A stretch of 39,903 bases of DNA, from UHGV virus genome UHGV-0192709; one strand, 5' to 3'. The notes beneath the pieces are model-generated. The model ran no database searches, was not told the DNA's origin, and saw nothing but the letters and a program-made list of their open reading frames with translations. This DNA comes from a virus. Below are positions 1-39,903 of the stretch, piece by piece. A program made the translations under genes and the position numbers. The first letter of the stretch is position 1, and each line of letters begins with the position of its first letter.

Positions 1-79
1 CGCCGTCCACCCATTCCGTCAAAACGATCCACGAGCCGATTTTCCCACGCGCCTTTCCGCTGTTTCCGGCGGACATCAT
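1..79. repeat. Left copy of a 79-bp perfect terminal inverted repeat (partner 39825..39903)
   Basis: Bases 1-79 are the exact reverse complement of 39825-39903; the first mismatch is at 80/39824. Interrupted similarity continues to about 703/39147. Confidence 0.97.
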
Positions 80-703
80 CACGCAGTTTTTTCCGGTTGT
101 CTCCTGGCAGCTGATGTGCCCGCTGGCGGCCTGGCGGCTGCCGTCCCCGCTGGCGGCCTGGCGGCTCTCGTCCCCGCTGACGGCCTGGCTGTTATAGTTC
201 CCGCTGGCGGCCTGGATGCTATAGTCACCGCTGGCGGCCTGGCGGCTGCCGTACCCGCTGGCGGCCTGGCGGCTTGCGAACCCTTCGGCGGCCTGGCGGC
301 TCGCGTGTCCGCTGGCAGACTGGCGGCTAAAGTCCCCGCTGGCGGCCTGGCGGCTTGCGAGCATGCGGGAGGAACCTATGTTTCTTGCGCTTTTGCAGGA
401 TGCAAACGCAAAGCCAATGCTGGCTTTAACCATCTCAGCGATCCCGATCCGCGCGCCGATTTTGATTTTTTTGCAGACGATCTTTGTGTCGTCACCGCGC
501 TCGTCGCTTACGTCGTCCGCCTCAACGGCATGGTACACGCTATCGCACGGGTCGTAATAGGCCATGCAGTCGATGGGATCCAGGCAGACGTGGAAGCCGC
601 TCTCGCACAGCGACAAAGGCCCGTCGTGCACATACGTCTCGCCCTCCGCGAATTGGTAGCCATTGGACTGCATGTTTTTGTCAAACCCTTTGTAAGCCTT
701 CAT
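1..703 (-). CDS. Phage 'MKAYKGFD' family protein with 9-aa repeats (AASGxxSRQ, likely beta-solenoid), 3'-truncated by the window edge; paralog of 39147..39903
   Basis: ATG at 703 with GGAGG RBS. Reads MKAYKGFDKNMQSNGYQFAEGETYVHDGPLSLCESGFHVC... and stays open to base 1. Absent from the ORF track because it has no stop codon. Confidence 0.9.
   Translation of the reverse strand, partial: MKAYKGFDKNMQSNGYQFAEGETYVHDGPLSLCESGFHVCLDPIDCMAYYDPCDSVYHAVEADDVSDERGDDTKIVCKKIKIGARIGIAEMVKASIGFAFASCKSARNIGSSRMLASRQAASGDFSRQSASGHASRQAAEGFASRQAASGYGSRQAASGDYSIQAASGNYNSQAVSGDESRQAASGDGSRQAASGHISCQETTGKNCVMMSAGNSGKARGKIGSWIVLTEWVDG
105..350 (-). repeat. In-frame 27-bp tandem repeat, about 9 units
   Basis: Units GCCGCCAGCGGG-N6-AGCCGCCAG on the minus strand, e.g. 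AASGDFSRQ, AASGYGSRQ, AASGDYSIQ, AASGDGSRQ. Confidence 0.9.
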
Positions 704-752
704 TTTCTTTTCCTCCCGGCCTATGGCCTTCCGCCCCGGCGCGGCGGCGGAA

Positions 753-971
753 TCAATCGTCCGCGAAGAGATTGCAGCGGAAATTGCTGGTGATATACGC
801 GGCGCGCTTGGCGGTGATGGGCACGGCCTGGGGATCGTCCTGGCAAAATGCGTCGCGCTCCGCAGCGCTGGGGAACGGGCGCACATAGGCAGTGCCCCAT
901 TCCGCGATCAGGTCGTCGCTATCGTTAAAGTTGTAGTTTTTGTACACCAGCGCGTAAAAGTTCCGTTTCAT
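753..971 (-). CDS. Hypothetical 72-aa protein, first gene of the leftward moron-like operon
   Basis: GGAGG RBS before the ATG; lies directly downstream of the consensus promoter at 1033-1061. Confidence 0.75.
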   Translation of the reverse strand: MKRNFYALVYKNYNFNDSDDLIAEWGTAYVRPFPSAAERDAFCQDDPQAVPITAKRAAYITSNFRCNLFADD

Positions 972-1032
972 GGGATTCCTCCTGGCCCGGCGGCTTATCC
1001 CGCCCGCGGCTCTCTCTCAACCTTGCAAGCAT

Positions 1033-1061
1033 ATTATAACATGACATTTATATTTTGTCAA
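1033..1061 (-). promoter_or_regulatory. Perfect sigma70/sigmaA promoter TTGACA-17-TATAAT, leftward
   Basis: Minus strand TTGACA (1061-1056), 17-bp spacer, TATAAT (1038-1033); AT-rich UP-like tract at 1062-1095. Confidence 0.88.
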
Positions 1062-1182
1062 TATGGTAAATAAAAAATATTTAAAGTTTTTTTGATGCGT
1101 CCGCGACAGCGCGGCCAGACGGCGGAGGCCGGAGGCAGCCGGGGCGGAACCGGCGGGACGCGGGCCCGGATGAATACGGGCA

Positions 1183-1222
1183 AGGGGGGCCAGACAGCCC
1201 CCGGGGAAATGTGCTATATAAT
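1183..1222 (+). promoter_or_regulatory. Degenerate copy of the GGGGGCCAGACA phage promoter motif
   Basis: AGGGGGGCCAGACAGCCCCC followed by TGTGCTATATAAT; same core as the copies at 2296, 6256 and 22556. Confidence 0.5.
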
Positions 1223-1346
1223 AATAAGTAAAAAAACGGGAAGGGCGGGAGCCTTTACGGGGCTTGTATAGGGTATTAACAAGTGGCGCGTTTATACGGG
1301 AGGGGACAGACGCGCGGCCCCCAGGGGGCGCGCGGGGAGGAAGAAA

Positions 1347-2168
1347 ATGACGTGGATAACAGAGGAAGCCCTTTACCAAAAAAGCACGGCCAGCGCGGCG
1401 ACCTGGGGAAAGGGCACGGTGCTGATTGGCAGCAGGACGGTTAAGGCGGGTAATTTTTTAGAATGGGAAATATTCCCCCTGGTGGCGGTGGAAAGAGGCT
1501 GTTGGCAGGAGGCAAAAAAGCAAAGCCGGGAGGCCCAGCGGCGGGTAAACCTGCGGAACGCGCAAAAGCGCCTGGCGCGGCTGCTGAACGAGAATTTCGG
1601 GCCGGGGGATTTGCTGGGGCATTTTACCTGCGCCCAGGGGGCCACGGAGGAGCAGGCGCGCAGGCAGGTAAAAAATTTTATCAGCAGGCTTCGGCGGCGG
1701 GCGACGAAAGCGGGGAAAAAGCTGAAATACGTGTATGTGATCGAGACCACGGGGGCGGAGGAGCGGATGAAATATCACGTGCACATGGCGATGAACGGGG
1801 GATGGATTAACCGGGACGCGCTGGAAGCGGCGTGGGGCCAGGGGCTGGCGCGGGTAGACCGATGCAAGGATCAGCCGGGGGGCCTAAAGGGCTTTGCGCT
1901 GTACATCACCCAGCGCAAGGCGACCCAGGAAAAGCTGCTTTCCAGGCGGTGGGCCTGCTCGCAGAATTTGCGGCAGCCGGTGGTGCGCACCAGCTACAGC
2001 CGGTTTCTGCGGCGGGATATGGACAAAATGGCGGCGGAAGCGGCGGATTTTTCCGCGCTGGCGAAAAAATTCCCGGGCTACGAAATCGTAGAGCGCCCGG
2101 AAGTAAAATACAGCGATTATTTGCCGGGGGCGTATATTACCGTGCTGTTCAAGCGCCGGGGGGCATAG
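1347..2168 (+). CDS. HUH-endonuclease / rolling-circle Rep-like phage protein
   Basis: Motif-I-like HFT, YVYVIE...YHVHM (HUH), WGQG, catalytic-Tyr-like LYITQ, RRWACSQNL; GGAGG RBS. Confidence 0.7.
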   Translation: MTWITEEALYQKSTASAATWGKGTVLIGSRTVKAGNFLEWEIFPLVAVERGCWQEAKKQSREAQRRVNLRNAQKRLARLLNENFGPGDLLGHFTCAQGATEEQARRQVKNFISRLRRRATKAGKKLKYVYVIETTGAEERMKYHVHMAMNGGWINRDALEAAWGQGLARVDRCKDQPGGLKGFALYITQRKATQEKLLSRRWACSQNLRQPVVRTSYSRFLRRDMDKMAAEAADFSALAKKFPGYEIVERPEVKYSDYLPGAYITVLFKRRGA

Positions 2169-2295
2169 CGCTGGGGGCTTTATTTGCGCGGGCGCAAAAG
2201 CGTATCAAAGGGCGGGCGAACGGGCCCGGGCGCGCGCGCGCGAACTAAAGATACAAAAAACGCGCGGGGGGTCGGCCCCGCTTATTTGGCATAGG

Positions 2296-2330
2296 GTGGG
2301 CCAGACAAGGGCCTTTTTTTGTGTAAAAAT
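2296..2330 (+). promoter_or_regulatory. Putative late promoter/terminator motif upstream of terS
   Basis: GGGCCAGACAAGGGCCTTTTTTTGTGTAAAAAT: CAGACA-17-AAAAAT with TGn extension. Confidence 0.65.
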
Positions 2331-2367
2331 AAAGGCGTGGAACGCGGAAGGAAAGGAGGAGGGGCGG

Positions 2368-2919
2368 ATGGCCATGCAGGAAAAGCGCCAGGAGGCGGAA
2401 GCGCGATACATATCCAGCGCGATCAATCTGCGGGAACTGGCCAAGGAGATGGGGATCGGCGCGGGAACGCTGATGCGCTGGAGCCGGGAGGGCGCGTGGG
2501 CGGAAAAGCGGCGGCAAGTGGAGCTGAAGGCCAGCGAAAAGGCCATGCGCAGCGCGGTCAGCAAGCGGGCAAAGCAGCTGGAAAAGCTGCTGGACGCAAG
2601 CGCCACCATGGAGGAGGCCCTGCAGGCGGCGGCGCGGCAGTTTTTGACAAAACTGGAGGAAGCGGACGAAAAGGCCAGGGAGACGGGCAAGCTGGCGGAC
2701 GGATTCCGGGCGAAAAACCTGCAAAGCCTGGCCCAGGCCATCGGCACGGCGACGCAGACGCGGATGCTGCTGGACGGGATTTTGCCCGAGGAGGCAAAGC
2801 AAAAGCTGCGAATCGAAAAGAAAAGGCAGGCGCTGGAGGAAAAGCGGCAGGCGGAGGAGGGCATGGAAAAGGCCGTGGAGGTGCGCTTGCCGCCTGAAGC
2901 GGAGGAAATGGCAAAATGA
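2368..2919 (+). CDS. terS: Terminase small subunit
   Basis: N-terminal HTH (LRELAKEMGIGAGTLMRWSREGAW), coiled coil, overlaps the terL start (ATGA); GGAGGAGG RBS before ATG 2368. Confidence 0.8.
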   Translation: MAMQEKRQEAEARYISSAINLRELAKEMGIGAGTLMRWSREGAWAEKRRQVELKASEKAMRSAVSKRAKQLEKLLDASATMEEALQAAARQFLTKLEEADEKARETGKLADGFRAKNLQSLAQAIGTATQTRMLLDGILPEEAKQKLRIEKKRQALEEKRQAEEGMEKAVEVRLPPEAEEMAK

Positions 2920-4286
2920 AAAGCAAAAGCCAGCGGAAAATGGTGCTGGACATGCCCCGGCCCAGCGCGAAGCAGACGCGATTTTTCCACGCGCGGGAGG
3001 ATGTGATTATCTTCGGCGGCGCCCGGGGCGGCGGGAAAAGCTGGGCGGTGCGGTGGAAGGCGGTGCTGATGGCGCTGCGCTACCCGCGAATCAAGCTATT
3101 GATCGTGCGCCGGACGTGGCCGGAGCTAAAAAAGAACCACATCAACCCGCTGAAGCTGATGCTGCACGGACTGGCGCGGTACAATGAGCAGGAAAAGGCG
3201 TTTTTTTTTGAAAGCGGGAGCCTGATCCAGTTCCAATACGTGGCCCGGGACGACGATTTATTAAACCTGCAGGGCGCGGAATACGACGTGATATTTGTGG
3301 ACGAGGCCACAAACCTGACAGAATACCAGATCAAGCAGCTAAAGGCGTGCATTCGCGGGGTAAACGATTACCCCAAGCGGCTGTACCTGACCTGCAACCC
3401 CGGGGGCAAGGGGCATCAGTACATCAAGCGCCTAAAGGAGGGCAGGCTGTACCCCGAGGAGCAGGGGGAAAGCTACACCTTTATCCAAAGCCTGGTGACG
3501 GACAACAAGGCGCTGATGGAAAGCGACCCGGGATACAAGGCCAAACTGGAGGCGCTGCCGCCCAAGATACGCAAGGCGTGGCTGGAGGGGGACTGGGATA
3601 TCTACGAGGGGCAATTTTTTGAGCAGTTCCGGGACGATCCCACGGGCTACGAGACGCGGACGAACACCCATGTGATTCCGCCCTTTGATATCCCCCGGGG
3701 CTGGAGGGTATACAGGAGCTATGACTGGGGCTACAACCACCCGTTTTCCTGCGGCTGGTGGGCCATGGATTACGACGGGGTGATTTACCGCATATTGGAG
3801 CTATACGGCTGCACCCAGGAGCCCAACACGGGCGTAAAATGGACGGATGAAAAGCAATTTGCGGAGATCGCGCGCATCGAGCGGGAGCACCCCTGGCTCA
3901 AGGGCCGGAAAATTCAGGGGGTGGCGGATCCCAGCATCTGGAGCGCGGAAAAGACGGGCGTTTCCACGGCGGACGTGGCGGCGGCACAGGGGGTATACTT
4001 TGACAAGGCCAACAACGACCGAATCGCGGGCTGGCGGCAATGCCAGTACCGGCTGGCCTTTGACAAAAACGGATACCCGATGATGTATGTGTTTAGCAAT
4101 TGCAGGGCGTTTATCCGCACGATTCCGCTTTTGTGCTATTCGGAGACGCAGCCGGAAGACCTGGACACGGAGGAGGAGGACCATGTGGCGGACGAATGGC
4201 GGTATTTTTGCATGATGAATCCCATTAAGCCCAGGGCCAGCGAGGACAAAAAGATACCGTTTTTCGACCCGCTGAATATGTTTTAA
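2916..4286 (+). CDS. terL: Terminase large subunit
   Basis: Walker A GGARGGGKS, Walker B IFVDEA, TCNPGG coupling motif, RNase-H-like YDWG and EDHVADEWRY. Confidence 0.96.
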   Translation: MKSKSQRKMVLDMPRPSAKQTRFFHAREDVIIFGGARGGGKSWAVRWKAVLMALRYPRIKLLIVRRTWPELKKNHINPLKLMLHGLARYNEQEKAFFFESGSLIQFQYVARDDDLLNLQGAEYDVIFVDEATNLTEYQIKQLKACIRGVNDYPKRLYLTCNPGGKGHQYIKRLKEGRLYPEEQGESYTFIQSLVTDNKALMESDPGYKAKLEALPPKIRKAWLEGDWDIYEGQFFEQFRDDPTGYETRTNTHVIPPFDIPRGWRVYRSYDWGYNHPFSCGWWAMDYDGVIYRILELYGCTQEPNTGVKWTDEKQFAEIARIEREHPWLKGRKIQGVADPSIWSAEKTGVSTADVAAAQGVYFDKANNDRIAGWRQCQYRLAFDKNGYPMMYVFSNCRAFIRTIPLLCYSETQPEDLDTEEEDHVADEWRYFCMMNPIKPRASEDKKIPFFDPLNMF

Positions 4287-4301
4287 AGGGGGAATAAAAA
4301 A

Positions 4302-6239
4302 ATGTCGGAAATCCAGAAATTTGAGGAGCAATTGCGGCAAAAGGCCATGGGGCGGCCCCTGCCGGGGCAGGAGGCGCAGCCGCTGGAGGAAAAGCGGGCG
4401 GAGGATGCGTTTATGGACGGCCTGACGCAAAAGCGCATGACGGAGGAGCGCATTCGGGAGGCCAACGACATTTTGCGCAAATACAAAAACGGCAAAGCGC
4501 GGCTGGAAAAGCGCATCGTGGCAAATGAAAAATGGTGGGAGGGCCGGGCTTGGACGGAAATGCAGAGCCAGGGAAACCCCATGCACGACAAGCGGCCCAC
4601 CATGTGGCTGTTTAACGTGATTATGGGCAAGCACGCGGATATGATCGAGAGCTATCCCGAGCCCGCCGTGCTGCCCCGGGAGGAAATGGACACGGAAACG
4701 GCCAAGACGCTGACCAGCATTCTGCCGGTGGTGCTGGAACAAAACGGCTACGACGAGGTATACGACGATCTGGCCTGGGACAAAAACAAAATGGGAACCG
4801 CCGTGACCGCCGTATACTGGGACGCAAGCAAGCACAACGGCCTGGGGGATATCAGCATTTGCCAGGCGGATATCTTAAACCTGTTTTGGGAGCCGGGCGT
4901 GACGGACCTCCAAAAGAGCCAGAACGTTTTTTACGTGCAGACCTACGACAAGCGGGAGCTTGTGGGCAAATATCCGCAGCTGGAGGGCAAAAACCTGGAC
5001 GGACCGCTGACGCTGGCGCGCTACGAATACGAGGACAGCATTGACCTGACGGACAAGGCGCTTGTGGTGGACTGGTATTATCGCACAGAGCAAAACGGGC
5101 GGCGGACGCTGCACTATTGCAAGTACGTCAACGACCAGGTGCTATATGCCAGCGAGGACGACCCGGACGCGGCGGAAACGGGCTGGTATCAGGACGGGGA
5201 TTATCCCTTTGTGATCGACGCGCTATTCCCCGGCAAGGGCACCATTGCGGGCAAGGGCTACATCGACATCGGCAAGGGCGCCCAGGAAAGCATTGACCTG
5301 CTGGACCAGGCGTGCGTAATGAACGCGCTGGCGGGGGCGATCCCGCGCTATATGTCTACAAACGACAGCGGCGTAAACGAGGAGGAGATGCTGGATTTCC
5401 GCAGGCCGGTGGTGCATGTGGAGGGGTCGCTGACGGAAAACACCTGGCGAACCATCGACGCTCCGAACCTCAGCGGCGTGCACGCGCAGATGCTGCAAAA
5501 CAAAATCGAGGAATTAAAGCAGATTACCGGCAATCAGGACGTGACCAACGGCGCGAGCGGCGGCGTGACGGCGGCCAGCGCCATTGCGGCCCTGCAGGAG
5601 AGCGCCGGGCGCAGCAGCCGGGACGGCATCCGGGGCACCTGGCGGGCGTACAGCCGGATGATCCGCATGGTGATTAGCCGCATGGCGCAATTTTACGACG
5701 CGCCGCGCACATTCCGCATTCTGGGGGAGCAGAGCCAGGCGGAATACGTGCAATTTAGCAATCAGGGCTTACAGCCGCAGATGACGCTGGATCAGATGGG
5801 CTTATTCCAGGGGATGCGCATGCCGGAATTTGATATATCGGTATCCGCGCAAAAGCAGAACGCCTATAGCAAGATGGCGACCAACGAGCTGGCGCTGCAG
5901 CTGCTGAACGCGGGGGTGTTTAACCCGGAAATGGCGGATCAAAGCGCGATGCTGCTTTCCATGATGGATTTTCCCCGGCGGGACGAACTGCTGCAAAAAG
6001 TACAGCAGAACGGAATGCTGGTGCAGCAGATGGCCATGTGGCAGCAGATGGCGCTGACGCTGGCGCAAAAATACGAGCCCGAGACGGCGGAGGAAATGGC
6101 GCAGGCGGTGATGGGCGTACCGGCGCAGGCACAGCAGGGGAGCGTAAACCCCAGCGCGGCGGCGGAGGCGGAAAGCGAGGAAAGCGGCGTGACGCGGCGG
6201 GCGCGGGAGCGGTCGGCCCAGGCGTCGCAGCCCGAATAA
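4302..6239 (+). CDS. Portal protein (P22-like podoviral type)
   Basis: 645 aa, directly after terL; G..TAASAIAALQE motif and Q/M-rich C-terminal barrel region. Confidence 0.9.
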   Translation: MSEIQKFEEQLRQKAMGRPLPGQEAQPLEEKRAEDAFMDGLTQKRMTEERIREANDILRKYKNGKARLEKRIVANEKWWEGRAWTEMQSQGNPMHDKRPTMWLFNVIMGKHADMIESYPEPAVLPREEMDTETAKTLTSILPVVLEQNGYDEVYDDLAWDKNKMGTAVTAVYWDASKHNGLGDISICQADILNLFWEPGVTDLQKSQNVFYVQTYDKRELVGKYPQLEGKNLDGPLTLARYEYEDSIDLTDKALVVDWYYRTEQNGRRTLHYCKYVNDQVLYASEDDPDAAETGWYQDGDYPFVIDALFPGKGTIAGKGYIDIGKGAQESIDLLDQACVMNALAGAIPRYMSTNDSGVNEEEMLDFRRPVVHVEGSLTENTWRTIDAPNLSGVHAQMLQNKIEELKQITGNQDVTNGASGGVTAASAIAALQESAGRSSRDGIRGTWRAYSRMIRMVISRMAQFYDAPRTFRILGEQSQAEYVQFSNQGLQPQMTLDQMGLFQGMRMPEFDISVSAQKQNAYSKMATNELALQLLNAGVFNPEMADQSAMLLSMMDFPRRDELLQKVQQNGMLVQQMAMWQQMALTLAQKYEPETAEEMAQAVMGVPAQAQQGSVNPSAAAEAESEESGVTRRARERSAQASQPE

Positions 6240-6251
6240 GGGGGCGCGGGC

Positions 6252-6291
6252 AAAAGGGGGGCCAGACAAGGCCCCTTTTTTGTGCAACAAT
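6252..6291 (+). promoter_or_regulatory. Terminator hairpin plus late promoter motif upstream of scaffold/capsid
   Basis: GGGGCC-AGACAA-GGCCCC-TTTTTT then TGcAACAAT; CAGACA-17-AACAAT. Confidence 0.7.
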
Positions 6292-6359
6292 AGATGCGTG
6301 GAATCGCCCGCCTTAAGGGCAGACGGGATCGCCCACCCTACGGGCAGAAAGGCAGGAAA

Positions 6360-7307
6360 ATGAAAATGGAGCTTGATTTGCAATTGTTCGCGGAGGGCGC
6401 GGCCCCGGGAGGCGCGGCGCAGGCAGCGGCAGGCGGCGCGCAGGCGGCGGCCCCGATGGCCACGGGGCAGGAAACGCAGGCGGAGGACAACCTCCCCCAT
6501 TTGCAGCCGCGAAGGCGGAAGGAAAACCCGCTGGAGCATATGCAATTCGGCGTGCAGCCCGAGCAGCAGCAGGCGGCCCAGGAGCCCGCGCAGGAAAAGC
6601 AATCCTTTCGCGACCTGATCAAGGGCGAATACGCCAAGGACGCGCAGGCATGGCTGAACGAAACCATGGCGGATCGCTTTAAGGCGCAGGGCGAGATGAA
6701 GCGGCAATTGCAGCAGCAGCAGGGCCTGATGGACAAGATGGCCCGGAAGTACGGCCTGAAGGCGGGGGACATGGCGGGCCTTAGCAAAGCGCTGGAGGAG
6801 GACGATAGCGTATACGCCCAGGGCGCGGCGGAGGCCGGAATGCCGGTGAACGCCTTTAAGGAGCTGGAGCAGGCCAGGGAGGAGCGCGACCGGCTGCGGC
6901 AGGAAAAGGCGGAGGCGGAGCGCGAGACGCAATTCCGCGCGCACTTTGAAGGCCTGCGGACGCAGGCGGCGGAGCTGCAAAAGAAGTTTCCGCAATTCGA
7001 CCTGGCCCAGGAGCTGCAAAACCCGAAATTCCTCCAGATGACCAGCCCGGAAATGGGCATAAGCGTGCAGGACGCGTATTTTGCGCTGCATGCCCAGGAG
7101 CTTCAGCGGCAGGGCATGGCATACGCGGGGCAGGAGGCCGCGAGGGCCCTTGCCAGCAGCGTGCGGGCGGGGGCGCTTCGCCCGCTGGAGAACGGAATTC
7201 AGGGCGGCGGCGCGGTGCAGGCCGTCACGGACGTAACAAAGCTGACCCGGGCGCAGCGGGACGAAATCAACCGCCGGGCGCGGGCGGGAATGAGAATTCA
7301 ATTTTAA
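6360..7307 (+). CDS. Capsid scaffolding protein
   Basis: Between portal and capsid; N-terminal LDLQLFAE motif, coiled coil, C-terminal IxRRAxxGxxIxF-type end. Confidence 0.82.
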   Translation: MKMELDLQLFAEGAAPGGAAQAAAGGAQAAAPMATGQETQAEDNLPHLQPRRRKENPLEHMQFGVQPEQQQAAQEPAQEKQSFRDLIKGEYAKDAQAWLNETMADRFKAQGEMKRQLQQQQGLMDKMARKYGLKAGDMAGLSKALEEDDSVYAQGAAEAGMPVNAFKELEQAREERDRLRQEKAEAERETQFRAHFEGLRTQAAELQKKFPQFDLAQELQNPKFLQMTSPEMGISVQDAYFALHAQELQRQGMAYAGQEAARALASSVRAGALRPLENGIQGGGAVQAVTDVTKLTRAQRDEINRRARAGMRIQF

Positions 7308-7343
7308 GGGCGGCCTTAAGGGCCGCCGGAAAGGAAGGAAAGC

Positions 7344-8600
7344 ATGCCTGATTATGGCAACGGCGGCGTGCTGGTAAACGCCAGCGGCCAATTTGTAAAC
7401 GCGTACACGGGGGATACCTACGCGTTTGACAGCGCGCACAACCTTAGTGCGCAGATGAAAACCTATTACGACACCGAGGCCCTGGACAACGCCCGGGCGA
7501 ACCTGGTGTTCGCCCAGTTTGGCAAAAAGCAGGCCCTGCCCAACGGCCACGGAACGACCGTGGAATGGCGCAAGCGCAACACCTTCGGCGACGTGAGCCG
7601 CCTGCAGGAGGGCGTGATCCCCAAGGGCAAAAAATTTGGCTATTCCATCATTACCGCCGATATCTATGAATACGGCGATTATGTGGCGATTACCGAATGG
7701 CTGAAATCCCACGCCATTGACCCCGTGATGCTGGACGCGACGGAGGAGCTTTCCAGCGCGGCGGCCAACACGCAGGACAAGCTGGTGCGCAACAAGCTGC
7801 TGACGGGCACAAACGTAATCTACGCCCCCAAGGTGGTAAGCGGCGAGGAAACGGCGGTGACCACCCGGAGCGGCCTGGACAAGACCGCGAAGATGACCAG
7901 CAAGCTGGTGGCGATGGTGGCCACCAGCATGGCCAACGCCAACGCGCCCCGGATCGGCCAGGATGTGGCGGTGGCCATTGTGCATCCCGACGTGGTGCAC
8001 GATCTGCGGCAGGACAGCGCGTGGATCGAGGCCCACAAGTACGCAGCCGTGGAAGAAATCTTTAACGGCGAGGTGGGCAAGCTGCACGGCGTGCGCTTTG
8101 TGGAGACCACAAACGCCAAGGTGTACAAAGCAAAAAACCTGGCCGGAACCACCGCGAACCTGGCGGTAAACGGGGCGGTGACCGCCAGCACGGTGGTTAA
8201 ATTCGACGGCGGCACGGTGGGCGACGGCGACCTGACCGGGCGCTTTGTAAACATTGGGAGCACGGAGGCCGTGATCGTGGCCAACAGCAGCAGCGTGCTG
8301 ATGCTGGATCGCCCGGTGACGGCGGCGGACGACGCGGTGATTTCCCCGGCGGGCGGCGGAGCATCCGACACGGCGGTATACATTTCCATGTTCCTGGCCA
8401 AGGACGCTTTCGGCGTGATCGACCCCGAGGCGGGCGGCATGGAGATGATCCACAAGACAAAAAAAGAAGTGGGCGGCCCCCTGGAGCAGTTTGGCACGGT
8501 GGGCGTTAAATTCGCCACCGGCTGCGAAATCCTGTACCCGGAGCGGGTGATCCGCGTGGAGAGCGGATCCAGCCTGGGCGACACGGCGGAGAGCAACTGA
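7344..8600 (+). CDS. Major capsid protein (N4-gp56-like family)
   Basis: EMKTYY-like QMKTYYD, FAQFG.K..LP.GHG.TVEWR, IVHPDV..DL, GEVGKLHGVRFVET, GGPLEQFGTVGVK motifs. Confidence 0.92.
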   Translation: MPDYGNGGVLVNASGQFVNAYTGDTYAFDSAHNLSAQMKTYYDTEALDNARANLVFAQFGKKQALPNGHGTTVEWRKRNTFGDVSRLQEGVIPKGKKFGYSIITADIYEYGDYVAITEWLKSHAIDPVMLDATEELSSAAANTQDKLVRNKLLTGTNVIYAPKVVSGEETAVTTRSGLDKTAKMTSKLVAMVATSMANANAPRIGQDVAVAIVHPDVVHDLRQDSAWIEAHKYAAVEEIFNGEVGKLHGVRFVETTNAKVYKAKNLAGTTANLAVNGAVTASTVVKFDGGTVGDGDLTGRFVNIGSTEAVIVANSSSVLMLDRPVTAADDAVISPAGGGASDTAVYISMFLAKDAFGVIDPEAGGMEMIHKTKKEVGGPLEQFGTVGVKFATGCEILYPERVIRVESGSSLGDTAESN

Positions 8601-8609
8601 CGGAAACAG

Positions 8610-8640
8610 GCGGGGGCGGAGACTTTTTTTCCGCCCCCGC
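8610..8640 (+). terminator. GC-rich hairpin after the capsid gene (terminator or mRNA stabiliser)
   Basis: 11-bp stem GCGGGGGCGGA/TCCGCCCCCGC; no downstream U-tract. Confidence 0.5.
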
Positions 8641-8661
8641 GCGGAAGAAGGGAGAATAAAC

Positions 8662-8979
8662 ATGGCGGAAGTTAAAAGCAGACAGGAAGCGCAGGCGCAG
8701 GAAGCGGCCAAGGCATACGACCCGTGGAACGACATGGTGGAGGTGCTGATTCCCATGCGCAGCAGAACGGAGCAGCCCACGGCGTACATCAGCATTAACA
8801 GGCGGGGCTTTTTTGTGCCCAAGGGCAAGCGCACGATGGTTCCCCGGCCCGTGGCGGAGGTGATTCAGCGGAGCATGGAGATGCAGACGGAGCTGGAAAA
8901 AGAAGCGCGGGTGGACTTTGGCGGCAGCGTGACCGTGGCGCAGAGCGGAATCCTGGACGAAGGAAAGCTGTTCCGATGA
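8662..8979 (+). CDS. Small virion-associated hypothetical protein
   Basis: RBS present; follows the capsid gene; VPKG...VPRPVAEVI motif. Confidence 0.8.
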   Translation: MAEVKSRQEAQAQEAAKAYDPWNDMVEVLIPMRSRTEQPTAYISINRRGFFVPKGKRTMVPRPVAEVIQRSMEMQTELEKEARVDFGGSVTVAQSGILDEGKLFR

Positions 8980-9350
8980 CCATTTGCGAGGCCCTGGCGC
9001 TGGTGGACGAATTAAAGCCAAACGCGGTAGACCGGGCGACGAAGAAAAAATGGCTGGGGGATGTGGACGGCATGGTGGTGGATCAATTGATTTTGACCCA
9101 CGAGCACGAAAGCGCCCCCGCCTTTACGCCCTACGGCGCGGCGACGGACGAGGAAACGGAGCTTTTGATTCCCGCGCCCTATGACACGATTTACCGCTGG
9201 TACGTGGAGGCGCAAATCCACCTGCGGAACCTGGAGATGGAGCAATTTCAGAACATGCAGAGCTTTTTTAACCAGGAATGGGCGGAATACAAGCGCAAAT
9301 ACAACCGAGAGCACATGCCCCTGCAAAGAGCGGGGCGCATGCAGTTTTGA
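8976..9350 (+). CDS. Head-tail adaptor-like protein
   Basis: MTI.EAL..VD.LKPN and LLIPAPYD.IY..Y pattern; position between capsid and nozzle. Confidence 0.7.
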   Translation: MTICEALALVDELKPNAVDRATKKKWLGDVDGMVVDQLILTHEHESAPAFTPYGAATDEETELLIPAPYDTIYRWYVEAQIHLRNLEMEQFQNMQSFFNQEWAEYKRKYNREHMPLQRAGRMQF

Positions 9351-9360
9351 GGAGGCAGGC

Positions 9361-11124
9361 ATGCTATACCCGGCGCAGACGGCGATAAAAACGCAGCGGA
9401 TGTACACCGAAAGCTTCCTGGGGCTGGACAGACGGCCCCGGGCGGCGGACGGCGCGTTTTTTGATATGGAGAATATGACGGGCGACCCCATTCCGCTGAT
9501 TTCCAGCCGGAAGCGCCGGGGGCTGCTTGCCCAGGCGGCTTCCCCGCGCGCCATGACGGCGGCGGGGAAGCTGGCGTATATCGCGGGGAATACGCTATAT
9601 TACGACGGCGAAGCCACGCCCATTAACGACCTGACGGAGGAAACGCCCAAGCGCATGGCGGTGATGGGCGCTTACATCGTGGTATTTCCGGATGGAAAAT
9701 ATTATAACACCGTAAAGCCGGAAGACCACGGGAGTATCAACAGGCTATACGCAAGCCAGGGGAACGTGACCTATACCCTGTGCCGGATGGACGGGACGGA
9801 ATACGGGGACGAAAGCATTACGACCGGAAACGACGCGCCGGAGGACCCGAAAAACGGGGCGCTGTGGCTGGACACGGGGCGAGAAACCCACGCGCTGAAG
9901 CGCTACAGCGCCGTATACGGAAGCTGGGAGAGCGTGCCAACGGTATACACGCGCATCGGCGCGCAGGGCATCGGCGCGGGCCTTAAAAAGCAGGACGGCG
10001 TGGAGATCAGCGGAATCGCCTACGCGGGGGACAGCGAGACGCTGAAAAAGCAATACGACGCGCTGAACGGCACCAGCCAGATTCAGGCCTGCGGGGACGA
10101 CTATATTGTGATTATCGGGCTGGTGGATCAGCAATACACCCAGACGGCGGGCGCGGTGCGGGCCGACCGCAAAGCGCCGCAGATGGATTTAATCATTGAA
10201 TGCAACAATCGCCTATGGGGATGCAGGCACGGGGAAACGGACGGACAAACGCTGAACGAAATTTACGCCTGCGCCCTGGGAGATTTTAAAAACTGGCGAA
10301 AGTATACGGGCGTGCAGGGCGCGTATACCGTGAGCGTGGGGACGGACGGGGAATTTACGGGGGCCATCAATCACAGGGGGCAGCCGTATTTTTTCAAGGA
10401 GGGCGCGCTGCACAAAATCCTGGGGGACGCGCCCAGCAATTACGAAATGCAGACGACGCTGCTGGACGGCGTGAAAAAGGGGAGCGAATACAGCCTTGTT
10501 TCTGTGAACGGGACGCTGTATTACCACGGAATTACGGGCATATGCCAATTTGACAGCCTGCCCTACACGGTATCAAAGCCGCTGGGCGACGGAAAATTCC
10601 ACGGCGCGGCGGCGGGGGAAAAGGCGGGGAAATACTACGTCAGCATGGCGGACGAAACGGGCGAATGGAGCGTATACTGCCTGGACACGGAGCAGGGCAC
10701 CTGGTGGCGGCAGGATGGGAAGCGGGCGCTTGCCTTTGCGCGCATCGGGGACGAAATATACATGCTGGAGGATACCGGCGCAATCTGGGCCCTGGAGGGC
10801 ACGGCGGGAACGCTGGAGGGGCCCGTGGAATGGCGGATGGACAGCGCGGAAATGGGCTATGAATACCCCGACCGGAAATACATCTGGCGCTTTAACGTGC
10901 GCATGATGCTGGGGCAAAACGCGGAATGCGAATTTTTTATCCAGTACGATTCCAGCGGCGTGTGGGAGCGGCAGGGCTACATGGAGGGCCGGAGCAGGCC
11001 GGGAACCTACACCCTGCCCATTCTGCCCAGACGCTGCGACCACCTGAAGATTCGGATCCAGGGAAAAGGGGAAATACAGCTATATTCCATTGCCCGGCTG
11101 CTTGCGGTGGGCGCGGATGGATGA
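9361..11124 (+). CDS. Tail nozzle / stabilisation protein (beta-propeller-like)
   Basis: GGAGG RBS before ATG 9361; F.GLD start, ECNNRLWGC, beta-rich; position typical of a podovirus nozzle. Confidence 0.75.
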   Translation: MLYPAQTAIKTQRMYTESFLGLDRRPRAADGAFFDMENMTGDPIPLISSRKRRGLLAQAASPRAMTAAGKLAYIAGNTLYYDGEATPINDLTEETPKRMAVMGAYIVVFPDGKYYNTVKPEDHGSINRLYASQGNVTYTLCRMDGTEYGDESITTGNDAPEDPKNGALWLDTGRETHALKRYSAVYGSWESVPTVYTRIGAQGIGAGLKKQDGVEISGIAYAGDSETLKKQYDALNGTSQIQACGDDYIVIIGLVDQQYTQTAGAVRADRKAPQMDLIIECNNRLWGCRHGETDGQTLNEIYACALGDFKNWRKYTGVQGAYTVSVGTDGEFTGAINHRGQPYFFKEGALHKILGDAPSNYEMQTTLLDGVKKGSEYSLVSVNGTLYYHGITGICQFDSLPYTVSKPLGDGKFHGAAAGEKAGKYYVSMADETGEWSVYCLDTEQGTWWRQDGKRALAFARIGDEIYMLEDTGAIWALEGTAGTLEGPVEWRMDSAEMGYEYPDRKYIWRFNVRMMLGQNAECEFFIQYDSSGVWERQGYMEGRSRPGTYTLPILPRRCDHLKIRIQGKGEIQLYSIARLLAVGADG

Positions 11125-11141
11125 AAAGGGAGGAATAAAAC

Positions 11142-12470
11142 ATGGCCAACACAAAATATGAAGAAGAACTGGAAAAGGCGAAGCTTCAGCCGCAGCAAGC
11201 GCAGCAGCAGAGCCAGCAGCAGGCGGGCCTGCTGGGCGTGAGCGATTCCACGCGGCAGAACCTGGGGGCGCTGGCGCAGGGCTACACGCCCAGCCAGAAC
11301 GTGACCGCCGCGCAGGAATACCTCAAGGGCCTGGCCAGCAAAAAGCCGGGGGATTATTCCTCCCAATACGCGCCGCAGATTACGCAGCTTTACGACAAGA
11401 TGATGAACCGCGGCCAGTTTAAATACGACATGGACGCGGATCCGCTGTGGCAGCAATACAAAAACAGCTACATGCAGACGGGGCGGCAGGCCATGCAGGA
11501 CACGGTGGGCACGATGGCGGCGCTGACGGGGGGCTACGGCAACAGCTACGCCCAGGCGGCGGGGCAGCAGCAATACCAGCAATATCTGCTGGGGCTGCAC
11601 GACCAGCTTCCGGCGCTGCAGCAGCAGGCCTTTGCGCGATACCAGCAGGAGGGGCAGGACATACAAAACCAGCTTTCCATCGCCCAGGCGCTGGACGATA
11701 CGGCCTATGGCCGGTACCGGGACGCGCTGGGCGACTGGAAAAACGAGCGGAACTACGCAAAGAGCGACTACGAGAGCGAATACGAGCGGGAATACAACGA
11801 TTATCTGAACCGGCTGAATTACTGGCAGCAGCAGGGGCAGCTTGAAAACCAGGACTATTGGAAGGGCCAGGAATACGGCCTTTCCCGGGAGCAGATGGAC
11901 ATTACCAAGGGACAATTCGAAATGCAGCGGCGAAGCGACGCATTCGAGCGGGCGCTGACCATGCTGCAATTGGGCATGACCCCGGGGGCCGATCTGCTGG
12001 CGGCGGCGGGACTGACCGACGCGGATGTGAAGGCCTATCTGGCGCTGCGGCAGGGCACGGGCGGCGGAGGCGGCGGAAACGGAGCCGGGAAAGAAACCAA
12101 TCGTTCGATGGGCAGGGCAACATGGCTGAAAAATACGGCTAACGCGCTGGCCGCAGCCGGGGTAAGCCCCGGGGACAACGTGGAGGCGGCGGGCATGCCC
12201 AAGGGAACATACCAGGCGTATCTTGACGGGCAGAAAGACTGGATGGTGCTGGATCCGCAAGAATACGCGAAGAAAAAACAAGAAAATTCGACCGGATGGA
12301 CGGGCGGCGGGACGGAATTGAAAAAGCAGACGCGGCTGACGGACACGCTGGGGGCGATTAAGAGCATCGCAACAAAGAGGACATTTGACAACGCAAGGAA
12401 TCAAACGACGGAGCAGGATTATGAAAACGCCTATGCGGAGCTGCTGAAAGAAAAGAAAAAGGGGAAATAA
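11142..12470 (+). CDS. Internal virion / ejection protein (Q/Y/A-rich)
   Basis: AALTGGYGNSYAQAAGQQQYQQYL motif, low-complexity helical sequence; precedes the giant gene. Confidence 0.75.
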   Translation: MANTKYEEELEKAKLQPQQAQQQSQQQAGLLGVSDSTRQNLGALAQGYTPSQNVTAAQEYLKGLASKKPGDYSSQYAPQITQLYDKMMNRGQFKYDMDADPLWQQYKNSYMQTGRQAMQDTVGTMAALTGGYGNSYAQAAGQQQYQQYLLGLHDQLPALQQQAFARYQQEGQDIQNQLSIAQALDDTAYGRYRDALGDWKNERNYAKSDYESEYEREYNDYLNRLNYWQQQGQLENQDYWKGQEYGLSREQMDITKGQFEMQRRSDAFERALTMLQLGMTPGADLLAAAGLTDADVKAYLALRQGTGGGGGGNGAGKETNRSMGRATWLKNTANALAAAGVSPGDNVEAAGMPKGTYQAYLDGQKDWMVLDPQEYAKKKQENSTGWTGGGTELKKQTRLTDTLGAIKSIATKRTFDNARNQTTEQDYENAYAELLKEKKKGK

Positions 12471-12472
12471 CC

Positions 12473-15400
12473 ATGAAAAGCTATTTTCGGGAGGCCATGA
12501 AGCAGAACCTTGAGCGGGACGCCAAGGAAAAAAAGGCGCAGCAGAGCAATCAGGCCAGCGCGCCCAGGACGAAGCGGAACCTGGTTGCGCCGTTTAAAAC
12601 GGATTACCTGAACCAGAAATATAAGGACGCGGTGGCCGACCTGGGGCAATATACCAGCCCCAGGAACGCCATTGAGGAAGCATACAAAGCCGTATCGACC
12701 ATGCGCGATACGGTGTTTGCGTATGACGGCGCGGCCCGGGAGAAGGACGCGAAGGCGGCAATTCTGGCCGGGGAAAAGCAGATGAACAAATCCCTGCGGG
12801 AGAGCCGGACGAGATTCCAGCTGGAGGGGAAAAGCTACGGCGAAATGATCGCCCTGGCGAAGAGCAAGGGCTACCGGGACGCGCGGGAAAACCTGCAGGA
12901 CATGGCCAGGCGCGGCCTGGTGAGCGACCAGCAGGCCGCGATGGCGATTGCGTCGGGCGACGAGGGCGGCACGGAGGCGGAGCGGCATGTGCAAAGATGG
13001 GCGGACGCGCTGAAAAGCTACAAGGGGAACGCCCAGGACTATTTTTCCATTTATCAAGACCCGGCGAAGGCCATGCAAGCCCTGCGGGACGACAAGACCA
13101 TGCGGGCCATGACCTTTGAGCAGCAGGACATTCTGACGGAGCTTTTGCAGGAATCGGGCGCGCTGGACAGCTTTGATACCGCTGAGCAGGAAAAACTGGC
13201 GGCGGACTACGCGGCGCGGGAAATGACCTATATGCAGGAGGCCATGCGCAGCCTGCAGAACCAGGAGGAATGGCAGGACATTATCGACTACGGCCGGAAA
13301 AACACGCTGGAGGGCGCGCGGGAATGGGCGGAAAGCGAACCGGAAAGCCAGGAGGCGAAGAATAACCTGTATTTCGCGGAAAAAAAGGCGGAGTATGACG
13401 CGATTGCTCCCGGAGAGGACGATTACGACGCGAACAACGGGGACGGGCTTTATCAGTACATCAACGGGAACAAGCAGATTATCGACGAAGCGAACAGTGT
13501 GCTCGGCATGCCGGGCGGAATCGACCCTTGGTATAAATACCGGTACATGACGGATGACCAGGTGCGGAAATACAACGCCATTGTGAAGCAAAAGGGGCTG
13601 GCGGAGGGAAAGAAATACCTGGACGAATATCTTTCCTATTCGCTGAACGAGCGGCAAAACGAGGAAGCGAAGCGGGCGATGTACGACGCGGCCCAGAGCG
13701 GGACGGCGGGCGCGGTGATGGCCAGCGCGGCCAGCGTTCCCATGAGCCTTGCCCGGGGCCTCGGCTACGCGGACGTGCTGCTGCAAAAGCTGACGAACCG
13801 GCTGACCGGAAGCGAAAGGCCGGTGGATTACAACAGGAGCATGAACCAGATCGGCGCGGGCGCGGACGCGGCGCGCCAGGGCGTGATGGACAGCGTGGAC
13901 TGGAATATTAACGTGCTGGGCCGTGATGTGGACGTATTCGACTTTTTATACGGGACGGCCATGAGCGGCGCGGACAGCCTGGCGGCGGGCGCGTTCGGCC
14001 CGGCGCTGGGCGCGGTGATCCTGGGATCCTCGGCGGCGCAGAGCACCATGCAGGACGTGCACGAGCGGGGCGGAAACGACGGGCAGGCGCTGGTTTCCGG
14101 CCTGGCGGCGGGCATTTTTGAAGAACTATTTGAAAAAGTGAGCCTGGGGAACCTCTTTGCGGACCTTGGGAGCATGAATAAGGAGGGGCTGAAAGGCGCG
14201 CTGAAGATGATCGCCCGGGAGACGGGGGTTAATTTCAGCGAGGAATTTTTTACCGAGGTGGCCAACGTAGCCTTCGACGAAATTTATATGGGCGACCTCT
14301 CGGAAGCGACGAAAAAATACGAATACTACAGGAGCCTAGGCCTAACCGACGAGCAAGCCAGCGCGAAGATGGCAAGCGATATCGGCGCGCAATTCCTGGA
14401 GGCGGGCCTGGGCGGCGCTGTGATGGGCGCGGGATTCGGCGCGATGGGGGCCGTAAACGCCACGAGAAACAACAGCAAGGTAACGAAGCAGGCGGGAGAT
14501 AACATCATCCAGGCGGGCACGCGGGAGCGGCTGAAAAAAATCGCCTCGGCCTTCGGGGAGGACAGCGAGGCGGGGCGGCTGGCGAAAACATATAACGCGG
14601 AAACGGCGGAAAGCAAGGAAACGGGAAAACTCTTCCGGGCGGTGCTGGAGGAAATGCCGCAGGGCGAACAGCGGACGGTGAAATTCCGGGAGGATATGAT
14701 GGGCCTGGTGGCGGCGGAGGTGGCGGAAAGGCTGCTGGAGCTGGGCGAAAACGAAGGAGACGCGGCAGAAGCGGCCATGGCCGTAACCGCCCTGTGGGCC
14801 AACGCGGAGCTGGAGGCGGCGGATTATCTGGCGCTGTCCCGGAGCGACCATGCAATTGAACTGGCGGAGCAGCTGCTAGGCATGGAAGCGGCGGACGCAA
14901 GCCAGAGCGCGGAGAGCGCGGCCAACGCGGAACAGGACGCATGGGACGCGGAGCAGGATATAACGACCGAAGCCCAGGCGGGGGAAAACGCGGCGGACGC
15001 GGCGGCGCGGGAGCTGGAGGCGGAAGGGCCCGACAGGCGGACGGAGAAAAGGGAAGCGCACGCGAGAATCAGCCTGGACGACGAGGGCGGCGTGAAAATC
15101 CAGGAGAACGGAAGGGAGATCGACCTGGACGAAAGCGCGATGACCGACAGCCAGAAAACCCTGGTGCTGGACAGCCAGGGCATGCAGCCCGAAACGGCGG
15201 CGGCTATGCGCGGCGCATACGCAGAAGGCGGGGACGTATCCGCCCATGAATACGGGATAGGCTTTAAACGCGCTGTAGAGGCCTATAAGCGCGGGGAAAC
15301 GCCAACGGGCGTTTATGCCGGGGCGCTGACGGAAACGCAGCTGGAGGCCGCCAGAGCGGCAGCGGAGGGGGAAAACGCCAGGGCGCGGGAGCAGACCCTG

Positions 15401-18400
15401 CAGGCGGCCCAGGAAACGGCCCAGGCGCTGGGCCTGCGGGCGCTGACGGAGGAAACGAAAAACGAGGCGGGGGCGGTGATCGCCAGCGCCAAGGGCAGAC
15501 CGGACGAATTCCAGGCGGCGCAGATCAAGCTGGTGGACAGGGTGGCCAAGGAGCTGGGCGTGCAGGTGCGCCTGTACGACACGCTAAAAAGCCCGGGCGG
15601 CGCGAAGGCGAACGCCAGCTACGCCCAGGGGACGAACATTATTAACCTGGCCCTGGACGCGGACAAGGGGCTGCTGACCAAGGCGGTAAGCCATGAACTG
15701 TATCACTTTGCAAAGGAATGGAACGCGGAGGGCGCGGAGCGGCTTTCCGCGCTGGTGCTGGGCACGCTGGAGGGGAAGGAAGGCTATGACCTGAAAGCGC
15801 GGATCCAGGAGAAAATAGCGGAATACGAGGAAGGCGGCGTGATACTGACCGAGGCGGCGGCCCTGGAGGAGATTGTGGGCGACGGGCTGCTGGACTACAT
15901 CGGGACGGAGGAGAACTTTTCCGCCCTGGCCAAGGCGGATAGGAGCCTTGCGGAGCGGATTAAAAGCTGGGTATCGGAAATGGCGGGGCGGATCCGGAGG
16001 CTGATGGGGGAACTGACAGGGAAGGAAGCGGAGGCGCTGCGGGACGACCTGAGCTATTTAGAGGCCCGGGACAAGATGATGCAGGGGGTGCTGCAAAAAG
16101 CGGCGGAGAACCTGCGGGACGCGCAGCGGGGCATGTATGGCAGCGCAAAAACGGACACGGCGGTAAAGGAATACCAGGCGGAAATGCGAAACGCCATGAA
16201 CGCGCAGGAGCGGGAGGAGGCGCTGAACGGGCTGGTATCCAAAATGATGGCGCGGACGCAGCGCGCCTATTTCGCCGCGCATCCGGAAGCCGATCTGACC
16301 GCGACGATGGAGAAAATGAAGCGCGGGCTGCTTGCATACGGGCAGGGGAAAACGGATGTGGAGACGGCGCTGAAGAAGGAGGGTCTTTCCGCGCCCCGGG
16401 CGGGCACGCACACGATGTATGTGATGAGCTACATCGGGCAGCAGGCGGCGCTGCTGAAGGAGAAGGGGCAGAAATACAGCATAGAAACCTTTGAAAAGAA
16501 CGGGCGCACCTTCTCCTATGTAAAGGCCGAGCGGCAGGTGATTACCGGGGACGACCCGCAAGCCTGGGGCAAGCAGGTGGAGAATTACATCAATTCCGAA
16601 ATCCGGAAGGGAAAGGACGTAACCTTCTACACGGAAAACGGCGTGCCGCTGACCGTTACCAAGGATACGGCGGGGAAGGCGACTTACTGGAACACGGATC
16701 AATCGGGAAACAGGGTATCTGAAAAAGAATATGGAATTAAACTAAGGATAGAATCTCACATTGATGAAGCGGCACAGGTATCCAAGGGCAAGGGAAATCA
16801 GAAAATAGACAAAAAAAGCCACTCGTTTGCAAATAACGGGTGGAACTACAGAAAAGCGTTCTTTGAAGATTTTGATGGAAATTATTATTCGTTTAAAATT
16901 TCGGTAGGGAAAAATGGGAAAATAAACACAATTTATAACGTGAACAACATAAAAAAAGAAGCAGAATCACCGAACACGCTCAAAGGCGCTCAGCCGAAAA
17001 AAACGACCGTCGGACTTACTGCTTCCACTTACAGTATATCCGAAGACAGCGAAAATGTCAACGGAAAATTCAGCCTGTCCAGCGAGGTGGAGGAGCAAAA
17101 GAATTTAATCGCGGTGCACAACCTGACGGAGGAGAAGCTGGAAAAGGCGCTGGAGCTGGGAGGATTCCCCATGCCCAGCATTGCCATTACGAAGGCGAGC
17201 ATGGGGCACCAGAATTTTGGGGATATTTCGCTGGTATTCGGGCGGGAAACCATCGACCCGAAGCAGAACAGAAAGAACCTGGCCTACAGCGCGGACGCAT
17301 GGACGCCGACCTTCCCGCAGCTTGATTATAAAATCGACGACGCGAAGGAGAGGGCGCTGGTGGATTGGGCGCGGAAGCTGGAGATACCGCAGAAATACAG
17401 AAACGGGGCGGTAAGCTTTGTAAGCGACCTGGAGGATCAGGCCATGCGATACGGCGGGGAAAGCGGCCTGGTGAAGGCGGCGGAGGATAAACCGGGCATG
17501 CAAGCGGCATACCTGGCGGAAAAGGGCGAAACGATTGAAATTGAAAAACGAACCCAGGCGAAGGAAAGCGGCTTTTCGCCGGAAACGGTGGAGAAGGCGA
17601 AACGGGTGATCGACCTGATGGGCGGGGACGTGCAGACCGTCCGGAAAATGCCGTTCAATCAGATTTGGGACGAATACGGAGAGCAGCTGAAGGAAATCTT
17701 TCCTTCGCTGCAAAAGGGACGCTTTAACCTGCAGCGAATCATGAGCATTGCGGTGCGGGCCGCAGAATACGCCGGGAGCGGAACGGAAACCGTACAGGTG
17801 GACGATTACGCGGCGACGGAGCGGAAGATGCGCGAAAAAATCGACCAAGCGGACTTCCGGGCATGGCTCGAGGAAAAGCTGAAGGGCGTGATCGCGGGAA
17901 AGGGCGTGTATAACAACAGGGAGATTTTTACAGCCAGCGGAAACAGGCGCAGCTTTGACCAGCTGCACTGGGAGCCGACGCTGGAGAACATCGCAAAGGC
18001 GATGGCGGGACAGCGGGCGGGAAACAGCAAAAATGTGACGGGCTTTCACGGGGTGAAAACGCTGCGGGCGGCCACGGCGGAAACCTTCAAGAGCGTGGAG
18101 CAGATGCACGCCCGGGAAAACCGCCTGCAGGCAATGACGCAGGAGCAGCAGGACGCGCTGGCAGAGCGCTTAAGCGACCGCCTGATGAACCTGATGGGAA
18201 AAATCCTGGAGCAGGGGAAGCAAACCTCGGGGAACAGCCTGATGGACATGGATACCGTAGGCGAAATTTTGACGGAGATCGGAGAAAAGGCGTACACGGA
18301 GGAAAGCATTCAACGGGATTTTGCAAAATACAGCAGGCCCATCGACCAGGCGACGGCGGGAGAAATCAAGGCCCTGCTGGACGAAATCTCGCAAATGCCG

Positions 18401-21400
18401 GTGAATATGTTCGAGGCGAAGCCGGAGCGGGCCGTGGGCTTTAACGAGGTGCGGGCGGCTATCGTGCCGGACAGCGCGAACCAGGAAATCGTTGATGCGC
18501 TGGAGGGATACGGCGTTGAGGTGATCCGCTACGCGGAGGGCAATGAAGAGCAGCGGCTGGAGGCGCTGAACAGCATGGACGCGCTGAAATTCAGCGTGGC
18601 GGAGGAGCAAAACGGCCAGACGCAGCTTCCGGACGTGACGGAGGACGCGGAGCTTTCCGCCCAGGCGGCGGGCGACGAGGACATGCGGGCGGCGCTGATG
18701 CTGGTGCAGCGGCTGTACGACACGGCGAGGAACGGCGAGGGCTATCTGGAGCTGAACGGGCGCGGGGCCATTCAGGCGGGAGACTGGCAAAAGCGCGTGG
18801 AGGGTATTCGGGACAGGCTGCTGAGCGAAACGGGCAGCGGCTACGGCAAGGGCGCGCTGACCAGGCGGCTGAACACGCTGTTCGCGGCCATGGACGAGGG
18901 AACGCAGAGCGTGGGCGATTTGCTGATGTACGCCCGGGAAACGGGGAAAAAGCTGCTGGAAAATGCGGACTGGGCCAAGGGCGTGCAGGACGAAGCCACG
19001 GCGGAGGCGCTGCGCATTTTGAAAACGAACAAATTCTACCTGACCGAGGACATGAAAAGCGAGATTCGTGGAACCTTCGGCTCGGTGCAGAATTTCATGA
19101 GAAAGAACTTTGGCAAGCTGGCGATTCGGGTCAAAGCGGAAAACGGGAACGCGGGGGCGAACGTATCCCTGGCGGAGGTGTGGACGAAAAGCCTTTCCGA
19201 CCTGATGCCGGGAACCTTTACGGCGGACGCGACGGAGGCGGACATGCCCATTATCCTGAACGCATGGCTGGAAACCGTGCAGGGCAGGGAGAACAGCAAT
19301 TATTACGGCAACAACATTCCGCAGATGGAAACGGACATTGGGCTGCAATTGATGCTGGACTATTACAACCTGCCGGGGGCGCTGAAAGCCCCGAAACAAA
19401 ATGAATATTTGATAAAGGAATATGAAGCGAGGATCAAAAAAATTAGGAAGGAATACAAAAAGAAGAGAGAAAAGGAGCTTATCGCAAGGAGAGATATCGA
19501 AATAGAGAAAAAAACGCTGGGCGAAATCTCCCGAAATGTGAAATACCTGAACACGCGCATTGTGAACGCAAGCGACGCCCGCCATGTGCCGGACGCGCTG
19601 AAGGGCGCTGTGACCCGATTTATGGACAGCTTTTTGAACGATACCAGCGTATTTGACCGGGAGCGGCTGCGGGAACTGCGGGACGCATACGCGCGAATGC
19701 GGGAAACGGGGGTCAACGAGGACAGCCAAGCGGCATGGGCCTACGACGACGATATTAAAAACATGCTGGAGCGGATGGAAAAGACCATCGCCGGGCGCGG
19801 GCTTTCGCAGCTGACGCAGGACGAATTGGAAATGGTGCGCGACGTGGTGGGCAACCTGAAAAAAATGGTGGTGGAGGGGAACGAAATCACCATTAACGGA
19901 AGAAAGCAGACGGTGGATCACGCGGGAAATATGGCCCTGACGGAACTGAAGCGCAAGGACAACATAAAAAATGAAAAGCTGACCAACACGATCTACAAGA
20001 CCACCACCCCCTTCTATTTCTTCAAGAACCTGGGCGGGGAATTTAAAACGCTGTTCGACGACATGCGAAAGGGCCAGGGCAAATGGTCGGGCATGATGGG
20101 CAAGGCCAAGGAATACCTGGACGCGCAATTAAAAGAGCACCATGTGAACGATTGGCTGTGGACGGGGGACAACCTGGTGTTTACCACCGACCGGGGGGAA
20201 AAGATCGAGCTGGATAAGGGGCTGGCCATGGCGCTGTACGCCACCTGGAAGCGCGAAACGCTGAACAAGGCGCAAAACGCCAATCACTTGCGCATGGGCG
20301 GATTTATGTATCCCAAATGGGCGCAGGAAAAAATAAAGACCCAGGGGGTGGACGTGAACAGGCCCCACGCGCTGACGGCGGGGGACATGGCGAAAATTGA
20401 AGGCTATCTGGGAAAGAGCGGCATAGGCTTTGTGGACGGGATGGTGAAATACCTTTCCAACGACATGGCGCAGGCGGGGAACGAGGTTTCCATGGCGCTG
20501 TTCGGCTATCGCAAATTTACGGAGGGCTATTATTTCCCCTACGCCAGCAGCCGGGAATATATCGCCACGGACGTAACCCGGGGGCCCGGCGGCGAAAGCC
20601 AGGAAAAGACGCTGAAAAGCTGGGGCGCGGCGAAAAAGCTGACGGAGCGGGCGAACAACCCTATCATGATCGATAGCTTTATCGACGTGTGGGCGAAGCA
20701 CGTGAACCAGATGGCCACCTATTCCAGCTTTACCGTGGCCATGGACAACATGAACCGCCTATATAACTACAAAACGGGCGTGATGGAGGACGCAACACCG
20801 GAGAGCGTGCGGGTGGAGCTGAAGCGGGCCTTTGGGGAGGGCGCGGAAAAATACATCGCCAACCTGATGAAGGATATCGCGGGCGGCATGCGGCCAGACG
20901 AACGAGCAGGAATGGGGAAAACGCTGAGCCTGTTTAAAAAAGGCGCGGTTTCGGCCAGCGCGAGCGTAGCGATCCAGCAGCACAGCGCGATTATGCGGGC
21001 CATGGCGCTGATTAGCCCCAAATATTTTGTGGACGCGCCGAAGAACCCCATGAAAAGCTGGCGGGAACTGACGGAATACAGCGGCGTGGCGCGGGTGAAG
21101 GAAATGGGGCGCTTTGACACCATGACGGGCCAGAGCAGCACGGAATGGCTGACCAGCGACGTGAAGGATGAAAGCGCCTGGAAGCGGGCCGCAGATTTCG
21201 CGGACAACCTGGCCGGATGGGCCCCGGAAAAGGCCGACCAGGTGACCTGGGGAAAACTGTGGGAAACGGTGAAAAAGGAGCAGGAAGCGGCGGGCGTGGA
21301 CATTACCACCAAGGAGGGCCTGCAAAAATGCGGGGAGCGCTTTGACGAGGTGGCGGACGCGACGCAGGTATACGACAGCGTGCTATCCAAGAGCGAGATC

Positions 21401-22549
21401 ATGCGCGGGCAAACAATTGCGGCCAAGATGATCACAGCCTTTATGGCGGAGCCCACGGTATCCTTCAACCTGCTGGCGGACGCGATAATGCACATGGGGG
21501 ATACGACCTATCAGGGGCGCGTGACGGTGAAGCGGGCGGCGGCGGCATACACGGCCAACGTGATTTTAAACGCCATGCTAAAGGCGCTGATAACGGGCTT
21601 CCGGAAGGACGACGACAACGAGAAAACGGCGGTGGAGCGGTATGTGGCCGAGGTGGCGGAAAACATCATGAGCGATATGAACCCGCTGACGCTGATTCCC
21701 TTGGTGCAGGACGCAGTGAACATCTTCCAGGGCTACGACGTGAAGCGGACGGATATGACCGTGGTTTCCGACCTATACGAAGGCGTAAAAACGCTGTTTG
21801 ACGAAAACAAGAGCCTGGAGCAGAAGGTGGAAAAAGGGCTGGGCGGCATTGCGGCCATTTTCGGCGTGCCGCTGCGGAACATTGCGCGGGACGCGCGGAC
21901 GCTTATGAACCTGTTTAACAGCAGGCCCATCAGCGAAACGGACGCTTCGGCCATTCGCTACGGCGTGCTGGAGGGGATCCCGGGCATGCCGGGCATCTTT
22001 ACCCCCTACGAGAGCAAGAACGCGGCCTACTATCAGCGCATGGCCAACGCATACTTTGCCGACGACGCAGCGGAATACGAGAACCTGCGCCGCTATATGA
22101 CCACCCGCAAGGGGGCCACGGAGAACGCCGTGAGCACGGGCGCGCGAAACGCGGTGAAGGGCATGCTGCTGGCGGGGAAGATCGACGAAGACCAGGCCCT
22201 GCAATACCTGATGGACATGGACGAAAAGAGCGCTTCGGACGCTTACTGGATGATTCAGGAATGGATGGGCGGGGACGATTACTCAAAATACGACGACTTT
22301 TACGAAGCCGTGAACACGGGCAAGGGATTGCAGGCGGCCATTCAGAGCTATACGGAAAACGGCGTGGAGAAAAAGACGCTGGCCTCCCGGATTACGGCGG
22401 AATACAAGGAGGAGTATATTCGCCTGTACAAGGCGGACAAGCGGAAATTCGCCGAATTGCAGGCGCGGCTGCTGACGGCCTACGCGGCGCTGGGATACGA
22501 CCGGGAGAAGAAGAAAAAGGACATGGAGGCATGGCTGAAGGAGAAATAA
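12473..22549 (+). CDS. Giant (3358 aa) polyvalent/ejected virion protein with zincin-like HExxH, putative nuclease and ART-like modules
   Basis: Uninterrupted ORF; SHELYH...EEIVGD at aa ~1074; modules bounded by KYSI/KFSL/KFSV; low-GC insert at about 16690-17040. Confidence 0.85.
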   Translation: MKSYFREAMKQNLERDAKEKKAQQSNQASAPRTKRNLVAPFKTDYLNQKYKDAVADLGQYTSPRNAIEEAYKAVSTMRDTVFAYDGAAREKDAKAAILAGEKQMNKSLRESRTRFQLEGKSYGEMIALAKSKGYRDARENLQDMARRGLVSDQQAAMAIASGDEGGTEAERHVQRWADALKSYKGNAQDYFSIYQDPAKAMQALRDDKTMRAMTFEQQDILTELLQESGALDSFDTAEQEKLAADYAAREMTYMQEAMRSLQNQEEWQDIIDYGRKNTLEGAREWAESEPESQEAKNNLYFAEKKAEYDAIAPGEDDYDANNGDGLYQYINGNKQIIDEANSVLGMPGGIDPWYKYRYMTDDQVRKYNAIVKQKGLAEGKKYLDEYLSYSLNERQNEEAKRAMYDAAQSGTAGAVMASAASVPMSLARGLGYADVLLQKLTNRLTGSERPVDYNRSMNQIGAGADAARQGVMDSVDWNINVLGRDVDVFDFLYGTAMSGADSLAAGAFGPALGAVILGSSAAQSTMQDVHERGGNDGQALVSGLAAGIFEELFEKVSLGNLFADLGSMNKEGLKGALKMIARETGVNFSEEFFTEVANVAFDEIYMGDLSEATKKYEYYRSLGLTDEQASAKMASDIGAQFLEAGLGGAVMGAGFGAMGAVNATRNNSKVTKQAGDNIIQAGTRERLKKIASAFGEDSEAGRLAKTYNAETAESKETGKLFRAVLEEMPQGEQRTVKFREDMMGLVAAEVAERLLELGENEGDAAEAAMAVTALWANAELEAADYLALSRSDHAIELAEQLLGMEAADASQSAESAANAEQDAWDAEQDITTEAQAGENAADAAARELEAEGPDRRTEKREAHARISLDDEGGVKIQENGREIDLDESAMTDSQKTLVLDSQGMQPETAAAMRGAYAEGGDVSAHEYGIGFKRAVEAYKRGETPTGVYAGALTETQLEAARAAAEGENARAREQTLQAAQETAQALGLRALTEETKNEAGAVIASAKGRPDEFQAAQIKLVDRVAKELGVQVRLYDTLKSPGGAKANASYAQGTNIINLALDADKGLLTKAVSHELYHFAKEWNAEGAERLSALVLGTLEGKEGYDLKARIQEKIAEYEEGGVILTEAAALEEIVGDGLLDYIGTEENFSALAKADRSLAERIKSWVSEMAGRIRRLMGELTGKEAEALRDDLSYLEARDKMMQGVLQKAAENLRDAQRGMYGSAKTDTAVKEYQAEMRNAMNAQEREEALNGLVSKMMARTQRAYFAAHPEADLTATMEKMKRGLLAYGQGKTDVETALKKEGLSAPRAGTHTMYVMSYIGQQAALLKEKGQKYSIETFEKNGRTFSYVKAERQVITGDDPQAWGKQVENYINSEIRKGKDVTFYTENGVPLTVTKDTAGKATYWNTDQSGNRVSEKEYGIKLRIESHIDEAAQVSKGKGNQKIDKKSHSFANNGWNYRKAFFEDFDGNYYSFKISVGKNGKINTIYNVNNIKKEAESPNTLKGAQPKKTTVGLTASTYSISEDSENVNGKFSLSSEVEEQKNLIAVHNLTEEKLEKALELGGFPMPSIAITKASMGHQNFGDISLVFGRETIDPKQNRKNLAYSADAWTPTFPQLDYKIDDAKERALVDWARKLEIPQKYRNGAVSFVSDLEDQAMRYGGESGLVKAAEDKPGMQAAYLAEKGETIEIEKRTQAKESGFSPETVEKAKRVIDLMGGDVQTVRKMPFNQIWDEYGEQLKEIFPSLQKGRFNLQRIMSIAVRAAEYAGSGTETVQVDDYAATERKMREKIDQADFRAWLEEKLKGVIAGKGVYNNREIFTASGNRRSFDQLHWEPTLENIAKAMAGQRAGNSKNVTGFHGVKTLRAATAETFKSVEQMHARENRLQAMTQEQQDALAERLSDRLMNLMGKILEQGKQTSGNSLMDMDTVGEILTEIGEKAYTEESIQRDFAKYSRPIDQATAGEIKALLDEISQMPVNMFEAKPERAVGFNEVRAAIVPDSANQEIVDALEGYGVEVIRYAEGNEEQRLEALNSMDALKFSVAEEQNGQTQLPDVTEDAELSAQAAGDEDMRAALMLVQRLYDTARNGEGYLELNGRGAIQAGDWQKRVEGIRDRLLSETGSGYGKGALTRRLNTLFAAMDEGTQSVGDLLMYARETGKKLLENADWAKGVQDEATAEALRILKTNKFYLTEDMKSEIRGTFGSVQNFMRKNFGKLAIRVKAENGNAGANVSLAEVWTKSLSDLMPGTFTADATEADMPIILNAWLETVQGRENSNYYGNNIPQMETDIGLQLMLDYYNLPGALKAPKQNEYLIKEYEARIKKIRKEYKKKREKELIARRDIEIEKKTLGEISRNVKYLNTRIVNASDARHVPDALKGAVTRFMDSFLNDTSVFDRERLRELRDAYARMRETGVNEDSQAAWAYDDDIKNMLERMEKTIAGRGLSQLTQDELEMVRDVVGNLKKMVVEGNEITINGRKQTVDHAGNMALTELKRKDNIKNEKLTNTIYKTTTPFYFFKNLGGEFKTLFDDMRKGQGKWSGMMGKAKEYLDAQLKEHHVNDWLWTGDNLVFTTDRGEKIELDKGLAMALYATWKRETLNKAQNANHLRMGGFMYPKWAQEKIKTQGVDVNRPHALTAGDMAKIEGYLGKSGIGFVDGMVKYLSNDMAQAGNEVSMALFGYRKFTEGYYFPYASSREYIATDVTRGPGGESQEKTLKSWGAAKKLTERANNPIMIDSFIDVWAKHVNQMATYSSFTVAMDNMNRLYNYKTGVMEDATPESVRVELKRAFGEGAEKYIANLMKDIAGGMRPDERAGMGKTLSLFKKGAVSASASVAIQQHSAIMRAMALISPKYFVDAPKNPMKSWRELTEYSGVARVKEMGRFDTMTGQSSTEWLTSDVKDESAWKRAADFADNLAGWAPEKADQVTWGKLWETVKKEQEAAGVDITTKEGLQKCGERFDEVADATQVYDSVLSKSEIMRGQTIAAKMITAFMAEPTVSFNLLADAIMHMGDTTYQGRVTVKRAAAAYTANVILNAMLKALITGFRKDDDNEKTAVERYVAEVAENIMSDMNPLTLIPLVQDAVNIFQGYDVKRTDMTVVSDLYEGVKTLFDENKSLEQKVEKGLGGIAAIFGVPLRNIARDARTLMNLFNSRPISETDASAIRYGVLEGIPGMPGIFTPYESKNAAYYQRMANAYFADDAAEYENLRRYMTTRKGATENAVSTGARNAVKGMLLAGKIDEDQALQYLMDMDEKSASDAYWMIQEWMGGDDYSKYDDFYEAVNTGKGLQAAIQSYTENGVEKKTLASRITAEYKEEYIRLYKADKRKFAELQARLLTAYAALGYDREKKKKDMEAWLKEK
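16951..17026 (-). ncRNA. Putative 76-nt structured antisense RNA nested in the giant gene
   Basis: Has its own promoter; 5' GAAGCAG pairs with 3' CUGCUUC followed by U7; the internal hairpins need G-U pairs available only on the minus strand. Confidence 0.6.
17033..17061 (-). promoter_or_regulatory. Intragenic antisense promoter TTGACA-17-TATACT
   Basis: Plus strand AGTATA at 17033-17038 and TGTCAA at 17056-17061, with an exact 17-bp spacer. Confidence 0.75.
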
Positions 22550-22552
22550 GCG

Positions 22553-22591
22553 AAAGGGGGGCCAGACAAGGCCCTCTTTTTTTGATTTAAT
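22553..22591 (+). promoter_or_regulatory. Terminator hairpin plus late promoter motif upstream of the tail fibre/lysis genes
   Basis: GGGGGGCCAGACAAGGCCCTCTTTTTTTGATTTAAT; CAGACA-17-TTTAAT with TGn. Confidence 0.7.
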
Positions 22592-22613
22592 AAAGGGGAA
22601 GGAGGTGGAGGGC

Positions 22614-24632
22614 ATGGCGCAGATGCCGGAAATCGGGGCGAAGAAATACGCGGGGAACGACCCCGCCATGAAGCAGGTGTGGAATTACATTTACCAGCTG
22701 GAGGAGCAGCTGCGCTATGCCTTTAACCACATTGGCGCGGACAACATTGAAGAAGGGGCCGTGACGGGGAAGCACATCGAGGCGGAAACCATCACGGCGG
22801 ACAGGCTATCGGCCAGCGCGGGAAACGACCTGAATATCACCGGCAACCGGGCCGTTTTGCTGACGGCGAAAAAGCAAAGCGAGGCGGACGGGAAAATATC
22901 GCAGCTGCGCGTGGATACGGATTCGATCGCAGGCCGGGTGAGCGACGCGGAGGGGAACATCAGCCAGATCAGGCAGACGGCGGAGGGCCTGGAAAGCCGG
23001 GTGACCAGCGCGGAAACCAGCATCACGCAAAACGCGGAGCAGATTGCGCTGCGGGCCACGAAAACGGAGGTGACGACGGCGGTTGCTGGGGTGCAGGAGG
23101 GCGTGGACGCGAACGCGGACGCGATCGGCGCTTTGCAGACGCGCACGACGAATGCGGAAACCAGCATTACGCAAAACGCGGAGCAGATCGCGCTGCGGGC
23201 CACGAAAACGGAGGTAACGACGGCGGTTGCTGGCGTGCAGGAGGGCGTGGACGCGAATGCGGACGCGATCGGCACTTTGCAGACGCGCACGACGGCGGCG
23301 GAAACGCAGATCGCCCAGAACGCGACGGAAATCAGCCTCCGGGCCACGAAAACGGAGCTGGACGGCCTGCAGATCGGCGGCGTGAACCTGATGCTGGATA
23401 CCAAGGCCTACGGCGGGAATGGCGGGGCGAATTACACCGTTTCGGGCGCGCTGCAAACGGAAACCTATAACGGCTTCGCCGTGCGGCGCGGGGAAAACAC
23501 CTCGGACGCAAACGCGCTGCAATTCAAGCTGGCCTACGCCTTCCAGCCGGGCGAGAGCTATACCCTGTCTTTTTGGGCCAAGGGCTCGGGCGCGGCCCAG
23601 GCGCTGATTACGGGCTACACGTACCCCTGCACCTCTGTTTCCAGCGAGGGCACGGCAGGCACGGACGCAGGCGGGGCCAATACCTTTAACGTAACCAGCG
23701 ACTGGAAGCGCTATTGGGTCACCTTTACCATGGGTGCTTGGGCGACCGTGCCCACCGGCAAGGAACTTTGGCTGCGGGCGCGAAACAGCACAAGCGGCCG
23801 GGTGCTGGACGTGTGCGGGCTGAAGCTGGAGCGCGGCTCCCGGGCCACGGACTGGAGCCCAGCGCCCGAAGACCCGGCCCGCAGCGTGAAAACCAGCAGT
23901 GTGACGGTGAACGAGTCGGGCATCTGGCTGGATTCCACGGGGGAAATCTCCCTGGCGGCGGGGGGCAAAATCAACATCCAGAGCGGCGCGGACGAGGGGA
24001 ACCAGATTCTTTTAGGCGATCTATTCTCCGCCACCGATCAGGGGGGCGTGACGGGCAAGACGGCCAATTTCGGCAGCCTGCTGGTGGGGGGAAACCCTGC
24101 GGCGGCGCTGGGGGGCAACATTGTGGTGGCCTCGGCCCAGCCCAGCGGCAACGGCATTTTGTGGCTGAAGCCCAACAGCGTTGCCACCGTGCAATACCAG
24201 CGGGCCACGCCCAGCACCCGCAGCTGGTGGCTGGAGGGCACGCGGGTGATTGAATCCATCGCGGCGAAAACCACGGATGTATTGCCCGGGGGCACCATTC
24301 ATTACAAGCTGACGCTGCCCCTGTACGCGCTTTCGCGGCTGGAGGGCGTGGTGGTGGCGCCCAAGCTGAGCAAATCGGGGATTTCGGGGGAGGTGGCGCT
24401 GGGGGCGCAGACCATCAGCATTTTAGGGCTCAACGTGCTGACCCTGGAGGGGGAAAGCGCAATCAACCTGGGGGCGGCCCCGGGCACGCCCATCACCCTG
24501 ACCCTCGACGTTACCAACGGCGACGGTCAGAAGCTCTTCGTACAGTCGGACACCACCATTCAGCTGGAGATCAGCAACCGCACCGTGGCGGCCGGCGGCG
24601 TGCAGGCCCTGGAGGCGTACTGGATACCGTGA
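22614..24632 (+). CDS. Tail fibre / receptor-binding protein with coiled-coil repeats and a carbohydrate-binding-like domain
   Basis: GGAGG RBS; ITQNAEQIALRATK repeats; IGGVNL...YTLSFWAKG...WKRYWVTF...KLERGSRATDWSPAPED pattern. Confidence 0.8.
   Translation: MAQMPEIGAKKYAGNDPAMKQVWNYIYQLEEQLRYAFNHIGADNIEEGAVTGKHIEAETITADRLSASAGNDLNITGNRAVLLTAKKQSEADGKISQLRVDTDSIAGRVSDAEGNISQIRQTAEGLESRVTSAETSITQNAEQIALRATKTEVTTAVAGVQEGVDANADAIGALQTRTTNAETSITQNAEQIALRATKTEVTTAVAGVQEGVDANADAIGTLQTRTTAAETQIAQNATEISLRATKTELDGLQIGGVNLMLDTKAYGGNGGANYTVSGALQTETYNGFAVRRGENTSDANALQFKLAYAFQPGESYTLSFWAKGSGAAQALITGYTYPCTSVSSEGTAGTDAGGANTFNVTSDWKRYWVTFTMGAWATVPTGKELWLRARNSTSGRVLDVCGLKLERGSRATDWSPAPEDPARSVKTSSVTVNESGIWLDSTGEISLAAGGKINIQSGADEGNQILLGDLFSATDQGGVTGKTANFGSLLVGGNPAAALGGNIVVASAQPSGNGILWLKPNSVATVQYQRATPSTRSWWLEGTRVIESIAAKTTDVLPGGTIHYKLTLPLYALSRLEGVVVAPKLSKSGISGEVALGAQTISILGLNVLTLEGESAINLGAAPGTPITLTLDVTNGDGQKLFVQSDTTIQLEISNRTVAAGGVQALEAYWIP
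23010..23360 (+). repeat. 144-bp (48-aa) tandem repeat, about 2.4 copies
   Basis: GCGGAAAC unit starts at 23010, 23154 and 23298; the first two copies are nearly identical. Confidence 0.9.
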
Positions 24633-24655
24633 GGGGGAGGAGAACGGAAGGATTT

Positions 24656-24696
24656 GCGGGAGGAGGTTCTTTGTAGGACAAAGAACCCCCTCCCGC
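24656..24696. repeat. 19-bp-arm palindrome (REP-like hairpin)
   Basis: GCGGGAGGAGGTTCTTTGT-AGG-ACAAAGAACCCCCTCCCGC, 18 of 19 positions paired. Confidence 0.8.
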
Positions 24697-24830
24697 GCCC
24701 TCCCAAGAAAGCCGAATGGGTAAGGGCAGGAAGAAAGAAAACGGCGGGATTCTCCGCCAACAGAACAGAAAAAATCTGCGAACGCAGAACTGAATTCCGC
24801 GAACGCAGAAAAAGTGAAAGGGGAATGAAC

Positions 24831-25307
24831 ATGGCAATTGCAAAGAGCATCCTGGAGAACGTCATCAAAAGCGGGAAATTTGATCTGGCCCGGGCCACGG
24901 AGCTGATCGAGACGGGGTACGCGGAGGGCGCGTATACCGCAGAAGAGCGGGCGGCGCTGCTGGCGCTGCGGAATCAGCATCTCACCGCCGAAAACCAGCG
25001 GCCCGATGTGCTGGAGGCCATGGCGCGGCTGGAGGCGGCCATGACCGGGCGCTTGACGGCGCTGGAGGGCCGGGTGGCGGCGCTGGAGAGCGGCGGCGCA
25101 GGCGGAGCGGGCGGCGATACGCCCGCAGAAACGATTCCGGCCTGGCACGCCTGGACGGGGATCCCGGGCAGCGGCTATCAAAAGGGCGACCGGGTGACGC
25201 ACCACGGAAAAATCTGGGAGAGCGCCTATGAGGGCGAAAACGTATGGGAGCCGGACACCTTCGGCGCGGAAGCGCTGTGGATAGAAGTGACGGGAGCGAC
25301 GGCGTAA
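24831..25307 (+). CDS. Tail-associated protein with a C-terminal CBM5/12-like domain
   Basis: W....GYQKGDRVTHHGKIWES....NVWEP.....LW motif; GAAAGGGG RBS. Confidence 0.75.
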   Translation: MAIAKSILENVIKSGKFDLARATELIETGYAEGAYTAEERAALLALRNQHLTAENQRPDVLEAMARLEAAMTGRLTALEGRVAALESGGAGGAGGDTPAETIPAWHAWTGIPGSGYQKGDRVTHHGKIWESAYEGENVWEPDTFGAEALWIEVTGATA

Positions 25308-25327
25308 AAAAAGGGGGGTGACGCGCC

Positions 25328-26284
25328 GTGCTGGAGATCAACGCGGCATTTGGCCAGGAGGGCCAAAACCTGGGCCTGGTGGGGCGCACGGGAGAAAACG
25401 CATCCCGGAGCATTGTATTCGACTGCGAGGCCGTGCTGGGTGAATTTCCCGGCGCGGGGATCGTCTGCGCCCTGCGCCGGGCCTGCGACGCGGAGGCCTA
25501 CGCCAAGGAACTGACGGCGGAGGGCAAAAAGCGGATGCTGACGCTTTCCGCCGCCGACGTGGCCGCGCCGGGGAGCCTGATGATCGAGCTGCGTGCGGTG
25601 GAGGCGGACGCGATCCGCAAATCCGCCGTATACGTAGGGCGCATCGAGCGCGGCCTGTCCGGTCAGGGGGACGCGCCGGGGAACCCGGTGGCGGATACCA
25701 TCAACAACCTGGAGGCGCGGGCAAAGGAGGCCAGCGCGGCCGCTTCTGCCGCCCAGGCCGTGGCCGATGATGTAAAGGCAAGGCTGGAGGCCGGGGAATT
25801 CAAGGGCGATAAGGGCGACCCGGGCAAGGACGGCAGCGACGCGAACGTCACGGCAGAAAATATCCAATCCGCGCTGGGATACGCGCCCGTCAAGGACGTG
25901 CAATTAGCTGGAAAAAGCGTGCTGGCAAATGGGGTGGCGGTTATCCCATCCGCAAGCGAAGCAGCGGCGGGGGTTGTACGACCTTATAGCTGGGATGGCA
26001 CAAAAATTGACAGCGCTGGCCGGATTGGACTTTTTAAGGCAACGCAAACGCACATCGATAATCGGGTATCCTCCACAGCCATTGCACCGACTAACATCGA
26101 CTACGCCGTCACAGCCGCCATGTGCGACGGTAAAGGCCCGGCCTGGACGGCGGCGCAGCAGGCAGCGGCGCGGGAGCGGATGGGGATTGCGGACAGCGCC
26201 GTTGCGCTTGAGCAGAGCGCGGCTGAAAGGTTGTCAGCGCTGGAGGCCCAAGTAGCGGCGCTGCTGGCGCAGAAGGGGGGATAA
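25328..26284 (+). CDS. Baseplate/fibre-like protein (BppU-like N-terminus, short collagen-like stretch)
   Basis: LVGRTGENASRSIVFD N-terminus; GEFKGDKGDPGKDG; VTAENIQSALGYAP. Confidence 0.7.
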   Translation: MLEINAAFGQEGQNLGLVGRTGENASRSIVFDCEAVLGEFPGAGIVCALRRACDAEAYAKELTAEGKKRMLTLSAADVAAPGSLMIELRAVEADAIRKSAVYVGRIERGLSGQGDAPGNPVADTINNLEARAKEASAAASAAQAVADDVKARLEAGEFKGDKGDPGKDGSDANVTAENIQSALGYAPVKDVQLAGKSVLANGVAVIPSASEAAAGVVRPYSWDGTKIDSAGRIGLFKATQTHIDNRVSSTAIAPTNIDYAVTAAMCDGKGPAWTAAQQAAARERMGIADSAVALEQSAAERLSALEAQVAALLAQKGG

Positions 26285-26286
26285 AC

Positions 26287-27270
26287 GTGGACAAGGCGGA
26301 AAAGGCCCGGGAATGGGCGCTTTCCCGGGTGGGGTGCCCTTACATTATGGGCGGAACGGGGCAATTTTGCACGGTGGCCTATCGCAAGGCCCGGGCGGCG
26401 CAATACACGGGCAGCGCGGCGAAAATACGGGAGAACTGCCAGCGCATGCAAGGCAGCGCAACCAGCTGCAGGGGCTGCCGCTGGTATGACGACACGGCGG
26501 GCACGGGCAAGCGGGCCTACGACTGCGCCCAGCTTACCCGCTGGTGCATGGACGCGGTGAGAATTAAGCTGGTATCCGGGGCCACCAGCCAATGGACGCG
26601 CACGGCCTGGGCGGAAAAGGGCGAAATTGACAGCCTGCCCGGAGAAAAGCTCTGCCTGGTATTCCGCCAGGACGCGCCCGGGAAAATGGGCCATGTGGGG
26701 CTGTATCTGGGGGACGGCACGGTGGTGCACGCAAAGGGGCACGCCTGGGGGGTGATCCGGCAGAAGCTGGGCGAGGCCAGGTTTACCCATTGGGGCGTTC
26801 CGGCGGGCCTGTACGCCGCCCAGGAAGGCCGGAACGAGGGCCAGGAGGGCGAGAACCAGGGAAAGGAGGGAAATACCTTGCCAGACGAAAACGCGGAAAA
26901 CGGAGCCAATGCGGGCCAAAGCGCGGCACTGCGCCGGGGCGATAAGGGCGAGGCCGTGCGGGCGCTGCAAACGCGGCTGCTGAGTATCGGCCTGAACCTG
27001 TACCAATACGGCGCGGACGGGAGCTTTGGCGCGGAGACGGAGGCCGCCGTGCGGGCGCTGCAGGCGGGGGCCGGGCTGGACGAAACGGGGGTAATGGACG
27101 CGGCGGCCTGGGCGGCGCTGGACACGGCGGAGGCGGTGAAGCGGCAGCGTGCGGAAACGCGGGCGTGCCTGAACGCCATGGAGCGGGAGATCAACAACGC
27201 CCGGGCGGCATTGCAGACGGCCCAGGAGAGCCTGGACAAGCTGGCGGCGGCGATGGACAGCGCAATATAA
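26287..27270 (+). CDS. Endolysin: NlpC/P60 peptidase plus peptidoglycan-binding domain
   Basis: GCPYIMG, YDCAQL (catalytic Cys), HVGLYLGDG..VHA; LRRGDKGEAVRALQ..L...GADGSFGAETEAAVRALQ. Confidence 0.9.
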   Translation: MDKAEKAREWALSRVGCPYIMGGTGQFCTVAYRKARAAQYTGSAAKIRENCQRMQGSATSCRGCRWYDDTAGTGKRAYDCAQLTRWCMDAVRIKLVSGATSQWTRTAWAEKGEIDSLPGEKLCLVFRQDAPGKMGHVGLYLGDGTVVHAKGHAWGVIRQKLGEARFTHWGVPAGLYAAQEGRNEGQEGENQGKEGNTLPDENAENGANAGQSAALRRGDKGEAVRALQTRLLSIGLNLYQYGADGSFGAETEAAVRALQAGAGLDETGVMDAAAWAALDTAEAVKRQRAETRACLNAMEREINNARAALQTAQESLDKLAAAMDSAI

Positions 27271-27291
27271 AAACGGAAGGATAAAAAACGA

Positions 27292-27675
27292 ATGGAAGGG
27301 ATTACTTTCGAGGGGGTAGCGGCGGCGGTGGGCGTGGTGATCGCCTTTTGCGGGCTGCTGGTGACGATCACAAAGACGGTGGACGCGGTGCGCTCCTGGC
27401 GCGCGCCCCAGGAAAAGCGGGACGCGGAGCAGGGAGCGGCAATCGCCAAAAACAAGGAAAAGCTGCGAAACGACATGGCCAGACTGGACGAGCACGACCG
27501 GGCCATCGACGGCCTTTGCGCCGGGCAGACGCACCTGTGCGCGGGCGTGCGGGCGCTGCTGGATCACGCATTGCACAACGGAAACGCAGACCAAATGAAG
27601 GCGGCAAGCGAAGCCATTAACGCCTGGCTAATCGAGACGGCGGCGGGAAGAAACCGGCAAAAGAAAGGGGAATGA
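27292..27675 (+). CDS. Single-TM lysis-cassette membrane protein (holin/antiholin-like)
   Basis: N-terminal hydrophobic helix followed by a coiled coil; lies between endolysin and holin. Confidence 0.7.
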   Translation: MEGITFEGVAAAVGVVIAFCGLLVTITKTVDAVRSWRAPQEKRDAEQGAAIAKNKEKLRNDMARLDEHDRAIDGLCAGQTHLCAGVRALLDHALHNGNADQMKAASEAINAWLIETAAGRNRQKKGE

Positions 27676-27677
27676 AT

Positions 27678-27992
27678 ATGAAGATCGATTGGAAACGAAA
27701 ACTCACCTCGAGGAAGTTTTGGACGGCCATTGCTGGCTTTGTGGCCATGATGATTACGGCCTTCGGCGGCGCGGAGGAAACCGCTACGCAGATCACGGCG
27801 CTGATTATGGCGGGGGCCGCCGTGGTGGCCTATATCATCGGCGAGGGCCTGGCGGACGCGGCCAACGCCGGAAAAACGGAAGAGGATGCACCGGAAAACA
27901 CATCCTCCGTGAAAGTGACCAAGGAAGGGATTGAATTAAACTCTCCCCGCGTGACCCTATATTCCGCGACGGAAGATCCGCCCGAAGAGTAA
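27678..27992 (+). CDS. Holin
   Basis: IDWKRKLTSRKFW, two TM helices, YIIGEGLADA motif. Confidence 0.85.
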   Translation: MKIDWKRKLTSRKFWTAIAGFVAMMITAFGGAEETATQITALIMAGAAVVAYIIGEGLADAANAGKTEEDAPENTSSVKVTKEGIELNSPRVTLYSATEDPPEE

Positions 27993-28006
27993 GGCGGTGA
28001 CGCTGC

Positions 28007-28204
28007 ATGCGGTTTAACGGCATCCCCAAGAGCCGCATCGATGCGGCGGACGCGGAATTTGTGCTGACCGACGACGAGCGCGACGTGCTTGCCCTCTCCC
28101 GGCGCGGGAAGAGCGTGGTTGCAATCAGCATGGCGCTGGGCATGGGTGAAAGAACCGTCAAGCGCCACCGGGCCAGCGTGGCGCGAAAACTCAATAACCT
28201 GTAG
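28007..28204 (+). CDS. Stand-alone LuxR/GerE-type HTH regulator
   Basis: LTDDERDVL.L...GKS...I...LGMGERTVKRH...V.RKL. Confidence 0.82.
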   Translation: MRFNGIPKSRIDAADAEFVLTDDERDVLALSRRGKSVVAISMALGMGERTVKRHRASVARKLNNL

Positions 28205-28226
28205 CCCCCGAATGGGGGCTTTTTTT
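28204..28226 (+). terminator. Rho-independent terminator ending the late/lysis operon
   Basis: GCCCCC-GAAT-GGGGGC followed by a T-run. Confidence 0.85.
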
Positions 28227-28253
28227 GATGCAAAGATTTTTTTAAAATAGGGA

Positions 28254-28282
28254 TTGACAAACCGGCTGCGGAATGATAAGAT
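28254..28282 (+). promoter_or_regulatory. Sigma70 promoter TTGACA-17-TAAGAT with extended -10 TG
   Basis: TTGACA 28254-28259, TAAGAT 28277-28282, AT-rich upstream tract. Confidence 0.75.
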
Positions 28283-28287
28283 AAATA

Positions 28288-28384
28288 CGTCGGCGGGGCA
28301 ACCTGCTGTTGTCAGCGGGGAAACCCGCTGTGGATTGAAAAGAAAATGCCCGGAAAACAGAAAAGCCCATCAAAGGGCTTTTTT
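28288..28384 (+). ncRNA. Putative ~95-nt small RNA or leader with twin GNRA hairpins and a terminator
   Basis: CGGCGGG-GCAA-CCUGCUG and CAGCGGG-GAAA-CCCGCUG; terminator AAAAGCCC/GGGCUUUUUU. Confidence 0.55.
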
Positions 28385-28421
28385 GTGTAATGCAATAATC
28401 GATCTGGGAGGGCATGCGGAA

Positions 28422-29885
28422 ATGAAAAGAAGCAATCCACGAACTGAACTGGAAAAAGCGCTGCAGGACGCAGGATTTACAAAAACAGAATTTGCGGAAA
28501 AGATCGGCGTTAAATACGGAAGCGTTATGGGATGGTGCAGCGGAGAAGTAACTCCAAATGCAAAAAACATAATAAAAATAACGGAGGTACTTGGATTTTG
28601 TCCAATAGTGCAGCAAGCGCAAGAGGACGAAACGCCCATGAAAAAAGCGCTGCGGGAAGCGGGGATTACTCCGCGAGAATTCGCGAAAAAACTCGGAGTA
28701 ACCGACGATTCTGTTTATAATTGGCTGAATGAGAAGAAAGCGCCATCTTATAAATCTGCGAGAAAAATTGAAGAAATTCTCGGATTTTGCCCAATAGTGC
28801 GGCGAGTGCGAGAGCAAACGCAAGAGCAGGAGCAAGATGGAGAACCGCCCATAAAAAAAGCGCTGCGGGAAGCGGGGATTACTCCGAAAGAATTTGCGAA
28901 AAAACTCGGGACATACAGCAATGTGGTTTATGGCTGGATGAACGGGAAGAAAGCGCCGGGGTATAAATTTTCGGCAAAGATCGAAGAAATTCTCGGCTTT
29001 TTGCCGGAAGGGTGCCAGGTAAGCAAACACAAAAACGGAAAACCAACGGAAAGAGGGGAAATCCTCCGGAAAATGCGAACGGACGCGGGGCTAAGCTACA
29101 GCGAAATTGCGCGTAGGATCGGAAATACAACGAGTTTCTCGTCTGTATCCGTTGCGGAAAAGGACGCGAACGCATCCGTAAGTTTATATTTGATGAGACG
29201 TGTGGCAAAAGCGTGCGGCGTGTCCCTGGCAGACTATGGAATAGATGACAAGCCGAAAAAAGCGCTTAGATATGCGGAAATTGGCATTTTGGTTAAAAAA
29301 TGGCGCGAAGAAACAGCGGAATATAGCGTGCATGGAGGGCTAAAAAGAGCCAACGACGCTTTGGGGCTATCAAAAAGTTGTTTAGCTAGCATAGAGAGAG
29401 GAGCATCTATTCCGAGCAAGAAACTTATAGAACAAATGATAAAAATCTATGGATCGCCGCCGCCGGAACTTTGGGAAAAATTTGATGCGGCGAACGCGCT
29501 GAAGGGAAAGTGGATAAAAAGTGAAAAACGCACAAAAAAGAAAAGAAGCCTGCAAGATAAAATTTTATATCAATACAAAAAGGGAAGGAGCATAAGGACT
29601 ATTGGAAATAAAATTGGCATTGGCTGGCAGAAGGTAACAAAAATCCTTGTATCAAACGGTATTTGCCCGAATGAAACTTCTGCGGCTGTCCAGCGGCTAT
29701 CCAACCAGGGGAAAACAAAAGAAGAGATTTGCGAAGAGCTTAAAATAAGTAAAAAGGTTTACGACGCATACATGCCATATACAAAATGCGAATACCGGTC
29801 GGAAAACAGAACAAAAAATGCAATGGAAATTGAGAAGTGCAGGAAACGGAAAAAAGAAAGGGAGATGAAAAAAATAACAGATTGA
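28422..29885 (+). CDS. Low-GC multi-HTH protein (about 5 XRE-type plus 2 further HTH-like units), moron
   Basis: KKALREAGITP.EFAKKLG....VY.W.N.KKAP repeated three times; LRKMRTDAGLSYSEIARRIG; LGLSKSCLASIERG. GGGAGG RBS before ATG 28422. Confidence 0.82.
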   Translation: MKRSNPRTELEKALQDAGFTKTEFAEKIGVKYGSVMGWCSGEVTPNAKNIIKITEVLGFCPIVQQAQEDETPMKKALREAGITPREFAKKLGVTDDSVYNWLNEKKAPSYKSARKIEEILGFCPIVRRVREQTQEQEQDGEPPIKKALREAGITPKEFAKKLGTYSNVVYGWMNGKKAPGYKFSAKIEEILGFLPEGCQVSKHKNGKPTERGEILRKMRTDAGLSYSEIARRIGNTTSFSSVSVAEKDANASVSLYLMRRVAKACGVSLADYGIDDKPKKALRYAEIGILVKKWREETAEYSVHGGLKRANDALGLSKSCLASIERGASIPSKKLIEQMIKIYGSPPPELWEKFDAANALKGKWIKSEKRTKKKRSLQDKILYQYKKGRSIRTIGNKIGIGWQKVTKILVSNGICPNETSAAVQRLSNQGKTKEEICEELKISKKVYDAYMPYTKCEYRSENRTKNAMEIEKCRKRKKEREMKKITD

Positions 29886-29934
29886 CCCCTATTTGACCCC
29901 TATTTGGCCTGTATTTGGCCCCTATTTGACCCCT
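29882..29934 (+). repeat. Five 11-bp direct repeats (TTGACCCCTAT), probable regulator-binding array
   Basis: TTGACCCCTAT, TTGACCCCTAT, TTGGCCTGTAT, TTGGCCCCTAT, TTGACCCCT; the last unit merges into the terminator GACCCC-TCC-GGGGTC-T7, followed by TGcCAAAAT. Confidence 0.85.
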
Positions 29935-30011
29935 CCGGGGTCTTTTTTTATGCCAAAATTTAAGCCGTAGAGCGCGCTACAGATCAAAAAAAAGAAAGAG
30001 GGAAAAGAAGC

Positions 30012-30584
30012 ATGGATTATGTAGCCAAAAGGGGAACTACGGCGCTTGGTATCATCGGCACGGCGCTGGGCGGGCTGGCTGTGGCCGGAGGCCCGCTGCT
30101 TTCCGCCGCGATGAAGGGTAAAGAGCAGGCAGCGACTACCACAATCGTTGAATGCGCCGAAAATCAGCCTGTGAGCCGCTATGAGGCGGCCCAGGCCGCG
30201 CGAATTGCGGAGTTGGAGAGCGAGGTAAAGCTGCGCGACTCGAACGCCTACACCGACCAAAAAATGCTGGAACTGTATAAGTATGTAGACGGGCGTCTGC
30301 GCGAAGTGGAAGCGGAAAACGCGGCCCAGAAGGTGCAGAACCAGCGGACGCAGGATTCCTTTACCCTGGCCCAGGCCGATCTGGCGGCGGTAAAGGCGGA
30401 GCTCAAGGGGGATATCAAGATGGAGGCCGAGCGTCGCTGCTGCGCGGACAACGCTATCGTGACGTACACCAACGCCACCTTTTACCCCAAAATGGTCGCC
30501 GACGTTACCACCGGAACCAACACCACGGCGCAGAGCACCTACAACCCCATCCCCAACTGCGGCGGCTGCTGCAAAAACGGCTAA
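30012..30584 (+). CDS. Hypothetical protein with a Gly-rich hydrophobic N-terminus, coiled coil and Cys-rich C-terminus
   Basis: RBS present; GTTALGIIGTALGGLAV, RRCC, CGGCC. Confidence 0.8.
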   Translation: MDYVAKRGTTALGIIGTALGGLAVAGGPLLSAAMKGKEQAATTTIVECAENQPVSRYEAAQAARIAELESEVKLRDSNAYTDQKMLELYKYVDGRLREVEAENAAQKVQNQRTQDSFTLAQADLAAVKAELKGDIKMEAERRCCADNAIVTYTNATFYPKMVADVTTGTNTTAQSTYNPIPNCGGCCKNG

Positions 30585-30639
30585 ACGCGGTAAACGGCGG
30601 GCCCCATAAGGGGCCCGCTTAAGAAGGGGGATTGAATGC

Positions 30640-30993
30640 ATGGTAACGGCGGATCAGATCAAGGCGGGAATCGGCGATTATTTGCAACAAAAAATGATGC
30701 CGAAACTGGATAACCTGCGCCAATTTTTACTGGGGACAGTGTACGGCCTGGGTGCCGCAAAAATGGATGCGCTGCTAGAACAGGCGGCGAAAACCCCCAT
30801 GCTTCGCGCGCTGGGCGTGATCCGGGATAACGGGGAGATTGACCTGGGAACGCTTTTCGAGGCGGCGCATGCGCAGCTAAAAGCGCAAGGGAAGCTATCT
30901 ATTGATATCCCATTTATGGGCACATTTGCCTTTGACGAGCAGGATTTGCGCGACTTGTACCAGGCCATTAACGGACAGGAAAGGAAGGAATAA
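30640..30993 (+). CDS. Hypothetical protein
   Basis: RBS present; co-oriented with its operon neighbours. Confidence 0.78.
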   Translation: MVTADQIKAGIGDYLQQKMMPKLDNLRQFLLGTVYGLGAAKMDALLEQAAKTPMLRALGVIRDNGEIDLGTLFEAAHAQLKAQGKLSIDIPFMGTFAFDEQDLRDLYQAINGQERKE

Positions 30994-30995
30994 AA

Positions 30996-31304
30996 ATGAA
31001 AGAGCTAAAAGAAATCATCCGGGACATTGCAGCGGAGCTTGAATGCGCTGAGGGCTACGCCAAGGAGGCCGTAAAGCACAAGCACGAATACCCGGAATTA
31101 GCGTCGGTATACGTCCAGATCGCCAAGGACGATATGGGCCACGCGGACGCGCTGCACAAGCAGGCATTGGCCATGATCGAGGAAAAAAAGCGGGAGGGGG
31201 CAGAGGCACCCGCATCCATGAAAGCAATTTGGGAGTACGAGCACGAGCGCCAGATCGAGGACGCGGCCAACGTGCGGCGGCTGCTGGATATGTATCGGAT
31301 ATAA
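30996..31304 (+). CDS. Ferritin-like four-helix protein (putative)
   Basis: ELECAEGY, DDMGHA and YEHE acidic/His pattern. Confidence 0.65.
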   Translation: MKELKEIIRDIAAELECAEGYAKEAVKHKHEYPELASVYVQIAKDDMGHADALHKQALAMIEEKKREGAEAPASMKAIWEYEHERQIEDAANVRRLLDMYRI

Positions 31305-31339
31305 AAAAACAGGGCGCAGAAAATGCGCCTTGTTTTTTT
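31303..31339. terminator. Bidirectional rho-independent terminator
   Basis: AAAAAAACAGGGCGCA-GAAAA-TGCGCCTTGTTTTTTT between convergent genes. Confidence 0.85.
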
Positions 31340-31413
31340 ACAATGAATGTAGTATGATTCGAAGAAAATGAGGCTGGGGGTTTAGTGACACTATGGGGTA
31401 AACAATTCATTGT
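31340..31413. other. Candidate attP region
   Basis: Adjacent to the integrase 3' end; bounded by the inverted 9-mers ACAATGAAT/ATTCATTGT. Confidence 0.35.
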
Positions 31414-32957
31414 TTACTCGGAGGTGTCACCAAAGGATACAAGGATAAAGTGATATGTTCGGTGGCGGATTCGTTGCGCTTACAGGCGTGGGTTTTGGCG
31501 TAGTCGATACGAAAGAGGACGGAGCGGAGGAGGGCGTTTTGCTCCTGGGGCGTGGAGGCGTGGGGCCAAGCGTCCAGGACGGCGCGGACGCGGGGAAGGA
31601 TGGCGCGGATAGCATCCTCGGTGGTAAGCGGGGACGCGGAGGCGCGAAGGCGCTGCAATTCGGCCTCGGCGGAGGAAATCTTTTGCATGATAACGTGCTT
31701 GCGGGAGAGATACTCGTCGATGGAGTAAACCTCTCTTTCCAGCATGGACTGGGCGACGGCAAGCTGGCGGCGGGCGGAATCAAGGGTGCTTTGGGCGATG
31801 GCGGCTGCATCGGACGCGGGAGCGGGCGCGGCGGGAGCCGGGGCGGGGGAATCGCCGAAGGCCAGCACCCAGCCGCGAAGCGCGTCCAGCACCAAATCAA
31901 CGACGGCGGAATAAGGCGCGCTGGAGCAGGGGCAGCCGGGCGTGCGGCAGGCGCAAAAGGTGACGCGGCGCGAGTGGGGCCGCCGGATCATGGCCTTGCC
32001 GCAGAGGGCGCACTTGATGAGCCCGGCGAGCGGGGATTGAATGGCATTGCTTGTGCCCCGGGGGCGGGTGAGATTCTGATCGGCGATTTCGGCCACGCGG
32101 GAGAATTCGGCCTCGGTGACGATGGGCTCGTGGAGGCCCTTGGCGCGGATATAGCGCTCCGATACGGGGCGCGTTTTTATTTTGCGCCCGTCGATGATGG
32201 CGGGGCGCTGTTCGCGCTGATACCACTGCACAAACCCGGCGTAGACGGGGCTAAAGAGCATATGGCGGACGGAGCCGGAATCCCAGATATTGCCGTTATA
32301 GGTGCGGCTGCCCAGGGCGTTTAATCGGTTGGCGATTTCGGACGCGCCCGCCTGGCCGGAAAGATACCAATCAAAGGCCTGGCGGACGATGCGCGCCTCG
32401 TCGGGGATTTGCTGGAGGGTGTAGCCCTTATTCCCCTTGATTTTAACCACCTGGTAGCCAAAGGGGCGCTTGCCGCCCACATAATGGCCCTCGCGGACGG
32501 AGGCGGCGCGGCCCGCCTGCATGCGGCGGCGCATGACCTTATATTCCTGGCGGGACAAAAACAGGGACATTTCCAGGGCGGTCTCGTCAAAATCATTTTC
32601 GGGGTTGTAGACCTGGCCGGGATACACGATGATTTTTGCCCGGGCGTATTTAAAGGTTTGCATGACGATGCCCTGATCGATGGAATCGCCCCGGGCGAGG
32701 CGGGAAATCTCGGTGCAGACGCAGCCCTCGTATTTGCCATCCTGAATATTTTGGAGCATGCGCTGGATTTCGGGGCGGGCGGCGATGGTATCGCCGGAGA
32801 CGATTTCGCGGAAAACGCCCTCCGGCGCGAGATCGAGCTGCATACGGGCGCACATCTCCAGCAGCATTTTCTCATGGCGCAGGAGCGTTTCGCCCTCGCC
32901 GTGGGCCTCCGCCTCCAGATCCTGGCGGGATTTGCGGAGATACATACAATAAGCCAT
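31407..32957 (-). CDS. int: Large serine recombinase (integrase)
   Basis: YLRKSR catalytic motif, SGDTIAARP, SRLARG, recombinase domain PFGY, zinc ribbon GLIKCALCG, coiled coil. Confidence 0.96.
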   Translation of the reverse strand: MAYCMYLRKSRQDLEAEAHGEGETLLRHEKMLLEMCARMQLDLAPEGVFREIVSGDTIAARPEIQRMLQNIQDGKYEGCVCTEISRLARGDSIDQGIVMQTFKYARAKIIVYPGQVYNPENDFDETALEMSLFLSRQEYKVMRRRMQAGRAASVREGHYVGGKRPFGYQVVKIKGNKGYTLQQIPDEARIVRQAFDWYLSGQAGASEIANRLNALGSRTYNGNIWDSGSVRHMLFSPVYAGFVQWYQREQRPAIIDGRKIKTRPVSERYIRAKGLHEPIVTEAEFSRVAEIADQNLTRPRGTSNAIQSPLAGLIKCALCGKAMIRRPHSRRVTFCACRTPGCPCSSAPYSAVVDLVLDALRGWVLAFGDSPAPAPAAPAPASDAAAIAQSTLDSARRQLAVAQSMLEREVYSIDEYLSRKHVIMQKISSAEAELQRLRASASPLTTEDAIRAILPRVRAVLDAWPHASTPQEQNALLRSVLFRIDYAKTHACKRNESATEHITLSLYPLVTPPSKQ

Positions 32958-32962
32958 GCGGA

Positions 32963-33466
32963 TTACCCCTTTCGCAGAAAAAGAGCGCCTTCGCGGGGGG
33001 CGATATCGACCACGCGATACAAAAAGCCATAGCTGGAATCCAACAAATCAATGGCGGCGAGCGCGCCCAGAAGCAAAACAAGCAGACCGATTAAAAAATT
33101 GCGGATGGAAAGGCAACGGCGGAGCTTTTCCAGGCGCGCGTCCTTTTCGGCGGAGGCCGTTTGCAGAAAGGTAATTTGATCCTTTAAATAAACGATGGAG
33201 GTATCCTGCCGATCGATGGTATCCTGCGCGTTGGGCGGGGAGGCGGGATGGGTGAAATCGATACCGGCCATTTCGTCCAGAGAGCCGTTGGCGGCCAGGA
33301 CCAGCGCGGCCACGGCGGGAAGGGGCGGGGAATAAATGGAGCCGGAGAGAAGGCGCGAAACGGTGTAGGCGGGAACGCCGGAGGCCTCGGCCCATTGCTG
33401 CTGGGAGAGGCCGCTGCGGCGCTGGAGATACTGCAAATAGATGGAAACATCGGCGGAGGTCAGCAT
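32963..33466 (-). CDS. XRE-HTH protein with a C-terminal transmembrane helix
   Basis: GLSQQQWAEASGVPAYTVSRLLSG; FLIGLLVLLLGALAAIDL; AAAGGGG RBS before MLTS. Confidence 0.78.
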   Translation of the reverse strand: MLTSADVSIYLQYLQRRSGLSQQQWAEASGVPAYTVSRLLSGSIYSPPLPAVAALVLAANGSLDEMAGIDFTHPASPPNAQDTIDRQDTSIVYLKDQITFLQTASAEKDARLEKLRRCLSIRNFLIGLLVLLLGALAAIDLLDSSYGFLYRVVDIAPREGALFLRKG

Positions 33467-33700
33467 AAAAATCGCCCCTTTGCAAATTTGCATGGATTAT
33501 TGCGAAAATATCGCCGTTTTTGCTTTTCTGTGGGTTGTCTTGCGCCGGGATTTGTGCAAGGATGGAAGAGACAAAAAAAGAAAAAGGAGGCCCCGGAAAT
33601 GCCGCGAAGGAATCACCCGCGCAGGCGACCGCCCAGAACCCCCAGGACGAAGAAGGAAATTTATGACGATCGGAAGCAAGCTGCGCTGGAGGAATGAGAA

Positions 33701-34015
33701 TCAGGAATCACGAAAACAGCGGCGGAGATACCAGCGGTTAATCAGGGGCATAACGAGCTTGAGAATTGCGCAGCAGACGACGAAAACGACAACCCAGGAG
33801 GGGAAGGCGACGGTGAACACCCGGTAAAGCGCGAAGCCCCAGGCGATCCACCAAAGCAAGCGGATATAGCCAATGAGCGTGCTGGAAAAGAAGGTAAGGA
33901 TGAGCGCCGCAAGGAAGAGGGCCGGGCCTACCCAGAAGGGCCACTCCAAGGCAATGCAGGGCGGGATGAAATCCAGCGAAAGAAAGAGCATGGAAAACCA
34001 AAGGGGATAAACCAT
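33701..34015 (-). CDS. Small multi-TM membrane protein (immunity region)
   Basis: Three to four hydrophobic segments; AAGGTGG RBS before MVYP. Confidence 0.65.
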   Translation of the reverse strand: MVYPLWFSMLFLSLDFIPPCIALEWPFWVGPALFLAALILTFFSSTLIGYIRLLWWIAWGFALYRVFTVAFPSWVVVFVVCCAILKLVMPLINRWYLRRCFRDS

Positions 34016-34124
34016 ATGAAAACCACCTTTCGAATAACTTTCACTTATCATACCAGAGTATGGCATGAAAGTAAATCGCTAAATTGGGATTGAAATATAC
34101 AAACAGGAAAAGGAGGAGCAAGAC

Positions 34125-34253
34125 ATGAAGCGGGAAGCGACGGCGGAGGAATTTCGGCGGTGGATTAAAAGAATGCTGGAGGAGGAGGGGAACACGGCCC
34201 TGCTGCACAGGATATACAATCTGCTGACAATGAGCCTGGCAAGGCGGGCATAA
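34125..34253 (+). CDS. 42-aa helical protein convergent with the repressor
   Basis: AGGAGGAG RBS; MKREATAEEFRRWIKRMLEEEGNTALLHRIYNLL...; below the ORF-track size cut-off. Confidence 0.6.
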   Translation: MKREATAEEFRRWIKRMLEEEGNTALLHRIYNLLTMSLARRA

Positions 34254-34294
34254 AAAAAGAGAGGGGGGCGATTATTCGCCCCCTTCTTTTTTTT
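34252..34294. terminator. Bidirectional terminator overlapping the repressor stop codon
   Basis: A-run, GGGGGCGA/TCGCCCCC stem, T-run. Confidence 0.7.
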
Positions 34295-34664
34295 CGTCCT
34301 CTTCCTTCAGCTGCCGGGCTGCGACGCGAATCATTTCCCGGAATTTTTCCCAGGCGTGATCATCCAGCACGCGGCAGGCTGCGGCCACGATGATTTTCGC
34401 AATCCTGCTTTGATTGAACATCAGCCGATCCAGTTCATCCTCAAGGCTTTCGGACTGGATAAAGGGCCCGAGGCCGTCCCCGTATTTCAGCCAGTTGTAA
34501 TCCACATTGTAGGTGGTGCAGATCAGCTTCAGGATTGCGTCGGACGGCGCGTGAATTCCCTTTTCATAGCCGGTGATCGCTCCTTGAGATAAACCGACTT
34601 TTTGCCCGAATTCGGTTTGATTGAGACCGAGTCGCTTTCTGATCTCTCTAATTCGATCTTTCAT
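34272..34664 (-). CDS. CI-like XRE repressor
   Basis: RIREIRKRLGLNQTEFGQKVGLSQGAITGYEKG...WLKYG; divergent from the early operon; AAGGAGG RBS. Confidence 0.9.
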   Translation of the reverse strand: MKDRIREIRKRLGLNQTEFGQKVGLSQGAITGYEKGIHAPSDAILKLICTTYNVDYNWLKYGDGLGPFIQSESLEDELDRLMFNQSRIAKIIVAAACRVLDDHAWEKFREMIRVAARQLKEEDEKKEGGE

Positions 34665-34703
34665 TGCTGTCCTCCTTAAAGGTGTTTTCTACGGCGCGTT
34701 TGT

Positions 34704-34796
34704 ATTATAACTCAAAAAATACGGAGACGCAATAAAATTTTAGAAAAAGTATTGACAAAAATACTGAGGTCAAGTAAAATAATACTGCAACGCATT
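34704..34796. promoter_or_regulatory. Divergent lysogeny-switch promoters with candidate operators
   Basis: Leftward TTGCGT-17-TATAAT (34732-34704); rightward TTGACA-17-TAAAAT (34752-34780); repeats AATACGGAGACGCAAT, AATACTGAGGTCAAGT, AATACTGCAACGCATT. Confidence 0.8.
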
Positions 34797-34825
34797 AAAA
34801 CAAATCGAAAGGAGGCGGGGGGTTA

Positions 34826-34969
34826 GTGGAAAAGATCAAAAAGGCGCTGAAGCCAGGAGCGAAGGGCCTCCCTGCGGGAAGCTTCCTGCTGACGCTGAAG
34901 CGCGACGCGCTGATTTTCTTTCTGGCGGGCGCGATTATCAGCCTCCTGAAGGGACTGAAGGGCGGATGA
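34826..34969 (+). CDS. 47-aa putative membrane peptide, first early gene
   Basis: AAAGGAGG RBS, GTG start, LIFFLAGAIISLL segment. Confidence 0.45.
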   Translation: MEKIKKALKPGAKGLPAGSFLLTLKRDALIFFLAGAIISLLKGLKGG

Positions 34970-35038
34970 TTCCCGCGCCTGGTGGATTCATGGGAAAATC
35001 ACCTCGAAGAGATTATAACACGGAAGGGAGAAAAAACA

Positions 35039-35170
35039 ATGAGCAAAGAAGTGGAGCAGATCATTAAGGAATTCAGCGCGCTGCCGGAGAGCAAGGAGAA
35101 ATACATTCTGCTGGGGCAGCTGAAAAGCATGGTGGAGGCGGAGCAGCTGGAGAAAGGCGAAAAGGCGTAA
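35039..35170 (+). CDS. 43-aa helical protein (cassette 1, X1)
   Basis: AAGGGAG RBS; MSKEVEQIIKEFSALPESKEKYILLG... Confidence 0.65.
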   Translation: MSKEVEQIIKEFSALPESKEKYILLGQLKSMVEAEQLEKGEKA

Positions 35171-35187
35171 AAAGAGGAGGGGGAGCC

Positions 35188-35328
35188 GTGGACAGCATTC
35201 AAACGACAATCCGCCTCCCCGAGGCGCTGATGGACGCGCTGCGCGAGGAGGCGGAGAGGCGGGGAAAATCACGAAATTACGTGATTATTACCCTTCTTCG
35301 GCGGTGGCTGAGGGAATATCGATCTTGA
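35188..35328 (+). CDS. Ribbon-helix-helix (Arc/CopG-like) protein a1
   Basis: GAGGAGG RBS, GTG start; QTTIRLPEALMDALREEAERRGKSRNYVII.LL; not in the ORF track. Confidence 0.75.
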   Translation: MDSIQTTIRLPEALMDALREEAERRGKSRNYVIITLLRRWLREYRS

Positions 35329-35485
35329 TTGCGCCGTTTTCCGCCTCGTAAGCGGCTACCAGCTTGCGCAGGGCGCGCTCGATCTCCTTGTTGGTGGAGC
35401 GATCGTTTTCTTGGGCGATATGCGCCACCTTCGCCAGGAGGATGGGATCAATGCGCAAGGTGTAACGGGGCATTTCGGATGGCAT
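35288..35485 (-). CDS. Arc-like RHH repressor b1
   Basis: RYTLRID..LLAKVAHIAQENDRSTNKEIE. Confidence 0.85.
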   Translation of the reverse strand: MPSEMPRYTLRIDPILLAKVAHIAQENDRSTNKEIERALRKLVAAYEAENGAIKIDIPSATAEEG

Positions 35486-35550
35486 AGGATTTTTCCCCTT
35501 TCGTCGTTATGACGCCATTATACCGCCGAAAGAAAATTTATGCCATAGTA

Positions 35551-35603
35551 TTGACATCACCATTTCGTCACTTTATAATAAATGCGAGGTGACGAAAAGG
35601 TGA
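35551..35603 (+). promoter_or_regulatory. Perfect promoter TTGACA-17-TATAAT with inverted operators
   Basis: -35 at 35551-35556, -10 at 35574-35579; TCACCATTTCGTCAC (35557-35571) vs GTGACGAAAAGGTGA (35589-35603), 14/15 inverted match. Confidence 0.85.
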
Positions 35604-35758
35604 CGCAAATAAAACGATGCACACTAAGGATTCCGAAGAAGCTGCACGACGAATTGCAGGCTATTGCGAAAGAGGGCGCGTGGACGTTTAACGGCCTGGT
35701 GAAGCGAATCCTCTGTGAGTGGCTGGAGGAACAGGAGGCGAAGCGGCATGAGGGATGA
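35600..35758 (+). CDS. RHH protein c1
   Basis: GAGGTGA RBS, GTG start; RCTLRIPKKLHDELQAIAKEGAWTFNGLVKRILCEWL; not in the ORF track. Confidence 0.75.
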   Translation: MTQIKRCTLRIPKKLHDELQAIAKEGAWTFNGLVKRILCEWLEEQEAKRHEG

Positions 35759-35894
35759 GCTGACGGCGGCGGAGGCGGCGGCGGTGGAAAAGCTGCTGCG
35801 GGCGCTGGAGGCGCTGCCGCTGGGAAGCAGGGACTACCTGCGGGGATACTGCGAGGGCGTGATTGCCGCGCGGCAGGCCCAGGAGGCAAAATAA
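35748..35894 (+). CDS. 48-aa helical protein (cassette 2, X2)
   Basis: AGGAGG RBS; MRDELTAAEAAAVEKLLRALEALPLGSRDYLRGYCEG... Confidence 0.65.
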   Translation: MRDELTAAEAAAVEKLLRALEALPLGSRDYLRGYCEGVIAARQAQEAK

Positions 35895-35936
35895 AAGCCC
35901 CTGATCGGGGCGCGACGGGAGAAAGGAGCGGGAGCC

Positions 35937-36074
35937 ATGGAAAAGGCGCAAATAACGCTGCGCCTGCCGCTGGAACTGCTGGAACAGCTTCGGCAACAGG
36001 CGCAGGAAATGGGCATCAGTACGAATCAATTGCTTACGAATTTAATTCTTCGAGGGCTTCATCGGGAATCTTGA
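35937..36074 (+). CDS. RHH protein a2
   Basis: AAAGGAG RBS; QITLRLPLELLEQLRQQAQEMGISTNQLL; not in the ORF track. Confidence 0.75.
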   Translation: MEKAQITLRLPLELLEQLRQQAQEMGISTNQLLTNLILRGLHRES

Positions 36075-36231
36075 TTTCGCCGTGCTTCGCTTCATAGCGG
36101 GCAATGTATTCCGCCATAGCGTGCTCGATCTCCATGGCGATGGAGCGGCGCTCGGCGTAGGCCAGAAAGCGCATTTTTTCATAGGTTTTATCCTGGACGC
36201 GGAGGGTGAACTGGCGTTTATCGGTAGCCAT
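36034..36231 (-). CDS. Arc-like RHH repressor b2
   Basis: RQFTLRVQDKTYEKMRFLAYAERRSIAMEIE; AAAGGAG RBS. Confidence 0.85.
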   Translation of the reverse strand: MATDKRQFTLRVQDKTYEKMRFLAYAERRSIAMEIEHAMAEYIARYEAKHGEIKIPDEALEELNS

Positions 36232-36255
36232 GATGCAAAACTCCTTTCAGTCATT

Positions 36256-36352
36256 ATGAATTCATGATACGAAATTTGGAAAAGAATTTCAAGATTCATA
36301 TTGACTTCGGTGAATCCACGTGCTATATTTAAGGAGAATCCAGTGAATTCAC
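36256..36352 (+). promoter_or_regulatory. Promoter TTGACT-17-TATATT with palindromic RTGAATYCAY operators
   Basis: -35 at 36301-36306, -10 at 36324-36329; ATGAATTCAT 36256, GTGAATCCAC 36310, GTGAATTCAC 36343. Confidence 0.78.
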
Positions 36353-36365
36353 TTAGGAGGCGAGC

Positions 36366-36623
36366 ATGATAAAAACATTCACTTTGCGTTACCCGGAAGA
36401 AATGAGAAACCGTCTTATGGCACAGGTTGGGCGGCGTGGCGGAACGCTGAACGGACTATTGCTGACAATCCTTTGGGAGTGGCTGGCGGAACAGGAGGCG
36501 AGGGAAAATGGAAACGATGTGGCTCACGGCGGTTGCGGCGATACTTATAGCCCTGGATGTGGTGTGGGCGGGCAGGCAGAAAGCGAAAATGGAAAGGATG
36601 AAGGAGCGGCTGGCGGAGCTTGA
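36366..36623 (+). CDS. RHH protein c2
   Basis: AGGAGG RBS; KTFTLRYPEEMRNRLMAQVGRRGGTLNGLLLTILWEWL, similar to c1. Confidence 0.75.
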   Translation: MIKTFTLRYPEEMRNRLMAQVGRRGGTLNGLLLTILWEWLAEQEARENGNDVAHGGCGDTYSPGCGVGGQAESENGKDEGAAGGA

Positions 36624-36636
36624 AAAGGAGGAATAA
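36508..36636 (+). CDS. 42-aa single-TM peptide
   Basis: METMWLTAVAAILIALDVVWAGRQKAKMERMKERLAELEKEE; RBS present; overlaps the c2 tail. Confidence 0.55.
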   Translation: METMWLTAVAAILIALDVVWAGRQKAKMERMKERLAELEKEE

Positions 36637-36683
36637 GGGCGGGCGCGGGGCGCATACCGTGGTGGGCGAAGGGGGCGAGGAGC

Positions 36684-36953
36684 ATGCCGGAGATTATCAG
36701 CCGGAACATGGAGCGGCAGGACAAGGGCGTGGTGATGGAGATGCGGATCCGGGGGGCGCGGGTGCTGATTCGCAACGACGCTTACCTGGGGATCAGCCCG
36801 GAGGAGCACGCCCGGCGGATGGAACGGGCCCGGCAGGTGGCCCAGGAGATTGTGGACAGGGATTACATGCGCATGCTTGCGCGGGGGGAATGGGACGGGA
36901 AGGCCCCGGCCCCGCCGCTGAAGGCAATGCGGGAGGAGGCGCGGGAGCGGTGA
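36684..36953 (+). CDS. Early hypothetical protein
   Basis: GAGGAG RBS; coupled to the next GTGA start. Confidence 0.65.
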   Translation: MPEIISRNMERQDKGVVMEMRIRGARVLIRNDAYLGISPEEHARRMERARQVAQEIVDRDYMRMLARGEWDGKAPAPPLKAMREEARER

Positions 36954-37120
36954 CGCTGATTATTTACCGGATGGCGGGAAAATATTACGTATCCATTCAT
37001 GGGCAAAGCCGGGAGGGCGCCACGGTGGAAACCCGGGAATTCGCCCGGCTATCCCACCGGGCGTGGGGCTATCTGCGGCGGGCCATGGGGCGGATGCGGG
37101 GGAGGGGCGAAGCATGCTGA
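36950..37120 (+). CDS. Early hypothetical protein
   Basis: GTGA overlap start; TLIIYRMAGKYYVSIHG... Confidence 0.5.
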   Translation: MTLIIYRMAGKYYVSIHGQSREGATVETREFARLSHRAWGYLRRAMGRMRGRGEAC

Positions 37121-37261
37121 GCTTTATTCTGTTCGGGGCGCTGGCGCTGCTGCCCTGCGCGGCGATCGAGGGCGCGCGGGCGATTGAAAAAAAGCGGCGG
37201 GCGGCCCGGGAATGGCGCTATATCAAGGCGCGGTATTTATAAAAAAGGGAGGAACGGGAGC

Positions 37262-37780
37262 ATGGGGGACAAGCTGAAAAAGCGATATCGCCGGGCGGAG
37301 CGGCTGCTGGACGCGGCGGCGAAGCAACTGGAGCGCAGCCTGGCGGGCTGGCGGCAGGGGGCCGCGCCGGAGGAGCGGGCGGAGAACCGGGAGCGGCTGA
37401 ACGGCTATGTGCGCAGGGCGCTGGAGGAAATGACGCGGATTTTCCAAACGCCGGGGGCGGACGAATACGCGAAAAAATGGCTGTGGCACAAATTAAAGCA
37501 ATTGGAGGGGCTGCTGGCCCGGGGGGCGGCGGAGGAGGCGGCCTGGGAAAGGGGAGAGCGGGAGCGTGCAGGCGTACAAGCTGATGTACAACAAAAAAAT
37601 TCCGGAGGACGACCGGGCGAAGAAGCTGAAGGAGGGGAAGAAGGGCCCGGGCTGGAACGTGCGGGAGCCTGCGATGAAGGTGCTTCGGGGGGAGGCGCGG
37701 AACGCGGTGTTTCTGGCGATGGACGCGGAGGGCGCCATGGCGATACACACGGCGGCGCGGAAGTACATTCGGCGGAATAA
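37262..37780 (+). CDS. Early hypothetical protein (helical; C-terminal part overlaps the next gene)
   Basis: GGAGG RBS before MGDKLKK. Confidence 0.55.
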   Translation: MGDKLKKRYRRAERLLDAAAKQLERSLAGWRQGAAPEERAENRERLNGYVRRALEEMTRIFQTPGADEYAKKWLWHKLKQLEGLLARGAAEEAAWERGERERAGVQADVQQKNSGGRPGEEAEGGEEGPGLERAGACDEGASGGGAERGVSGDGRGGRHGDTHGGAEVHSAE

Positions 37781-37874
37781 GCTGCCGCTGGCGGTGGTAA
37801 AGCGGGGACGGCTGATCTTTATCATCACAGAAGAAAAGAAAAAGGCCATGCAGAGGGAGCGGGAAACATGCTGA
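37566..37874 (+). CDS. Early hypothetical protein
   Basis: Plausible alpha/beta sequence; overlaps the start of 37868. Confidence 0.55.
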   Translation: MQAYKLMYNKKIPEDDRAKKLKEGKKGPGWNVREPAMKVLRGEARNAVFLAMDAEGAMAIHTAARKYIRRNKLPLAVVKRGRLIFIITEEKKKAMQRERETC

Positions 37875-38080
37875 ACGATGGATGCTGCAAGGATTGCGTC
37901 GCGCCGGAGCGGCACGTGGGCTGCCGGGCGGAATGCCCAAAGTGGGCGGAGCACGAGGAGAGGAAACGGAAGAAGCAGGCGGAAATGGAGGCCCGGCGGG
38001 CGGGAACCTATCACAGCGCGCGGAAGGAAGAATGCTATCTGGAGAAGCTGCGGCAGAAGAACCGGGTGCGGCGGCAATGA
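37868..38080 (+). CDS. Small Cys/His zinc-binding protein
   Basis: CCKDC...RHVGCRAECPKW. Confidence 0.7.
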   Translation: MLNDGCCKDCVAPERHVGCRAECPKWAEHEERKRKKQAEMEARRAGTYHSARKEECYLEKLRQKNRVRRQ

Positions 38081-38241
38081 CGGCGCTGAAGCTGGGCATG
38101 CAGGCGGCGCTGGAGGCGCTGCGGGCCATGCGGCAGGGGAAAGCGGCCATTCGCATGGCGGAGCGGGCGCGGAGAGCGCGGGAGGCGCAGGCGCGGGCGC
38201 GGCGGAAGCGGCGGCGGGGACGGATTCAGGCGGGCGGATAA
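38077..38241 (+). CDS. Small basic protein
   Basis: ATGA overlap with the previous gene; Arg/Ala-rich. Confidence 0.5.
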   Translation: MTALKLGMQAALEALRAMRQGKAAIRMAERARRAREAQARARRKRRRGRIQAGG

Positions 38242-38253
38242 CGCGCCCGCGCA

Positions 38254-38347
38254 TGCCGGGGGCAAGCGCCGGGGGGCCATGAGAAAATAATCATGGACAG
38301 GATGTGCCAATCCGCCCCCCTGCGGGGTGCAAATCCCCGCACCGGCA
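38254..38347 (+). ncRNA. tRNA-like structured RNA (not a canonical tRNA)
   Basis: UGCCGG/CCGGCA closing stem, D-like hairpin, GGGGGGC/GCCCCCC arm carrying two sub-hairpins, T-arm UGCGGGG-UGCAAAU-CCCCGCA; fills an intergenic gap. Confidence 0.65.
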
Positions 38348-38378
38348 AGAGGCGAAAAAAGCGAAAAAGGGGGAGGGG

Positions 38379-38606
38379 ATGCGGACGAGGACGAAATGGA
38401 ACGATTCAGAGGCCGTATGCCCTTTTTTTATGGCGCACGGGGCGCGGGAGATCGTATGCGAATCGCCCGTGCCGGAGAGCAAGCTGAAGCTGATATTTGC
38501 AAACGGGCAGGGGAAGGGCATGCAGTACCGGGCGTTTTGCTGCGGGAAATACCAAAACTGCGAAGTATACAGGAGCGTGATGGACACCTATGCGGACGGA
38601 GATTAA
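38379..38606 (+). CDS. Small Cys-rich phage protein
   Basis: VCPFF...IVCES...FCC..YQNCEVY motif; purine-rich RBS. Confidence 0.7.
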   Translation: MRTRTKWNDSEAVCPFFMAHGAREIVCESPVPESKLKLIFANGQGKGMQYRAFCCGKYQNCEVYRSVMDTYADGD

Positions 38607-39150
38607 ATGGATTCCCATCAAGGAGCGGCTGCCGGAGAAGGCGGACGCGGACGGGCGGGGCGGCGTGCTGATCTGGTGCGGGAGCCTGGGCGCGGGCATG
38701 ACGCGATGGGACAAGGCGGGGCTGTTCCCCGGGGCGACGCACTGGGCCCCGGGCGTGCTGCCCCCGGCGGAGGAGGAAAAGGCGGCGAAAAAGCGGGAAA
38801 TTTTGCGGGAAGCGCAGAAATGGGGCCTGCCCACCAGCCAGGGGCACATTGAGATGGGCCTGGGAATGGCGGAAAAATACAGCGCGGAATGGCTTTTCGC
38901 GGCCATGGCCCGGGCGGCGGGCGGGAAGGACATGAACTGGGGCTACGTGGAGGGCATTTTAAAAAGCTGGGCCCGCAAGGGGGGCATGGACGAGCGGGGC
39001 ACGGGCGGGAAGCAGAACTGCGGCAAAAAGGTGAGCGCCCAATGCTACGCACAGCGCGAGTATACGGAGGAGGAGATGCTTGCTTTTTCCGACAATCTCT
39101 TCGAGGAGGCGCGAAAAATGGCGGAAATGGAGGGGGAGGAAGAGACATGA
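38590..39150 (+). CDS. DnaD/DnaB_2-domain replication protein with a DUF551-like N-terminus
   Basis: KWIPIKERLPE...THW at the N-terminus; WGYVEGILKSW (YxxxIxxxW) and YAQREYT at the C-terminus. Confidence 0.72.
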   Translation: MRTEIKWIPIKERLPEKADADGRGGVLIWCGSLGAGMTRWDKAGLFPGATHWAPGVLPPAEEEKAAKKREILREAQKWGLPTSQGHIEMGLGMAEKYSAEWLFAAMARAAGGKDMNWGYVEGILKSWARKGGMDERGTGGKQNCGKKVSAQCYAQREYTEEEMLAFSDNLFEEARKMAEMEGEEET

Positions 39151-39903
39151 AGGCTTACAAAGGGTTTGACAAAAACATGCGGTGCAGGGGCTACCAATTC
39201 GCGGAGGGCGAGACGTATGTGCACGACGGGCCTTTGTCGCTGTGCGAAAGCGGCTTCCACGCCTGCCAGGACCCCGTGGATTGCCTGCGGTACTATGACC
39301 CATGCACCAGCGTCTATCACGAGGTGGAGATTGATGGCGTAAGCGACGAGCGCGAAGGAGATACAAAAGTCGTGGGCAAAAAGATCAGAATCGGCGCGCG
39401 GATCGGGATCGCTGAGATGGTTAAAGCCAGCGTTGACCTTACGTTTGCAGCCTGCAGGGACGCGGAAAATGCGGATGCCGCCAGCGGGGACGGCAGCCGC
39501 CAGTCTGCCAGCGGGGACGGCAGCCGCCAGGCAGCCAGCGGGGGCTGGAGCATCCAGTCCGCCAGAGGGAACAACAGCATCCAGGCCGCCAGCGGGGGCT
39601 GGAGCATCCAGTCCGCCAGCGGGCACGCGAGCCGCCAGGCCGCCAGCGGGGGCTGGAGCATCCAGTCCGCCAGCGGGAACAACAGCATCCAGGCCGCCAG
39701 CGGGGACGGCAGCCGCCAGGCCGCCAGCGGGCGCGAGAGCAGCCAAGTTGCCAGCGGGCACGCGAGCCGCCAGGTCGCCAGCGGGGACACAAGCAGCCAG
39801 GAAACAACCGGAAAAAACTGCGTAATGATGTCCGCCGGAAACAGCGGAAAGGCGCGTGGGAAAATCGGCTCGTGGATCGTTTTGACGGAATGGGTGGACG
39901 GCG
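39147..39903 (+). CDS. Phage 'MKAYKGFD' family protein with 9-aa repeats, 3'-truncated by the window edge; paralog of 703..1
   Basis: ATGA overlap with the previous gene; MKAYKGFDKNMRCRGYQFAEGETYVHDGPLSLCESGFHACQDP...; open to the window end. Confidence 0.9.
   Translation, partial: MKAYKGFDKNMRCRGYQFAEGETYVHDGPLSLCESGFHACQDPVDCLRYYDPCTSVYHEVEIDGVSDEREGDTKVVGKKIRIGARIGIAEMVKASVDLTFAACRDAENADAASGDGSRQSASGDGSRQAASGGWSIQSARGNNSIQAASGGWSIQSASGHASRQAASGGWSIQSASGNNSIQAASGDGSRQAASGRESSQVASGHASRQVASGDTSSQETTGKNCVMMSAGNSGKARGKIGSWIVLTEWVDG
39477..39800 (+). repeat. In-frame 27-bp tandem repeat, 12 units
   Basis: Units such as AASGDGSRQ, AASGGWSIQ (three times), SASGNNSIQ, VASGHASRQ. Confidence 0.9.
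39825..39903. repeat. Right copy of the 79-bp terminal inverted repeat
   Basis: Exact reverse complement of 1..79. Confidence 0.97.

Follow-up and report, generated by a model that had tools for sequence, protein, structure and literature searches.

The giant polyvalent protein gene of a temperate phage carries, on the strand opposite to its reading frame, a host-type promoter and a predicted 76-nt structured RNA, placed directly behind a module of predicted BECR fold. The sequence, UHGV virus genome UHGV-0192709, was analysed over its full 39,903 nucleotides (the window). Comparison of homologous sequences suggests, with a probability that we put at roughly 55%, that this RNA would be the cognate inhibitor, or RNA immunity factor, of a virion-delivered, predicted BECR-fold RNase encoded upstream on the opposite strand. 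A role as antitoxin or decoy, raised in the preliminary description of this DNA, is the best candidate for its function. The window copy taken alone has a fold only modestly beyond chance (−26 kcal/mol, z −2.37; 3 of 200 shuffles were as good); it is the homologues that make the case for the RNA decisive.

The predicted minus-strand RNA and its homologues

The 3358-aa reading frame is preceded by terminase, portal, capsid and internal virion protein genes and is followed by tail protein, integrase and repressor genes. Its HELYH (HExxH peptidase) motif, its PBECR5 module and these virion-gene neighbours are those by which a polyvalent protein is recognized. A proteomic report lists the phi24B polyvalent protein among those detected in virions (10.64898/2026.04.10.717836), which, together with the gene order in the window, supports packaging of the polyvalent protein. 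As had been noted in the preliminary description, the module is low in GC, at 0.44–0.52 in 16401–17200 against ∼0.6 in the surroundings. K[FY]S repeats bound modules in the window (17066–17090 and about 18500), and a close relative, P0004, is without the PBECR5 module between two KFS...EEQ repeats; such repeats may mark joints for recombination or processing. Between the lysis genes and integrase (28254–29885) lies a low-GC gene for a 543-aa protein with at least five HTH_3 repeats, which looks like an accessory regulator.

The two boxes of the sigma-70-type promoter (Table 1) are separated by 17 nt and match the consensus at 11 of 12 positions. This is the best of four sites in 12,000–22,000, where the others score 9. 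The promoter-like site claimed earlier is present, and SI and VN codons do spell its −10 and −35 boxes. Computed from G17026 to the U-tract, the predicted RNA folds as it had been described: an 8-bp closing stem (P1; 17026–17019/16964–16957) is followed by a short inner stem and by the hairpins P2 and P3, the latter likely to be the protein-binding element of the RNA. Lying on the opposite strand of the reading frame, the RNA is complementary to the mRNA; it sits 4.5 kb into the frame, behind the domain, and overlaps neither the translation start nor the leader, an overlap by which cis-antisense regulators and type I toxin–antitoxin RNAs are recognized. An Rfam search at the locus gave nothing near the gathering score, a tRNA search of the window found none, and tRNA and Rfam searches in 20 loci returned true tRNAs only.

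Table 1. Features of the polyvalent gene and of the predicted minus-strand unit in the window
Feature	Position	Strand	Basis or remark
Polyvalent protein gene, 3358 aa	12473..22549	+	ORF in virion module of temperate phage
LPD3-like, predicted BECR-fold domain (aa 1348–1494)	16514..16954	+	Language-model features, weak Pfam, predicted structure
PBECR5 domain (aa 1532–1745), Pfam match; next module past the RNA	17066..17707	+	No antisense unit behind it
−35 box TTGACA	17056..17061	−	Coding-strand codons N-V-N; kept in homologues
−10 box TATACT	17033..17038	−	Coding-strand codons S-I
Predicted 76-nt RNA: P1 closing stem, variable hairpin P2, conserved hairpin P3, U-tract	16951..17026	−	Fold and comparison
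P2 hairpin, U7 loop	16991..17009	−	Sequence and loop vary among homologues
P3 core hairpin GCGC-CUUUGA-GCGU	16976..16989	−	Family consensus GGY-CUUUGA-RCC
Closing-stem 3′ strand and U-tract, predicted terminator	16951..16964	−	Overlaps final codons of LPD3-like domain

The promoter leaves a peptide footprint in the protein, defined here as [SNTDR][IVML]-x6-[VG][NK], which is kept in 87 of 117 distinct protein linkers as compared with 96 of 1651 control windows (5.8%). Single-sequence searches for loci found none and alignment-based searches succeeded; 133 DNA loci, found by the domain alone, gave 49 distinct non-redundant linkers. A promoter scoring at least 9.5 is present in 44 of these 49, and 36 of the 44 promoter-bearing RNAs have a U-rich 3′ tail. 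The antisense strand folds more stably than the sense strand in 36 of 44, with 114 G-U pairs against 69, while z is below −2 in all 44 RNAs, a value inflated by trimming them to the outer helix. A P3-type hairpin was found in 31 of the 44 (16% in shuffles), and the loop is CUUUGA in 25. Seven of ten pairs change on both sides, with none of 500 shuffles as high and all slid controls lower, in a set of 21 aligned RNAs that were chosen for having P3 and with shuffles that ignore kinship. RNAalifold on a MAFFT alignment retained P3 only; because P1 and P2 misalign, the covariance model is nearly sequence-only, and it finds one copy in the window. The protein frame in which P3 is read is split 13/11/7 among the 31 RNAs, and its coding-strand word appears as AQR (33), GSK (31) or LKG (13) among the 117 linkers. 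Since the P3 core shows covariation and occurs in each of the three protein frames, the comparison indicates that selection is acting on the RNA, at the nucleotide level. The U7 loop, to which a tRNA-like character had been attributed for its 7 nt, proved variable within a hypervariable P2 and is incidental; the conserved part is P3.

A second class of RNA, GAGCGCC-hairpin-GAAGAGCC, accounts for 10 of the 44, and 3 of 44 belong to neither class. On the domain tree the two classes require 4–5 changes, against a shuffled mean of 10.7. This alternation of RNA classes counts against a tight co-evolution of the loop with the domain. The core is doubled in a few RNAs (L027, L119).

Likenesses to tRNA were considered against 34 distinct tRNAs, taken from 30 of the 48 tRNA places in genome G001. 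In the class 2 RNAs of L036, L043, L085 and L056, AGAGCG-CC...GG-AAG resembles tRNA positions 21–46 (the D-stem/anticodon-stem junction), a word likeness seen in 3 of the 34. CUUUGA corresponds to positions 32–37 of tRNA-Gln(UUG), with nucleotide 38 missing, in 1 of the 34. Strict anticodon mimicry is not supported: the probability of such a match by chance is 0.045 if the loop is considered and 0.12 if the arm is, the variants CUAUGA, CAUAGA and CUUGA and class 2 do not fit, and in 10 of 44 RNAs a hairpin takes the place of the apex. The likeness of P3 to the tRNA-Gln(UUG) anticodon arm is kept as a lead. The cores gave no full match to E. coli rRNA.

The upstream domain and other carrier families

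The segment aa 1348–1494 gave no Pfam match above cut-off. Matches to LPD3 (PF18798) are weak, occurring in 9 of 46 family members (best E 4e-4), the window domain having none; kinship of the window domain with LPD3 is indicated by Atlas language-model features (0.92) and by predicted structures (TM 0.55–0.58). Profile comparison with LPD3 aligned unrelated segments (probability 21%), profile comparison of the domain family with MuF-C gave no similarity, and no sequence relatives of the domain were found in PDB. The family comprises 129 long proteins and 659 clusters at 50% identity.

A structure model built from a 46-sequence alignment (pLDDT 91.5; a first model, pLDDT 56, was discarded) has helices followed by three long C-terminal strands, the BECR criterion being an N-terminal helix and then a four- to five-stranded sheet. 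The best match to a solved structure was 7m5f (Z 5.1, rmsd 3.6, 86 aligned residues), with Z below the tool's caution level of 8; 6cp9 (Z 4.4), 5i4q (Z 3.9) and then BrnT, ParE and RelE were further matches, with several BECR rows at Z 3.4–4.4. The top matches are BECR CDI toxins, of which 6cp9 and 5i4q are described as tRNases (PMC9086364). Foldseek against PDB with the domain model gave none at E ≤ 0.001, and ToxN, CptN and TenpN are absent among the Pfam and fold matches listed for the domain. The preliminary description had placed an RNase-fold module, BECR/PBECR-like, upstream of the RNA: the LPD3-like character and the CDI toxin matches, modest in Z, could fit this, but the Pfam PBECR5 match lies after the RNA.

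Across the 46-sequence alignment H1429, D1431, E1432, K1423, Y1459, Y1488 and N1489 are invariant; K1402 is present in 45 of 46 and T1486 in 32 of 46, as aligned positions rather than superpositions on a solved active site. The catalytic criterion for BECR RNases is a His or Lys in the helix and a C-terminal Thr or Ser. The invariant His, Asp, Glu, Lys, Tyr and Asn suggest that the domain is an enzyme, and nuclease activity is our prediction from the model. In 35 of 46 sequences a Phe stands where the Kp342-type Lys-x-x-Tyr motif has its Tyr, so that RNA binding may be all that the domain does.

A count over 329 kb of the polyvalent reading frames, with redundant loci kept, gave 77 promoters on the antisense strand and 20 on the sense strand. 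Forty-three of the 77 lie behind the window's domain family and many others behind MuF-C, LPD3 and PBECR3 (Pfam names), the unit being positioned 80–200 nt behind the domain; locus L036 contains at least five units within 5.4 kb. Counted by domain, an antisense promoter was found behind 39 of 50 in the window's family, and behind MuF-C in 41 of 56, LPD3 in 6 of 8, PBECR3 in 2 of 3 and unnamed BECR-like clusters in 4 of 5, 4 of 4, 1 of 1 and 1 of 1, fractions that, the window's family apart, are inflated because promoters had led to the queries for LPD3, PBECR3 and the unnamed clusters and to most of the MuF-C loci. Behind non-carrier domains there were none in 38 (ADP-ribosyltransferase 0/6, metallopeptidase 0/15, LPD23 0/9, LPD38 0/3, ParB 0/2, PBECR5 0/3), and phage Mu gp30 has no unit. 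As PBECR5 and Mu gp30 are without it, the unit is not universal.

The core of MuF-C RNAs is GGC-AAUUG(G/C)A-GCC, nearly always in a single protein frame (LQLP). In a reciprocal test, viral contigs were searched with promoter plus core. With GGYCTWWGARCC (core A), 30 distinct hits were obtained, of which 7 follow the window's domain and none MuF-C; of the other 23, most fall in short frames, and they have the look of chance hits, with a broken member among them. With GGYRATYGSAGCC (core B), MuF-C was present in 55 of 73 hits and the window's domain in none; five of the other 18 are in long frames without a MuF-C domain upstream. Physical linkage would by itself account for part of such family-specific pairing. 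The five (L190, L216, L230, L240 and L256) have MuF-C-type RNAs at ∼1501–1580, some stacked behind another unit or duplicated; they look like orphan RNAs, by analogy with orphan immunity genes. A MuF-C search of three genomes gave no match, and a generic scan for promoter plus AGAAG returned mostly ordinary promoters, with 13 of 122 matches antisense in long frames.

Loops that recur in other families, with few members, are CAUGUAAAG, AUUUGA and UCUUUGA (L036:3694, L129:1005, L337:3011, L109:3662). Antisense units with neither a recognizable BECR-like domain upstream nor core A or B were seen at L010:1687 and 1810 and at L122:2843. In L128:728–6782 a domain and RNA unit lie in a protein that ends with an Ntox50 toxin domain, and a second Ntox50 protein adjoins. 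Fragments of polyvalent genes with domain and RNA units were also seen among housekeeping genes or by tRNA genes in bacterial contigs (L021:2378–3139, L029:2213–3445, L104:4869–6119, L110:4611–5984, L124:4326–7672, L109:3147–8498, L101:979–4491, L131:4191–5618); these may be captured cassettes or prophage remnants, found by domain search and with mis-assembly possible.

A sister RNA in Stx-type phages

A MuF-C domain is found in 188 phage records, most of them from Stx phages. The closing stem of the phi24B unit is 12 bp long, its core is GGGC-AAUUGAA-GCCC and z is −4.15; the promoter of the unit is weak (TTGCGA-17-TATTTT) and was missed by the consensus scan. A unit of the same kind is present in Pasteurella phage Pmp11, and a MuF-C unit also lies inside ECs1242 of the E. 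coli Sakai prophage Sp5 (L447:4024–12405). The phi24B unit and its predicted start were defined before the Sakai transcription data were consulted. The dRNA-seq table of Sy et al. (2020; PMC7547250) gives an antisense start at 1301472 (−), with an enrichment of 24.07, inside ECs1242. The sequence upstream of it is the phi24B-type promoter, and +1 is the A before the stem, as predicted, the coordinate offset having been verified on a second row of the table. For ECs1242 the same table has further entries, namely another antisense start, at 1300538, and two sense starts within the gene. An Hfq-crosslinked minus-strand peak, EcOnc36, is listed in five datasets by Tree et al. (2014; PMC4104026); the peak, 1301433–1301515, covers the first 40 nt of the Sp5 RNA and extends 43 nt upstream. 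In the parts of the literature covered, no function was found for the Sp5 RNA or EcOnc36, which is catalogued in a row without size or stability entry. The RNA class is expressed in the lysogen, by this Sp5 member of the sister family rather than by the window's copy. The earlier proposal of a portable cassette, nuclease-like domain plus cognate RNA, is strongly supported by coupling to BECR-like domains only, family-specific cores, multiple cassettes per gene and the Sp5 start site.

Candidate functions and known systems

A fixed family-specific loop, a stable scaffold and constant adjacency to one kind of domain argue for a protein–RNA pair; as the complementarity of a cis-antisense RNA does not depend on its sequence, we infer a protein partner for the fixed loop. 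The host-type promoter active in the lysogen and the orphan copies favour protection. If the RNA is an inhibitor, host polymerase would constantly make it from the prophage, and the closing stem would stabilize it and present P3, which the domain would bind at its RNA-binding face. Binding would silence the domain during synthesis and packaging of the giant protein, and the RNA would shield lysogens from the same domain delivered by a related phage; in a new host cell, which lacks the RNA, host RNA would be the target of the injected domain. A protein immunity gene cannot fit between the modules of one 10-kb frame, so the antidote would be overprinted in the linker, and domain and RNA would consequently be shuffled together as one cassette.

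Next in rank, and in our judgement unlikely, is that domain and RNA are paired in the producer cell, packaged and injected together as a ribonucleoprotein, the RNA being a cofactor, activator or decoy against host defences and not an inhibitor. The cognate coupling would be the same, the catalytic signature of the domain is weak and a stable closed fold would suit packaging; protection is a better fit for the orphan RNAs, which stand without a domain, and for a host-type promoter that works in a lysogen, and the invariant residues suggest an enzyme. Somewhat more doubtful still is a regulator of the cis-antisense or Hfq type, where the RNA would pair with the late mRNA, or its transcription would interfere, silencing leaky toxic modules in the lysogen or excluding superinfecting phage. 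Complementarity to the mRNA is full, and both main loops contain a YUNR word, which we take to be a U-turn and to count for regulation of this kind. The Hfq crosslinks over the Sp5 unit fit a base-pairing RNA too, antisense reads are far above sense reads in the ECs1242 data, and STnc6030 of BTP1 provides a precedent (PMC7067206). Such regulation leaves unexplained why the loop is fixed and family-specific amid diverging flanks, why the unit is absent behind other likely toxic domains (ADP-ribosyltransferase among them), why the 5′ and 3′ ends are paired and why the RNA lies downstream of the domain to be silenced.

A guide function had also been raised, P3 serving as the handle and P2 as the variable targeting arm of a programmable nuclease. 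A fixed handle and a variable arm are indeed present, but the hypervariable P2 is a closed hairpin with a loop of 3–9 nt, is missing in L018 and L020 and offers no variable single-stranded spacer, which makes a guide highly improbable. Hardly credible, and largely refuted, is that linker codons spell promoter and hairpin by accident: in its favour, the z of the window copy is only −2.4 and the MuF-C core keeps nearly always to one frame, but footprint conservation, the three frames and covariation of P3, the excess of antisense promoters and the mapped start site of the Sp5 sister all speak against it.

Beyond the cognate inhibitor itself we offer, tentatively and at a little under even odds, a more general proposal. 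Polyvalent proteins may hold an RNA immunity code, in which injected RNase modules would each have their own overprinted antidote with a family-specific hairpin, phages would collect orphans against the nucleases of rivals, and bacteria would keep captured cassettes; this would be polymorphic toxin–immunity with RNA as the immunity, from phages of gut Clostridia to Stx phages. PBECR, LPD3 and MuF-C domains, long predicted and so far untested, would gain a concrete partner, and the low-complexity linkers of polyvalent proteins, with the recurring peptides SI-x6-VN, AQR and LQLP, would be explained as RNA genes. Overprinting offers a possible route to make and package a nuclease without self-poisoning, and suggests an extra layer of immunity between phages. 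Annotation passes over the entire RNA class, despite the large domain families involved.

In the literature covered, namely freely accessible papers and bioRxiv articles apart from their supplements, we met no account of such RNAs as a class. Iyer et al. (2017; PMC5512222) treat the same protein class and domain types (PBECR, MuF-C, LPD3); in the main text of that paper 'antisense', 'noncoding' and 'small RNA' have 0 occurrences and no RNA partner is described. EcOnc36 and the 1301472 start in ECs1242 (PMC4104026, PMC7547250) represent a MuF-C-type member of the class, starting exactly as predicted, of the sister family and not the window's. The nearest antisense precedent is STnc6030 of the Salmonella prophage BTP1, likewise an antisense RNA in late virion genes that is expressed in the lysogen; it is 786 nt long and modelled as base-pairing, with no domain-specific core in the account given (PMC7067206). 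MuF polymorphic toxins and CDI BECR toxins share with our cassettes a predicted delivered nuclease, a cognate protective gene directly downstream and modular exchange, but there, as described, immunity is a small protein ORF, whereas in our cassettes each internal module would have an overprinted antisense RNA in that role (PMC5576092, PMC9086364).

With type III toxin–antitoxin systems (ToxIN, CptIN, TenpIN and phage pseudo-ToxI; as outlined in PMC5086642) what is shared is the matching of a small RNA to a family of endoribonucleases, a proposed direct inhibition of protein by RNA, and family specificity. Membership of that type, to which the preliminary description had likened the cassette, fails on gene layout and repeats. 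In type III the antitoxin lies upstream on the same strand, followed by a terminator and the toxin, whereas here the RNA is antisense, downstream and inside the frame, with its own promoter; a tandem-repeat antitoxin processed by the toxin is replaced by a single stem-closed unit, its core doubled in only a few cases; the type III pseudoknot has no predicted counterpart, the folding tools used being those for nested structures only; and the BECR-like domain belongs to a virion protein. By analogy, the window unit would act like a type III antitoxin and sit like the immunity gene of a polymorphic toxin.
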